From assembly GCF_003334385.1 (NCBI RefSeq), contig NZ_QOWN01000004.1: a stretch of 64,000 bases of DNA, one strand, 5' to 3'. The notes under the pieces were generated by a model. That model worked only from the letters and a program-made list of their open reading frames with translations. It had not been told where the DNA came from and ran no database searches. How positions within the stretch are numbered: the stretch's first letter is position 1; each line of letters begins with the position of its first letter. The translations under genes were made by a program, and so were the position numbers. Below, in pieces: positions 1 through 64,000 of the stretch. The DNA comes from Escherichia coli (GTDB lineage Bacteria > Pseudomonadota > Gammaproteobacteria > Enterobacterales > Enterobacteriaceae).

Positions 1-799
<799 letters not shown>

Positions 800-801
800 C
801 A

Positions 802-1143
802 ATGCGAATATTTGTCTACGGCAGTTTACGCCACAAACAAGGCAACAGTCACTGGATGACCAATGCCCAGTTACTGGGCGATTTCAGTATCGATAACTAC
901 CAGTTGTATAGCCTGGGCCACTATCCAGGCGCAGTTCCGGGGAACGGAACAGTACACGGTGAAGTTTATCGTATTGACAACGCCACGCTGGCCGAACTTG
1001 ATGCCTTGCGCACCAGGGGCGGTGAATACGCGCGCCAGTTGATTCAGACGCCGTACGGGAGTGCATGGATGTACGTTTATCAACGACCCGTCGATGGATT
1101 AAAGCTAATTGAAAGCGGCGACTGGTTAGACAGGGATAAGTAA
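802..1143 (+). CDS. ytfP: Gamma-glutamylcyclotransferase-family protein YtfP
   Basis: 113-aa ORF, length and sequence as E. coli YtfP; starts 3 nt after tamB stop. Confidence 0.85.
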   Translation: MRIFVYGSLRHKQGNSHWMTNAQLLGDFSIDNYQLYSLGHYPGAVPGNGTVHGEVYRIDNATLAELDALRTRGGEYARQLIQTPYGSAWMYVYQRPVDGLKLIESGDWLDRDK

Positions 1144-1153
1144 TAATAAAAGC

Positions 1154-1179
1154 ACGCCACCTTCGGGTGGCGTTGTTTT
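1154..1179 (+). terminator. Intrinsic terminator after ytfP
   Basis: Hairpin acgccacc-ttcg-ggtggcgt followed by a T-rich run (gttgtttt). Confidence 0.6.
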
Positions 1180-1522
1180 ATGCGATGTATCTCGCGATTT
1201 TTTTTTGTAACTTTTCCATCTTTTGCTTTTCTCTCCGAGCCGCTTTCCATATCTGCAATCGCATAAAAAACTCTGCTGGCGTTCACAAATGTGCAGGGGT
1301 AAAACGGGGGCACGCTTTGAACGGTGAGTATGAGTGAGGTCGGCTAACTTCCAGCAAGTGGCTATGAACAGCAAAATGGTGGTCGGGTTTGCTTGTTCTT
1401 ACCGTTCAAGCCTTGCAACCGCTGAGAATAATGATGGTGGAATAGAGAGTTTATTTATCGCGGGCATAAAAAAACCCTTACTAACCGAAGCCCGGCGTTC
1501 AGGGTTATTGCGCTAGAAGAAC

Positions 1523-2053
1523 TTATTTATTCTTTGCGCGCTCGAAGGAAGCAACGATTTCAGCTTTAGCGGCTTCTGCGTTTTCCCAACCTTCAACTTT
1601 CACCCACTTGCCTTTTTCGAGGTCTTTGTAGTGCTCGAAGAAGTGAGCGATCTGCGCTTTCAGCAGCTCTGGCAGATCGTTAACGTCTTTAATGTGATCG
1701 TATTCTTTGCTCAGCTTTGTGTGCGGAACAGCAATCAGTTTCGCATCTTCACCGGCTTCGTCGGTCATTTTCAGAACGCCAACCGGACGGCAACGGATCA
1801 CAGAACCCGGCTGCAGCGGGTACGGAGTCGGGACCAGTACGTCAACCGGGTCACCGTCCAGAGACAGGGTGTGGTTGATGTAACCGTAGTTGCACGGATA
1901 GAACATCGCGGTGGACATGAAGCGGTCAACGAACAGTGCGCCGCTCTCTTTGTCGATTTCGTATTTGATCGGATCTGCGTTAGCCGGGATCTCAATAACA
2001 ACGTAGATGTCTTCCGGCAGATCTTTACCCGCAGGGACGTTGAGTAAGCTCAT
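1523..2053 (-). CDS. ppa: Inorganic pyrophosphatase
   Basis: 176-aa ORF recognisable as E. coli Ppa ([32 protein letters not shown]...). Confidence 0.95.
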
Positions 2054-2362
2054 GTCTGTTTCCTTTAAAAATATGTGGCAAACAAGTGCCGAGTATTATA
2101 GCCAACTCGCGCCGAATGTCTTCGCTTGTTTTCGTCTTCATTTTCCTTTTTCGCCAATTTTAAGACGGTATACAGAGCAGGAAAATCCATAACCGTAGCC
2201 GCATTTTTCATAGTGAGATGAAAGCGATTACAAACTTGTGATTAACGTTTTATTTACTTCTTTGAAGTGTGATGTAACGCAATCCGTTACATAACGAATT
2301 GTCTATAGTTTTTTCGCGAACATCTTTTCACCAATAATAATTACCCCGACGAGGACAACCCT

Positions 2363-3319
2363 ATGTGGAAACGCTTACTTGTAGTCTCTGCAGTCTCGGC
2401 AGCCATGTCGTCTATGGCGTTGGCCGCTCCATTAACCGTAGGATTTTCGCAGGTCGGATCGGAATCTGGCTGGCGCGCCGCAGAAACCAATGTGGCGAAA
2501 AGTGAGGCCGAAAAACGCGGAATTACGCTGAAAATTGCCGATGGTCAGCAAAAGCAGGAAAACCAGATTAAAGCGGTACGTTCCTTCGTCGCGCAAGGGG
2601 TGGATGCGATCTTTATCGCTCCGGTGGTTGCGACTGGTTGGGAACCGGTATTAAAAGAGGCGAAAGATGCCGAAATCCCGGTCTTCTTGCTCGATCGTTC
2701 TATTGATGTGAAAGACAAATCTCTCTATATGACCACCGTCACTGCCGACAACATTCTCGAAGGCAAGTTGATTGGTGACTGGCTGGTAAAAGAAGTGAAT
2801 GGCAAACCATGCAACGTGGTGGAGCTGCAGGGCACTGTTGGGGCCAGCGTCGCCATTGACCGTAAGAAAGGCTTTGCCGAAGCCATTAAGAATGCGCCAA
2901 ATATCAAAATTATCCGCTCGCAGTCAGGTGACTTCACCCGCAGTAAAGGCAAAGAAGTCATGGAGAGCTTTATCAAAGCGGAAAACAACGGCAAAAACAT
3001 CTGCATGGTTTACGCCCATAACGACGACATGGTGATTGGTGCAATTCAGGCAATTAAAGAAGCGGGCCTGAAACCAGGCAAAGATATTCTGACAGGTTCT
3101 ATCGACGGCGTACCGGATATCTACAAAGCGATGATTGATGGCGAAGCGAACGCCAGTGTTGAACTGACGCCGAATATGGCAGGTCCCGCCTTCGACGCGC
3201 TGGAGAAATACAAAAAAGACGGCACCATGCCTGAAAAGCTGACGCTGACCAAATCCACCCTTTATCTGCCTGATACCGCAAAAGAAGAGTTAGAGAAGAA
3301 GAAAAATATGGGGTATTGA
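2363..3319 (+). CDS. ytfQ: Galactofuranose ABC transporter periplasmic binding protein
   Basis: 318-aa ORF with N-terminal signal peptide; matches E. coli YtfQ; heads the ytfQRT-yjfF block. Confidence 0.9.
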   Translation: MWKRLLVVSAVSAAMSSMALAAPLTVGFSQVGSESGWRAAETNVAKSEAEKRGITLKIADGQQKQENQIKAVRSFVAQGVDAIFIAPVVATGWEPVLKEAKDAEIPVFLLDRSIDVKDKSLYMTTVTADNILEGKLIGDWLVKEVNGKPCNVVELQGTVGASVAIDRKKGFAEAIKNAPNIKIIRSQSGDFTRSKGKEVMESFIKAENNGKNICMVYAHNDDMVIGAIQAIKEAGLKPGKDILTGSIDGVPDIYKAMIDGEANASVELTPNMAGPAFDALEKYKKDGTMPEKLTLTKSTLYLPDTAKEELEKKKNMGY

Positions 3320-3327
3320 GGGTTGCT

Positions 3328-3434
3328 ATGCCTGATGCCGATTCGTAGGCCGGATAAGGCGCTCGCGCCGCATCCGGCGGTGGTGCGCTGAAGCCTGATG
3401 CGACGCTTACCGCGTCTTATCATGCCTACTGGGA
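3328..3434. repeat. REP/BIME element
   Basis: gcctgatgcgacgc / ggccggataaggcg / gccgcatccggc motifs typical of E. coli REP palindromic units. Confidence 0.8.
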
Positions 3435-3458
3435 GCACGCTTTACACCGGGGGAAACC

Positions 3459-4961
3459 ATGACGACTAACCAACACCAGGAGATCCTCCGCACCGAAGGA
3501 TTAAGTAAATTTTTCCCCGGCGTCAAAGCGTTAGACAACGTTGATTTCAGCCTGCGCCGCGGCGAAATCATGGCGCTGCTCGGTGAAAACGGGGCAGGAA
3601 AATCAACGCTAATCAAAGCATTAACTGGTGTATACCACGCCGATCGCGGCACCATCTGGCTGGAAGGCCAGGCTATCTCACCGAAAAATACCGCCCATGC
3701 ACAACAACTCGGTATCGGCACCGTCTATCAGGAAGTAAACCTGCTACCCAATATGTCGGTCGCTGATAATCTATTTATAGGCCGCGAACCCAAACGCTTC
3801 GGCCTTCTACGCCGCAAAGAGATGGAAAAGCGCGCCACCGAACTGATGGCATCTTACGGTTTCTCCCTCGACGTGCGCGAACCGCTCAACCGCTTTTCAG
3901 TCGCGATGCAGCAAATCGTCGCTATTTGCCGGGCTATCGATCTCTCTGCCAAAGTGCTGATCCTCGATGAACCCACCGCCAGTCTCGACACCCAGGAAGT
4001 GGAGTTACTGTTTGACCTGATGCGTCAGTTGCGCGATCGCGGCGTCAGCCTGATTTTTGTCACTCACTTTCTCGATCAGGTCTATCAGGTCAGCGATCGG
4101 ATCACCGTCTTACGCAACGGCAGTTTCGTAGGCTGTCGGGAAACGTGCGAGCTACCGCAGATCGAACTGGTAAAAATGATGCTGGGGCGCGAGCTGGATA
4201 CCCACGCGCTACAGCGTGCCGGGCGAACATTGTTGAGCGACAAACCCGTTGCCGCGTTCAAAAATTACGGCAAAAAAGGAACGATCGCACCGTTTGATCT
4301 CGAAGTACGCCCCGGCGAGATCGTCGGTCTGGCTGGATTGCTGGGATCAGGACGTACCGAAACCGCCGAAGTGATCTTCGGTATCAAACCTGCTGACAGC
4401 GGCACGGCGTTGATCAAAGGCAAACCGCAAAACCTGCGATCGCCACATCAGGCTTCGGTACTGGGCATTGGCTTCTGCCCGGAAGACAGGAAAACCGATG
4501 GCATCATCGCTGCCGCCTCGGTGCGGGAAAATATCATCCTCGCTCTCCAGGCCCAGCGCGGCTGGCTACGTCCCATTTCCCGCAAAGAACAGCAAGAGAT
4601 TGCCGAACGCTTTATCCGCCAGCTTGGCATTCGCACACCTTCAACTGAACAACCGATTGAATTTCTCTCTGGCGGCAATCAGCAAAAAGTGTTGCTTTCA
4701 CGTTGGCTACTGACCCGACCGCAATTTCTGATCCTTGATGAGCCAACTCGCGGCATTGATGTTGGTGCCCACGCCGAGATCATCCGCCTGATTGAAACGC
4801 TATGCGCCGATGGTCTGGCGCTGCTGGTGATCTCCTCCGAACTGGAAGAACTGGTGGGCTATGCCGACCGGGTGATCATCATGCGCGATCGCAAACAGGT
4901 GGCGGAGATCCCGCTGGCAGAGCTTTCCGTTCCGGCGATCATGAACGCCATTGCGGCGTAA
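3459..4961 (+). CDS. ytfR: Galactofuranose ABC transporter ATP-binding protein (two ABC domains)
   Basis: 500-aa ORF with two Walker A motifs (GENGAGKST, GLLGSGRTE) and LSGG signature. Confidence 0.9.
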   Translation: MTTNQHQEILRTEGLSKFFPGVKALDNVDFSLRRGEIMALLGENGAGKSTLIKALTGVYHADRGTIWLEGQAISPKNTAHAQQLGIGTVYQEVNLLPNMSVADNLFIGREPKRFGLLRRKEMEKRATELMASYGFSLDVREPLNRFSVAMQQIVAICRAIDLSAKVLILDEPTASLDTQEVELLFDLMRQLRDRGVSLIFVTHFLDQVYQVSDRITVLRNGSFVGCRETCELPQIELVKMMLGRELDTHALQRAGRTLLSDKPVAAFKNYGKKGTIAPFDLEVRPGEIVGLAGLLGSGRTETAEVIFGIKPADSGTALIKGKPQNLRSPHQASVLGIGFCPEDRKTDGIIAAASVRENIILALQAQRGWLRPISRKEQQEIAERFIRQLGIRTPSTEQPIEFLSGGNQQKVLLSRWLLTRPQFLILDEPTRGIDVGAHAEIIRLIETLCADGLALLVISSELEELVGYADRVIIMRDRKQVAEIPLAELSVPAIMNAIAA

Positions 4962-4971
4962 GGAGAACAGT

Positions 4972-5997
4972 GTGATGCCTCAATCTCTCCCGGACACTAC
5001 GCCGCCGAAAAGGCGCTTTCGCTGGCCAACGGGAATGCCGCAGCTGGCGGCACTGTTGCTGGTGCTGCTGGTCGATAGCCTGGTGGCCCCGCATTTCTGG
5101 CAGGTGGTGCTCCAGGATGGGCGTTTATTCGGTAGCCCCATAGACATTCTTAACCGTGCGGCCCCCGTTGCGCTGTTGGCTATCGGAATGACGCTGGTGA
5201 TCGCAACAGGTGGGATTGATCTCTCCGTGGGGGCGGTGATGGCTATCGCCGGAGCCACAACGGCTGCGATGACGGTCGCGGGATTCAGCCTGCCGATTGT
5301 TTTGTTAAGCGCCCTGGGCACTGGCATCCTGGCGGGATTGTGGAACGGCATACTGGTAGCGATCCTCAAAATTCAGCCGTTTGTTGCCACCCTGATCCTG
5401 ATGGTCGCCGGGCGCGGCGTGGCGCAACTGATCACCTCCGGACAGATCGTCACGTTTAACTCGCCGGATCTCTCATGGTTTGGCAGTGGATCGCTGTTGT
5501 TCCTGCCAACGCCGGTCATTATCGCGGTGCTGACGCTTATCCTGTTCTGGCTGTTGACCCGCAAAACGGCGCTGGGGATGTTTATCGAAGCCGTTGGTAT
5601 CAACATTCGGGCGGCAAAAAATGCCGGGGTAAACACGCGGATCATCGTCATGCTTACCTACGTGTTGAGCGGGCTGTGTGCGGCGATTGCGGGCATTATC
5701 GTGGCGGCGGATATTCGCGGTGCCGATGCCAATAACGCCGGGTTATGGCTGGAGCTGGACGCCATTCTCGCGGTGGTTATTGGCGGCGGATCGCTGATGG
5801 GCGGACGTTTTAACCTACTGCTTTCGGTGGTGGGGGCGCTGATTATTCAGGGGATGAACACCGGAATTTTGCTTTCGGGCTTTCCGCCAGAGATGAACCA
5901 GGTTGTAAAAGCGGTGGTGGTTCTTTGCGTGCTGATTGTCCAGTCGCAACGCTTTATCAGTCTGATTAAAGGAGTACGTAGCCGTGATAAAACGTAA
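4972..5997 (+). CDS. ytfT: Galactofuranose ABC transporter permease
   Basis: Hydrophobic multi-TM ORF; start set at GTG 4972 to give the K-12 length I recall (341 aa); ORF track starts at 4951. Confidence 0.8.
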   Translation: MMPQSLPDTTPPKRRFRWPTGMPQLAALLLVLLVDSLVAPHFWQVVLQDGRLFGSPIDILNRAAPVALLAIGMTLVIATGGIDLSVGAVMAIAGATTAAMTVAGFSLPIVLLSALGTGILAGLWNGILVAILKIQPFVATLILMVAGRGVAQLITSGQIVTFNSPDLSWFGSGSLLFLPTPVIIAVLTLILFWLLTRKTALGMFIEAVGINIRAAKNAGVNTRIIVMLTYVLSGLCAAIAGIIVAADIRGADANNAGLWLELDAILAVVIGGGSLMGGRFNLLLSVVGALIIQGMNTGILLSGFPPEMNQVVKAVVVLCVLIVQSQRFISLIKGVRSRDKT

Positions 5998-6979
5998 TTT
6001 GCCACTGATGATCACCATCGGCGTCTTTGTGTTGGGTTATCTTTACTGCCTGACCCAGTTTCCCGGTTTTGCTTCCACAAGAGTGATCTGCAATATCCTG
6101 ACCGATAACGCCTTTCTTGGGATCATTGCCGTTGGCATGACCTTTGTGATCCTCTCCGGTGGGATCGATCTCTCCGTCGGTTCGGTGATCGCCTTTACTG
6201 GCGTGTTTCTGGCAAAAGTGATTGGCGATTTCGGCCTCTCGCCGCTACTGGCGTTTCCGCTAGTGCTGGTGATGGGCTGTGCCTTCGGCGCATTTATGGG
6301 GCTTTTGATCGACGCCCTGAAGATCCCGGCATTTATCATTACCCTGGCGGGGATGTTCTTTTTGCGCGGTGTCAGCTATCTCGTTTCGGAAGAGTCGATT
6401 CCGATAAACCATCCCATTTATGACACGCTCTCAAGCCTTGCGTGGAAAATCCCTGGCGGCGGTCGCTTAAGTGCGATGGGACTGCTGATGTTGGCGGTGG
6501 TGGTTATCGGTATTTTCCTCGCGCATCGTACCCGTTTTGGTAATCAGGTATACGCCATTGGCGGCAACGCAACGTCGGCGAACCTGATGGGGATTTCCAC
6601 TCGCAGCACCACTATTCGCATTTATATGCTCTCCACCGGACTGGCAACGCTGGCGGGGATTGTCTTCTCGATTTATACCCAGGCCGGATATGCGCTGGCG
6701 GGCGTAGGTGTGGAACTGGATGCTATCGCCTCAGTGGTAATTGGCGGTACGCTTCTGAGCGGTGGCGTTGGAACGGTATTAGGGACGCTTTTTGGCGTGG
6801 CGATTCAGGGGCTAATACAGACTTATATCAACTTTGATGGCACGCTGAGCTCATGGTGGACGAAAATCGCCATCGGTATTTTGTTATTTATTTTTATAGC
6901 ATTACAGCGTGGATTAACGGTGCTGTGGGAGAATCGTCAGAGTTCGCCTGTGACAAGAGTCAACATTGCGCAGCGATAA
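5984..6979 (+). CDS. yjfF: Galactofuranose ABC transporter permease
   Basis: 331-aa hydrophobic ORF overlapping ytfT stop; matches YjfF. Confidence 0.85.
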   Translation: MIKRNLPLMITIGVFVLGYLYCLTQFPGFASTRVICNILTDNAFLGIIAVGMTFVILSGGIDLSVGSVIAFTGVFLAKVIGDFGLSPLLAFPLVLVMGCAFGAFMGLLIDALKIPAFIITLAGMFFLRGVSYLVSEESIPINHPIYDTLSSLAWKIPGGGRLSAMGLLMLAVVVIGIFLAHRTRFGNQVYAIGGNATSANLMGISTRSTTIRIYMLSTGLATLAGIVFSIYTQAGYALAGVGVELDAIASVVIGGTLLSGGVGTVLGTLFGVAIQGLIQTYINFDGTLSSWWTKIAIGILLFIFIALQRGLTVLWENRQSSPVTRVNIAQR

Positions 6980-7011
6980 AAACGCCTCTCCGTGTGGAGA
7001 GGCGCAGGAGA

Positions 7012-8010
7012 TTACGCGTCCGGGAACTCACGGATAAAGCGTTCGACATCTTCAACCATATGGTCGTTGCCGACAAAGAACGAACGGCGCTGGTGCAGAG
7101 TTTCCGGGATGATATCCAGAATACGCTCTTTGCCATCGCTCGCTTTACCGCCCGCTTGTTCCGCCAGGAATGCCATCGGGTTGCACTCATACAGCAAACG
7201 CAGTTTGCCGTCCGGGTGGCTGGCGGTGCTTGGGTAGAGATAAATACCGCCTTTCAGCAGGTTACGGTGGAAATCCGCGACCAGTGAACCGATATAACGT
7301 GAGGTATAAGGGCGGTTGGTGGACTTATCTTCTTCCTGGCAGAATTTAATGTACTTCTTCACCCCGTTCGGAAACTTAATGTAGTTTCCTTCGTTGATGG
7401 AGTAGGTTTTGCCTTTCTCCGGGAAGCGCATCCGTTCCTGGCACAGACAGAAAACGCCCAGCGAAGGATCGTAAGTAAAGGCGTGAACACCGCATCCGGT
7501 GGTGTAAACCAGCATGGTAGAGGAGCCGTATACCACGTAACCTGCCGCAACCTGTTTGTTACCAGGCTGGAGGAAATCTTCTTCCGTTACCGGCGTGCCA
7601 ACAGGCGTAACGCGGCGGTAGATGGAGAAAATGGTACCGACAGAGACGTTAACATCGATGTTGGACGAGCCATCCAGTGGGTCCATCAGCACCACGTATT
7701 TTGCGTGTTCACAGCCTTCAAAGACGACAATCTCATCTTCTTCTTCAGAGGCAATGCCCGCAACGATATCGCGTGCTTTCAGTGCGGCTTTCAGTTTTTC
7801 ATTAGCGAACAAGTCGAGTTTCTGCTGAACCTCGCCCTGCACGTTCTCAGCACCGCTGGCACCCAGGATATCAACCAGTCCTGCTTTGTTGATATCGCGA
7901 TGGATAATCTTGGCGCCCAGTTTTATTGCCGACAGCAAAGCAGTGAGCTCACCGGTAGCATGAGAAAACTCGTGCTGCTTTTCGACAATAAATTCACCTA
8001 ACGTTTTCAT
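7012..8010 (-). CDS. fbp: Fructose-1,6-bisphosphatase class 1
   Basis: Protein from [26 protein letters not shown]... matches E. coli Fbp (332 aa); ORF track's upstream extension to 8193 rejected. Confidence 0.9.
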
Positions 8011-8185
8011 AAAACTTTCCCTGCAATGTTTATGGAGTAAAGCGACCGCAACAATCTTAACAAATAATCTCAATGTTGCGCTCAGGTGAATCGCGCCAGC
8101 AAATTGCGGATTATCCTGAAATGCGTTTCTCACTTGCCCGACATATGCGTAAAATGAGCGGCAGATTAAAAAAGGATAGTGACGT

Positions 8186-9559
8186 ATGCGCATTCATATT
8201 TTAGGAATTTGTGGCACGTTTATGGGCGGTCTGGCGATGCTGGCGCGCCAGTTAGGCCATGAAGTAACGGGTTCGGACGCCAATGTGTATCCGCCGATGA
8301 GCACCTTACTTGAGAAGCAAGGCATTGAACTGATTCAGGGTTACGATGCCAGCCAGCTCGATCCGCAGCCGGATCTGGTGATTATTGGCAACGCCATGAC
8401 CCGTGGAAATCCGTGTGTGGAAGCGGTACTGGAAAAAAACATCCCTTATATGTCAGGTCCACAGTGGCTGCACGATTTTGTGCTGCGCGACCGCTGGGTG
8501 CTGGCCGTTGCCGGTACACATGGCAAAACCACCACCGCGGGAATGGCAACCTGGATTCTGGAACAGTGCGGTTACAAACCGGGATTTGTGATCGGCGGTG
8601 TGCCGGGGAACTTTGAGGTTTCGGCGCGTCTGGGCGAAAGCGACTTCTTTGTTATCGAAGCGGATGAGTATGACTGCGCCTTCTTCGACAAACGCTCTAA
8701 ATTTGTCCATTACTGCCCACGTACGCTGATCCTCAACAACCTTGAGTTCGATCACGCCGATATCTTTGACGACCTGAAAGCGATCCAGAAACAGTTCCAC
8801 CATCTGGTGCGTATCGTTCCGGGGCAGGGCCGTATTATCTGGCCAGAAAACGACATCAACCTGAAACAGACCATGGCGATGGGCTGCTGGAGCGAGCAGG
8901 AGCTGGTGGGTGAGCAGGGGCACTGGCAGGCGAAAAAGCTGACCACCGATGCTTCCGAATGGGAAGTTTTGCTGGATGGCGAAAAAGTGGGCGAAGTGAA
9001 ATGGTCGCTGGTAGGCGAACATAATATGCACAATGGCCTGATGGCGATTGCGGCGGCTCGCCATGTTGGTGTAGCGCCGGCAGATGCCGCTAACGCGCTG
9101 GGTTCGTTTATTAACGCTCGTCGCCGTCTGGAGTTGCGTGGTGAAGCGAATGGCGTCACGGTATATGACGATTTTGCCCATCACCCAACGGCGATTCTGG
9201 CAACGCTTGCGGCGCTGCGTGGCAAAGTTGGCGGTACGGCGCGCATTATTGCCGTGCTGGAACCGCGCTCGAATACCATGAAAATGGGGATCTGCAAAGA
9301 CGATCTGGCACCTTCATTAGGTCGTGCCGATGAAGTCTTCCTGCTGCAACCGGCGCATATTCCGTGGCAGGTGGCAGAAGTGGCAGAAGCCTGCGTTCAG
9401 CCTGCACACTGGAGTGGCGATGTGGATACGCTGGCAGATATGGTGGTGAAAACCGCTCAGCCTGGCGACCATATTCTGGTGATGAGCAACGGCGGTTTTG
9501 GTGGGATCCATCAGAAACTGCTGGATGGTCTGGCGAAGAAGGCGGAAGCCGCGCAGTAA
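8186..9559 (+). CDS. mpl: UDP-N-acetylmuramate:L-alanyl-gamma-D-glutamyl-meso-diaminopimelate ligase
   Basis: 457-aa ORF matching E. coli Mpl ([31 protein letters not shown]...). Confidence 0.9.
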
Positions 9560-9565
9560 TTCGGC

Positions 9566-9690
9566 CTTAGCCTGATATAGTGTGCGTAGGCCGGATAAGG
9601 CGTTCACGCCGCATCCGGCATTTGAGCATAGTGCCTGATGCGACGCTTGATGCGTCTTATCAGGCCTACAGGTGCACCGCATCCGGCAAA
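9566..9690. repeat. REP/BIME element (two or more palindromic units)
   Basis: gcctgatatag...taggccggataaggcg...gccgcatccggca...gcctgatgcgacgc...tcttatcaggcctac between mpl and yjgA. Confidence 0.8.
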
Positions 9691-9714
9691 CCATACTCAC
9701 ATCAACAACGAAAA

Positions 9715-10266
9715 TTACCCTTCATTCTCCGCCAGTTCGCGCAGATACTGGAAAATCTGGCGTGCGGATTTCGGCGGCTTATTCCCTTCTTTCTCTTTCT
9801 TCGCGTTGCGGATCAGAGTACGCAGTTGCTGACGATCGGCATCGGGCCACAGATTTAATACCTCAGCGATGGCGTCATCACCTTGATCGATCAGACGATC
9901 GCGCAGGTTTTCCAGTTTATGGAACAGCACCACCTGCTGGTTGTGACGGTTTTTCAGCTTATCCAGCGCCTGACGAATAGGCTCTACGTCGCGCTGGCGC
10001 AGCATCTTACCGATGAGCTGCAACTGGCGGCGGCGACCTTCCATCTTAATACGCTGGGCGAGCTCAATAGCCGCGCGCAGATCCGCATCTAACGGGATCT
10101 TATCCAGCGCGTTTTTCCCCAGATCAACAATTTCCGCGCCAAGGCGTTTTAGCTCCTCGGCATCACGTTTAATTTCACTTTTACTGACCCAGATAATTTC
10201 ATCGTCTTCGTCTTCGATGTCATCACCGGGAACGTCGTCGAGCCAGTCTTCGGGCTGCTTAGTCAT
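9715..10266 (-). CDS. yjgA: Ribosome-associated protein YjgA (DarP)
   Basis: 183-aa acidic/basic ORF, position and length as E. coli YjgA. Confidence 0.85.
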
Positions 10267-10360
10267 CTCAGGCTCCTTAAAAAAAAGAGGCTAATGTTAC
10301 CAGTTAAGATGCGCACTGAAAAACGGTTCTCTGTTAGACTTCAGAGAAACTCTCTACATT

Positions 10361-11713
10361 ATGGCACTTGCAATGAAAGTAATCTCTCAAGTTGAAGCGC
10401 AGCGCAAGATTCTGGAAGAAGCAGTTTCCACTGCGCTGGAGTTGGCCTCAGGCAAATCGGACGGTGCGGAAGTTGCCGTCAGCAAGACCACCGGCATTAG
10501 CGTAAGCACGCGTTATGGTGAAGTGGAGAATGTTGAATTCAATAGCGATGGCGCGCTGGGGATCACTGTTTATCACCAGAACCGCAAAGGTAGCGCATCA
10601 TCCACCGATTTAAGCCCGCAGGCCATTGCCCGTACTGTACAGGCGGCGCTGGATATTGCCCGTTATACCTCGCCAGATCCCTGTGCCGGCGTGGCAGACA
10701 AAGAGCTGCTGGCCTTTGACGCACCAGATCTCGACTTGTTCCACCCTGCGGAAGTTTCCCCGGATGAAGCCATTGAACTGGCGGCCCGCGCAGAACAGGC
10801 GGCATTGCAGGCGGACAAACGCATCACCAATACCGAAGGTGGCAGCTTTAACAGCCACTACGGTGTCAAAGTTTTTGGCAACAGCCACGGCATGTTGCAG
10901 GGTTACTGCTCAACGCGTCATTCGCTCTCCAGCTGTGTAATTGCCGAAGAAAATGGCGATATGGAGCGTGATTACGCCTACACCATTGGTCGTGCGATGA
11001 GCGATCTGCAAACGCCAGAGTGGGTTGGGGCCGACTGTGCTCGCCGTACTTTATCGCGCCTGTCACCGCGTAAACTCTCCACCATGAAAGCGCCGGTCAT
11101 TTTTGCCAATGAAGTGGCAACCGGGCTTTTTGGCCATCTGGTGGGGGCGATAGCGGGTGGATCGGTTTACCGTAAATCCACCTTCCTGCTGGATTCGCTG
11201 GGTAAACAAATTCTGCCGGACTGGCTGACCATTGAAGAGCATCCGCATCTGCTGAAAGGGCTGGCATCGACGCCATTTGACAGCGAAGGTGTGCGCACCG
11301 AGCGTCGCGATATTATTAAAGATGGCATCCTGACTCAGTGGCTGCTGACCAGCTACTCGGCGCGGAAACTGGGGCTGAAAAGCACCGGACATGCGGGCGG
11401 TATTCACAACTGGCGGATTGCCGGACAAGGGCTAAGCTTCGAACAAATGCTCAAAGAGATGGGTACCGGGCTGGTGGTGACGGAGCTGATGGGCCAGGGC
11501 GTGAGTGCCATTACCGGTGATTATTCCCGTGGTGCAGCGGGCTTCTGGGTAGAGAATGGCGAAATTCAGTATCCGGTTAGCGAAATCACCATCGCAGGTA
11601 ATTTAAAAGATATGTGGCGCAATATTGTCACCGTCGGTAACGATATTGAAACACGCAGTAATATACAGTGTGGTTCTGTGCTGTTGCCGGAGATGAAAAT
11701 CGCCGGGCAGTAA
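10361..11713 (+). CDS. pmbA: Metalloprotease PmbA (TldE)
   Basis: 450-aa ORF matching E. coli PmbA. Confidence 0.9.
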
Positions 11714-11892
11714 AAAACTGGCGCGACCTGCCGCGCTATAAACTAAAAAATTACACAAAATCATTCGCACTGCATCGAGACGGAAAGTGAATGAGGGCCG
11801 GGGAGCGTACTCGCAGTACGTGACCCGGGCGAATGAGCGTAGCCGTCGATGAGGCAGTGTGAAGGATGAAGTGTAAATAAAAAAGGAAGTGA

Positions 11893-12282
<390 letters not shown>

Positions 12283-12326
12283 TTCCTCATTTCCCTGTTG
12301 CCTGCACTCAGGTAACAGGGAACTTA

Positions 12327-12791
12327 TCATCGCAAATGATGCACCACCTGATTGCTGCTGCCGCGCCAGATCAGGGAAGGGTCTTTTAAATCCTGCACAA
12401 ATTTGCCGTCGACCAGTACGTTAATCAAATCAACAACCTGCATTTGCGCAGCGTTGAGATCGTCGAGTTTATAGCCTGTCCACACCCAGATGTCTTTATC
12501 CGGACACTCGGCGCGGATGCGTTTTACCAGTTTCAGAATATCCGGCACGTTTTGCGGATGCAGCGGATCGCCGCCGGAGAGGGAAATCCCCTGGCGTTTG
12601 ATACGAGTGTCATTCAGATCGTTAATGATCTGGTCTTCCATTGCTTTGGTAAATGGCTGACCAGAATTTACCCGCCATGTGCTTTTGTTATAGCAACCGG
12701 GGCATTCATGAACACACCCGGAGACAAACAGGGTGCAGCGAGTGCCGGGGCCGTTGACGATGTCGACAGGATAGTACTGATGATAATTCAT
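12327..12791 (-). CDS. nrdG: Anaerobic ribonucleotide reductase activating protein
   Basis: 154-aa ORF, radical-SAM cysteine cluster CVHECPGC; matches NrdG. Confidence 0.9.
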   Translation of the reverse strand: MNYHQYYPVDIVNGPGTRCTLFVSGCVHECPGCYNKSTWRVNSGQPFTKAMEDQIINDLNDTRIKRQGISLSGGDPLHPQNVPDILKLVKRIRAECPDKDIWVWTGYKLDDLNAAQMQVVDLINVLVDGKFVQDLKDPSLIWRGSSNQVVHHLR

Positions 12792-12799
12792 TATTTCGC

Positions 12800-12945
<146 letters not shown>

Positions 12946-12948
12946 AGA

Positions 12949-15087
12949 TTAACCTATCTGCCCATTTCCCAAATGTTTAACGCGGCGCTTAACTTCTTCC
13001 TGCTTACCGGCGTTAAATGGACGTGCATCCGGGCTACCTAAATATCCGCACACGCGGCGAGTTACCGACACACGGGAGGCGTCATGGTTACCACATTTCG
13101 GGCAAGTGAAGCCTTTGCTGGTGCACTCGAACTCACCGGTAAAGCCACACTCGTAGCACTCATCAATCGGTGTATTGGTGCCGTAATACGGTACATGCTG
13201 ATAGCTGTAATCCCAGACATCTTCCAGCGCCTTCAGGTTGTGCTGAATGTTTGGATACTCGCCGTAGCAAATGAAACCACCGTTCGCCAGCGGCGGGTAA
13301 GGCGCTTCAAAGTCGATCTTGTCGTACGGGTTCACCTTCTTCTCCACATCGAGGTGGAAACTGTTGGTGTAGTAACCTTTATCGGTCACGCCCGGCACCA
13401 CGCCAAACTCAGCAGTATCGAGACGGCAGAAGCGGTCGCACAGGTTTTCACTCGGCGTGCTGTAGAGACTGAAACCATAACCCGTTTCTTCTTTCCACTG
13501 ATCCACTGCCTGACGCAGACGTTCAACAATGGCGATACCTTTCGCGCGAAGCTGCTCGTTGTCGTAAACATGCTCGCCGCCGAACAGCGCGTTAATGGTT
13601 TCGTGGATGCCGATGTAACCCAGCGAAATAGACGCACGACCGTTTTTGAAGATTTCAGAAACATCATCGTCAGCATTGAGACGCACGCCACAAGCACCTT
13701 CCATATAGAGGATCGGGGCCACGCGCGCTTTCACGCCTTCGAGACGAGCGATACGGGTCATCAGCGCCTTACGTGCCAGCACCAGACGTTCATCCAGCAG
13801 CTTCCAGAAGGTGGCTTCATCGCCTTTTGCTTCCAGAGCAATACGCGGCAGGTTCAGGCTGATCACGCCGAGGTTGTTACGACCATCGTGGATCTGCTCG
13901 CCGTTTTCATTTTCCCACACGCCGAGGAAGCTGCGGCAGCCCATCGGGGTTTTAAACGAACCGGTGACTTTCACTACCTGATCGTAGTTCAGGATATCCG
14001 GATACATGCGCTTGCTTGCGCACTCCAGCGCCAGCTGTTTGATGTCGTAGTTCGGATCGCCTTTTTTATGGTTCAGACCATCGCGAATCGCAAACACCAG
14101 TTTCGGGAACACCGCAGTTTTACGGTTTTTACCGAGACCTGCGATACGGTTACGCAGGATAGATTCCTGAATCAGGCGCGATTCCCAGCTGGTGCCCAGA
14201 CCAAAACCAAAAGTTACAAACGGCGTTTGACCGTTGGCGGTATGCAGGGTGTTTACTTCGTACTCCAGCGACTGGAAGGCATCGTAGCACTCTTTAATGG
14301 TACGAGAGTTAGCGTAGCCTTCTGCGTCCGGGATGCTCCACTCTTCTGCGGTCTTGCGATGTTTGTTGTAGCTGGCGGTGACAAACGGTGCCAGCACTTC
14401 ATCGATACGGTTAATGGTGGTGCCGCCATAAATATGGCTGGCAACCTGAGCAATAATCTGCGCAGTTACCGCGGTTGCCGTTGAGATCGACTTCGGCGGT
14501 TCAATCTCGGCGTTCCCCATTTTAAAGCCCTGGGTCAGCATGCCTTTCAGGTCGATCAACATGCAGTTGAACATCGGGAAAAACGGTGAGTAATCGAGAT
14601 CGTGATAGTGAATATCGCCACGCTCATGTGCCTGCACCACGTCACGCGGCAGCAGGTGCTGACGTGCATAGTGTTTAGCCACGATCCCGGCCAGCAGGTC
14701 GCGCTGGGTTGGAATCACCTTGCTGTCTTTGTTGGCGTTTTCGTTGAGTAACGAGGCGTTGGTCTGCTCGACCAGACCACGGATCTCCTGGTTCAGGCGA
14801 CCGCGTTTTTCACGTTCAATGTCGCGATCGTGACGGTACTCGATGTAAGCACGAGCCAGTTGTTTGTATGGACCCGACATCAGCTGGTTTTCAACTGCGG
14901 TCTGGATCTCATTGATATCCACCTGGTTGCGGCCCTGCATCTGCTCGCTGACAACCGCGGCAACAGTGGCGCAATAATCGGCATCATCGACTTCCGCTGC
15001 TTTAGCTGCACGCAGAATCGCTTCTTTGATGCGCTCTGATTTAAACGGCACTTTGCAGCCGTCTCGTTTCATCACATGCGGTGTCAT
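12949..15087 (-). CDS. nrdD: Anaerobic ribonucleoside-triphosphate reductase
   Basis: 712-aa ORF with C-terminal glycyl-radical motif (RVCGYLG) and ATP-cone N-terminus. Confidence 0.95.
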   Translation of the reverse strand: MTPHVMKRDGCKVPFKSERIKEAILRAAKAAEVDDADYCATVAAVVSEQMQGRNQVDINEIQTAVENQLMSGPYKQLARAYIEYRHDRDIEREKRGRLNQEIRGLVEQTNASLLNENANKDSKVIPTQRDLLAGIVAKHYARQHLLPRDVVQAHERGDIHYHDLDYSPFFPMFNCMLIDLKGMLTQGFKMGNAEIEPPKSISTATAVTAQIIAQVASHIYGGTTINRIDEVLAPFVTASYNKHRKTAEEWSIPDAEGYANSRTIKECYDAFQSLEYEVNTLHTANGQTPFVTFGFGLGTSWESRLIQESILRNRIAGLGKNRKTAVFPKLVFAIRDGLNHKKGDPNYDIKQLALECASKRMYPDILNYDQVVKVTGSFKTPMGCRSFLGVWENENGEQIHDGRNNLGVISLNLPRIALEAKGDEATFWKLLDERLVLARKALMTRIARLEGVKARVAPILYMEGACGVRLNADDDVSEIFKNGRASISLGYIGIHETINALFGGEHVYDNEQLRAKGIAIVERLRQAVDQWKEETGYGFSLYSTPSENLCDRFCRLDTAEFGVVPGVTDKGYYTNSFHLDVEKKVNPYDKIDFEAPYPPLANGGFICYGEYPNIQHNLKALEDVWDYSYQHVPYYGTNTPIDECYECGFTGEFECTSKGFTCPKCGNHDASRVSVTRRVCGYLGSPDARPFNAGKQEEVKRRVKHLGNGQIG

Positions 15088-15322
15088 GATCGCTCCATAT
15101 TTTTAAGAACAGGTTATCCACAGAAATTGGGAAAGGCGTTTTCCGGTTTTTTCGTTTCGTTTTCCGGTGCTTTCCGCAATCGCCATCCGCTTATCCACAA
15201 CGCCGCACCTTTTTCGTGGGGAGCTGTAGTAGCAATTATAGTCGATTAATACAACATATTGGGTTGGGACGCATTTTAAAGTCTATATATAGTGCTTTGC
15301 ATCAAGGATGTTTGAACTTTTT

Positions 15323-15336
15323 TTGATGTAGCTCAA
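15323..15336. promoter_or_regulatory. Candidate FNR-type site (TTGAT-N4-CTCAA) upstream of nrdDG
   Basis: ttgatgtagctcaa differs from the TTGAT-N4-ATCAA consensus at one position; lies upstream of anaerobically induced nrdD. Confidence 0.35.
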
Positions 15337-15480
15337 AGTAAAAAGCAGAGCGTACGGATGACGGGCGCTACAGCGTTATGTAAATTTTTTAATGAATTTG
15401 CTGGTTGAAAAATCAACAAAAACAACATGCTGACAGACAAAACCCCGGAATGACCGGCATTACCGGGGCTTAGGGAAGAT

Positions 15481-17136
15481 TTACTTCTGTAACCACCAGA
15501 CAGCCTCAAAAGGCCGTAAATTCATGGCACAGGGTTGTGGTGAGGCTTCTTCGTAGTTATGCATCACAAGCTGCCAGTTGCCGCGCATTTGCCCTGGCTG
15601 CCAGGGTTGGATCTCACGGCTAAGGTTGGCAATGACCAGCAAGGTTTGCCCCTTCCATTCACGGCGATAGCACCACAATACAGGGCTGTTTGGCAGCAGA
15701 TCCTGGTAATTGCCCCATGTCAGGATGGCTTCCTGCTTACGCAGTGCGATTAACTTTTGGTAGGTGTAAAACACCGAGGAATCATCGGCCAGCGCGGCTT
15801 CTACGTTGATTTGTTGATAGTTATCGCCCAGGCCAATCCACGGTTCGCCAGCCGTAAACCCGGCATTATCGCCGTTGCTCCATTGCATGGGCGTGCGGCT
15901 GTTGTCACGGGATTTACTGGCGAGGATTGCCAATAACTCGTCGGCATCACGCCCATCGTTGCGCAGCTCGGCAAACATATTGAGGCTCTCCACGTCGCGA
16001 TAGTCAGTAATGCGCGTGAAATGCGGGTTGGTCATGCCAATCTCTTCGCCCTGGTAGATATACGGCGTTCCCTGCATGCCATGCAGCACCATCGCTAGCA
16101 TTTTTGCCGCAGGCACGCGGTATTCACCTTCATCACCAAAGCGAGAAACAATGCGCGGCTGATCGTGGTTACACCAGAACAAGGCATTCCATGCTACGTT
16201 GTGCATTCCTTGTTGCCAGTGGCGGAACAATGTTTTCAACGCCACAAAGTCAGGTTTAGCCAGCGTCCATTTTTCACCACCGGGATAATCGACCTTCAGG
16301 TGATGAAAATTAAAGGTCATCGATAATTCACTGCCTGCCAGTGCCGCGTATCGCTGGCAATGCTCAAGGCTGGTGGAGGACATTTCACCTACGGTCATTA
16401 ACCCGCGTGGCGTAAACACATCGCGGTTCATCTCGTGCAAAAACTCGTGTGCTCGTGGCCCGTCGGTGTAGAAGCGACGCCCGTCGCCATCCAGGTCTTC
16501 AGGGAAACGCGGGTCTTTGGAGATCAGATTCACCACATCCAGGCGCAACCCATCGACCCCACGATCGGCCCAGAATTCACAGACTTTTTTCAGCTCTGCG
16601 CGTACCGCTGGATTCTCCCAGTTGAGATCCGCCTGTTCTGGTGCAAAGAGATGCAAATAGTACTGTTCGCTTTCCGCATGCCAGCGCCACGCACTACCGC
16701 CAAATTTTGAACGCCAGTTATTCGGTGGCGTTTCTGGTTCGCCATCGCGCCAGATATAAAACTGGCGGTAAGGGCTTTCTTTGTTCAGCGCCTCGCGAAA
16801 CCAGGCATGTTGGGTAGAGGTATGGTTAAACACCATATCGAGAATGATACGAATCCCGCGCGATTTTGCCTGCGTCACCAGTTCGTCAAAATCGTCCAGC
16901 GTGCCGTAGGTGGGATCAATCGCCGTATAGTTCGCTACGTCGTAACCGTTATCGACCTGGGGAGAGACATAAAAGGGGGTTAGCCAGATGGCATCAACGC
17001 CCAGTTTATGCAGATAGTCCAGGCGTTGGATAACGCCACGTAAATCGCCGGTACCGCTACCCGTGGTGTCCTGAAAACTCTTTGGATAAATCTGGTAGAT
17101 AACGCCGTTTTGCCACCAGTGGGGAAGATTAGTCAT
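15481..17136 (-). CDS. treC: Trehalose-6-phosphate hydrolase
   Basis: Protein from MTNLPHWWQNGVIYQIYPKSF... (551 aa) matches TreC; ORF track's upstream extension rejected. Confidence 0.9.
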   Translation of the reverse strand: MTNLPHWWQNGVIYQIYPKSFQDTTGSGTGDLRGVIQRLDYLHKLGVDAIWLTPFYVSPQVDNGYDVANYTAIDPTYGTLDDFDELVTQAKSRGIRIILDMVFNHTSTQHAWFREALNKESPYRQFYIWRDGEPETPPNNWRSKFGGSAWRWHAESEQYYLHLFAPEQADLNWENPAVRAELKKVCEFWADRGVDGLRLDVVNLISKDPRFPEDLDGDGRRFYTDGPRAHEFLHEMNRDVFTPRGLMTVGEMSSTSLEHCQRYAALAGSELSMTFNFHHLKVDYPGGEKWTLAKPDFVALKTLFRHWQQGMHNVAWNALFWCNHDQPRIVSRFGDEGEYRVPAAKMLAMVLHGMQGTPYIYQGEEIGMTNPHFTRITDYRDVESLNMFAELRNDGRDADELLAILASKSRDNSRTPMQWSNGDNAGFTAGEPWIGLGDNYQQINVEAALADDSSVFYTYQKLIALRKQEAILTWGNYQDLLPNSPVLWCYRREWKGQTLLVIANLSREIQPWQPGQMRGNWQLVMHNYEEASPQPCAMNLRPFEAVWWLQK

Positions 17137-17185
17137 TACGTTATTCCTGCGAATGCGAGGGGGCGCAATTGCGCCCCGAAGAAAA

Positions 17186-18607
17186 TTAAACAATGTCCAG
17201 CGTGCCCAGGCGGTATTTCCGCTGATAGATAAACGAGGTGAGTACAATCGGGATGATGATGGCGATAGCCATTGCCAGCGCAAACACCTGCCAGTAGCTC
17301 GGTTGAATCGAGAGAATTCCCGGCAGGCCGCCTACGCCGATGCCATTCGCCATAACGCCGTTCAGGCCGCATAGCAATCCTGCCAGACCAGAACCAATCA
17401 TCGCGCACAGCATCGGGAAGCGATATTTCAGGTTGATGCCGTACATTGCAGGCTCAGTGACCCCAAGCCAGGCGGAGATAGCGGCAGGCACGGAGATCTC
17501 GCGTTCATTGTGCTTGCGGCTGGAAATGATAATGCCTATCACGGCGGAGCCCTGAGCGATATTCGACAGCGCAATCAGCGGCCACACTGGCGTACCACCC
17601 ATGCTTTGAATCATCTGCAAATCAATAGCAAGCGTGGTCTGGTGTACACCGGTGATCACCAGCGGGGCGTACAGGAAGCCAAACAATGCTGCGCCAATAG
17701 GTGCAAAGCTGCCGGTCATCAGGTGACGTACCGCAAAGGCAACGCCATCGCCAATCATGCGTCCAAACGGACCAATCAGCGCATGGGCGAGGAACACCGC
17801 GAGGATCAGCGAACAGACGGGCACCACCACCAGATAGAGGTAATCCGGCACGATGCGTTTAAGGCGAGTTTCAATAACGCCCAGCGCCAGCCCGGCTAAC
17901 AGTGCCGGGATCACCTGCGCCTGATAGCCTACTTTGGTGATGCTGAACATGCCAAAGTCCCACACTTCCGGCAGCTGCTGCCCGAGCAGATAAGCGTTCA
18001 TCAGCTGTGGAGAAACCAGCGTTACGCCAAGTACGATACCAAGGATCGGCGTGCCGCCCATTTTTTTCACCGCTGACCAGCAAATCCCGACCGGCAGGTA
18101 GAAGAAGATCGCTTCACCGATCAACCACAGAAAATCGTAGATCGTTTGCAGGGAAGGGTACATTTGCGCCAGCGTTTGACCGTTGCTCATGGGCAAATCG
18201 CCGATCACATTGCGAAAACCGAGGATCAAACCGCCGCTAATCAACGCGGGCAGCAACGGGAAGAAGATCTCCGCGAAATGAGAGATCAACTGCTCATGCC
18301 ATTTCATATTCTGCCGGGCGGCTTTTTTTACCTGCTCTTTATCAACCTGCGCCTGTCCGGTTGACGCAATCAGTGCTTGATAGTAATCACCCACATTGGT
18401 GCCAATCACCACCTGAAATTGCCCGGCATTGGTGAAACAGCCTTTCACCATGGGGAGTTGCTCAATTTCTTTCGGTCTGGCATTGGCCGGTTGGTTGAGG
18501 ACAAAGCGCAGGCGAGTAATACAGTGGCTCACCGTCGCAATATTGCCGCGCCCGCCGACCAGTTCAATCAACCGATCGATATCCGTTTGGTTTATTTTGC
18601 TCATCAT
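17186..18607 (-). CDS. treB: PTS trehalose-specific EIIBC component
   Basis: 473-aa membrane ORF with N-terminal EIIB cysteine motif (CITRLRF). Confidence 0.9.
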   Translation of the reverse strand: MMSKINQTDIDRLIELVGGRGNIATVSHCITRLRFVLNQPANARPKEIEQLPMVKGCFTNAGQFQVVIGTNVGDYYQALIASTGQAQVDKEQVKKAARQNMKWHEQLISHFAEIFFPLLPALISGGLILGFRNVIGDLPMSNGQTLAQMYPSLQTIYDFLWLIGEAIFFYLPVGICWSAVKKMGGTPILGIVLGVTLVSPQLMNAYLLGQQLPEVWDFGMFSITKVGYQAQVIPALLAGLALGVIETRLKRIVPDYLYLVVVPVCSLILAVFLAHALIGPFGRMIGDGVAFAVRHLMTGSFAPIGAALFGFLYAPLVITGVHQTTLAIDLQMIQSMGGTPVWPLIALSNIAQGSAVIGIIISSRKHNEREISVPAAISAWLGVTEPAMYGINLKYRFPMLCAMIGSGLAGLLCGLNGVMANGIGVGGLPGILSIQPSYWQVFALAMAIAIIIPIVLTSFIYQRKYRLGTLDIV

Positions 18608-18725
18608 AAAGCCCCATGGCAGATGACATTTTTGGTTGGCTGCAGAATATATTGCGCGGAAAAATTTAAAAACGGGAACGTTCCCGAAACGCAGCGAAGA
18701 TCACAATTTATCGTTCAGGAAACGA

Positions 18726-19673
18726 TCAGGACAGGGTGGCGGGGATGATGATTTGTTGCGGTTCGCTGCGCCCGGTTACCTGTGCGATCAATTGGCAGGC
18801 CGCCTGGCGTCCAGCTTCGGCGTAACCAGGATCTACGGTGACGATCTCCGGATGAAGGAATTTCATTAACGGCGTATTACCGACGCTCGCCAGTTGCAAG
18901 GTGTCGATGCGTTGCTCTTGCAGGTATTTACTTGCGCCAAGTGCCAGCGTGTCGGTTGCGCACAGTAAGGCGGTAGTTTCAGGCGTAATCACTTTTGCTA
19001 CGTTCTCATAGCCTTGCTTCATAGCAAGCCCTGGCAGAGCGGCAACGGGATGCAGTTTATGCGCTTTGCAGAACGCCAGGTAGGCTTCGTGACGTCGCTT
19101 ACCGGTCGTCACGTCACTGTGCGGCACGCCGAGATAACTGATATTACGATGCCCCTGGTCATAGAGCCGTTGCATCAGGATCTTGATTGCCCCTTCGTCG
19201 TCATAACAGACCGAAGCAAAGCCTTTTGCGTCACGCGCCAGCAGAACCAGCGATGACTGCCAGTGGGCTAACATTTCTTCTGTTATGCCGGTAAAACCGA
19301 ACAGCACTACGCCGTCGATATTACGCCGTTTTAGGATCCCCAAATGTTCGGCAACTAATTGCGGGGAAAACTGACTTTCCATCATGATTGGGTCGTAACC
19401 TTGTTCATAGAACGCTGGCAGCATGGTTTGAACGGCGAGATTTTCTGACAACGAATCCAGGCGGGTAACAATGATGGCGACCACTTTATCGCTTTGCCCA
19501 CGCATAGCGCGCGCAGAGCGGGAAGGGGAAAATCCATGCTGATTCATCACTGCTTCCACGCGCTCGCGCGTGCGCTGGCTCACGCCGCTTTCGTTATTCA
19601 GCACCCGGGAAACCGTAGATTTCCCCACGCCGCTTAAGCGCGCGATGTCTTTGATGGTCAGCCGATTTTGCAT
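18726..19673 (-). CDS. treR: Trehalose operon repressor (LacI family)
   Basis: 315-aa ORF with N-terminal HTH (MQNRLTIKDIARLSGVGKSTVSRVLNN). Confidence 0.9.
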   Translation of the reverse strand: MQNRLTIKDIARLSGVGKSTVSRVLNNESGVSQRTRERVEAVMNQHGFSPSRSARAMRGQSDKVVAIIVTRLDSLSENLAVQTMLPAFYEQGYDPIMMESQFSPQLVAEHLGILKRRNIDGVVLFGFTGITEEMLAHWQSSLVLLARDAKGFASVCYDDEGAIKILMQRLYDQGHRNISYLGVPHSDVTTGKRRHEAYLAFCKAHKLHPVAALPGLAMKQGYENVAKVITPETTALLCATDTLALGASKYLQEQRIDTLQLASVGNTPLMKFLHPEIVTVDPGYAEAGRQAACQLIAQVTGRSEPQQIIIPATLS

Positions 19674-19747
19674 CCTGTTGTCCCGTAACGTGTTGTTTAA
19701 TTATTTGAGGCTAACTTTACCCGTGCATTCAGCAATGGGTAAAGTCT

Positions 19748-19764
19748 GGTTTATCGTTGGTTTA
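19748..19764 (+). promoter_or_regulatory. PhoP box (GGTTTA-N5-GGTTTA) of the mgtA promoter
   Basis: Direct repeat ggtttatcgttggttta 13 nt upstream of a tattat -10 hexamer. Confidence 0.7.
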
Positions 19765-19857
19765 GTTGCCAGCAGGTATTATATCGCCATAAATGCTACG
19801 AATATTATTGGATTCTCCTTATTATTTGCGGCGCTTTTTTCACTTACCGGAGGTTAT

Positions 19858-19911
19858 ATGGAACCTGATCCCACGCCTCTCCCTCGACGGAGATTAAAAC
19901 TTTTTCGGTAA
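19858..19911 (+). CDS. mgtL: mgtA leader peptide MgtL
   Basis: 17-codon proline-rich [20 protein letters not shown] inside the mgtA 5' leader. Confidence 0.8.
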
Positions 19912-20051
19912 GCCCGTCTTTTCACGGCGTTACCGGATGCGTAAGGCCGTGACGTTTTAACGTCCCTGCTCAGCTTTATTACCTTCAGGTAAGGCTTCGC
20001 CACGCCTGAAGACATTTCTGTACTGTTTCAGACAGTGCGGAGGGACTCCTT

Positions 20052-22748
20052 ATGTTTAAAGAAATTTTTACCCGGCTCATTCGCCATTTACCTTCCCGTC
20101 TGGTTCATCGTGATCCATTGCCTGGCGCGCAGCAGACAGTGAATACGGTGGTCCCGCCGTCCTTAAGTGCGCATTGCCTGAAAATGGCGGTGATGCCCGA
20201 AGAAGAATTGTGGAAAACGTTCGACACCCATCCGGAAGGGTTAAATCAGGCGGAAGTGGAATCTGCCCGCGAACAACATGGTGAAAATAAATTACCCGCA
20301 CAACAACCGTCGCCGTGGTGGGTACATTTATGGGTCTGCTATCGCAACCCCTTTAATATTTTACTCACCATTCTCGGCGCTATTTCTTACGCCACGGAAG
20401 ATTTATTTGCCGCGGGCGTTATCGCGCTAATGGTCGCCATTTCTACGTTGCTGAACTTTATTCAGGAAGCACGTTCCACTAAAGCGGCAGATGCCCTGAA
20501 AGCGATGGTCAGCAATACTGCGACGGTGCTGCGCGTAATTAACGACAAAGGCGAAAATGGCTGGCTGGAGATCCCGATCGACCAGCTGGTGCCCGGCGAT
20601 ATTATAAAACTGGCGGCGGGAGATATGATCCCGGCAGATTTACGTATCTTGCAGGCGCGGGATCTGTTCGTCGCTCAGGCGTCGTTAACCGGTGAGTCTC
20701 TGCCCGTAGAAAAAGCCGCAACCACTCGCCAGCCGGAGCACAGCAATCCGCTGGAGTGCGACACCCTGTGTTTTATGGGCACCACCGTGGTGAGCGGCAC
20801 GGCACAAGCAATGGTGATTGCTACAGGTGCCAATACCTGGTTTGGTCAACTGGCGGGGCGTGTTAGTGAGCAGGAAAGCGAGCCGAATGCCTTTCAGCAA
20901 GGGATCAGCCGCGTCAGTATGCTGCTGATTCGCTTTATGCTGGTGATGGCACCGGTGGTGCTGTTAATCAATGGCTACACCAAAGGCGACTGGTGGGAAG
21001 CGGCGCTGTTTGCGCTTTCGGTCGCGGTAGGCCTAACGCCGGAAATGTTGCCGATGATTGTTACCTCGACGCTGGCGCGCGGCGCAGTAAAGCTGTCGAA
21101 ACAGAAAGTGATCGTCAAACATCTGGATGCTATTCAGAACTTTGGCGCAATGGATATTCTGTGCACTGATAAAACCGGCACCCTGACACAGGACAAAATT
21201 GTGCTGGAGAATCATACCGATATCTCCGGTAAAACCAGCGAACGCGTGCTGCATAGCGCGTGGTTGAACAGTCATTATCAGACCGGACTTAAAAACCTGC
21301 TCGATACAGCGGTGCTCGAAGGTACGGATGAAGAGTCAGCGCGCTCGCTGGCCAGCCGTTGGCAAAAAATTGATGAGATTCCGTTTGATTTCGAGCGTCG
21401 TCGGATGTCGGTGGTAGTGGCAGAAAATACCGAACACCATCAGCTGGTTTGCAAAGGTGCATTGCAGGAAATCCTCAATGTGTGTTCGCAGGTGCGTCAC
21501 AATGGCGAGATTGTGCCGCTCGATGACATCATGCTGCGTAAGATTAAGCGGGTTACTGATACGCTGAATCGTCAGGGGCTGCGCGTGGTTGCGGTGGCGA
21601 CGAAATACCTGCCAGCGCGTGAAGGAGATTACCAGCGGGCGGATGAATCCGACCTGATCCTCGAAGGATATATTGCTTTCCTTGATCCGCCAAAAGAGAC
21701 AACTGCTCCGGCACTGAAGGCATTAAAAGCGAGTGGAATTACCGTAAAAATCCTTACTGGCGACAGTGAGTTAGTTGCAGCGAAAGTGTGCCATGAAGTG
21801 GGGCTGGACGCGGGAGAGGTGGTCATTGGTAGTGATATTGAAACGCTATCTGACGACGAACTGGCTAATCTCGCACAGCGCACCACGCTGTTTGCTCGTC
21901 TGACGCCGATGCATAAAGAACGCATTGTGACCTTACTGAAGCGCGAAGGGCATGTGGTTGGCTTTATGGGCGATGGTATTAATGATGCGCCCGCCTTACG
22001 CGCTGCGGATATCGGCATTTCTGTGGACGGCGCGGTAGATATCGCCCGTGAAGCGGCTGATATCATCCTGCTGGAAAAAAGCCTGATGGTGCTGGAAGAG
22101 GGGGTTATTGAGGGACGTCGCACTTTCGCCAACATGCTGAAATACATCAAAATGACGGCGAGCTCTAACTTCGGTAATGTGTTCAGCGTGCTGGTGGCGA
22201 GTGCTTTCTTGCCCTTCCTGCCGATGTTGCCGTTACACTTGCTTATTCAGAACCTGCTGTACGATGTGTCACAGGTGGCGATCCCGTTTGATAACGTCGA
22301 CGACGAGCAAATTCAAAAGCCGCAGCGTTGGAATCCGGCGGATCTGGGGCGCTTTATGATCTTCTTCGGACCGATCAGCTCGATCTTCGATATTCTGACG
22401 TTTTGCCTGATGTGGTGGGTATTCCATGCCAACACGCCGGAAACGCAAACGCTGTTCCAGTCGGGATGGTTTGTGGTGGGCTTACTGTCGCAAACGCTGA
22501 TTGTGCATATGATCCGTACCCGCCGTGTGCCGTTTATTCAGAGCTGTGCATCGTGGCCGTTAATGATCATGACCGTGATCGTGATGATTGTCGGGATCGC
22601 ATTGCCGTTTTCACCGCTGGCCAGTTATCTGCAGCTGCAGGCGCTGCCGTTAAGCTATTTCCCGTGGCTGGTTGCGATTCTGGCAGGGTATATGACGTTA
22701 ACCCAGTTGGTGAAAGGGTTCTATAGCCGTCGTTACGGCTGGCAGTAA
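20052..22748 (+). CDS. mgtA: Mg2+-importing P-type ATPase
   Basis: 898-aa ORF with P-type ATPase motifs (DKTGTLT, GDGINDAPAL). Confidence 0.95.
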   Translation: MFKEIFTRLIRHLPSRLVHRDPLPGAQQTVNTVVPPSLSAHCLKMAVMPEEELWKTFDTHPEGLNQAEVESAREQHGENKLPAQQPSPWWVHLWVCYRNPFNILLTILGAISYATEDLFAAGVIALMVAISTLLNFIQEARSTKAADALKAMVSNTATVLRVINDKGENGWLEIPIDQLVPGDIIKLAAGDMIPADLRILQARDLFVAQASLTGESLPVEKAATTRQPEHSNPLECDTLCFMGTTVVSGTAQAMVIATGANTWFGQLAGRVSEQESEPNAFQQGISRVSMLLIRFMLVMAPVVLLINGYTKGDWWEAALFALSVAVGLTPEMLPMIVTSTLARGAVKLSKQKVIVKHLDAIQNFGAMDILCTDKTGTLTQDKIVLENHTDISGKTSERVLHSAWLNSHYQTGLKNLLDTAVLEGTDEESARSLASRWQKIDEIPFDFERRRMSVVVAENTEHHQLVCKGALQEILNVCSQVRHNGEIVPLDDIMLRKIKRVTDTLNRQGLRVVAVATKYLPAREGDYQRADESDLILEGYIAFLDPPKETTAPALKALKASGITVKILTGDSELVAAKVCHEVGLDAGEVVIGSDIETLSDDELANLAQRTTLFARLTPMHKERIVTLLKREGHVVGFMGDGINDAPALRAADIGISVDGAVDIAREAADIILLEKSLMVLEEGVIEGRRTFANMLKYIKMTASSNFGNVFSVLVASAFLPFLPMLPLHLLIQNLLYDVSQVAIPFDNVDDEQIQKPQRWNPADLGRFMIFFGPISSIFDILTFCLMWWVFHANTPETQTLFQSGWFVVGLLSQTLIVHMIRTRRVPFIQSCASWPLMIMTVIVMIVGIALPFSPLASYLQLQALPLSYFPWLVAILAGYMTLTQLVKGFYSRRYGWQ

Positions 22749-22789
22749 AGAATAAACTGGGCACGATAGCCCCGATTCAGATTGCAGAC

Positions 22790-22890
22790 AAAGTGAGCGT
22801 TGTTCATGCCGGATGCGGCGTAAATGCCTTATCCGGCCTACAAATTCAATCAATTGCAGGAATCACGTAGGCCTGATAAGCGTAGCGCAT
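22790..22890. repeat. REP/BIME element
   Basis: gccggatgcggcg...ccttatccggcctac...taggcctgataagcg...gcatcaggc downstream of mgtA. Confidence 0.75.
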
Positions 22891-22953
22891 CAGGCAATTT
22901 TGCGTTTGTCATCAGATTTAATCCGGGCATGATAGCCCGGATTTCCATCAAGA

Positions 22954-23340
22954 TTAGCGACGAACAGCGATCGCTTCGATCTCAATTTTTACGTCTTTCG
23001 GCAGACGGGCAACTTCAACGCAAGAACGTGCCGGGAAGGTGGCATTGTGTTCGGTGAAGAAGGCTTCGTAGGTAGCATTAACGGTTGCGAAGTCGTTCAG
23101 ATCTTTCACAAACACGGTGGTTTTAACGATGTCGCCCACTTTCAGGCCTGCGGCTTCGACGATCGCTTTTACGTTATCCAGCGACTGACGTGCCTGTGCA
23201 GCGACGTCTGCCGGTACTTCGCCCGTTTTCGGATTTACCGGGATCTGGCCGGAGGTGATGATCATATTGCCCAGATCAACGCCCTGTACGTAAGGACCGA
23301 TAGCTGCCGGTGCATTTTCCGTCGCGATAGTTTTGCTCAT
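22954..23340 (-). CDS. ridA: Enamine/imine deaminase RidA (YjgF)
   Basis: 128-aa protein from MSKTIATENAPAAIGPYVQG...; ORF track's upstream extension rejected. Confidence 0.9.
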   Translation of the reverse strand: MSKTIATENAPAAIGPYVQGVDLGNMIITSGQIPVNPKTGEVPADVAAQARQSLDNVKAIVEAAGLKVGDIVKTTVFVKDLNDFATVNATYEAFFTEHNATFPARSCVEVARLPKDVKIEIEAIAVRR

Positions 23341-23412
23341 GATTTCTCCTTTATTACAGCGGTAAAAAGTCTGGCTCATTATAGGGAGCCAGACTTTTAT
23401 TACCAACCGCAA

Positions 23413-23874
23413 TTAATTGGCCAGCACCACATTATGGGAAAACTCTTTTTCACAGTATTTGCATTTGAGCGCGATGTCATTGGCGCGTTTTCGCACGGCA
23501 AAGCTGGAAGAAACCGGTTCGGCATGGCTGATACAGTTGCTGTTCGGGCAGACCAGCACATTGTCGATGCGCTCCGGCAGACTGGGGCGCGATTTACCCA
23601 CCACTTCATAGTTGTCGATACGGTTAACCGTGGCTTGCGGCGCATACAATGCCAGTTGATCTACCTGATCTTCACTCAAAAAGGTATTTTCGATTTTGAT
23701 CAGATCTTTGCGGCCCATCTCGCCAGAAGGCAGGTTCAGACCAATGGTGATGCGCTGATCCGTTTCGGTCAGCTTGAACAGACTCAACAGCTTAAAACCG
23801 ATCTGGGCGGGGATATGGTCAATTACCGTGCCGCGTTTAATAGCTTCAACCTGCAATTTATTATCGTGTGTCAT
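23413..23874 (-). CDS. pyrI: Aspartate carbamoyltransferase regulatory subunit
   Basis: 153-aa ORF with C-terminal zinc-binding cysteines (CPNSNC...CKYC). Confidence 0.95.
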
Positions 23875-23886
23875 CTCTATTTCCCC

Positions 23887-38518: not shown

Positions 38519-39619
38519 GTGATAATCATAAGATATCTGGTGCGGGAGACGCTCAAAAGCCAGCTGGCGATACTCTTCATCTTGCTTTTGATCTTCTTCT
38601 GTCAAAAGTTAGTGAGGATCCTCGGCGCAGCGGTTGACGGCGATATTCCGGCGAATCTGGTGCTCTCCCTTCTCGGGTTGGGCGTGCCGGAAATGGCGCA
38701 GCTTATCCTGCCATTAAGCCTGTTCCTCGGGCTGCTGATGACGCTGGGCAAACTGTATACCGAAAGTGAAATTACGGTAATGCATGCCTGCGGCCTGAGC
38801 AAAGCGGTTCTGGTGAAAGCGGCAATGATCCTTGCGGTATTCACGGCAATCGTCGCGGCGGTTAACGTGATGTGGGCGGGACCGTGGTCATCGCGTCATC
38901 AGGATGAAGTGTTAGCAGAAGCGAAAGCGAACCCTGGCATGGCGGCGCTGGCGCAAGGGCAATTCCAGCAAGCGACTAATGGCAGCTCGGTGCTGTTCAT
39001 CGAAAGCGTTGACGGCAGCGATTTCAAAGATGTGTTCCTCGCACAAATTCGACCAAAAGGTAATGCACGTCCTTCTGTGGTGGTGGCCGATTCCGGACAT
39101 TTAACCCAGCTGCGCGACGGCTCCCAGGTCGTCACTCTCAACCAGGGAACGCGCTTCGAAGGCACTGCACTGTTACGTGATTTCCGCATTACGGATTTCC
39201 AGGATTATCAGGCGATCATTGGTCACCAGGCGGTGGCGCTCGACCCGAACGATACCGACCAGATGGACATGTGCACATTGTGGAACACTGACACCGATCG
39301 TGCTCGCGCAGAACTGAACTGGCGTATCACGTTGGTATTCACCGTGTTTATGATGGCACTTATGGTCGTACCGCTGAGCGTGGTTAACCCACGTCAGGGA
39401 CGCGTACTGTCGATGCTGCCAGCCATGCTGCTGTATCTACTTTTCTTCCTGATCCAGACCTCCCTGAAATCGAACGGCGGTAAAGGTAAGCTGGACCCGA
39501 CGCTGTGGATGTGGACCGTTAACCTGATTTATCTGGCTTTGGCGATTGTTCTCAACCTTTGGGACACCGTGCCGGTCCGCCGCCTGCGCGCCAGTTTTTC
39601 GCGTAAAGGAGCGGTGTGA
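38519..39619 (+). CDS. lptF: LPS export ABC transporter permease LptF
   Basis: 366-aa multi-TM ORF, GTG start, directly upstream of and coupled to lptG. Confidence 0.9.
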   Translation: MIIIRYLVRETLKSQLAILFILLLIFFCQKLVRILGAAVDGDIPANLVLSLLGLGVPEMAQLILPLSLFLGLLMTLGKLYTESEITVMHACGLSKAVLVKAAMILAVFTAIVAAVNVMWAGPWSSRHQDEVLAEAKANPGMAALAQGQFQQATNGSSVLFIESVDGSDFKDVFLAQIRPKGNARPSVVVADSGHLTQLRDGSQVVTLNQGTRFEGTALLRDFRITDFQDYQAIIGHQAVALDPNDTDQMDMCTLWNTDTDRARAELNWRITLVFTVFMMALMVVPLSVVNPRQGRVLSMLPAMLLYLLFFLIQTSLKSNGGKGKLDPTLWMWTVNLIYLALAIVLNLWDTVPVRRLRASFSRKGAV

Positions 39620-40701
39620 TGCAACCTTTTGGCGTACTTGACCGCTATATCGGTAAAACTATTTTCACCACCATCATGATGACGCTGTTCATGCTGGTGT
39701 CGCTGTCGGGCATTATCAAATTTGTCGATCAGTTGAAAAAAGCCGGGCAGGGGAGTTACGACGCGTTAGGCGCAGGAATGTATACCTTGCTGAGCGTGCC
39801 GAAAGATGTGCAAATCTTCTTCCCGATGGCGGCTCTGCTTGGGGCGTTGCTTGGTCTTGGGATGCTGGCGCAGCGCAGCGAACTGGTGGTGATGCAGGCT
39901 TCTGGTTTTACCCGTATGCAGGTGGCGCTGTCGGTGATGAAAACCGCCATTCCGCTGGTCTTGCTGACGATGGCGATTGGCGAATGGGTCGCGCCGCAGG
40001 GCGAGCAGATGGCGCGTAACTACCGTGCGCAGGCGATGTACGGCGGCTCGTTGCTCTCTACCCAGCAAGGCTTATGGGCGAAAGATGGCAACAACTTCGT
40101 CTACATTGAGCGGGTTAAAGGTGACGAAGAGTTAGGTGGCATCAGCATTTATGCCTTTAACGAAAATCGTCGTCTGCAATCCGTACGCTATGCCGCTACT
40201 GCGAAGTTTGACCCGGAACATAAAGTCTGGCGTCTGTCGCAGGTTGATGAATCTGATCTGACCAATCCGAAACAGATTACCGGTTCGCAGACGGTGAGCG
40301 GCACCTGGAAAACCAACCTCACGCCAGACAAACTGGGCGTGGTGGCGCTGGACCCGGATGCACTCTCAATCAGCGGTTTGCACAACTACGTGAAGTATCT
40401 GAAGTCGAGCGGTCAGGATGCCGGACGTTATCAGCTCAACATGTGGAGCAAAATCTTCCAGCCGCTATCCGTGGCGGTGATGATGCTGATGGCGCTGTCG
40501 TTCATCTTTGGCCCACTGCGTAGCGTACCGATGGGCGTGCGTGTGGTCACCGGTATCAGCTTCGGTTTTGTCTTCTACGTACTGGACCAGATCTTCGGCC
40601 CGCTGACGTTGGTTTATGGCATCCCGCCGATCATCGGCGCACTGTTGCCAAGCGCCAGCTTCTTCTTAATCAGCCTGTGGCTGTTAATGAGAAAATCGTA
40701 A
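39619..40701 (+). CDS. lptG: LPS export ABC transporter permease LptG
   Basis: 360-aa ORF from MQPFGVLDRYIGKTIF... Confidence 0.9.
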   Translation: MQPFGVLDRYIGKTIFTTIMMTLFMLVSLSGIIKFVDQLKKAGQGSYDALGAGMYTLLSVPKDVQIFFPMAALLGALLGLGMLAQRSELVVMQASGFTRMQVALSVMKTAIPLVLLTMAIGEWVAPQGEQMARNYRAQAMYGGSLLSTQQGLWAKDGNNFVYIERVKGDEELGGISIYAFNENRRLQSVRYAATAKFDPEHKVWRLSQVDESDLTNPKQITGSQTVSGTWKTNLTPDKLGVVALDPDALSISGLHNYVKYLKSSGQDAGRYQLNMWSKIFQPLSVAVMMLMALSFIFGPLRSVPMGVRVVTGISFGFVFYVLDQIFGPLTLVYGIPPIIGALLPSASFFLISLWLLMRKS

Positions 40702-40819
40702 CCAAGCAAGGGAGCGAAAGCTCCCTTTCACATTGTTGATAAAGTCAAATACGAGTTCGATCGGTCCCCTCGCCCCTTTGGGGAGAGGGTTAGGGTGAGG
40801 GGCACAGACCGCACCTGAC

Positions 40820-42322
40820 TTACCTTCTTCTCCCCCCCAGCAAACTCCCCAACATCCCGCGTACAATCTGATTCGTCACCTGGCGGGCGGCGCTTTTCGC
40901 CATTGTTTGCACCACACCATCTTTCTTACCGCCGCGTGGTCCGGTAGTGCCGAACAAAATATCCTTCAATCCACCAAGAATGCCGTCATCCACCGCTACC
41001 TCTTTCCCTTTCGCGGGGGGATTATTTTGCTGCTCGGTACTGGCCTGAAAGCCTTTTTGCAACATCTCATAGGCGGATTCCCGGTCCACCTCATCCTCGT
41101 ACTTGCCATACACCGGAGAGTGATTAATCAAGCCATTACGCTCATCTTCCGTCACCGGTCCCATCCGCGAACAAGGCGCAATCACCATCGCCCGTTCCAC
41201 CACTGAAGGACTTCCTTTCACATCAAGAAACGAGATTAACGCCTCGCCGGTCCCCAGTTCCTGGATTGCCTTTTCGGTATCAAATGCCGGATTGGCCCGC
41301 ATGGTTTGCGCCGCAGCTTTTACCGCTTTCTGATCTTTGGGCGTAAAAGCACGCAAAGCGTGTTGAACGCGATTACCGAGCTGCCCGAGCACATTATCCG
41401 GAATATCAGACGGGTTTTGCGAAACGAACCAGACGCCCACGCCTTTTGAGCGAATAAGCCGTATCACCTGCTCAATCTTATCCAGCAGTACCTGCGGTGC
41501 ATCGTTAAACAGCAGATGTGCCTCGTCGAAGAAAAACACCAGTTTTGGTTTCTCCAGATCGCCCGCTTCCGGCAATTGTTCATACAACTCTGAAAGCATC
41601 CACAGCAGGCTGGCGGCGTACAGTTTCGGCATCTGATAAAGCTTCTCGGCGCTGAGGATATTGATAACGCCTTTACCGTTGGTATCGGTGCGCATCCAGT
41701 CTTTGATATCCAGCATCGGCTCGCCAAAGAAGTGTGCTGCGCCTTGCTGTTACAGCGACAACAGTCCGCGCTGGATGGCACCAACCGATGCGCTACTGAT
41801 ATTACCGTACTGATTCTGGAAAGATTTGGCGTTATCGCCGATGTACTGGGTAATCGCCCGCAGATCTTTAAAGTCGAGCAGCAACAATCCCTGATCGTCC
41901 GCAATGCGGAAGATAATATTCAGCACGCCAGATTGCACATCGTTGAGATTCAACAGTCGTGCCAGCAACAGCGGCCCCAGATCCGAAACCGTCGCCCGCA
42001 CCGGATGGCCTTTCTCGCCAAAGATATCCCACACCACCACCGGATTGGCATGCGGTTGCCAGTCGTTGACGCCGATATTTTTCAGTCTTGCGAGCAGTTT
42101 TTCCGACGCCGTTCCTGCCTGCGCGATGCCGGTCAGATCGCCTTTCACATCGGCCATAAACACCGGAACACCGATTTCCGACAATGACTCTGCCAGTTTT
42201 TGCAACGTGACAGTTTTACCCGTCCCCGTTGCGCCAGTAATCAGCCCGTGACGGTTAGCCATTCCCGGCAATAAAAACAGTTCTGTGTCCGGCGTGCGGG
42301 CAATTAACAGGGGTTCGCTCAT
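40820..42322 (-). pseudogene. yjgR: yjgR (DUF853 P-loop NTPase) with an in-frame TAA at 41750-41752
   Basis: ORFs 41750-42370 and 40820-41716 share one frame and read through sensibly apart from the single TAA; Walker A GATGTGKT; combined length from MSEPLL start is 500 codons. Confidence 0.6.
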
Positions 42323-42451
42323 GAGATATCCTCCAGTTTCCTGCCTGGAGTATAGGCAACGGCTGCGCACTCTTCACCGCTAAATTCAGCAGATTGCGAG
42401 ATGCCTTCCAAAGAGATTTAAGTGCCGGGCGACAGGCACCCGGCAAAGGGA

Positions 42452-43471
42452 TCAGAAGTCGGCTTTCAGAACCACGCGGTAACGCGCCTTACCGTCGCGC
42501 ACATGCTTGATGGCATCGTTAATTTTCGACATCGGGAACAGTTCGGTGGTCGGCGCAACCTTGCTGCGGGCGGCAAAGCGCATCAGCTTACGCAACTCAT
42601 AAGGCGTGCCGGTAGCAGAGCCAGAGACACTGCGGTCGCCCGCAATTAACGTAAAGGCCGGAACAGACAGCGGCGTGAGAACCGCACCGACCGTATGGAA
42701 ATTACCGCCATACGTCAGCGCCTCAAAATAAGGCTGCCAGTCGAGGCTGACGTTGACGGTGTTGATAATGAGATCGAACTGCCCCGCAAGTGTTTTCAGT
42801 GCCTGCGGATCGCGGCTATTCACCACTTTATCGGCACCCATCGCCAGTACTTCCTGCTCTTTCGCCGGATTAGAACTAAAGGCCGTCACCTCGCATCCCA
42901 TTGCGTGCAGAAGTTTTATAGCGATATGCCCCAGCCCGCCAATACCAATTACCCCAACGCGGCTGGTAGCAGTGATATGGTGCATCAACAGTGGTTTAAA
43001 GACCGTGATACCGCCGCACAACAGCGGCCCGGCGGACTCGATATCAATATTTTCTGGCAGTGGAATCACCCATTGCCAGTCCGCACGCAACTTCTCGGCA
43101 AAGCCACCGCGATTCATAATTGTTGGTACCGCACCTTGCTCACAGTTGATCTGATTACCACTAATACAGGCGTCGCAGTGACCACAGCTACGCGCCGTCC
43201 AGCCAATCCCGACACGCTGACCGACCTGCAAACCTTTATCCTGTGCGGCGCTCCCGAGCGCCACTACGCGACCAATCACCTCATGCCCGGCAATCAGCGG
43301 ATATTGTGAAAATCCCCATTCATTGTCGATCATCGATAGATCGGAATGGCAGATCCCGCAATAATCCACCTGCACTTCAATATCTTGTGGCCTCAGCTCA
43401 CCGGGATCGTACTCATAAACTTCCAGTTCGCCGCCCGCTTCTTTTGCGGCATAGCTTCTTATCATCGACAT
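42452..43471 (-). CDS. ahr: NADPH-dependent aldehyde reductase Ahr (YjgB), zinc alcohol dehydrogenase family
   Basis: 339-aa protein from [22 protein letters not shown]...; zinc ligands CGICHSD and CGHCDAC. Confidence 0.9.
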
Positions 43472-43609
43472 TTTTTGGTCCTTCTCTGGTGTTGTCTGGG
43501 AAGTGTAGAGCATGGCAGGGCGGGGTGCCTGGAGTGTGACAAAGGTTACACATCGCTGTATGCAATGCTGAAAATTTCAGCACTTAGCGAGGTGCGAGCA
43601 AGCTGGCGC

Positions 43610-43637
43610 TTGCATGGTGGCGTGCGACAGGTATAAT
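43610..43637 (+). promoter_or_regulatory. leuX promoter (-35 ttgcat, 16-bp spacer, -10 tataat)
   Basis: ttgcat at 43610-43615 and tataat at 43632-43637, about 30 nt upstream of the mature tRNA 5' end. Confidence 0.65.
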
Positions 43638-43666
43638 CCACAACGTTTTCCGCATACCTCTTCAGT

Positions 43667-43751
43667 GCCGAAGTGGCGAAATCGGTAGACGCAGTTGATT
43701 CAAAATCAACCGTAGAAATACGTGCCGGTTCGAGTCCGGCCTTCGGCACCA
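43667..43751 (+). tRNA. leuX: tRNA-Leu (anticodon CAA)
   Basis: 85-nt sequence gccgaagtggcgaaatcggtagac...ggttcgagtccggccttcggcacca with anticodon loop ttgattCAAaatcaa and encoded CCA. Confidence 0.95.
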
Positions 43752-43764
43752 TCGGAGCATCAAT

Positions 43765-43788
43765 AGACGTCAACGGACGTCTTTTTTT
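43765..43788 (+). terminator. Intrinsic terminator after leuX
   Basis: Hairpin agacgtc-aacg-gacgtct followed by a T run. Confidence 0.75.
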
Positions 43789-43937
43789 GTGCCTGAAATC
43801 CAGTATTTACCCATCATTCCCGCTATATTAACTCTCTCAAGGTCAACCGACTTCAACGTACATCTACCAACAGATGTTGGTACAGATGATGGTATTTCCG
43901 GTTCGATAATGCTTGTACCAACAGGGAGGGGATAAGC

Positions 43938-45182
43938 ATGGCTCTAACAGATATCAAAGTCAGAACAGCTAAGCCAACAGATAAGCAATACAAGTTAACT
44001 GATGGCAGTGGTATGCATCTTCTTGTCCACCCTAATGGTTCTAAGTACTGGCGTTTGCAGTACCGTTTTGACGGCAAGCAAAAGATGCTGGCTTTAGGTG
44101 TTTATCCTGACGTGTCGCTTGCCGATGCACGGACTCGCCGTGACGACGCTCGTAATTTGTTGGCAAACAACATCGACCCGGGAGACAAAAAGAAAAGTGA
44201 TAAAATTGAGCAAGAAGAAGCCCGCACTTTTGAACAACTCGCAGTTGAGTGGCATGCAACAAATAAAAAGTGGTCGGAAGAACATAGCAGGCGAGTACTG
44301 AAAAGCCTGGAGGATAATCTGTTTCCAGCTATTGGTAAGCGGAATATTGCGGATCTCAAAACCCGAGACCTGCTAGCCCCAATCAAAGCCGTTGAACTGT
44401 CAGGACGGCTTGAGGTTGCTTCACGATTACAACAGCGAACCACGGCAATTATGCGCTATGCCGTGCAGAGTGGTTTACTGGACTATAACCCCGCGCAGGA
44501 GATGGTTGGCGCTGTTGCTTCAAGTAACAGACAGCATCGACCTGCTCTTCAGTTGAAGCGAATCCCAGAACTATTACGGCGCATAGATAGTTATACCGGT
44601 AGACCTCTTACTAGACTTGCCGTCGAACTCACGCTCCTGGTATTCATTCGTTCAAGTGAACTACGCTTTGCTCGTTGGTCTGAGATCGATTTCGAAACAT
44701 CAATGTGGACAATACCTGCAGAGCGCGAAGCTATTGACGGAGTAAAGCATTCACAGCGTGGTTCAAAAATGCGTACGCCTCATCTGGTGCCGCTTTCTCA
44801 TCAAGCTTTAGCAATTCTTAAAGATGTTTACAAACTTAGTGGTGATCGCGATTTTGTTTTCATCGGCGATCATGACCATCGCAAACCGATGAGTGAAAAC
44901 ACGGTGAACAAGGCGCTGCGCGTTATGGGTTATGACACGAAGGTAGAGGTTTGTGGGCACGGTTTCAGGACAATGGCCTGTAGTTCATTGATCGAGTCTG
45001 GATTGTGGTCGAGGGATGCAGTGGAAAGGCAGATGAGCCATATGGAACGTAACTCAGTACGCGCAGCTTACATTCATAAGGCCGAACATCTTGATGAACG
45101 GCGACTGATGCTGCAGTGGTGGGCTGATTTTTTGGATGCGAATAGGGAAAGCGAAGTTAGCCCTTATGACTTTGGCAAATAG
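43938..45182 (+). CDS. P4-type tyrosine integrase
   Basis: 414-aa ORF with C-terminal tyrosine-recombinase motifs (HGFRTMACS, RAAYIHK); good RBS gggagggg; adjacent to the tRNA 3' end. Confidence 0.9.
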   Translation: MALTDIKVRTAKPTDKQYKLTDGSGMHLLVHPNGSKYWRLQYRFDGKQKMLALGVYPDVSLADARTRRDDARNLLANNIDPGDKKKSDKIEQEEARTFEQLAVEWHATNKKWSEEHSRRVLKSLEDNLFPAIGKRNIADLKTRDLLAPIKAVELSGRLEVASRLQQRTTAIMRYAVQSGLLDYNPAQEMVGAVASSNRQHRPALQLKRIPELLRRIDSYTGRPLTRLAVELTLLVFIRSSELRFARWSEIDFETSMWTIPAEREAIDGVKHSQRGSKMRTPHLVPLSHQALAILKDVYKLSGDRDFVFIGDHDHRKPMSENTVNKALRVMGYDTKVEVCGHGFRTMACSSLIESGLWSRDAVERQMSHMERNSVRAAYIHKAEHLDERRLMLQWWADFLDANRESEVSPYDFGK

Positions 45183-45284
45183 TCTAATTCCTGATGCTTG
45201 CTATGTTCGATTTTGAAAAGCCGGCTTGAACTATAACCTATACTTTTTTATAACTGTATTATTCTGGCGACTCAGAGGTGCACT

Positions 45285-45518
45285 ATGAAAACTTTCGATA
45301 CTCAACTTGCGATGAGCATTGTATCGCACTCAACGGGAGGTTTTAGTTATGACACCCTAGCTAGAGCGTTGATTTCTAAAGATAAAAATGAAAATCCTGA
45401 CGACCTTCTTGAGTCGTGTCGAAATTTTTGTCTCTCTCTTGAGGAAAAAGGTATTCTGAGGCGATGCCAAAGATGTTCTCATTCTCAAGATGAGTATTTC
45501 GAGTATATTCCTCACTAA
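45285..45518 (+). CDS. Hypothetical small protein (77 aa) with CxxC pair
   Basis: AT-rich ORF with RBS (cagagg) and RRCQRCSHS near the C-terminus; followed by a perfect palindrome; no recognisable family. Confidence 0.4.
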   Translation: MKTFDTQLAMSIVSHSTGGFSYDTLARALISKDKNENPDDLLESCRNFCLSLEEKGILRRCQRCSHSQDEYFEYIPH

Positions 45519-45519
45519 C

Positions 45520-45551
45520 ATCAGTCCCTGAAAAAATTTTCAGGGACTGAT
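45520..45551. terminator. Perfect 14-bp-arm palindrome (possible bidirectional terminator or protein binding site)
   Basis: atcagtccctgaaaa-aa-ttttcagggactgat immediately after the 77-aa ORF stop. Confidence 0.5.
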
Positions 45552-45617
45552 TACTCCGCTCTTGTCATCCCCTTTTTTCTCCTGTAGCTTGTGTAACACG
45601 ATTCTGGGGGGGCGATT

Positions 45618-46574
45618 GTGAGCAACATCAACTTAATAACCACATGTACAAACGGCAAACACTACGGTAGTAGGGATATATTGAGTCTGAGTCAATTTTC
45701 ATCAGGCCGAACCCCTTCAAATGTGCTCGTGAATTCTTGGTGCAATGCTCTGAATGAAGCTATTTCTACATCTGCAACTATATGTGCAGAGGATCTTTAT
45801 AAAGGTGGGCACTGGGCGACGGCTAAAGCCATCTTAGATGATTATCCTATTGATTTATGGATTCTTTCTGCTGGTTTAGGACTCCTTCACCACAAAGACA
45901 ATGTTGTACCTTATAAAGCGACCTTTGCTGTTGGATATGACGAATCAATACCATTATATTCTCAAGAATATGTAGGGAAAAGTTTTCATAGAACATGGTG
46001 GAAAGAAATAACCAATAGATCTATTTTTAAATCTAAGCATCCTACATCTATTGTAGAATTAATGAAAAAAAGAAAAAGAGACTATTATATTATCTGTGGT
46101 TCTCCAGATTATATTAATGCAATTGAACTAGATATCATTAATGGTCTTGAGTATCTAGTTGATGCAAAAAAACAACTGCTTATTATAACTTCCAAAAAAA
46201 TCAATGGTAGGTTAACTACATACCTTTTCAAAACCAACCAAAATATGGCTCAGTGGCTGAGATGCAATATGCTCATGCTTAATATCAGTGTGGCAAAATA
46301 CATTGTGAAGGAATTTACGTCAAAACAACTCAATGATTTAAATGAGTTATCTCAAAAGTTAATAGAAGAACTCAAGGAGTTACCTGAGCGTGAAGTGAAA
46401 AAAGGAATTCGTCGTAGTCCGGAGGAAGTTAAGTCTTTCATTTTAAAGATTATGGAGAAAAATCCTGGTATCAGTGCTACACACGCGTTGCGTGAATTTC
46501 GTGACTCGGGAAATTCATTTGAGGAAAAACGTTTTCGGACTGAGTTTATGGCCCTGAGAGAGGCTAAACCTTAA
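45618..46574 (+). CDS. Hypothetical protein (318 aa), first gene of the putative modification module; possibly DpdC-like by context only
   Basis: AT-rich ORF with GTG start and G-rich RBS; no motif I can assign; sits directly upstream of the TGT-like gene. Confidence 0.5.
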   Translation: MSNINLITTCTNGKHYGSRDILSLSQFSSGRTPSNVLVNSWCNALNEAISTSATICAEDLYKGGHWATAKAILDDYPIDLWILSAGLGLLHHKDNVVPYKATFAVGYDESIPLYSQEYVGKSFHRTWWKEITNRSIFKSKHPTSIVELMKKRKRDYYIICGSPDYINAIELDIINGLEYLVDAKKQLLIITSKKINGRLTTYLFKTNQNMAQWLRCNMLMLNISVAKYIVKEFTSKQLNDLNELSQKLIEELKELPEREVKKGIRRSPEEVKSFILKIMEKNPGISATHALREFRDSGNSFEEKRFRTEFMALREAKP

Positions 46575-46626
46575 TGCTACTTGCCTGGGTTTCATGGTAG
46601 AATCCCCCGTTTTTTGAGGCTTTGCA

Positions 46627-47898
46627 GTGGCGTCACAGGAGAGTAAGTTGTCGAAGCTAAAGTATTTTTTCCCTGATAGTCAGGATTTTATCGATCCCAG
46701 TTTCGACTTCTTCCGCGAAACGCGTAACGAACATCGCGTGCGTCAACGTGACGATCAGTATCCGCATGAGGTTTTTCCTCATCCTTACGATGGTATGCTG
46801 GTTTCTAAAGCTGTAGTTGATGGTCTTGGCGGCGGCGAGAGCAAATATACTCGTGCCCAGCGTTTGCGTTACTTCCGTAATGGAATGAAGCACTTTTTCC
46901 GTCTGCCGGAAAATATGGAAACTATGGGTGATTGCGGAGCCTTCACATATGTTAATCAGGACGTCCCGCCATACCGTGTGGAAGAGGTGATTGAGTTTTA
47001 CGAAACTTCCCGCTTTAACCATGGCGTTTCTCTCGATCATATCGTTTTTGGCTATGAAAAACCTGGTGAGGTATTCAGTGGCGAAGTGTTGGCTGAATGT
47101 CGCCGACGCCAGGATATCACTCTGACCTTGGCTCAAGAGTTTTTAAACAAGTCTCAAAAGTCCTGTTTCACTCCCTTTGGCGTTGCACATGGATGGAGCA
47201 AAACCTCCTATCGTCAGTCTGTAGAGGCCCTGCTGGCCATGGGATACAGAAATATCACCATGGGGGGGATGGTGCCGTTGAAAACGGCGCAGATCCTTGA
47301 GACTCTCGAAGAGATTAAACCGCTGCTGAAAAGTGATACACGTATTCACTTGCTTGGCATTGCCCGTCCAGAGAGTTTCGCCGACTTTATCAAGTTTGGT
47401 GTGACCAGTATTGACTCGACAACACCGCTGCAGCAAGCCTTCAAAGATCGGAAAAACAACTATCATACGCCTGATGGCCCGGCCTATACCGCTGTGCGTG
47501 TCCCTCAGTTTGATGCGAATCCAAGTTTGAGTCGCAAAATAAAATCTGGCGTGATTGATCAGGATATTGCACGACATCTAGAAAAGGATGCCATGGCTGC
47601 CCTGTTTGAATATGATAAAGGGGCTTTGTCACTTGAGAAGACTCTTGATGCAGTCCTGGCATATGAACGCCTCCATTCGGGTGAAAAAGAGGCCGATAAA
47701 ATCCGTGCGGATTATGAACGTACGCTAGGAGAACGTCCTTGGAACCAATGCCAGTGCAATATTTGCCAGGCCATCGGTATCAACGTCATCATTTTCCGCG
47801 GAGCAGAACGTAACCGTCGCCGCGGTTTCCATAATATTCAGGTGTTGTACAACCGTTTACAGCACACATTGTCATTACGCTCAGAGGAACTGTCATGA
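46627..47898 (+). CDS. dpdA: tRNA-guanine-transglycosylase-like protein (DpdA-like DNA 7-deazaguanine transglycosylase candidate)
   Basis: 423-aa ORF, GTG start with gagg RBS; C-terminal zinc motif CQCNIC followed 22 residues later by His (TGT-type CxCxxC...H); DCGAF and DSTTP segments. Confidence 0.65.
   Translation: MASQESKLSKLKYFFPDSQDFIDPSFDFFRETRNEHRVRQRDDQYPHEVFPHPYDGMLVSKAVVDGLGGGESKYTRAQRLRYFRNGMKHFFRLPENMETMGDCGAFTYVNQDVPPYRVEEVIEFYETSRFNHGVSLDHIVFGYEKPGEVFSGEVLAECRRRQDITLTLAQEFLNKSQKSCFTPFGVAHGWSKTSYRQSVEALLAMGYRNITMGGMVPLKTAQILETLEEIKPLLKSDTRIHLLGIARPESFADFIKFGVTSIDSTTPLQQAFKDRKNNYHTPDGPAYTAVRVPQFDANPSLSRKIKSGVIDQDIARHLEKDAMAALFEYDKGALSLEKTLDAVLAYERLHSGEKEADKIRADYERTLGERPWNQCQCNICQAIGINVIIFRGAERNRRRGFHNIQVLYNRLQHTLSLRSEELS

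Positions 47899-64000: not shown

Follow-up and report, generated by a model that had tools for sequence, protein, structure and literature searches.

A chpSB-null allele of the Escherichia coli ytfP-ppa locus that very probably carries a chpB fossil left by two internal deletions

[quoted passage not shown] Is this module missing where ytfP and ppa lie much closer together, and, if it is, was it ever there? The question is raised by a 64,000-nucleotide stretch of E. coli DNA (RefSeq assembly GCF_003334385.1, contig NZ_QOWN01000004.1), hereafter the window, in which the 3' end of tamB is followed by ytfP, ppa, and then ytfQ and ytfR. A first-pass annotation placed chpS-chpB between ytfP and ppa in K-12, saw only about 380 bp there in the window, and judged chpSB to be apparently absent. 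Its statement on K-12 is correct, as b4224 and b4225 occupy that position, and its estimate of length is close: the ORF boundaries place the interval at exactly 1144-1522, or 379 bp. An equally short interval in K-12, which would have refuted it, is not seen there: the K-12 interval measures 886 bp. As for absence, a functional module is indeed missing, but the loss is not clean, and a chpB fragment of ~130 nt survives. We conclude that the interval is very probably a chpSB-null allele of the E. coli ytfP-ppa locus, with a chpB fossil left by two internal deletions.

A sequencing artefact can be set aside and the interval taken as a genuine allele, because window positions 700-2100 are 100% identical to BL21(DE3) and to other genomes among the matches listed. 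Its sequence and junctions are those of other E. coli without chpSB. Four mechanical ORFs of 56-82 aa can be drawn within 1144-1522; none of them recurs in other copies of the allele, one of which lacks any ORF of 40 aa or more, which agrees with the earlier remark that no convincing ORF lies here.

What the interval does contain is homology to chpB (Table 1). Compared with K-12 chpB by blastn, the remnant is 72.4% identical over 127 nt (E 2.3e-11 in a 4.6-Mb search space), and its local alignment score stands at z = 30.5 against 1000 shuffles. At the protein level, tblastn pairs 1339-1422 with ChpB residues 15-42 (28 aa, 50% identity), the only notable ChpB match in the 64 kb. For ChpS, tblastn gave no match in the interval and none at meaningful E-values elsewhere in the 64-kb window. 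By homology the remnant belongs with the ChpB/MazF (PemK) toxins, but it is not an intact reading frame of ~116 codons, since just codons 7-49 and the stop codon are represented. Read in the chpB frame it meets its first stop, TGA, at 1325-1327, followed by more stops and 1-bp indels, and ~27% of its positions are substituted relative to chpB. At the level of sequence, then, 1316-1440 is a pseudogene fragment of chpB, and because these ~130 nt survive, the site once held chpSB. The chromosomal site is that of K-12 chpS-chpB (ChpBS, chpBIK), and the homology and the retained stop codon tie the remnant to that module; with the antitoxin gene, the palindrome and 201 bp of chpB gone, and with stops and frameshifts in what is left, it is not a functional member.

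Table 1. Features at the ytfP-ppa locus, in window coordinates.
Feature	Position	Strand	Basis and remarks
ytfP, gamma-glutamylcyclotransferase family, left boundary gene	802-1143	+	ORF, 113 aa; annotated ytfP in matching RefSeq genomes
Left flank, homologous to the K-12 ytfP-chpS spacer	1144-1303	+	Alignment; 86.5% identical to K-12, diverged haplotype
ytfP terminator-like hairpin, ACGCCACC TTCG GGTGGCGT, and T-run	1154-1180 (hairpin 1154-1173)	+	Terminator scan; also in K-12
Second small hairpin, then T9 run	1181-1206	+	Terminator scan; putative function
Deletion junction 1, GGTAAA	1298-1303	+	Alignment; hexamer upstream of chpS and at chpB start ATGGTAAAG in K-12
chpB remnant, codons 7-49	1316-1440	+	blastn, multiple alignment, neighbour-joining placement, tblastn
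Deletion junction 2, TGGTGG	1435-1440	+	Alignment; hexamer at chpB codons 47-49 and last codons in K-12
End of chpB last codon and stop codon	1441-1445	+	Alignments; AA TAG here, AA TAA in K-12
Right flank common to K-12	1449-1522	.	97.3% identity
ppa terminator-like stem and U7 run, directly past ppa stop	~1466-1506	-	Fold z = +0.55; terminator role suggested by position
ppa, inorganic pyrophosphatase, right boundary gene	1523-2053	-	ORF, 176 aa; annotation in matching RefSeq genomes

The alignment to K-12 shows two deletions, each bounded in K-12 by a 6-nt direct repeat, that removed most of chpSB. GGTAAA occurs at positions 154 and 459 of the K-12 interval, and the 305 bp between the copies are missing in the window; TGGTGG occurs at positions 596 and 797, and the 201 bp between them are likewise missing. 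The sizes agree to within one base pair, as 886 - 305 - 201 gives 380 bp against the 379 observed. In the alignment the larger loss takes the palindrome before chpS, the ribosome-binding site and all of chpS, leaving no antitoxin gene directly upstream of, and overlapping, the toxin start as in a type II system. The smaller takes chpB codons 49 to 115, the C-terminal two thirds of the ChpB fold. In K-12 the palindrome is an imperfect one of 21 nt just before the chpS start, overlapping the ribosome-binding site (L001, 2403-2447), and is the putative chpS operator. From the position of these two elements, the chpS promoter may have lain in the deleted segment as well; a promoter scan found no consensus sigma-70 site upstream of K-12 chpS.

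We propose a model where an Escherichia-type chpSB formerly occupied the ytfP-ppa site and was cut down by the GGTAAA-bounded 305-bp deletion and the TGGTGG-bounded 201-bp deletion, through replication slippage or illegitimate recombination, as the microhomology suggests. What remained, chpB codons 7-49 and the stop codon, would then have gathered its stops, 1-bp indels and substitutions. The fragment would encode nothing and, given that a scan of window positions 1000-1700 found no promoter-like (sigma-70) site, would presumably be inert. Because the fragment would encode nothing, neither ChpB endoribonuclease nor ChpS antitoxin is expected from this locus in the strain.

Between K-12 and the window ytfP differs by 0.3%, against the 86.5% identity of the left intergenic flank, and the change of haplotype coincides exactly with the stop codon of ytfP; dS in the flanking genes is 0.014-0.067. 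A flank so diverged beside genes so close, with the boundary at the ytfP stop, suggests allele exchange by homologous recombination through the flanks. The first part of this flank (1144-1210) folds at -24.5 kcal/mol (z = -4.0).

How common is the allele? We counted its states in 5426 complete E. coli genomes, in all 5426 of which window positions 700-2100 find a match at the locus. The remnant segment, 1296-1450, is present in 2322 (43%), with at least 99% identity in 1528 and 90-95% identity in 703; the copies examined from the latter band come from the urinary isolate BH100 and the dog isolate D8. K-12 chpSB is present in 3100 (57%). Together the two counts come to 5422 of 5426, a statement about totals only, with one known overlap (HH45). 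Remnant carriers include BL21(DE3) and the B2 strains CFT073 and Nissle 1917, and the allele is found in genomes from humans, animals and the environment. Within the remnant 43%, 188 of the 5426 genomes (3.5%) also carry esiB, the gene of a secretory IgA-binding SEL1-repeat protein. In CFT073 (L006, 1483-2955) esiB sits between ytfP and the chpB remnant, so that the remnant lies downstream of it.

Other states of the locus are rare. In the CSF isolate N50 a licT / GH1 / beta-glucoside PTS operon adjoins ppa (L087, 1-3495), and an IS1 insertion is another such state. The HH45 locus (L003, 1207-1718) was considered as an intermediate allele and rejected, for it is a mosaic in which ~100 nt of K-12-identical chpB lie within a remnant-type interval. 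The patch, which RefSeq annotates as a partial PemK/MazF toxin, is preceded by ~130 nt of G/C-rich low-complexity sequence, and the HH45 allele probably stems from an error of assembly or polishing, or from a single event of gene conversion.

The absence of ChpBS from this locus is already known and was published in 2013. In 47 complete genomes, Pastorello et al. (2013, mBio, PMC3735183) gave chpBS in 53%, esiB in 15% and neither in 32% at the locus, and the window represents the "neither" state of this three-state esiB/chpBS locus. The passage there on the third state gives it as the absence of both genes, with no mention of a chpB fragment, whereas here a fragment is present. No specific account of a chpB pseudogene or remnant emerged from literature searches, and the anatomy of the remnant and its sharing with E. 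albertii may be undescribed. The anatomy is an incremental annotation point, not a discovery.

Beyond E. coli, a YtfP-based scan with one genome per species yielded 80 loci. Most other Enterobacteriaceae in the scan have a truly short ytfP-ppa gap of ~93-190 bp. Intact chpSB occupies the same site in four Escherichia species representatives, Lelliottia, Enterobacter asburiae, Pseudocitrobacter, a Kluyvera genomospecies and the Enterobacteriaceae isolate RIT691. In E. albertii (L012) and one more Escherichia representative (L010) the interval measures 378 bp, matches the window at 89-90% identity and shares its junctions and stops. Because these are shared, the two deletions happened once, and the allele either predates the species split or crossed it by recombination. 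On this evidence we take the remnant allele to be old. That remnant and intact chpSB coexist in E. coli suggests that the alleles pass from lineage to lineage, by homologous recombination in the conserved genes on either side.

In a neighbour-joining tree the remnant copies form one clade, joined to Escherichia chpB by a long stem. Identity of the remnant is 71-74% to Escherichia chpB, against 48-59% to chpB of other genera. The length of the stem reflects a distance of ~27% to Escherichia chpB, far above the 4-18% found among the remnant copies. Within E. coli the remnant diverges by 6.4-8.3% (7% between the window and the B2-type remnant), while dS in the flanking genes against CFT073 (B2) is 0.03-0.07, so within the species it drifts at about the pace of synonymous sites and no slower. 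The E. coli and E. albertii remnants are 12% apart, below the pS of tamB (0.33) and slightly below that of ytfP and ppa (0.17-0.18). This low divergence, the one hint of constraint, could be explained by recombination or by weak constraint, and recombination would account for it equally well.

Two further genera hold independent fossils. In Citrobacter sedlakii (L033, ~2930-3062) a chpB 3' fragment covering codons 63-107 survives, and in Enterobacter cloacae DSM 26481 (L035, ~4600-4668) a chpS 5' fragment, codons 9-31, lies next to ppa; both differ from the part kept in Escherichia. The ytfP-ppa site is a variable hot spot where chpSB has decayed repeatedly. A comparable decay was reportedly described by Mine et al. 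in Genetics in 2009 for the chromosomal ccdO157 toxin-antitoxin system of E. coli, where a type II module with a constant intergenic position on the chromosome is whole in some strains but degraded or gone from others. The two cases differ in that ccdO157 is of the CcdAB family and lies at folA-apaH, whereas the window concerns MazEF/ChpSB and a single remnant allele with fixed junctions across species.

Elsewhere in the scan the gap holds unrelated cargo, namely a large ORF with a same-strand 67-93-aa ORF directly downstream, a 541-aa ORF, or membrane proteins. The paired arrangement is seen in Citrobacter youngae (L018, 3103-4445) and Salmonella enterica subsp. arizonae (L019, 3234-4727), where the first ORF has 375-403 aa; by eye, this large ORF resembles an Hcp-type effector fusion with a small partner.

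Could the interval instead be an ancestral empty site that never held chpSB, the module having been inserted in K-12? The unoccupied state certainly exists in the family, as the ~93-190 bp gaps of most other Enterobacteriaceae attest. Here, however, the 379-bp gap holds a significant chpB fragment together with the chpB stop codon, and both junctions map to direct repeats within the K-12 sequence, which makes an empty ancestor very improbable. We see next to no chance that the module was lost recently in this strain's own lineage, for example by laboratory passage or another strain-specific event. Identity of 100% over 700-2100 to the laboratory strain BL21(DE3) might hint at such a loss, but the window is not BL21(DE3), for it carries the leuX dpd island described below, and the allele is spread through 2322 of 5426 genomes and has the same junctions in E. 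albertii. A 27% difference from chpB is, in addition, incompatible with a recent event.

It is also tempting to speculate that the remnant has taken on a role as a structured non-coding RNA or cis element, and so has persisted across species with its length nearly unchanged (377-379 bp). On the plus strand 1294-1430 is predicted to fold into a long, imperfect, G-U-rich hairpin (-51.5 kcal/mol, z = -3.5), and a weaker fold is predicted for the minus strand (z = -2.1). The B2-type copy folds similarly well (z = -3.1), eight pairs formed in the remnant are broken in K-12 chpB, and the divergence of the E. albertii remnant lies below flanking dS. Yet the K-12 chpB sequence already forms 32 of the remnant's 40 predicted pairs, and the K-12 piece itself folds at z = -2.5, so the hairpin, whose z of -3.5 is unexpected for pure junk, is mostly inherited from chpB. 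The E. albertii copy loses the fold (z = +0.24, four pairs broken), and the consensus fold for five copies of the remnant shows no compensatory change at any of its 45 predicted pairs. Substitutions relative to K-12 fall on 18 of 80 paired and 16 of 45 unpaired positions, with no clear difference, and drift within E. coli at about the synonymous rate also speaks against constraint. The promoter scan of 1000-1700 was negative, as noted above, and an Rfam scan of 900-2400, at E up to 1, gave no relevant match, only two sub-threshold chance hits outside the interval. The remnant thus has neither a match to a curated covariance model nor covariation in favour of a structured RNA. With no compensatory pairs, a fold lost in E. 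albertii and a hairpin mostly inherited from chpB, we rejected RNA exaptation as the main reading and consider such co-option very unlikely. We would also give only a slim chance to a wider version, in which fossil and intact chpSB form a long-lived polymorphism across Escherichia kept by selection, the length and hairpin of the interval reflecting use of the fossil as an RNA or DNA element, such as a transcription barrier between the convergent ytfP and ppa.

The hairpin has a counterpart in the intact gene. Within the 5' part of Escherichia chpB lies a long and imperfect inverted repeat, TTTGAACGGGGAG ... CTCTCCGTTCAAG, at 1316-1411 in the window and at 2711-2807 in K-12 (L001), and in chpB it is predicted to fold as an mRNA hairpin of ~95 nt (z = -2.5). 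Comparison with chpB from other genera breaks 14-19 of the 40 pairs predicted for the remnant.

Returning to the reading of the interval as a chpSB-null allele with a chpB fossil, its practical meaning is modest. E. coli strains commonly differ, as a natural polymorphism, in whether they carry ChpBS, and the complete genomes split ~57% to 43%; this is confirmation and has little discovery value. Work in K-12 on toxin-antitoxin-dependent persistence or RNA cleavage does not transfer to BL21(DE3), CFT073 or Nissle 1917. The remnant would make a textbook case of the death of a chromosomal toxin-antitoxin module, with two microhomology-bounded deletions followed by drift. Among the genomes listed, RefSeq places no annotation inside the interval or the remnant, and annotation pipelines could flag this fossil as a pseudogene.

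The remainder of the window offers several observations of its own. A tRNA-Leu(CAA) gene (leuX, 43667-43751) precedes an integrase-sized ORF (43938-45182), and past leuX comes a dpd gene cluster for 7-deazaguanine DNA modification and defence, in a region that spans 43667-59630 and runs on to ~64000. Nearly full-length matches to PADLOC profiles are seen for DpdC, A, B, E, F, G, H and I, and dpdJ carries a RefSeq annotation. Among the 5426 complete E. coli genomes, just 46 contain 80% or more of this 20-kb island, GE3, 2013C-4991 and O104:H21 94-3024 being examples. Rfam hits at gathering score comprise a magnesium riboswitch (19843-19958) upstream of an 898-aa ORF that is probably mgtA, Ysr276 (37500-37694), and four naRNA4 matches (3348-3426, 9589-9666, 36495-36570 and 36591-36666), which we take as REP-type repeats. 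The riboswitch, Ysr276 and naRNA4 matches look ordinary for this region of E. coli.

Follow-up and report, generated by a model that had tools for sequence, protein, structure and literature searches.

The DNA analysed here, called the window, is a stretch of 64,000 nucleotides from the Escherichia coli chromosome with the gene order mpl-yjgA-pmbA(tldE)-cybC-nrdG-nrdD. The pmbA (tldE) gene (10361..11713) and cybC, the gene for cytochrome b562 (11896..12282), are both located on the + strand, and the end of pmbA at 11713 and the start of cybC at 11896 leave a spacer of 182 nt between them. In the window cybC is intact, with a Shine-Dalgarno sequence around 11884-11889; past this gene lie the ends of the convergent nrdDG genes. 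Right after the pmbA stop codon lies a small GC hairpin (11721..11736, + strand; GCGCGACCTGCCGCGC), which is conserved across genera and is not part of the repeat described below. That repeat occupies the A/T-rich stretch between the small hairpin and the cybC ribosome-binding site. Elsewhere in the window, Rfam models identify REP/BIME sequences (naRNA4) at 3348-3426, 9589-9666 (in the mpl-yjgA spacer), 36495-36570, and 36591-36666, as well as Ysr276, an antisense RNA family from Yersinia, at 37500-37694 (175 bits). A magnesium riboswitch (Magnesium-II, 19843-19958) and a tRNA (43667-43748) were, like Ysr276, found above the gathering score.

The feature first noticed in the spacer was a central stem-loop (11798..11828, + strand), in which CCGGGGAGCGTACT and AGTACGTGACCCGG enclose the loop CGC. 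A repeat search returns it as an inverted repeat of 14 nt (11798-11811/11815-11828) with 79% complementarity and a 3-nt loop. The same search recovers two exact direct repeats, the left GAATGAG at 11789..11795 and the right GAATGAG at 11831..11837, both read on the + strand. The original prediction had described this nested inverted repeat between direct GAATGAG repeats and placed it at 11786-11838; the string that it quoted is exact to the letter and spans 11789-11837 within that interval. The structured and symmetric character attributed to it is also confirmed by folding, as the 53-nt stretch reaches -24.5 kcal/mol against -14.7 +/- 2.5 for shuffled sequences (z -3.9), none of the 200 shuffles being as good. 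The core is therefore real, but its coordinates cover only the middle third of a palindrome of 124 nt. This palindrome has been delimited by consensus alignment, covariance model, and fold as a complete ERIC/IRU element, running from terminal TA to terminal TA (11752..11875, + strand).

The two terminal arms of the element pair with each other. The left arm (11752..11776, + strand) consists of TA and CACAAAATCATTCGCACTGCATC, and the right arm (11851..11875, + strand), located 8-9 nt 5' of the cybC Shine-Dalgarno sequence, consists of GAGGCAGTGTGAAGGATGAAGTG and TA. The repeat search reports them as an inverted repeat of 26 nt (11751-11776 and 11851-11876) with 77% complementarity. The ends read TA-CAC...GTG-TA (11752-11756 and 11871-11875), that is, terminal inverted repeats with TA at both ends. 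Positions 11755-11880 as a whole form one long hairpin, with a folding energy of -58.2 kcal/mol (z -7.7).

ERIC (enterobacterial repetitive intergenic consensus, also known as IRU or RU-1) is a non-autonomous MITE, or miniature inverted-repeat transposable element. The ERIC/IRU/RU-1 sequences of E. coli and Salmonella are reportedly the subject of work by Sharples and Lloyd in 1990, Hulton et al. in 1991, and Wilson and Sharp in 2006. Published accounts describe a MITE of ~127 bp with inverted termini and terminal TA (PMC2229807, PMC3184786, PMC10969869). The reference used here was the published 127-nt E. coli ERIC (RU-1) consensus of Wilson & Sharp 2006, as quoted in Delihas 2007 (PMC2759123); the + strand of the element corresponds to its reverse complement as printed there. 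The alignment is collinear and includes positions 3-125 of the 127, with about 67-68% identity. Its score of 47 compares with 15.1 +/- 2.3 in 2000 shuffles (maximum 29) and with 14.5 +/- 2.2 for random segments of the window. The length of 124 nt from TA to TA is close to the ~127 bp expected of an ERIC. The arms flanking the core (11752-11785 and 11839-11875) also align with ERIC copies, and the ERIC identity of the whole element stands. Both GAATGAG heptamers align over internal-loop segments of the consensus that flank the central stem, the left one over GAGTGAA and the right one over GAGCGAA. One of the differences between heptamer and consensus is a paired change from G-C to A-U at alignment columns 51/94. 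As read from the sequence, the flanking direct repeats are inherited ERIC architecture, which by chance forms an exact 7-mer in the window copy.

The element is also a member of a dispersed set. When positions 11745-11885 were compared by BLAST with 5,426 complete E. coli genomes, the orthologous copy was recovered together with a median of 3 places per genome. The dispersed copies match nearly the whole query at 69-79% identity and are found in unrelated spacers, namely queA-acpH, hsdM-hsdR, puuR-puuC, and rhlB-gppA. With the consensus as the query, the median rises to 13 places per E. coli genome (range 2-22). The multiple alignment of the dispersed E. coli copies gives a consensus with the hallmarks of ERIC. 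The window copy has 76-77% identity to its queA-acpH and hsdM-hsdR counterparts, and these in turn have 83-84% identity to the ERIC consensus; the window copy itself, with about 67%, is the most diverged of the copies compared. The covariance model matches it over positions 1-130 of 130 with 128 bits, the window element itself being in the training set, and the search of the 64-kb window with the model from seven sequences did not return a second ERIC copy. No match to the 21-nt ERIC core motif, which we take to be that of the ERIC2 primer, was found in the window with up to 3 mismatches, the copy being too diverged. Despite the missing motif, the ERIC identity is settled by the alignment over the full length and by the covariance model.

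The window copy shares with the ERIC/IRU/RU-1 sequences of E. coli and Salmonella its length, the imperfect palindrome, the inverted termini bounded by TA, and collinearity over the full length. It also shares the intergenic location within a transcription unit, putative in this case, the dispersal in many copies, and the presence/absence polymorphism. It differs in its unusual divergence, and it belongs to a small group with the termini TACACAAAATCATTC...TTGAAGGATGAAGTGTA, in contrast to the TATACCCAAAATAATTC...TTGAAATATGACGGGTATA of ERIC. The left terminus TACACAAAATCATTC is common to the queA-acpH, hsdM-hsdR, and puuR-puuC copies, and the right terminus TTGAAGGATGAAGTGTA is nearly invariant in the subfamily alignment. 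The central stem of the window copy, with CCGGG/CCCGG and CGTAC/GTACG, has been reached from ERIC through paired changes. On the - strand, an open frame of 97 codons runs through the whole element (11603-11896). An open frame typical of ERIC has been noted in Delihas 2007 (PMC2759123). This antisense frame was considered as a gene and rejected, as it is the usual ERIC open frame and shows no sign of translation or expression. The RefSeq annotation of K-12 MG1655 does not include a repeat feature at the pmbA-cybC locus, and nothing relevant on ERIC with cybC, or on pmbA with cybC, was found in the literature.

The fold is conserved across the family. Among the seven aligned sequences, 17 of the 42 predicted pairs keep pairing with both sides changed. 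In 17 copies from other species, 87.4% of the cells are paired, compared with 77.5% in column shuffles and about 36% in slid controls, in an alignment fitted to the covariance model, which favours structure; double-sided changes were observed at 23 pairs. In the central stem, for example, CGTAC/GTACG and CTTAC/GTAAG replace each other among copies, and at three positions of the 17 copies G-U is the commonest pair. The symmetry on whose conservation in related genomes the original prediction was to be judged is kept through such compensatory changes. What is conserved in this way is the repeat family. For the window copy, folding gives -63.8 kcal/mol with the sense RNA and -44.7 with the antisense RNA. 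This strand asymmetry is a property of ERIC as a family and is therefore no evidence of selection at the pmbA-cybC locus.

The region around the spacer (10900-12400) was scanned for transcription signals. No sigma-70-like promoter was detected on either strand, and no terminator on the plus strand; the only terminator-like match is the small GC hairpin at 11721-11736 on the minus strand. In E. coli this hairpin has a T run on the minus strand only. In Pantoea, Atlantibacter, and Franconibacter the same hairpin is followed by a T run and looks like a terminator. The ancestral spacer, deduced from ~110 Enterobacterales species, is 35-70 nt long (about 55) and consists of the hairpin and AATAATAAAAAAGGAAGTGAGCAATG. 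The ERIC hairpin also forms when 231 nt of sequence are folded together, and identical pairing is predicted around the cybC ribosome-binding site in alleles with and without the element. Since the ancestral spacer is only about 55 nt long and no promoter-like site was detected, cybC is most likely read through from pmbA.

Several other explanations have been weighed against the ERIC reading. Termination or attenuation of pmbA transcription ahead of cybC by an intrinsic signal would agree with a long GC-containing hairpin directly 3' of pmbA, and with the clear hairpin and T run present in the same spacer of other genera, e.g., Pantoea and Atlantibacter. On the plus strand, however, the hairpin is followed by AAATAAAAAAGG without a T run (AAATAAAAAA as scored against the original prediction, which had named a terminator among its options), and the plus-strand scan was empty. 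T runs are confined to the minus strand, and no transcript of this strand is expected here, since the convergent nrdDG pair stops past cybC. Moreover, ERIC copies are also found upstream of genes where there is nothing to terminate, e.g., between queA and acpH. A terminator function is accordingly very improbable. An independent small-RNA gene with the hairpin as its body, also among the first suggestions, appears slightly less plausible still. The structure is indeed very stable and non-random, and the spacer is conserved between Escherichia species, but Rfam does not give a match at the locus even at an E-value of 10, nor at gathering thresholds in the scan of the whole window. The scanned region holds neither a promoter-like site nor a plus-strand terminator for such a gene, and the sequence belongs to a dispersed repeat family found in unrelated spacers and is missing at this site from 28% of the E. 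coli records.

The dyad symmetry of the core and its location 60-100 nt 5' of the cybC start codon could also be attributed to a palindromic operator for a dimeric regulator of cybC. The same dyad is present in every ERIC copy whatever its neighbours, so that no protein site is indicated here, and the binding site initially envisaged is not retained. In 28% of the E. coli records and in many genera, cybC is intact and has the same ribosome-binding region without the element, and the reviews do not give any DNA-binding motif for ERIC (PMC2229807). Strand-asymmetric folding and conserved G-U pairs speak for RNA and not for duplex DNA, and an operator is hardly credible. The least credible reading is a REP/BIME-type palindrome or another short E. 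coli repeat, which would account for an intergenic GC-rich palindrome in E. coli but not for the length, the termini, and the full-length alignment, which all fit ERIC, the alignment being decisive; naRNA4, the REP-derived Rfam model, matches four other sites of the window, including 9589-9666, and not the element, even at an E-value of 10, in agreement with the first judgement that this was not a standard REP.

The symmetric element is thus very probably the central hairpin of a diverged ERIC copy (11752-11875), and this reading, with the mechanism proposed below, is the best full explanation. The locus-specific interpretation given originally finds no support in view of the full-length alignment and the dispersed copies. 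The element is of an already known kind, from a repeat family described since 1990-91, and as such is an ordinary find. REP units are GC-rich palindromes of 35-40 nt; REP/BIME (naRNA4) sequences are, like the window element, intergenic, palindromic, repeated, and often co-transcribed, but have another sequence and a much shorter unit and do not align with it. The Correia/NEMIS elements of Neisseria are also MITEs with TA ends that are co-transcribed, form long hairpins, and undergo cleavage by a ribonuclease (PMC10969869). They differ in their unrelated sequence, their host group, their processing by RNase III, and the promoters or IHF sites carried by some copies.

The element is polymorphic in E. 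coli. At this locus it is carried with at least 90% identity by 3,885 of 5,432 records, and the remaining 1,547 (28%) do not have the orthologous copy. The empty allele, present for example in isolate 02A16CRGN003 (NZ_CM151387.1), is 128 bp shorter and shows one identical junction on flanks that are 96% to 99.5% identical to the window. The right junction is clean, with ..GTG-TA joined to AATAAAAAAGG in the filled allele and ..CAT joined to AATAAAAAAGG in the empty one. The left flank differs over 11-15 nt (CAAATCTTCAT when empty, TATAAACTAAAAAAT when filled), and therefore a clean TA target-site duplication is not demonstrable in E. coli. The filled and empty spacers of Pantoea do agree with a TA duplication. 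The possibility that the empty allele is a deletion derivative was also considered, as CAAATCTTCAT weakly resembles the left end of ERIC, CAAAATCATTC. It was judged less likely, since a better alignment was obtained between the empty allele and the empty spacers of Citrobacter and Cedecea-like species, and since this allele retains the hairpin's closing C. In fact, the empty allele found in E. coli is closer to these spacers than the filled allele without its ERIC is.

The same subtype has been found at the same site and in the same orientation in Escherichia albertii, Escherichia sp. E1V33, and E. coli E69. Its presence in E. albertii and Escherichia sp. E1V33 indicates that the insertion predates the divergence of these species. 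The ERIC was acquired before the split of E. coli and E. albertii, with both allele states kept in E. coli. An old polymorphism, recombination, or re-import could each account for the persistence of the two states. In E. albertii the element has 11 differences from E. coli in 124 sites, and the third codon positions of pmbA and cybC have 70 in 295 (Fisher p 4e-4). Outside the ERIC, the spacer is 91.5% identical between the two species and equally conserved, the third codon positions being 76-77% identical. The slow divergence may therefore reflect the locus and not the element. As a whole, the pmbA-cybC spacer evolves more slowly than synonymous sites in this comparison. The fold asymmetry, the G-U pairs, and the slow divergence are signs pointing to a constraint at the RNA level.

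Other variation was observed around the spacer. K-12 MG1655 carries the ERIC together with a 26-bp deletion (GTGAGCAATGCGTAAAAGCCTGTTAG), seen against 11890-11915 of the window, that removes the start codon of cybC. This deletion explains the annotation of cybC as a pseudogene in MG1655, whereas the cybC of the window is intact. In E. coli XH992, a RelB/DinJ-family antitoxin gene, and not nrdG, is located 3' of cybC, which shows that the cybC-nrdG junction is variable as well. A contig of 396 nt labelled Caballeronia mineralivorans (NZ_AEJF01000297.1) is essentially identical to the pmbA-ERIC-cybC spacer of E. coli and almost certainly represents contamination of a Burkholderiales assembly by E. 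coli DNA.

Across species, the spacer was studied in 120 loci obtained by a search with the C-terminus of pmbA, with one genome per species. The synteny of pmbA and cybC holds from Escherichia to Pantoea, Erwinia, and Serratia. In unusually many species the spacer holds an ERIC copy or remnant; these stem from at least four independent lineages, lie at three different sites, and include both orientations (loci L011, L028, L029, L043, L048, L052, L065, L069, L077, L082, L084, L093, L094, L100, L108, L115, and L127). In the ~0.9 Mb of pmbA-centred loci scanned, 17 of the 19 matches of the ERIC model fall in the pmbA-cybC spacer, which is normally about 60 nt long. The independent occupations, at least four, are those of Escherichia, of Cedecea neteri, of Pantoea, and of a group with Salmonella, Citrobacter, Enterobacter, and Phytobacter. 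In Escherichia the ERIC lies 37 nt after the pmbA stop codon. In Cedecea neteri it is found 39 nt after the stop, belongs to a near-consensus subtype, and has empty relatives. In four Pantoea-type genomes it lies 56 nt after the stop and downstream of a clear terminator. In Salmonella diarizonae, Phytobacter, Kosakonia sp. S29, and Enterobacter asburiae, the ERIC abuts the stop codon and has the opposite orientation.

Deleted and expanded variants occur at the stop-codon site. The Citrobacter freundii group (L010, L045, L126, L108, L048) has a 43-nt mini-ERIC within the first ~45 nt after the stop, in which both termini (TACCCGTCATACTTCAAGCTG...GAATTATTGAGGGTAT) are kept and the centre is deleted. 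Enterobacter asburiae (L028) has at the same site an ERIC with an internal insertion of ~70 nt, itself palindromic. Palindrome-induced deletions and insertions of roughly 70 bp in ERIC have reportedly been described by Sharp and Leach in 1996 and by Sharp in 1997. Such variants are thus seen in orthologous spacers of the Citrobacter freundii group and Enterobacter asburiae, whereas the window copy is of full length, with neither deletion nor insertion.

The repeated occupancy suggests a hotspot of ERIC targeting or retention, on the basis of few events (at least four) and of pmbA-centred loci only. Throughout Enterobacterales, the spacer could be a preferred site for the landing or retention of ERIC, and, if selection is involved, its hairpin could have been co-opted repeatedly as an intercistronic RNA structure that sets the expression of cybC relative to pmbA. 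This proposal is considered rather unlikely. If it were true, with selection acting and not target preference alone, ERIC would have replaced the ancestral GC hairpin or terminator in some lineages.

As for its activity, the ERIC copy of the window would be transcribed as an intercistronic part of the pmbA-cybC message. Its RNA is predicted to fold as a self-contained hairpin of 124 nt, which would leave the cybC ribosome-binding site as it is in the empty strains. The ERICs of Yersinia are transcribed together with the genes beside them and, depending on their orientation, change the stability of the upstream mRNA via RNase E (PMC2229807, PMC3184786, PMC10969869). The Yersinia work is that of De Gregorio et al. 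2005, as summarised in PMC2229807 and PMC3184786. By analogy, the most likely activity of the window copy may be a modest effect on the processing or stability of the flanking mRNA segments. With the same ERIC identity, it could equally be a nearly neutral passenger. The Yersinia elements are similar in belonging to the same repeat family and in being located between co-oriented genes, near the upstream stop codon and the downstream ribosome-binding site, an arrangement for which co-transcription and effects dependent on RNase E have been described. They differ in that an orientation-dependent effect on mRNA has been reported for them.

For annotation, these results mean that the content of the pmbA-cybC spacer is to be called an ERIC copy, for which RefSeq has no annotation even in K-12 MG1655, and not a candidate small RNA, terminator, or operator. 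In addition, complete E. coli genomes provide a natural pair of filled and empty spacers, in about 72% and 28% of them, respectively, with an intact cybC located 3'. This pair is a convenient E. coli system for asking whether an ERIC hairpin affects the stability or translation of neighbouring mRNA, so far shown only in Yersinia. That one short spacer has been occupied repeatedly, in several genera, gives a modest but genuine clue to the target choice or retention of ERIC.

Follow-up and report, generated by a model that had tools for sequence, protein, structure and literature searches.

The mgtA locus and its surroundings

The window analysed in this study comprises 64,000 nucleotides of the Escherichia coli contig NZ_QOWN01000004.1 (assembly GCF_003334385.1). 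Its positions 19748-20051 lie directly upstream of mgtA, which encodes a Mg2+-importing P-type ATPase. The order of treB-treR and mgtL-mgtA is the same as in K-12 MG1655, in which treB and treR are encoded on the minus strand and mgtL (b4702) and mgtA (b4242) on the plus strand, followed by ridA-pyrI-pyrB. All 898 of the 898 residues of MgtA are identical to those of the K-12 protein, and TreR agrees with its K-12 counterpart at 313 out of 315 residues. The 378-bp treR-mgtA intergenic region was found in each of 5426 out of 5426 complete E. coli genomes, always on the chromosome. Under the intergenic match, E. coli genomes carry the RefSeq annotation 'mgtA regulatory leader peptide MgtL'.

Rfam models were run against the entire window and gave a match to RF01056 (Magnesium-II, mgtA Mg2+-responsive element) at 19843-19958 with a score of 121.9 bits (gathering score 40, E = 4.9e-24). 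The match covers positions 1-115 of the 115 model positions, i.e. the full model. Its end is 94 nt away from the ATG of mgtA at 20052, which places it in the mgtA 5' leader. The original prediction had assigned the known mgtA regulatory architecture to this interval. Every element named there was found where it had been placed, and the last base of the interval is the last base of the leader. Sequence comparison identifies 19748-20051 as the K-12 mgtA promoter and leader, belonging to the Salmonella-type family of mgtA leaders (RF01056). This is almost certainly the native region that regulates mgtA in E. coli, with control exerted at two levels. The mgtA promoter and leader are an already known element, and in this window they are ordinary. 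The features of the region are compiled in Table 1.

Table 1. Features of the mgtA regulatory region and substitutions relative to K-12 (window coordinates).
Feature	Position	Strand	Basis and remarks
PhoP box GGTTTATCGTTGGTTTA, direct repeat GGTTTA-TCGTT-GGTTTA	19748..19764	+	Sequence match
-10 hexamer TATTAT	19777..19782	+	12 nt (19765-19776) after the PhoP box
mgtA 5' leader, about 263 nt	19789..20051	+	Probable start A19789 (+/- 2 nt), from the Salmonella offset
Predicted stem-loop A, repressing conformation, encloses mgtL	19843..19912	+	Outer helix 19843-19853 with 19902-19912; Rfam consensus
Shine-Dalgarno sequence GGAGG of mgtL	19849..19853	+	Sequence; inside the 5' arm of stem A
mgtL leader ORF, 17 codons plus stop	19858..19911	+	Translation; same peptide as K-12 b4702; RefSeq annotation
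Predicted inner hairpins of stem-loop A	19859-61/19871-73 and 19878-82/19889-93	+	Rfam consensus structure
Predicted alternative stem-loop C, read-through conformation	19904..19937	+	19904-11 with 19930-37, 19914-17 with 19924-27
Predicted stem-loop B, repressing conformation, 10 bp	19924..19950	+	19924-33 with 19941-50; Rfam structure
Predicted distal hairpin 1, small, GACGU-UUUA-ACGUC, after stem B	19951..19964	+	96.4% paired, 2 pairs compensatory
Predicted distal hairpin 2, CUUCAGG...CCUGAAG	19983..20011	+	5 of 11 pairs compensatory
Predicted distal hairpin 3, directly 5' of the mgtA ribosome-binding site	20018..20040	+	6 of 10 pairs compensatory, 92.1% paired
Shine-Dalgarno sequence GGAGGG of mgtA	20039..20044	+	Sequence; GGAGGGAC nearly invariant among orthologues
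mgtA, Mg2+-importing P-type ATPase, 898 aa, regulated gene	20052..22748	+	ORF
Substitutions vs K-12, 5' of the PhoP box	19684, 19710, 19716		Gap-free alignment
Substitution vs K-12, spacer between PhoP box and -10	19769		Gap-free alignment
Substitution vs K-12, about +4 of the transcript	19792		Gap-free alignment
SNP vs K-12 (C to T), mgtL Phe16 TTC to TTT, synonymous	19905..19905	+	In stems A and C

Several features outside the mgtA region were also recorded. The tRNA-Leu(CAA) gene leuX (43667-43751) is followed by an integrase reading frame (43938-45182) and a dpd gene cluster, and the whole region extends over 43667-59630. The matches to DpdC, DpdA, DpdB, DpdE, DpdF, DpdG, DpdH and DpdI, which form a 7-deazaguanine DNA-modification defence system, were all strong in PADLOC, and all but DpdC were above the NCBIfam equivalog cut-offs. 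Since the match to E. coli strain E2865 stops right after the tRNA, the region appears to be an island inserted at leuX. The intergenic region upstream of mgtA is 100% identical in E2865, and identity elsewhere amounts to 97.6-99.1%. In E2865, the IS66-family element ISEc22 splits cybC (around window position 11975) and IS621 is located just 3' of mgtA (around 22870); the window carries neither. The treR gene of E2865 is flagged as a pseudogene by RefSeq, and the treR reading frame of the window is of full length.

Rfam furthermore reported a full-length match to Ysr276, a Yersinia antisense sRNA family, at 37500-37694 on the plus strand (175 bits). Coordinate transfer from E2865 places the match antisense to the coding sequence of pepA. 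Its source is probably the conserved coding sequence and not an sRNA gene. Four matches to naRNA4, a REP/BIME-type repeat, were found at 3348-3426, 9589-9666, 36495-36570 and 36591-36666. Coordinate transfer assigns the last two (about 36.5 kb) to the stretch separating holC from pepA.

Promoter and leader RNA

The original prediction of a PhoP box of the form GGTTTA-N5-GGTTTA followed by a tattat hexamer at -10 was borne out for both elements. The pattern KGTTTA-N5-KGTTTA matched only once on the two strands of the 64-kb window, whereas 0.04 matches were expected from shuffled sequences. The box is single, directly oriented, located 12 nt before the -10 hexamer and placed over the -35 position. 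This is the arrangement of 'architecture I' (class II), which was described for the Salmonella mgtA promoter with one direct PhoP box 12 nt before the -10 and overlapping the -35 (Zwir et al. 2012, PMC3335776). The Salmonella promoter behaves as class II since the alpha-CTD of RNA polymerase is dispensable (PMC3335776). The box of S. flexneri mgtA, tGGTTTAtcgttGGTTTAg, is identical to that of the window, and an S. flexneri mgtA promoter fragment with this identical box was shifted by PhoP-P in EMSA (PMC5775216). From published work on K-12 and Salmonella, the box of the window is expected to be bound by PhoP-P and to mediate activation.

In Salmonella, +1 of mgtA is located 7 nt after the -10, resulting in a leader of 264 nt (PMC3335776). 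When this distance is applied in the alignment, homology to the promoter mapped in Salmonella suggests A19789 as the start of the window leader, which would then comprise 263 nt. A leader of about 270 nt had been proposed originally. The long leader was recovered, but its length by homology is somewhat shorter.

A PhoP box was recognisable in 25 out of 28 orthologous regions. In Klebsiella indica, Citrobacter amalonaticus and Yokenella regensburgei no recognisable box was present in the 135 nt before mgtL, although mgtL and the leader helices are retained in all three. The sequence 5' of mgtL looks replaced in two of them, K. indica and C. amalonaticus. Promoter rewiring or rearrangement may account for these boxless orthologues.

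The leader contains the proline-rich reading frame of 17 codons that had been predicted as mgtL, from the ATG at 19858 to the TAA at 19909-19911. The encoded peptide contains four prolines, is identical to K-12 MgtL and begins with MEPDPTP, i.e. it is proline- and acid-rich. It thus combines the sequence characteristics of MgtL, namely a Shine-Dalgarno sequence of its own, the Pro/acidic N-terminus (EPDP) and a stop codon inside the 3' arm of stem A (19902-19912). Among the 28 orthologues, the ACCGGAG at the mgtL Shine-Dalgarno sequence is invariant, the reading frame comprises 17 codons in all but one, and the stop codon is always situated in the CGGUAAG of the stem A 3' arm. Third codon positions vary, which is a coding-like pattern. 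The pattern used to search for orthologues specified positions one and two in most of the ten initial mgtL codons (30 bases), so that the invariance in the 5' half of mgtL is ascertainment and not evidence, while the rest was free to vary. Translation of mgtL in MG1655 and its effect on read-through into mgtA were established by reporters and toeprints (PMC11282234). By analogy to this published work on K-12 and to that on Salmonella, mgtL is probably translated in the strain of the window as well.

For the comparative data, each species was represented by a single genome, and a pattern scan of these genomes resulted in 33 loci. These were 31 enterobacterial orthologues and 2 chance matches in GC-rich coding sequences of Telmatospirillum and Flavonifractor, which were dropped. 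The loci L012, L016 and L023 (Phytobacter, and Kosakonia sp. S29) were left out, L012 because it is incomplete and the other two because no mgtA start is present in the extracted stretch. L021 and L027, which are near-duplicates of L020, were left out as well. The alignment of 28 sequences covers Escherichia, Salmonella, Citrobacter, Klebsiella, Raoultella, Leclercia, Yokenella, Kosakonia and other genera.

When the Rfam structure extended by the three distal hairpins was imposed on the 28 orthologues, 93.4% of the cells were paired compared to 39-44% with the 3' partners slid. The number of compensatory pairs was 19 versus 13.4 +/- 1.5 in shuffles, and 0 out of 500 shuffles reached the observed value. 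Stem A (-18.7 kcal/mol) is almost invariant with 97.7% of the cells paired. In stem B, 96.4% of the cells are paired and 5 out of 10 pairs are compensatory. Stem C, for which -15.7 kcal/mol were calculated with the 5' arm of A and the 3' arm of B withheld, is paired in 92.8% of the cells compared to 15-48% when slid. Stem C draws one strand from each of the other two stems, the 3' arm from A and the 5' arm from B, and therefore excludes both. A/B on the one hand and C on the other have strands in common and are of comparable energy, as in the mutually exclusive folds of RF01056. Conservation and covariation across the 28 orthologues support A, B, C and the three distal hairpins. The minimum free energy calculated for the entire putative leader was -84 kcal/mol (z = -3.8), which was better than that of all 200 dinucleotide shuffles.

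A further, long-range helix was considered. The sequence GUCCCU (19962-19967), which is nearly invariant, located just after stem B and overlapping the 3' arm of the small hairpin 19951-19964, is complementary to AGGGAC (20041-20046), the core of the mgtA Shine-Dalgarno sequence. This helix is 97% pairable in the 28 orthologues, yet it displayed no covariation and did not differ from shuffles. It is therefore recorded as a passing observation, and masking of the Shine-Dalgarno sequence as a hypothesis.

Motifs of this kind may also resemble known elements by chance in an ordinary intergenic region. A generic sigma-70 scan of 19600-20200, which found no canonical promoter, would be in agreement with this explanation, but such a call is not to be expected because the PhoP box takes the place of the -35 hexamer. 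The E-value of the covariance model, the low expectation for the PhoP box, synteny with and near-identity to the characterised K-12 locus, and covariation across genera all argue against it, which renders the probability of a mere chance resemblance negligible. With a unique PhoP box, a full-length match to RF01056 and a leader fold that surpasses its shuffles, the observation is real and far beyond chance.

Differences from K-12 and the C19905T polymorphism

Alignment to K-12, which had been suggested as a check of the original prediction, revealed 372 identical positions and six substitutions in the 378 bp without any indel, and both MgtL and MgtA are identical. Three of the substitutions (19769, 19792 and 19905) lie inside 19748-20051. 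The description of the region as intact thus holds for every known functional element but not base for base, as one of the SNPs affects a base pair in the regulatory stems. At 19792, the A of the window is shared by the other six Escherichia rows of the alignment, and G was found in K-12 alone.

The SNP C19905T converts the stem A pair G19850-C to G-U and the stem C pair C-G19936 to U-G. It costs 2.9 kcal/mol in each helix, changing A from -21.6 to -18.7 and C from -18.6 to -15.7 kcal/mol. Since the cost is equal in A and C, the thermodynamic balance of the two states remains unchanged. The allele was found in 485 out of 5426 complete E. coli genomes (about 9%) from many hosts. This count was obtained with a 55-nt query centred on the SNP, a length at which megablast cannot seed without the variant base. 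Among the 28 orthologues the G-U at the 19850/19905 pair is confined to the window, and C19905T is present in 0 out of the 27 others.

Most likely C19905T is a neutral lineage polymorphism. It may have a kinetic effect on co-transcriptional folding. A more far-reaching proposal is that C19905T shifts the kinetics or the set-point of the Mg2+/proline switch in its lineage and that, separately, GUCCCU masks the mgtA Shine-Dalgarno sequence as an additional translational layer; we consider this proposal improbable. C19905T was a detail new to us.

Control of transcription into mgtA

The sequence elements and the alternative helices are present in the window, intact, conserved and located at the positions given in Table 1. 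Binding of PhoP, the start of transcription, translation of mgtL, the response to Mg2+ and proline and the factor involved in termination would correspond to those in published work on K-12 and Salmonella. PhoQ/PhoP is activated at low periplasmic Mg2+ (PMC11552253, PMC3335776). Upon sensing of this condition by PhoQ, PhoP would be phosphorylated and bind to the direct repeat in the promoter. From its place at the -35 position, 12 nt before TATTAT, it would recruit RNA polymerase as a class II activator, and transcription would begin near 19789. The resulting leader of about 263 nt would then fold in two mutually exclusive ways.

An mgtL-dependent leader model with A+B versus C has been described for E. 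coli (PMC11552253; PMC11282234; review PMC12360218). If cytoplasmic Mg2+ and proline are sufficient, the ribosome would reach the mgtL stop codon and stem-loops A and B would form. This state probably leads to a premature end in the distal leader, around 20003 as judged from K-12 Term-seq, and mgtA would be off. At low Mg2+, under proline limitation or without the help of EF-P/EttA, the ribosome would stall or drop off early in mgtL, at its EPDP/proline-rich start. Pairing of the 3' arm of A with the 5' arm of B would then give stem C, and the polymerase would read into mgtA. A response of mgtA expression to cytoplasmic Mg2+ was reported for both K-12 and Salmonella (PMC11552253, PMC11282234).

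Whether Mg2+ is sensed directly or through mgtL is debated (PMC11552253). The leader could chiefly be a direct Mg2+-sensing riboswitch in which Mg2+ acting on the RNA stabilises A+B and translation of mgtL is secondary. This would fit the classification of the element as a riboswitch aptamer by Rfam and, according to one report, Mg2+-dependent folding alone was enough to modulate Rho termination at Salmonella mgtA in vitro (PMC11552253). The sensing mode has also been called 'still not fully understood' (PMC11552253). However, the upstream reading frame keeps its length of 17 codons (27 out of 28 orthologues) and its Pro/acidic N-terminus while third positions vary, mutation of Glu2 and Asp4 in E. 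coli MgtL abolished expression of an mgtA reporter, and EttA acts via mgtL translation (PMC11282234). Recent reviews likewise put the effect of Mg2+ down to translation of the upstream reading frame (PMC12360218). A leader that works chiefly by direct sensing is therefore rather unlikely in our view, and sensing through mgtL translation is the preferred reading. The two modes are not mutually exclusive.

The site of premature termination can be approached from K-12 data. In the Term-seq supplement of Adams et al. 2021, the K-12 3' end 4467576, located 49 nt before mgtA, is listed as Rho-dependent ('Yes', score 1.56) and as 'riboswitch'. Transfer via the gap-free alignment places it at window position 20003, about +215, inside the hairpin 19983-20011. 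The same supplement classes the K-12 3' end 4467490 as the 'primary' 3' end of mgtL (Adams et al. 2021). It corresponds to window position 19917, five bases after stem-loop A and directly before a CUUUU run. No canonical intrinsic terminator is present at 19917, and this end might stem from pausing, from processing or from a stable fragment that contains mgtL. In a scan for rut-like C>G composition, C/G reached 2.1 only in 19864-19923 and about 1.5 in 19954-20013; these are modest bubbles.

Rho dependence was demonstrated for the Salmonella mgtA leader and is disputed for E. coli (PMC12360218, PMC5499598). Instead of Rho, Rho-independent termination or pausing, or cleavage by RNase E, might give rise to the premature 3' ends of the off state in E. 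coli. ChIP-qPCR with Rho R66S resulted in a Rho termination score of 1.0 for E. coli mgtA despite a drop of RNA polymerase occupancy along the gene (PMC5499598), and a 2025 review cautions that the Rho step 'may not be conserved in E. coli' (PMC12360218). RNase E targeting of the Salmonella mgtA transcript, as cited in PMC11552253, and the second K-12 3' end just after stem-loop A point in the same direction. On the other hand, the scan of 19600-20200 found no intrinsic-terminator-like site consisting of hairpin and U-tract, and the end 49 nt before mgtA was flagged as Rho-dependent by Term-seq. The authors of the ChIP study themselves pointed out that termination may persist at some sites in R66S, perhaps including this one (PMC5499598). 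In addition, all helices of the window leader very closely resemble those of the Salmonella leader. An off state reached without Rho is considered unlikely.

The K-12 mgtL-mgtA leader with the mgtA P1 promoter represents the same locus with the same flanks (treR 5' and ridA-pyrBI 3'), PhoP box, -10 hexamer, MgtL and MgtA, and differs by the six substitutions only. The Salmonella enterica mgtA leader, a Mg2+/proline-sensing Rho-dependent attenuator of family RF01056, likewise has 12 nt between box and -10, a leader of about 264 nt and a 17-codon Pro-rich upstream reading frame with its stop in the 3' arm of stem A. Its A, B, C and distal hairpins are alignable to those of the window. It differs in the leader peptide, which is MDPEPTPLPRWRVFLFR in S. 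arizonae, and in the -10 hexamer, which is TATGAT in Salmonella and TATTAT in the window.

The corA/corL leader of E. coli and Salmonella is similar in design, with an upstream reading frame in stem A, an off state of A+B with exposed rut and an on state formed by an alternative stem (PMC11552253). Termination at corA takes place near +211 to +220 (PMC11552253), which compares to about +215 for the K-12 mgtA 3' end projected onto the window. In contrast to mgtA, corA has a constitutive promoter that is not PhoP-dependent, and corL contains a single proline and starts with UUG (PMC11552253). The two leaders are unrelated in sequence and differ in their Rfam status. We know of no mgtCBR-type locus in E. 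coli. In Salmonella, the mgtCBR leader with the upstream reading frames mgtM and mgtP resembles the mgtA leader in being PhoP-activated and long and in controlling elongation into a Mg2+-transporter operon by short Pro-rich reading frames (PMC3641672). It differs by two tandem attenuators and by its sequence.

As a discovery the mgtA leader matters little, and mgtL is already annotated by RefSeq. The locus is a textbook case of control at two levels, in which a two-component system governs the promoter and an upstream reading frame/RNA switch governs elongation. The value of this analysis is that the locus was found intact in this strain, that exact coordinates are now available for each functional part, and that a natural variant was recorded. 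C19905T could provide a ready-made allele for studying how the relative stability of A and C sets the switch.

Follow-up and report, generated by a model that had tools for sequence, protein, structure and literature searches.

The stretch of DNA analysed here (the window) comprises 64,000 nucleotides of the Escherichia coli contig NZ_QOWN01000004.1 and contains yjgR on its minus strand, with ahr directly upstream (window 42323-43513) and lptG (39619..40701, plus strand) convergent with it, yjgR being the last gene in its own orientation. In place of an uninterrupted gene, two minus-strand open reading frames (ORFs; 41750..42370 and 40820..41716) lie in a common frame, as the first-pass annotation of the window had reported; its coordinates, its peptide and the TAA between the two ORFs (41752..41750 when read in the minus-strand sequence) all proved correct. 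The features discussed below, including a second nonsense mutation elsewhere in the window, are as follows.

40820..42322, minus strand: yjgR, ancestrally a gene of 500 codons and here a pseudogene, recognized by near-identity over 1801 nt and by its match to Pfam HerA_C
41750..41752, minus strand: premature TAA at codon 191 (ancestral GAA, Glu)
41752: mutated base, G>T on the coding strand, that is, C>A on the plus strand
41753..42322, minus strand: ORF of the N-terminal fragment, 190 aa, with Walker A
40820..41716, minus strand: ORF of the C-terminal remnant, 298 aa, from the ATG at 41716 (Met203), with Walker B
28194-28196, plus strand: R111* (CGA>TGA) in a yjgL-like hypothetical gene (27864-29459)

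The identity of the gene is evident from both its sequence and its position. The repaired YjgR matches Pfam HerA_C (PF05872, formerly DUF853) over its full length (residues 5-500, E=6e-254) and is near-identical to PDB 11kk (that is, 'HerA like helicase YjgR', six chains), which bears out the initial description of the gene as a conserved DUF853 ATPase. The Walker A motif GATGTGKT occupies residues 30-37 (window 42235..42212) and the Walker B motif LVFFFDE residues 261-267 (about window 41542..41522). When window 40700-42500 was searched by megablast against 5426 complete E. coli genomes, the gene was annotated throughout as yjgR ('helicase HerA-like C-terminal domain-containing protein') with ahr and lptG as neighbours, and the gene of the window, convergent with lptG, has one mismatch in 1801 nt to at least 38 genomes in which yjgR is annotated. 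YjgR of E. coli K-12 (UniProt P39342; PDB 11kk) is the product of the same gene, as residues 1-500 align with few substitutions and the Walker A and Walker B motifs and the place beside lptG are common to both; unlike the K-12 gene, the window allele has TAA for Glu191. According to bioRxiv 10.1101/2025.04.28.650974, YjgR is an uncharacterised P-loop NTPase on which ATP has a strong stabilising effect, and we found no functional characterisation of yjgR or DUF853 beyond ATP binding in the literature searched.

Around the site, the minus-strand codons read GGA CTG TTG TCG CTG TAA CAG CAA GGC GCA, and translation of 42325..40820 (minus strand) yields a single continuous frame, with sensible protein on either side of this sole internal stop and the normal stop at its end. 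The annotation of near-identical genomes in RefSeq places the true start of yjgR at the ATG at 42322 (1503 nt, 500 aa), which makes the premature stop codon 191. A chance pattern can be ruled out: identity to intact, annotated yjgR genes is 99.9%, and across 1801 nt only the first base of the codon differs. The lesion is a single base (that is, E191*), and the original claim of a nonsense mutation stands.

Several features of the surroundings are recorded here in their own right. A Dpd (7-deazaguanine DNA modification and restriction) island, window 43667-64000, is inserted at the tRNA-Leu(CAA) gene leuX directly upstream of ahr-yjgR, with the gene order integrase, hypothetical gene, dpdA, dpdB and dpdE to dpdJ (with neither dpdC nor dpdD annotated between dpdB and dpdE). 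A 24-kb query (window 30000-54000), which takes in the island's first 10 kb, reaches at least 80% coverage in only 44 of the 5426 complete E. coli genomes. Four other contigs (L007, L009, L015 and L026) have idn genes ahead of yjgR, namely a LacI-family regulator resembling idnR and a GntP permease resembling idnT, which the window locus lacks. On the other side of the gene, a query across the yjgR-lptG spacer (40702-40819) has a median of 5 matching places in each E. coli genome, and 40773, within this spacer, is the end point of several Logan contigs; together these suggest a dispersed REP-type repeat in or near the spacer, although a scan with a 9-nt seed found no inverted repeat there. Farther away, the holC-pepA spacer (36440-36735) holds a 96-bp tandem repeat (3.1 copies, 93% matches) with REP/BIME-like palindromic units. 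The chpS-chpB toxin-antitoxin pair, which lies between ytfP and ppa in the genome of strain MEI4BO-21, is absent at window 1306-1435, and the ytfP-ppa gap measures about 129 nt in the window versus about 635 nt in MEI4BO-21.

Ancestral codon and quality of the window sequence

The yjgR stretch is present in all 5426 complete genomes and covered to at least 80% in 5425 of them, which identifies yjgR as a core gene. Alignment to the yjgR of other E. coli gives GAA (Glu191) as the ancestral codon: in the complete genomes that differ from window 40700-42500 at one base in 1801 nt (at least 38), the shared difference was placed at 41752, with GAA on the coding strand there, by direct comparison with two of them. 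Exact identity to the window was seen in no complete RefSeq E. coli genome. For the TAA allele, neither a 61-mer nor a 35-mer with the site at its centre had an exact match among 4433 complete RefSeq genomes, the G version of the 35-mer being matched exactly in 4423 of these, and the TAA 35-mer was found neither in the GTDB species representatives nor in JGI metagenome contigs. The gene thus has the form of a nonsense pseudogene, with a single in-frame stop where all close relatives and the 4423 genomes have GAA, and on these comparisons of sequence E191* is judged to be derived and rare.

The sequence around the lesion is otherwise unremarkable. Between window 30000-64000 and the closest genome, MEI4BO-21, there are 8 SNPs and no indels, and relative to the three closest genomes four SNPs in these 34 kb are private to the window: two synonymous (yjgN F161F and holC A127A), one missense (dpdG L257F) and one nonsense (yjgR E191*). 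The missense change is CTT>TTT in dpdG codon 257 (window 55632, plus strand). When 48 reference genes were mapped onto the window, an internal stop was seen in yjgR alone, there were no frameshifts and the rest (~45) were intact; a flag raised for argF reflects its allelic 3′ end and was rejected as a lesion. The intact mapped genes speak against a poor-quality assembly, and the overall pattern is like that of ordinary divergence. The first part of the window has a different relationship to MEI4BO-21, with roughly 0.5-3% difference across window 1-29600 (peaking at 28000-29600) versus the 8 SNPs of 30000-64000, and the sharp mosaic boundary at about 29600-30000 suggests a recombination junction.

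Separately from the 48-gene mapping, the second nonsense mutation was found in the yjgL-like gene (531 codons), where R111* leaves pieces of 110 aa and 415 aa. The intact version of this gene is WP_000036448.1 in strain 7/2, and R111* is the sole mismatch in 1701 nt to many complete genomes. The mutation is reproduced, with 100% identical flanks, in the Logan run ERR271226, one further sample and two similar places.

Genuine mutation or sequencing error

The first-pass annotation had offered either a pseudogene or a sequencing error as the origin of the TAA, and of these the pseudogene is favoured, as the identical TAA with 100% identical flanks recurs in Logan assemblies. A 29,225-bp Logan contig from run ERR1948963 has the TAA with the 190-aa and 298-aa ORFs side by side, matches window 40773-51716 without a difference (100% identity) in the 10.9 kb retrieved, and is held by two samples (this run and one further sample), with five similar places. 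Public assemblies record both the 190-aa N-terminal product and the 298-aa downstream ORF in exactly this form; most of the public '190-aa' records are contigs that end at base 570 of yjgR and do not include the stop. The TAA is also present in a contig of SRR15732004 whose identity to the window is only 96.3% (113 mismatches in 3 kb) and which therefore represents an independent origin of E191*, and two independent occurrences are known in all.

The competing explanation holds that the true codon is GAA and that the T was miscalled in the consensus (through an oxidative G>T artefact of the library, for instance). In its favour, the allele occurs in no complete RefSeq genome, GTDB representative or JGI metagenome contig, and the change belongs to the class (G>T / C>A) that is typical of 8-oxoG artefacts. 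However, the presence of the same TAA in public read assemblies makes a one-off assembly error unlikely, and one of these has a different allele background (SRR15732004). Another 4423 genomes have the identical surrounding sequence and all of them keep the G, which disfavours a systematic error. Furthermore, the 34 kb of the window show no indels or other signs of low quality, and the second private nonsense mutation is likewise reproduced in other runs. We consider an error of this kind quite unlikely and conclude, on the basis of the read assemblies, that the TAA is most probably a genuine mutation of the lineage; the window assembly might itself derive from one of the public runs.

Consequence for YjgR and other readings of the truncation

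We regard it as very probable that a recent, lineage-specific G>T turned codon 191 of yjgR from GAA to TAA and left a loss-of-function pseudogene in this strain. The mutational cause would be a spontaneous G:C>T:A transversion, and the change was presumably neutral or nearly so. Translation would stop after 190 of the 500 residues, yielding a truncated product that would keep the P-loop (Walker A) and lack Walker B along with the C-terminal 62% of the protein. YjgR is predicted to be a HerA-like P-loop ATPase of the hexamer type, whose relatives act as ring ATPases, and given that the stop parts Walker A from Walker B, we infer that ATPase function is lost; on this reading of the sequence, the function of YjgR is expected to be abolished. 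A polar effect is not expected, as the next gene (lptG) is convergent. The ATG at 41716 (Met203) is in frame 12 codons past the stop, with the weak Shine-Dalgarno-like GGCGAG three bases ahead of it, and some reinitiation could occur at this codon, the only route to the 298-aa piece, producing a fragment that would have no P-loop. A suppressor tRNA next door was also considered and rejected, as the adjacent leuX has the normal CAA anticodon.

Other disrupted alleles of yjgR are found in public assemblies. Q193* (CAA>TAA) occurs in ERZ24911487 and SRR20550198, and further alleles leave N-terminal fragments of 54, 158, 163 and 171 aa. These resemble the window allele in being independent inactivating lesions in the N-terminal half that leave the same 298-aa downstream ORF, yet the position and type of the lesion are unlike those of E191*, and some of them may have arisen as errors in the assembly of metagenomes or long reads. 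The occurrence of E191* in a 96%-identical background and of Q193* elsewhere fits the background pseudogenisation expected across very many sequenced E. coli. We find it most doubtful that the loss of YjgR is instead non-neutral, with E191* in two backgrounds together with Q193* reflecting recurrent selection against YjgR or a local hotspot; if this were true, the nonsense mutation in the yjgL-like gene would hint at ongoing gene decay.

It is highly improbable that the cell makes both the 190-aa and the 298-aa piece and that these join into an active ATPase (that is, a functional split of the gene), or that the truncation has been positively selected. The in-frame ATG shortly after the stop, the 298-aa ORF predicted from it by gene callers and the repeated disruption at this point (two backgrounds for E191*, with a third set of samples for Q193*) would be compatible with a split, but residues 191-202 would be lost, the two Walker motifs would sit on separate chains and the Shine-Dalgarno-like sequence ahead of Met203 is weak. 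Moreover, essentially all E. coli retain the fused yjgR, the remaining disrupted alleles break at scattered sites with no clustering beyond the effect of the search method itself, and the repeat of one nonsense SNP would be expected given the very large number of sequenced E. coli.

We give next to no credence to the remaining possibilities, namely that the TAA is decoded as a sense codon (by recoding or readthrough) or that the site is a quasi-palindrome template-switching hotspot: a stop at codon 191 is found in none of the 4433 genomes, nor among the GTDB representatives or JGI metagenomes, and no recoding of TAA is known in E. coli. The hotspot takes its appeal from the position of the mutated base, which falls within the 3-nt loop of an inverted repeat with 4-bp arms (GCTG-GAA-CAGC); G>T renders this repeat more symmetrical (GCTGT-A-ACAGC). 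Against it, the local DNA fold is no stabler than that of shuffled sequence (z = -0.39 and -0.28) and is the same in wild type and mutant, and described quasi-palindrome hotspots have arms far longer than 4 bp. Templated mutation of the quasi-palindrome was set aside as improbable on these grounds. A pile-up of contig breaks was examined as a further sign of a hotspot or of polymorphism within samples, as many Logan contigs end at base 570 of yjgR, just ahead of the mutated base; it was rejected because the counts at other fragment lengths (22 contigs with N-terminal fragments of 183 aa, 38 of 185 aa, 21 of 190 aa, 11 of 191 aa and 19 of 192 aa) show that this break is not special, public contigs ending here no more commonly than at neighbouring codons.

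Annotation and use of the probable natural knock-out

A recent loss of function by a single base change remains the preferred reading, and E191* makes yjgR, a conserved gene, into a genuine if ordinary nonsense pseudogene specific to the strain, a routine and unsurprising finding. The correct annotation in this genome is a yjgR pseudogene (E191*), not two genes, and E191* can be used together with R111* of the yjgL-like gene as a marker of the lineage. As natural YjgR knock-outs, strains of this kind indicate that at least some wild lineages can do without the gene. Given that YjgR is a core E. coli ATPase that has a solved structure and no assigned function, the knock-out strains could offer ready-made mutants for phenotyping.

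Follow-up and report, generated by a model that had tools for sequence, protein, structure and literature searches.

The window analysed in this study comprises 64,000 nucleotides of Escherichia coli DNA (contig NZ_QOWN01000004.1), and its genes yjgR and ahr lie side by side, which raises the question of how this arrangement relates to that of E. coli K-12, where the idn genes are found. The idn or GntII cassette encodes the regulator IdnR, a transporter for L-idonate and 5-ketogluconate, a pair of dehydrogenases and a gluconate kinase that is the second one of the organism; the K-12 locus (idnK, idnDOTR) was reportedly treated by Bausch et al. in 1998 (J Bacteriol 180:3704, PMC107343). The initial annotation had read the adjacency as indicative of a strain without the GntII/idonate locus. 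The site is composed of the following features:

40820 to 42322, minus strand: yjgR, HerA-like P-loop ATPase, 500 codons (translation and AR_0017 RefSeq annotation)
42323 to 42361, minus strand: the 39 bp just upstream of yjgR, with the conserved motif GTTGCCTATACTCCAGGCAGGA and a ribosome-binding site; homologous to K-12 and common to genomes with and without idn
42362 to 42451, no strand assigned: 90-bp segment specific to the unoccupied allele, without a K-12 counterpart
42423 to 42445, minus strand: G+C-rich hairpin (folds, and matches a terminator-like scan)
42452 to 43471, minus strand: ahr (formerly yjgB), NADPH-dependent aldehyde reductase, 339 amino acids (NF047908 and RefSeq)
43667 to 43751, plus strand: leuX, tRNA-Leu (Rfam tRNA match of 59 bits; RefSeq annotation)

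The start codon of yjgR (CAT on the plus strand, 42320 to 42322) and the stop codon of ahr (TCA on the plus strand, 42452 to 42454), both genes being located on the minus strand, delimit a spacer of exactly 129 bp from 42323 to 42451, and the distance given in the initial annotation was correct to the base. The hairpin quoted there, gccgggcgacaggcacccggc, is present in the spacer at 42424 to 42444. The spacer contains neither an open reading frame in the mechanical ORF list nor an Rfam family in the Rfam scan, whose only match in the neighbourhood is leuX. The identities of YjgR and Ahr are borne out by the translations of both reading frames and by the RefSeq annotation of the finished E. coli AR_0017 chromosome (NZ_CP024886.1), in which both genes are named and adjoin each other, and Ahr matches the NCBIfam equivalog NF047908.1 over its full length with 551.3 bits (cutoff 470). 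The mechanical ahr reading frame begins at an in-frame ATG at 43513 and is thereby 14 codons longer than the annotated gene, which starts at 43471, and it is the annotated start from which the family model is matched from residue 1. Across 14.8 kb the window differs from AR_0017 at five positions, and the yjgR-ahr junction is identical apart from one base.

A comparison with K-12 BW2952 documents the gene order yjgR, idnR, idnT, idnO, idnD, idnK, ahr, with idnR, idnT, idnO and idnD on the yjgR strand and idnK on the opposite one. The K-12 gene order given in the initial annotation is thus right, and in the K-12 reference the idn block does separate yjgR from ahr. The alignment against K-12 and other E. 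coli genomes that had been proposed as a check revealed that a block of 5,087 bp is missing from the window, and that the same junction is present in 3,213 genomes. The site has the same chromosomal position as the K-12 GntII locus, with yjgR and ahr on its two sides and leuX close by, and its flanking genes are orthologous with 96–97% nucleotide and 98.5–99% amino-acid identity (YjgR 99.0%, Ahr 98.5%), whereas the five idn genes are replaced in the window by 90 bp with the ahr hairpin and yjgR upstream sequence. In BLAST, homology to K-12 breaks at position 42361, 39 bp upstream of the yjgR ATG, and sets in again at 42452, precisely where the ahr stop codon lies. The intervening 90 bp (42362 to 42451) stand in for 5,087 bp of K-12 and have no counterpart there, which means that the difference is a replacement and not a clean indel. 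A homology of the 90 bp to the ends of the K-12 cassette was considered and rejected; the global alignment yielded matches of 8–10 nt alone, which we treated as chance.

Our survey of 5,426 complete E. coli genomes showed that the adjacency is the majority state of the species and not an unusual loss. Contiguous alignment of yjgR, spacer and ahr was obtained for 3,213 genomes (59%), and the 90-bp segment was found in 3,221 genomes at 3,222 places (median one per genome, highest two). Any part of the K-12 idn block is present in 2,055 of the 5,426 genomes and at least 80% of it in 2,038, and a contiguous yjgR-idn-ahr arrangement exists in 2,039. The near identity of the last two counts indicates that idn sits essentially only at the yjgR-ahr site, thus implying that a strain with an empty locus is GntII-negative; no idn copy was located on a plasmid in any of these genomes. 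Other states account for about 174 genomes, among them IS insertions within idn, a deletion of most of ahr in JKHS004 and the corrupted MLI104K2 assembly. The empty state is represented by O157:H7, O55:H7, O111:H8, O103:H2, O121 and O145 genomes, the idn state by K-12, BL21, HB101, HS and CFT073. The flank alleles of the window belong to a minority haplotype, with 73 of the 5,426 genomes being at least 99% identical over yjgR-ahr.

The proposal of a strain without the GntII/idonate locus is accordingly supported by the absence of the whole 5,087-bp block at this site. A tblastn search with the K-12 Idn proteins retrieved no idn homologue across the 64-kb window, only distant paralogues with 21–32% amino-acid identity; for the rest of the source genome we infer the absence of idn from the window alone. 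The 90 bp do not have the properties of a REP element or a mobile-element remnant, as they occupy a single place per genome, have no Rfam match and are not accompanied by repeats at the ends of the cassette.

Which of the two states is the older one was addressed with outgroups from a species-representative scan with YjgR. The matches listed were mostly distant Betaproteobacteria, and among them five close relatives (loci L003 to L007) were usable for synteny. The polarity rests on these few taxa, which comprise E. albertii, two Citrobacter and two Enterobacter-type genomes. In E. albertii and Citrobacter werkmanii ahr and yjgR are adjacent with gaps of 132 and 139 bp, respectively, while Citrobacter sp. 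FP75 harbors idnK-idnD-idnO-idnT-idnR in between. Two Enterobacter-type genomes carry a dihydroxyacetone-kinase-like gene of 548 or 568 amino acids on the opposite strand (L006, 8217 to 9863; L007, 8224 to 9930). Within Enterobacteriaceae, the yjgR-ahr site is thus found in three or more alternative versions that differ in content.

The conservation of the empty site extends over these genera. E. albertii shows about 95% conservation of the 90-bp segment and C. werkmanii retains its yjgR-proximal two thirds, while the adjoining 39 bp (42323 to 42361) are preserved in both genera and also in an Enterobacter-type genome. FP75 and K-12 share the same yjgR-side idn junction, and both leave the empty allele just upstream of GTTGCCTATACT. 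The arrangement GAATTTA-N20-GTTGCCTATACT is kept by the empty allele and by an Enterobacter-type genome whose gap is occupied by another gene, and its GAATTTA is missing from both idn-positive genomes compared. A deletion cannot create such a conserved sequence, and we take the empty site to be most likely the backbone and not the product of a fresh deletion. The G+C content of the idn cassette is 47.3% compared with 54–56% in lptF, lptG, yjgR and ahr, a difference that could also reflect the cassette's own composition, and target-site duplications or direct repeats longer than 5 nt were not detected at the cassette ends. With moderate confidence, the comparison suggests that the empty site represents the backbone state and idn an old insertion: a five-gene cassette of low G+C content would have been inserted long ago at yjgR-ahr, thereby replacing 90 bp of the backbone. 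The complete scenario appears fairly probable to us, namely that the window carries the unoccupied allele, that idn is an old insertion, that the two alleles have been swapped by recombination, and that the spacer combines an ahr terminator with the upstream region of yjgR.

Three other explanations have to be weighed against this scenario. A recent, lineage-specific deletion, in which illegitimate recombination removed idnR-idnK from an ancestor resembling K-12 and left a scar behind, would fit the presence of idn at exactly the same place in K-12 and 2,039 genomes as well as the short matches TCTCTTTG and CCGGCAAAG between the idnR-yjgR spacer of K-12 and the spacer of the window. These matches are no longer than chance would produce, however, and the 90 bp cannot be the scar of a deletion because they are missing from the idn-positive allele. 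Their occurrence in E. albertii, in C. werkmanii and across many lineages of E. coli (3,221 genomes), and a cassette devoid of flanking direct repeats, make a recent deletion very improbable. Even further from consideration is an artefact of the assembly or the window, i.e., a collapsed or mis-joined contig. The assembly of one complete genome, MLI104K2, is indeed corrupted and filled with homopolymers at precisely this position, but the window equals the finished AR_0017 chromosome here except for one base, and the junction recurs in the 3,213 independent complete genomes, which reduces the probability of an artefact practically to nil.

The alternative polarity deserves more attention. Under this explanation idn would be ancestral to the Escherichia-Citrobacter lineage, and the empty allele would have arisen once, long ago, when foreign or rearranged DNA took the place of idn, before it spread. 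The idn genes at the same junction in both genera are in agreement with such an origin, as is the about equally deep divergence of the cassette proteins (80–96%) and of the flanks (91–94%), and Salmonella Typhimurium has idnK as well (bioRxiv 10.64898/2026.04.07.716905). Two observations argue against it, namely that an Enterobacter-type genome with another gene at this site shares the part of the 90 bp that lies towards yjgR, and that the G+C content of the cassette looks foreign. We regard an ancestral idn locus as unlikely and favour the empty site as the backbone state.

The distribution of the two states raises the further question of how they came to be scattered, and the flanking genes provide a clue. 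Within E. coli, yjgR and ahr are diverse with pairwise identities of 93–98% compared with 97–99.4% for lptG, and the differences between the strains, 3–7% in yjgR and ahr, are mostly synonymous (loci L002 and L085 to L092 compared), with lptG differing by 1–3%. The yjgR gene of the window is closest to those of the idn-positive strain 2014C-4423 (98.4% identity) and the idn-negative FDN-11 (98.1%), and its identity to several idn-negative strains is 94–96%. Alleles of the flanking genes are not clustered according to the presence or absence of idn, and the yjgR differences are patchy along the gene. A linkage of ahr alleles to the idn state was considered at one stage and rejected; the underlying 91% identity to K-12 originated from the unrelated integrase region downstream, and ahr itself is 96.7% identical to K-12. 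The idn cassette is uniform, with 1,973 of its 2,055 copies being at least 99% identical to K-12. One example is the comparison of K-12 and CFT073, which differ by about 0.8% in idn, 5.9% in yjgR and 4.9% in ahr. Between the same two strains, the first 150–200 bp of yjgR differ by up to about 15%.

The tRNA gene leuX is an integration hotspot that renders its surroundings prone to recombination, and in E. coli only one other region rivals the phylogenetic incongruence reported around it (Touchon et al. 2009, PMC2617782). The locus investigated here shares with this hotspot the mosaic and unusually diverse core genes next to leuX together with variable inserts, which are the presence or absence of idn on one side of the tRNA gene and the Dpd island on the other. 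In contrast to the hotspot, idn is inserted at a site of its own, which is not a tRNA gene, lies about 1.2 kb away from leuX and has no integrase, no att-like repeats and few alternative occupants. On the far side, a tyrosine integrase gene (43938 to 45182) adjoins leuX and is followed by the island (window 43938 to 64000), which harbors dpdA, dpdB and dpdE to dpdJ as annotated in AR_0017; it serves 7-deazaguanine DNA modification and restriction, and the same island is present in strain JKHS004.

Both alleles seem to circulate within E. coli and within Citrobacter, and homologous recombination through yjgR and ahr, inside the leuX hotspot, would have moved the occupied and unoccupied states from one lineage to another. 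An exchange by recombination is suggested by the identity of the FP75 junction with that of K-12, by flank alleles that are not grouped by idn state and by the published hotspot, and allelic exchange through the flanking genes is the simplest mechanism for the mosaic pattern. A more far-reaching idea, which we put forward as tentative and rather doubtful, is that the yjgR-ahr site represents an ancient presence/absence polymorphism across Escherichia and Citrobacter, whose cassette is young or recently swept within E. coli. If so, short-tract recombination would have ended repeatedly almost at the edges of the cassette, perhaps driven by selection for or against the use of idonate and 5-ketogluconate in the gut.

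The spacer of the unoccupied allele would represent a working intergenic region, in which the ahr-proximal hairpin would terminate ahr and the yjgR-proximal part would hold a promoter and leader. On the ahr-sense (minus-strand) RNA the hairpin reads UGCCGGGUG-CCUGU-CGCCCGGCA from 42445 down to 42423; it starts 7 nt after the ahr stop codon, and its stem of 9 bp encloses a loop of 5 nt. The minimum free energy is -17.3 kcal/mol (z-score -2.6), and 3 of 200 shuffled sequences fold as well. Positions 42430 and 42438 form a G-U pair in the minus-strand RNA and a C-A mismatch on the plus strand, which makes the stem better paired in the sense of ahr. The stem is identical in five of six idn-negative E. 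coli, with CRE1493 showing a 1-nt deletion at the boundary of loop and stem. In E. albertii, C. werkmanii, Enterobacter sp. Ag1 and Citrobacter FP75, the end of ahr is likewise followed closely by a hairpin, although one of different sequence. Together with the match in the terminator-like scan, the structure is probably an intrinsic terminator of ahr. The tail that follows, CUUAAAUCUCUUU, is U-rich and interrupted, so the terminator is probably a weak one, and termination at this hairpin may be weak or factor-assisted.

The remaining ~100 bp of the spacer are conserved across genera and probably contain the putative promoter and leader of yjgR. A sigma-70 promoter scan produced a single match, on the wrong strand and inside the yjgR start region, and no convincing -35 element was found in a manual search upstream of TATACT, so that we assign the promoter tentatively. 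The DNA of idn-positive strains differs beyond 39 bp upstream of yjgR, and the regulation of this gene may hence differ between the alleles.

Judged from its gene content, the strain should have no use of L-idonate or 5-ketogluconate by the GntII route and no second gluconate kinase, and its gluconate use would rely on the main GntI system. The variable idn content of E. coli has already been published. The lineages ST131 H30 and H22 lack idnK (PMC5369007), idnDOTRK is present in 83% of the genomes with pks and in about 31% of those without it (PMC8545132), and genes for L-idonate catabolism are enriched in HUS-associated STEC (PMC4216125). These idn-negative lineages, i.e., ST131 H30/H22 and most pks-negative genomes, exhibit the same presence/absence polymorphism with nothing of substance being different, and the window is a representative of a known and common accessory-gene polymorphism. 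Its idn content is a useful lineage marker that is statistically linked to pks-positive ExPEC and HUS-associated STEC (PMC8545132, PMC4216125). The current study supplies the exact breakpoints, 42361 and 42452, of this common polymorphism, and its importance beyond bookkeeping is slight.

In JKHS004, ahr is cut down to a pseudogene fragment of 236 bp (L084, 10621 to 10856) beside intact yjgR and leuX genes, and the deletion took most of ahr and a part of the 90-bp segment. In MLI104K2 (NZ_CP116925.1; L083, 8440 to 9300) the gap between yjgR and ahr is filled by about 900 bp of homopolymer-rich sequence, in which pieces of idnR and idnT occur and the hairpin of the empty site is fused to the idnK end of K-12. 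Its interpretation as a decayed intermediate with idnR and idnT fragments was rejected, because the assembly is poor and this stretch of it chimeric and full of homopolymers; it looks like the result of mis-polishing with mixed reads and not like biology. A "zinc-binding dehydrogenase" on the 120-kb plasmid NZ_CP172870.1 (83522 to 83920) matches about 395 bp of ahr with 95–98% identity and is a fragment of the chromosomal gene captured by the plasmid.

A last observation concerns yjgR of the window. Codon 190 is an in-frame TAA (41750 to 41752, minus strand) in place of Glu190, which cuts the gene into pieces of 189 and 298 codons, and it is caused by the single base 41752 (A here, C in AR_0017). 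Further single-base differences from AR_0017 in the 14.8 kb compared are located at positions 36007, 38923, 46589 and 49239. None of the 5,426 complete E. coli genomes contains an exact match to the 121 bp around the TAA, which is indicative of either a private mutation or a sequence error.

Follow-up and report, generated by a model that had tools for sequence, protein, structure and literature searches.

The 64-kb stretch of Escherichia coli DNA analysed here (the window) carries a cluster of short repeats between a tRNA gene and an integrase gene, which raises the question of whether these repeats serve the integrase in recombination, control expression of its gene, or do neither. The tRNA-Leu(CAA) gene leuX (43667–43751, + strand; ARAGORN, Rfam tRNA) is the island's integration target, and its 3′ end in the window is identical to the 20-bp core of phage P4 attP, GAGTCCGGCCTTCGGCACCA, placing the attL core (crossover) region at 43732–43751 (+) from the P4 record annotation and the sequence. 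The window holds one copy of this core, and another lies beyond the window, at the far end of the island. A rho-independent terminator found by terminator scan (43765–43789, +; hairpin at 43765–43782 with a 7-bp stem, and a T7 run) separates leuX transcription from that of the integrase gene, int, which lies on the same strand after an intergenic region of 186 nt. The int open reading frame (43938–45182, +; ORF list and Pfam) is intact, is preceded by a ribosome-binding site GGAGG read from the sequence 8 nt 5′ of the ATG (43925–43929, +), and encodes a P4-family tyrosine integrase of 414 amino acids that is 59% identical to phage P4 Int, with the Pfam domains Arm-DNA-bind_3 (PF13356, E = 9.6e-28; residues 3–87), Phage_int_M (98–192) and Phage_integrase (208–383). 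It forms the head of a dpd defence island. Strain GE3 (NZ_CP012376.1) is 100% identical to the window over the 341 bases compared, and its island is an 89-kb mosaic with many IS elements. According to the GE3 annotation, dpd is a 7-deazaguanine DNA modification/restriction system; the cluster behind the integrase (45618–64000, running past the window) includes dpdA, dpdB and dpdE–J, with dpdK, dpdD and queD beyond the window.

The initial annotation had described a near-palindrome and a further copy of the motif upstream of int. The near-palindrome TACCAACA-GA-TGTTGGTA is found exactly at 43865–43882 (8 + 2 + 8) with perfectly complementary arms, and GTACCAACAG is found exactly at 43915–43924, one base 5′ of GGAGG and 14 nt 5′ of the int ATG. 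The coordinates were therefore correct, but the description missed a fourth copy, and the conserved unit is a tandem pair plus an inverted copy rather than the palindrome alone. Overall, the 8-mer TGTTGGTA is present in four copies within 60 bp (43865–43923), arranged as inverted, two tandem and inverted, with the TGATGGTA copy bearing one mismatch. As putative arm-type sites these are P′0, an extra copy of TGTTGGTA on the − strand, identified from the sequence and a repeat search, that stands head-to-head with P3 (43865–43872); P3 itself, the first member of a 12-bp tandem pair (43875–43882, +), whose position is homologous to the “attP arm sequence repeat” of phage P4; the site P4, TGATGGTA, the second member (43887–43894, +; repeat search); and P5, an inverted TGTTGGTA on the − strand one base 5′ of the ribosome-binding site (43916–43923; repeat search). 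The 12-bp tandem units at P3 and P4 read ACAGATGTTGGT / ACAGATGATGGT, and the 10-mers at 43875–43884 and 43914–43923 are perfect inverted copies of each other. Following the core, the window thus reads 123 nt, tandem pair, 21 nt, inverted copy, 14 nt, ATG. The 8-mer, in its direct and inverted copies, is unrelated in sequence to the core at 43732–43751; TACCAACAG occurs twice in the 64 kb, both times at this cluster. An unbiased scan found this to be the sole place in the window where a non-trivial 8-mer or its reverse complement occurs at least three times within 60 nt; a motif cluster at 53.7 kb was set aside as chance, since it lies within a coding region. Because 7% of first-order Markov simulations of 64 kb yield at least one comparable 8-mer cluster, the cluster taken from the window by itself is suggestive, and it is the comparative evidence that turns it from suggestive to decisive.

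The attP records of phage P4 (X51522, X05947) contain repeats annotated as “attP arm sequence repeat”, which are reportedly attributable to Pierson & Kahn 1987. Phage P4 and the window share the leuX target, the 20-bp core, the order of sites and a near-identical spacing, with the tandem pair about 113–123 nt past the core. In phage P4 this tandem 12-bp pair (TTGGGGGCATAA / TTGGGGGCATCT) lies 113 nt 3′ of the core and an inverted arm copy overlaps the int ATG, compared with the inverted copy P5 at the int ribosome-binding site in the window; a further tandem pair lies 55 nt 5′ of the core in phage P4 and 57 nt 5′ of the core in the GE3 island. The arm 8-mer itself differs, being TGGGGGCA in phage P4 and TGTTGGTA in the window, and phage P4 is without the P′0 copy that the window has. 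The annotated Pint −10 of phage P4 (CATAAT) sits in the tandem-pair junction, whereas no equivalent promoter is visible in the window. The two elements also differ in kind, phage P4 being an 11.6-kb satellite phage and the window element an island of 34–89 kb with no phage genes seen in the part examined.

In order to extend this comparison, the leuX–int regions of six other E. coli genomes were aligned, and the upstream regions of 31 viral-contig relatives and one Salmonella houtenae locus were compared, with a tandem pair at 12 bp plus a downstream inverted copy as the automatic search criterion; the phage records H35 and H36, in which int lies at the record end and points outward, were left out of the arm comparison. 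The layout proved constant in nearly all lineages (30 or more relatives) as P3, 4 nt, site P4, 21–23 nt, inverted P5, 14–28 nt and ATG, and the geometry is kept across lineages with 36–89% Int identity. The exceptions are the three most distant relatives, with shorter gaps in L038 and L039 and no such repeats in L041. The 8-mer filling this layout is lineage-specific: TGTTGGTA / TGATGGTA in the window type and L034, L035 and L040; TGATGGTA in S. houtenae; TG(C/T)GGGTA, including TGCGGGTA, in the O121 type and also in L020 and L032; TGAGTATA in the pheV type and L021, L033 and L037; TGCTGGTA in the asn-tRNA type; and TGGGGGCA in phage P4. In at least six lineages the three sites have all changed their 8-mer in concert, and within a locus they agree with one another at 7–8 of 8 positions in most loci and at 6–8 in all except L041. 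When viral contigs were scanned with a pattern for the P′ layout only, free of any int sequence, 91 distinct matches came up, 39 of which have the N-terminus of a P4-family Int no more than 40 nt downstream. Conservation of the motif at islands with related integrases, on which the initial annotation had made its reading depend, was thus observed in the relatives, and that reading stands.

Further evidence comes from the integrases themselves. Compared with the window Int, those of L034 and L035 are 74–76% identical over the N-terminal 90 amino acids and 35–38% over the rest, and carry the window motif (for L040, whose gene is cut short, the N-terminus alone was compared). Conversely, L014 and L031 show 72% identity over the N-terminal 90 amino acids and 80–81% over the rest with the motif TGCGGGTA, and L021 shows 58% and 81%, respectively, with the motif TGAGTATA. 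The 8-mer tracks the predicted N-terminal arm-binding domain of Int rather than its catalytic domain. As the P′ sites adjoin the N-terminal coding region, linkage alone could yield this co-variation; this objection is removed for three elements because the arm motif is also found at the far end, away from int.

That far end was located in GE3, where TGTTGGTAtctgTGTTGGTA is followed after 57 nt by the core repeat at record position 4806486, beyond the window at a distance of 89.4 kb from leuX. No second leuX core and no second tandem motif turned up in the window or in the 50 kb of GE3 that follow it, and attR emerged after extension to 89 kb; a search of K-12 (DH1) for a second leuX core or tandem motif found none. 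Within 156.6 kb around leuX the exact 8-mer TGTTGGTA is found seven times, and the two island ends account for five of these; in GE3, arm sites persist at attL as well as at attR. In strain 600468 the same dpd island is intact at 34 kb, with attL at one end and attR at the other; it has an Int that is 97% identical, an identical P′ arm and, 34 kb away at the island end, TGTTGGTAtctgCGTTGGTA, 57 nt and the leuX core repeat. On one viral contig, a sister element with the 8-mer TGAGTATA has TGAGTATAcaagTGAGTATA in its P′ arm and the same pair about 58 nt 5′ of the next core. This arrangement was then sought in one genome per species for 100,044 species with the pattern TGGTANNNNTGNTGGTA (tandem TGNTGGTA), 40–70 nt and GAGTCCGGCC, yielding 42 matches against about 1 expected by our own estimate. 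About 38 of the 42 have the P-arm layout (34 in Enterobacterales, 4 in other Proteobacteria), sharing a tandem TG(T/A)TGGTA, 55–57 AT-rich nt that often contain an IHF-like AATCAAAGGATTA, and a truncated tRNA core, mostly leuX CGAGTCCGGCCTTCGCACCA. These scan loci stopped short of the int of the owning element, and the linkage of P to P′ was made through the E. coli genomes; with two P-arm subtypes as BLAST queries against E. coli, matches were obtained in 721 and 56 genomes, respectively. A viral-contig scan for “TGGTA + gap + core” returned 3 matches and was uninformative. As a separate observation, the GE3 attR (L092 6487–6600; record 4806486–4806600) consists of the core followed by TTCGCACC three times, and past it lies a decayed P′ arm of the O121 type (TGTGGATA.., a GGTTCGAT-like block and TGTACCCACA) without an integrase gene, which looks like the remnant of a second element formerly in tandem.

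An independent parallel is provided by ICEMlSymR7A of Mesorhizobium. Its IntS attP is described as having five P/arm motifs of consensus TGKTGGTATC, all required for integration (Verdonk et al. 2019, as cited in PMC11963761); the citing paper terms them “putative IntS-binding” sites, and their support comes from deletion analysis rather than footprinting. The window sites TGTTGGTACA and TGATGGTATT and the far-end sites TGTTGGTATC and TGTTGGTATA fit this consensus, and the predicted arm-type consensus of the window element, TGWTGGTA or in extended form TGTTGGTAYM, is essentially the same motif. Each element has five canonical sites, the window having P′0 as a sixth, and in both int is directly downstream of attL at a tRNA gene. 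ICEMlSymR7A differs in its alphaproteobacterial host, its phe-tRNA target and its nature as a 500-kb conjugative element, and the likeness is one of motif and site number.

The motifs are therefore very probably, judging from sequence comparison, arm-type binding sites of the island's own P4-family integrase and make up the P′ arm of attL. The initial annotation had offered integrase arm-type sites as one candidate, and this is borne out by the Arm-DNA-bind_3 domain in Int, the geometry shared with phage P4 attP, the concerted change of the 8-mer and its tracking of the N-terminal domain, the far-end pair and the IntS consensus; multiple direct and inverted copies, at both attL and attR, are likewise what is expected of arm sites. 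We infer that this Int physically binds them. Arm sites of P4-family integrases are a feature of known kind, and no new mechanism is involved. The canonical set would comprise five sites, namely the P1/P2 tandem 57 nt 5′ of the far-end core, the P3/P4 tandem 123 nt 3′ of the core and the inverted P5 at the ribosome-binding site, to which the lineage-specific P′0, head-to-head with P3, would add a sixth and so create the near-palindrome. The N-terminal Arm-DNA-bind_3 domain of Int is predicted to bind these arm sites. In the excised circle, Int protomers would bridge them to core-type sites in the leuX 3′ end, forming an intasome for integration with P1/P2 on one arm and P′0, P3, P4 and P5 on the other; excision would use the same intasome together with an AlpA-type excisionase. 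In the integrated state, the sites would cover the int translation start region and the presumed promoter, such that Int binding would keep int expression low.

The status of P′0 is less uniform than that of the other sites. It is missing from the O121, pheV, asn and P4 types, in which the homologous segment reads ..CATCAACTT.. (containing CATCAAC). Every window-type locus keeps P′0 unchanged, even though the 2-nt spacer between it and P3 varies (GA/TA/CA). Inverted copies consistent with the local motif and abutting P3 occur in more distant lineages as TACCAACTgaTGATGGTA in L042, TACCATCAttCGTTGGTA in L101, TACCAACAaaTGATGGTA in L162 and TACCAGCGtatCGATGGTA in L173, which suggests that P′0 is a real site in a sub-clade. 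The near-palindrome would then be two head-to-head arm sites and not a separate kind of element, an assignment held with moderate confidence as far as P′0 is concerned. Because it is absent from most lineages and overlaps the segment homologous to ..CATCAAC.., P′0 may also have been gained recently or lack a function. Members of the family differ in how many P′ sites they have (three to four or more): in the viral contigs L106, L121, L195 and L209, of the TGTTGGTA type, a second inverted copy lies after the site P4, and the tandem pair is thus followed by two inverted copies. One of these in L121 abuts the site P4 as TGTTGGTA-G-TACCAACA, and in several of the four the last inverted copy directly abuts the ATG.

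One alternative, although a very unlikely one, takes the motifs not for integrase arm sites but for the operator of some other protein, for instance an excisionase of the AlpA/Vis type or a host regulator. Excisionases of this type do bind between core and int (RdfS, PMC11963761; TorI in KplE1, PMC2951348), and the GE3 island contains an AlpA-family gene (record 4790375–4790581), about 73 kb downstream. The motif, however, follows the N-terminal domain of Int and matches the IntS arm consensus, and its copies are spread over the two arms and point either way, whereas an excisionase typically has phased direct repeats confined to a single arm. A better excisionase candidate also lies adjacent: directly 5′ of the arm sites, three TCAAC-like units with a phasing of about 10 bp (GTCAAC, TTCAAC, ATCTAC; 43842–43867, +) are kept as ..TCAAC.. 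in other lineages. These units are a candidate site for an AlpA/Vis-type excisionase (recombination directionality factor, RDF) by analogy with ICEMlSymR7A, in which the 40-bp region bound by RdfS, the excisionase/RDF, lies immediately 5′ of P3 (PMC11963761).

A second alternative places the function of the inverted copies in RNA, with a P′0/P3 hairpin or a P3:P5 stem controlling int translation or mRNA stability. P3 and P5 are indeed perfect 10-nt inverted copies, and concerted change across lineages would resemble compensatory covariation; phage P4 int is also said to be regulated post-transcriptionally (Piazzolla et al. 2006). The predicted fold of 43860–43945 nevertheless does not stand out from shuffled controls (z = −1.1, with 26 of 200 shuffles doing as well), Rfam gives no match, the int leader has no T-run, and a stem would leave the site P4, the far-end P1/P2 and the link to the N-terminal domain unexplained, making this reading barely tenable. 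That the repeats are chance occurrences or decaying remnants, functionless now in GE3, is equally hard to credit. In its favour, 7% of random sequences of 64 kb contain a comparable 8-mer cluster, IS elements riddle the 89-kb mosaic of the GE3 island, and K-12 retains the sites despite an early stop codon in intB. Against it, the sites are invariant among window-type loci while a spacer base varies (G/T/C), their geometry is conserved across lineages with 36–89% Int identity, Int is intact and arm sites are retained at both attL and attR.

Given that the motifs are most probably integrase arm sites, their position at the start of int bears on the other suggestion of the initial annotation, an autoregulatory operator. 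We consider it somewhat probable, by analogy, that Int negatively autoregulates int through these sites. The operator reading is plausible because of the parallels with phage P4, KplE1 IntS, PAI I536 Int and ICEMlSymR7A IntS. For int genes downstream of a co-oriented tRNA gene, promoters have been described inside attL and autorepressed through P′ sites, and Leu loci are listed among those predicted to be autoregulated (PMC2951348). The window shows the co-oriented arrangement of such negatively autoregulated int promoters (Panis et al. 2010), and its intergenic region of 186 nt has room for attL. PAI I536 Int represses its own promoter, and the same report cites work in which P4 int is negatively regulated by Int and Vis (PMC7286903); IntS likewise negatively regulates PintS in ICEMlSymR7A (PMC11963761). 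As in the window, tRNA gene and int are co-oriented, with the int promoter region (presumed in the window) in attL, in both KplE1 (argW; IntS/TorI) and PAI I536 (selC; Int); in these two, Int acts on P′ arm sites close to the −10 to repress its own promoter (PMC2951348, PMC7286903). These two elements differ from the window in their integrases and arm motifs (TAAA-containing in KplE1), and only in them is the promoter mapped. A consensus scan for promoters detected nothing sigma-70-like on the int (+) strand. The best −10-like hexamer read from the sequence is GATAAT (43905–43910, +), a tentative weak int promoter for which manual inspection gave only a weak TACAGA-18-GATAAT with no good −35, and other lineages do not keep it as a −10. 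If GATAAT does act as a −10, our guess is that transcription would start within P5, with the −35 region falling in P3/P4; any overlap between operator and promoter is to that extent conjectural.

The arm-site reading would define a complete attachment site, five canonical sites and one extra, for the integrase mobilising the leuX dpd defence island, and would extend to the leuX islands related to it in E. coli, the K-12 KpLE2 intB region among them. It would also indicate the DNA required for testing or engineering excision and integration of these leuX islands. Current understanding of site-specific recombination is unchanged, and the cross-lineage comparison offers material on how this integrase family reads arm sites, with constant geometry, a lineage-specific 8-mer and tracking of the N-terminal domain. 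Beyond this, a doubtful though conceivable joint proposal is that Arm-DNA-bind_3 is a modular recognition code and that the P′0/P3 pair is a dedicated autorepression operator. Were the first part true, N-terminal modules and 8-mers would be swapped as units between integrases with unrelated catalytic domains or tRNA targets, for which L034, L035 and L040 against the window would be an example, and arm specificity would be predictable from a few N-terminal residues, e.g., GMHL..LQYRF / GMVL..LRYRF / GMSL..FRFRF. Were the second part true, the head-to-head P′0/P3 would be an autorepression operator and not a recombination site.

Several further elements accompany the arm sites. Between the sites P4 and P5, the repeat search identified a conserved block CCGGTTCGAT (43898–43907, +), the first 9 nt of which, CCGGTTCGA, duplicate positions 43725–43733 of the leuX T-arm exactly. 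Within the 21–23-nt gap, the GGTTCGAT block is present in nearly all lineages whatever the arm motif; readings of it as a −10 element or as a T-arm copy co-varying with the target tRNA do not fit all lineages and were rejected. A similar GTTCGA block is found 25–30 nt upstream of P1 in many P arms. Inspection by eye for the IHF consensus gave only one-mismatch candidates in the P′ arm (AATCCAGTATTTA, 43796–43808) and better ones in P arms (AATCAAAGGATTA). Phage P4 has a sixth arm repeat annotated inside int, and in the window a segment at 43971–43985 in the int 5′ coding region, AAGCCAACAGATAAG, matches the motif at only 6 of 8 positions; its repetition of CCAACAGAT from P′0 is probably coincidence, and it is not conserved in FP4.

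Finally, two observations were made on neighbouring leuX loci. K-12 DH1 (L006 1778–1845) has a 1-nt deletion just 5′ of the intB ATG and a TAG stop at about codon 19; intB is annotated from a downstream start, and its four arm-site copies are still identical to those of functional relatives. L011–L013, L021, L027, L033 and L037 carry P4-like satellites (P arm TGGGGGCAcaaaAGGGGGCA) between leuX and resident integrases of the window type or related types, forming tandem arrays in which a P arm lies about 200 nt upstream of int. The hybrid cores of these arrays read CTTCGCACCA, with one G fewer than the CTTCGGCACCA of the tRNA.

Follow-up and report, generated by a model that had tools for sequence, protein, structure and literature searches.

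A conserved small gene for a predicted winged-helix protein, followed by a predicted hairpin, heads the dpdCAB modification module of enterobacterial Dpd islands

The 7-deazaguanine system Dpd is, to our knowledge, the largest restriction-modification system known. Dpd islands at the leuX hotspot have already been described (PMC5699537, PMC10164549, PMC12707154), and Salmonella Montevideo and other bearers of dpdA-dpdK share with the Escherichia coli locus analysed here the leuX island type and the gene order dpdC-dpdA-dpdB followed by dpdE-F-G-H-I (PMC5699537, PMC12707154). DpdA, DpdB, and DpdC alone were shown to reconstitute modification in vitro (PMC10164549). The locus differs from these descriptions in a 77-codon gene that is not among the named genes dpdA-dpdK and is recognised by no existing Dpd model (PADLOC DpdA-K, NCBIfam). 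We found no mention of this gene in the dpd literature searched, the original 2016 PNAS description lying outside that search, and no account in the same literature of how Dpd expression is controlled or how the system is safely established after horizontal transfer. The novelty lies not in the island, which is known, but in an unnamed family of conserved genes linked to dpd clusters and in a layout of two promoter-like elements and a hairpin.

The closest functional analogy for the 77-aa protein is provided by the C proteins (C.PvuII, C.BamHI, C.Esp1396I), with which it shares a length of ~80 aa, an HTH-type fold, residence in a mobile restriction-modification system, the lack of an enzymatic domain, and an apparent promoter of its own at the start of one of the system's operons; the likely purpose, expression control after transfer, would be alike as well (PMC12707154). 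However, C proteins are all-alpha proteins of the Xre/HTH_3 type, whereas the 77-aa protein is a predicted winged helix (three helices and a beta wing) without a match to HTH_3. C proteins bind C-boxes upstream of their own promoters, whereas the 77-aa gene has no conserved dyad upstream of its promoter-like element, P1, and C genes precede the restriction gene, whereas the 77-aa gene precedes the modification genes dpdC-dpdA-dpdB. It therefore departs from the C proteins in all three respects tested (fold, C-boxes, and position before a restriction gene).

The DNA-binding domains of the Fur/PerR, BlaI/MecI, MarR, and PadR regulators share the topology H1-b1-H2-H3-b2-wing-b3 with the 77-aa protein, and the "..LA..L" of helix 2 and the "LE..G.L" at the end of helix 3 of winged-helix regulators are readable in its sequence. 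It differs from them in lacking a dimerisation or sensor domain, in being acidic, and in an identity of 10-21%; a search of the PDB sequence profiles found no sequence-level relative with a solved structure. The palindrome that follows the gene resembles terminators and the stem-loops that stabilise intercistronic or 3' ends in being a stable, GC-cored hairpin right past a stop codon, with compensatory changes. Unlike intrinsic terminators, which are defined by a U-tract, it has none. REP, BIME, and MITE elements are present in many copies per genome, whereas this palindrome is found only with the island and in a single copy, and so it is not a dispersed repeat.

The window, as we call the whole stretch of 64,000 nt of E. 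coli chromosome that was analysed, holds a leuX island with a Dpd restriction-modification system. The genes and structures that matter here are as follows.

43667-43751: tRNA-Leu(CAA) gene, leuX.
43938-45182: P4-type tyrosine integrase gene, after leuX.
45285-45518, plus strand: gene of the 77-aa predicted winged-helix protein, first gene of the enterobacterial dpdCAB module; RefSeq WP_001621104.1 where annotated.
45520-45551, plus strand: perfect palindrome, predicted RNA stem-loop, beginning 1 nt past the stop codon of the 77-aa gene.
45618-46574, plus strand: dpdC (DUF6884), 318 aa from GTG; PADLOC DpdC PDLC02818, residues 1-317, E 1e-159.
46627-47898, plus strand: dpdA, DNA-guanine transglycosylase; NCBIfam NF041059 DpdA, 580 bits.
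47895-49028, plus strand: dpdB, DGQHR/ParB-like ATPase; NCBIfam NF041060 DpdB, 474 bits.
49039-49067: canonical intrinsic terminator just 3' of dpdB; stem CCCTTTG/CAAAGGG and T-run, tail score 3.81.

The gene order is the 77-aa gene, the palindrome, dpdC, dpdA, dpdB, and then dpdE, F, G, H, and I. The restriction genes dpdE-I begin at 49345, beyond the terminator that follows dpdB, a structure that is kept in six loci and divides the modification operon from dpdE-I. The preliminary description had called the small reading frame AT-rich, and the region indeed has a GC content of 0.41-0.42 vs ~0.53-0.55 in the chromosome on either side. Of 5426 complete E. coli genomes, 160 carry a 435-bp segment with the ORF and the palindrome, chromosomal every time, as three alleles (100%, 96.8%, and ~94.6% identity).

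Some features of the island farther downstream deserve mention in their own right. At 49028-49345 dpdB passes straight to dpdE, the place at which a reverse-strand dpdD stands in Brenneria (L008), Escherichia sp. (L019), and locus L020. A CRP-consensus-like dyad, TGTGATCGCTGTCAC, lies at 49184-49198, ~150 nt upstream of dpdE; taken alone the dyad is weak, at least one match occurring in 34 of 100 shuffles, and it is also present in Klebsiella (L003) and E. kobei (L018; TGTGATCAAGATCAC and TGTGACCGAGATCAC), so that the restriction operon may be under catabolite control. The mechanically called dpdI frame (58794-59630) overlaps dpdH by 116 nt and the PADLOC DpdI model begins at its residue 35; judging from this, the true dpdI start probably lies near 58896.

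The 77-codon ORF, on the plus strand exactly where it had been placed, is a genuine, conserved gene. Its start codon is ATG, GAGG precedes this by 6 nt, and the sequence includes ILRRCQRCSHSQ. The homology search that the preliminary description had called for returned 68 relatives among 5.8 billion proteins, nearly all of exactly 77 aa and with 52-99% identity, from Escherichia, Salmonella, Kluyvera, Enterobacter, Klebsiella, Serratia, Pantoea, Pectobacterium, Brenneria, Rahnella, Morganella, and Providencia, and so established a genuine small protein. Start codon, GAGG ribosome-binding site, and length are all conserved, the length being constant in more than 50 orthologues. The dN/dS ratio against the window copy was 0.05-0.20 (20 loci), the pairwise ratio had a median of 0.13 (114 informative pairs), and variable sites at codon positions 1, 2, and 3 numbered 47, 41, and 71. 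The family is small, with only 17 representatives at E <= 1e-3 among 1.84 billion cluster representatives. No family was found for it in Pfam (even at E <= 10), NCBIfam, PADLOC, PHROG, or the PDB sequence profiles; a match to the NCBIfam entry NOV3GF23 was due to chance (19.5 bits vs a cut-off of 165), and PDB profile matches to TPR and BTK were likewise discarded. In RefSeq it appears as a "hypothetical protein" (WP_001621104.1) in about one-third of the identical E. coli copies listed and is unannotated in the others. Phages yielded no copy of it and plasmids a single one, so that it is not a phage or plasmid gene.

An AlphaFold2 model built on a 57-sequence alignment (pLDDT 82.1) has the topology H1-b1-H2-H3-b2-wing-b3, with helices at residues 6-15, 22-30, and 38-55 and strands at 19-21, 58-61, and 71-74. 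Foldseek matched this model in the PDB to the DNA-binding domains of Fur, PerR, Zur, BlaI/MecI, MarR-like, and PadR proteins with TM scores of 0.66-0.79 on the query (e.g., Fur 4rb3, E 1e-3, TM 0.73; PerR 4i7h, TM 0.78; BlaI 1p6r, TM 0.66), and in AFDB50 to members of its own family followed by generic winged helices (Fur, BlaI, HARE-HTH, H15). On the strength of the model, the protein is a winged helix and a member of the winged-helix (wHTH) superfamily, for which nucleic-acid binding is plausible. The invariant residues are S16, G18, F20, S21, T24, L25, A26, R27, L42, C45, F48, C49, L52, and G56, and conservation extends to R27, R46, R59, and R60, basic residues carried by H2, H3, and the wing. 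The two invariant cysteines, C45 and C49, lie on the hydrophobic face of helix 3, and judging from their place in its i, i+3, i+4, i+7 spacing they are probably core residues. The CxxC motif that had been noticed near the C-terminus is not conserved: Rahnella-type proteins have L in place of C64, and other proteins have N or Y in place of C61, so that we reject a zinc or redox motif. By sequence count the protein is acidic (12 D/E vs 9 K/R). The predicted recognition helix exposes a variable and in part acidic face, an unusual feature for a sequence-specific repressor.

The gene keeps company with dpd genes in every enterobacterial locus compared. In 17 of 17 loci it is followed, after ~77-103 nt, by dpdC-dpdA-dpdB, whereas the upstream neighbours change: a P4-type integrase, an integrase of another family, carotenoid genes, IS elements, or a divergent dpdE; in a Klebsiella locus without an integrase it adjoins a carbonic anhydrase gene. 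The more remote relatives that a search of 1.84 billion proteins returned (E 2e-14 to 7e-6) lie near queC/queD/queE and dpd genes in other orders: P0072 upstream of dpdCAB, P0076 between queE-queD-queC and dpdB-dpdA-dpdC, P0078 (Shewanella algae) immediately after queD-queC and before dpdD, and P0079 next to queE/queC. The linkage to dpd and preQ0 genes was also seen in L022, L023/24, L025/26, and L030, beyond the 17 enterobacterial loci. Since dpdCAB is constant downstream, the upstream side changes, and distant relatives sit in dpd/preQ0 clusters, the gene belongs to Dpd and not to the integrase; what had been described as an element in the gap between integrase and modification genes is, by its synteny in the 17 loci, part of the dpd modification module. 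Among the distant loci, the homologous small gene in L025 (5991-6001) is packed 10 nt behind queC, and that in L023 (6229-6260) is monocistronic with a classical bidirectional terminator (AAACGGGGCTTAGCCCCGTTTTTT), an arrangement consistent with a self-contained transcription unit. The transcriptional wiring of the small gene thus differs by lineage, and the preQ0/dpd linkage is kept.

Two promoter-like elements, which we call P1 and P2, flank the gene and its palindrome, and each is accompanied by a ribosome-binding site.

45226-45231, plus strand: P1 -35-like hexamer TTGAAC of the 77-aa gene; CTTG(A/C)A kept in 16 of 17 loci.
45249-45254, plus strand: P1 -10-like hexamer TATAAC, 17 nt after the -35 and with a T-run before it; TTTTTTATAA(C/A) in 16 of 17 loci.
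45275-45278, plus strand: Shine-Dalgarno GAGG of the 77-aa gene; in the alignment, GAGG/GGGG is conserved 5-7 nt ahead of the ATG.
45562-45567, plus strand: P2 -35-like hexamer TTGTCA (TTGCAA in most other genera); CTTG..A invariant in 17 loci.
45585-45590, plus strand: P2 -10-like hexamer TAGCTT, shared by 16 of 17 loci and L022 with a constant spacing of 17 nt.
45606-45612, plus strand: G-run Shine-Dalgarno of dpdC; conserved purine-rich block 5-6 nt before the conserved GTG.

The P1 block is the sole conserved block 5' of the 77-aa gene in the 17 loci, the sequence farther upstream being unalignable between contexts, and we infer that it is a sigma-70-like promoter of the gene's own; a consensus promoter scan missed its -10 because position 6 of the hexamer is not T. 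No conserved dyad fit to be an operator was found at P1 among the 17 aligned upstream regions. The -35 of P2 follows the end of the stem by 10 nt. In the distant locus L022, TTGCAA-17-TAGCTT is kept around an unrelated spacer, as expected of a promoter more than of an RNA element, and P2 (45562-45590) is likely a separate promoter of dpdC. A dyad GTAGC-TTT-GCTAC over the -10/+1 region of P2 (equivalent to 45584-45598) is perfect in five loci only (L008, L014, L016, L017, and L019), imperfect at the same place in L018 (10-12-bp arms), and absent from the E. coli-type P2; where it occurs, it may serve as an operator.

RNAalifold found no consensus structure in the P2/dpdC leader of the 17 loci, and an Rfam search of 45100-45800 at E <= 10 returned sub-threshold noise alone (rli38, mir-3167, snoRNAs), so that a preQ1 riboswitch is not supported there. 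In a single-sequence fold, UCCCCUU (45568-45574, in the P2 spacer) pairs with the G-run of the dpdC Shine-Dalgarno (45606-45612); this pairing was predicted in the transcript reading through from P1, and only transcripts initiated at P2 would then have a free ribosome-binding site, but RNAalifold over the 17 loci did not support it. RefSeq/PGAP starts dpdC at the ATG at 45723 (283 aa), whereas the earlier GTG at 45618 gives 318 aa. Because the PADLOC match begins at residue 1 and VSNINLITTC... is kept in 17 loci, the RefSeq start looks 35 codons short.

The palindrome stands immediately after the ORF, as had been described, and is a perfect inverted repeat with DNA arms of 15 nt (45520-45534 and 45537-45551), 100% complementary across a 2-nt gap; the arm length of 14 bp given previously matches the RNA form, a stem of 14 bp with a 4-nt loop. 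Its predicted folding energy is -22.3 kcal/mol vs -7.3 +/- 2.3 in shuffles (z = -6.6; 0 of 200 as good). The 24-nt core occurs at one site in the window and had no match in 100 window shuffles, and among the 5426 E. coli genomes the palindrome was found only in 159 island-bearing ones, once each, the two places reported per genome being the two strands of one palindrome. A strong hairpin (-15 to -25 kcal/mol) stands 1-8 nt past the stop codon in 11 or 12 of the 17 loci. In L003, L017, L018, L019, and L020, which retain the protein and P2, it is weak, replaced, or deleted, so that whatever the hairpin does is dispensable.

Where the hairpin is present, its pairing is under selection. In a 15-sequence alignment of the 11 inner pairs, 91.3% of cells were paired vs 79.5 +/- 1.8 in shuffled alignments (0 of 500 as high), seven of the 11 pairs were altered on both sides, the covariation score was 0.449 vs 0.239, and controls with a slid register were 30-62% paired. 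Compensated stems are seen in E. coli (ATCAGTCCCTG/CAGGGACTGAT), L010 (ATCCGTCCCTG/CAGGGACGGAT), Pantoea (AAGACCCTAG/CTAGGGTCTT), and Rahnella (CTCATCCCTGA/TCAGGGATGAG), and the stem is identical among the three E. coli alleles, whose loops differ. Wobble pairs mildly favour the plus strand (11 G.U vs 4 A.C, with one row out of register). Because the arms change beside proteins that are at least 90% identical and the distance between the cores varies by 1 nt, selection acts on the pairing and not on a sequence read by a protein; judging from these alignments, the stem-loop is kept for base pairing, not for its sequence. The 15-nt tail after the E. coli stem, TACTCCGCTCTTGTC, scores 1.27 on a d'Aubenton-Carafa-type T-tail measure, and the tails of the 17 loci score 0.1-2.6, against a background that averages 0.96 and has its 95th percentile at 2.8; the tail of the dpdB terminator scores 3.81 here and 2.65-5.36 in other loci. 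A terminator scan did not call the stem-loop. Judging from a stem without a U-tract, it is most likely a hairpin that protects a 3' end; more broadly, its effect on RNA is most likely 3'-end protection or insulation.

These data allow the readings of the two elements to be weighed. A reading in which the ORF is open only by chance within a non-coding leader, or in which the palindrome is a dispersed repeat of the REP/MITE kind, would agree with PGAP skipping the ORF in about two-thirds of the identical E. coli copies listed and with the lack of any Pfam, NCBIfam, PADLOC, or PHROG match, but the purifying selection and fixed length across genera and the confident predicted fold speak for a protein, and the single copy per island genome speaks against a repeat. 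Both ideas are refuted by the homologue set, the dN/dS values, and the copy number, and we give them practically no credence; the earlier suggestion of a non-coding element mistaken for an ORF falls with them. An operator was also among the earlier suggestions; bound by the 77-aa protein or by another island protein (e.g., DpdB), it would activate or repress P2. Such an operator would suit the perfect dyad symmetry, the predicted winged-helix fold encoded next door, a core CCCTGA...TCAGGG kept in 12 of 17 loci, and the position of the centre (45535.5), ~61-62 bp upstream of the predicted P2 start, which is a classical place for an activator. However, in Pantoea L011 the arms are AAGACCCTAGG.../...CTAGGGTCTT and yet the protein is 92% identical, with helix 3 differing by one residue; L010, L011, and L013 all have compensatory arm changes beside a near-identical protein; the core-to-core distance is 9 or 10 nt; the palindrome is absent or degenerate in five of the 17 loci with protein and P2 retained; G.U-type "pairs" in L013, L015, and L020 are meaningful only in RNA; and each island has a single copy. 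We consider an operator distinctly improbable. The terminator that the preliminary description offered beside it fared better in part: the stem is very stable and stands directly past the stop codon, the homologous gene in L023 closes with a textbook terminator, and some genera have a moderately T-rich tail (e.g., Rahnella, TTATGTGTTTCTT), but the U-tract is absent, with a tail (TACTCCGCTCTTGTC) at 1.27 close to the background mean and far from the 3.81 of the dpdB terminator, no locus of the 17 scores above 2.6, and the scan reported nothing. Efficient and complete intrinsic termination of the small gene's transcript by the stem-loop, which would leave dpdCAB to P2 alone, is therefore unlikely in our view.

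The arrangement that we favour, with somewhat better than even confidence, is that P1 serves the winged-helix gene, that the hairpin marks the 3' end of its message, that dpdC has the separate promoter P2, and that the protein acts in trans on Dpd. In this arrangement, P1 (~45226-45254) would drive a short message for the 77-aa stand-alone winged-helix protein; the stem-loop at the 3' end of that message would protect and delimit it, attenuate read-through weakly at most, and act as an insulator that separates it from dpdC-dpdA-dpdB, which would be expressed mainly from P2. The protein would then influence Dpd expression in trans, whether as a regulator or as an accessory factor, in the manner of the controller proteins of other restriction-modification systems. 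It is probably a regulator or an accessory factor of Dpd, and as DpdA, DpdB, and DpdC suffice in vitro, it is not required for the chemistry and stands outside the catalytic core. The earlier idea of a small regulator of the island accordingly keeps some ground, since a genuine protein, a predicted winged helix, and a promoter-like element make such a role plausible, but the CxxC motif and the operator that went with it do not stand. The acidic charge and variable helix 3 face keep an accessory factor in play alongside a classical repressor. Specifically, the protein might be no transcription factor at all but an accessory subunit that binds protein or nucleic acid within the Dpd/preQ0 machinery, such as an adaptor for DpdA/B/C or a modified-DNA reader. 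The net negative charge would agree with this, as would the finding that surface conservation is highest in the b1-H2 segment STGGFSYDTLARAL and not on the exposed face of helix 3, the co-occurrence of the family with preQ0 synthesis genes and dpdCAB in differing gene orders, and the winged helices other than transcription factors that Foldseek also finds (HARE-HTH, LOTUS, H15, cohesin WHD). Reconstitution by DpdA/B/C without it (PMC10164549) weighs against such a subunit, as do the conserved R27, R46, R59, and R60 on H2, H3, and the wing, and a promoter-like element of its own, a hairpin, and a second promoter that set it apart from the enzymes in Enterobacterales, a layout typical of a regulator. 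We regard the subunit as a tentative alternative of limited probability.

The favoured arrangement, a winged-helix gene on P1 with dpdCAB on P2, bears on how Dpd may be controlled. The 77-aa gene is conserved, under purifying selection, and tied to dpd, and it was overlooked in most E. coli copies by PGAP and altogether by the family libraries, which makes it the first candidate for Dpd control. More speculatively, and with considerable doubt, it could be an overlooked twelfth component of gammaproteobacterial Dpd, a controller that sets how strongly or when dpdCAB is expressed as the island arrives in a new host, possibly also acting on preQ0 synthesis and restriction and possibly sensing preQ0 or DNA modification, with the hairpin-bounded two-promoter layout as part of the device. 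Its kind is ordinary, a small winged-helix gene with a 3' hairpin, but it is an overlooked and well-conserved companion of a poorly understood defence system. Even if the protein were only a minor accessory factor, the annotation of these islands would be put right by a real gene and a corrected start of dpdC.
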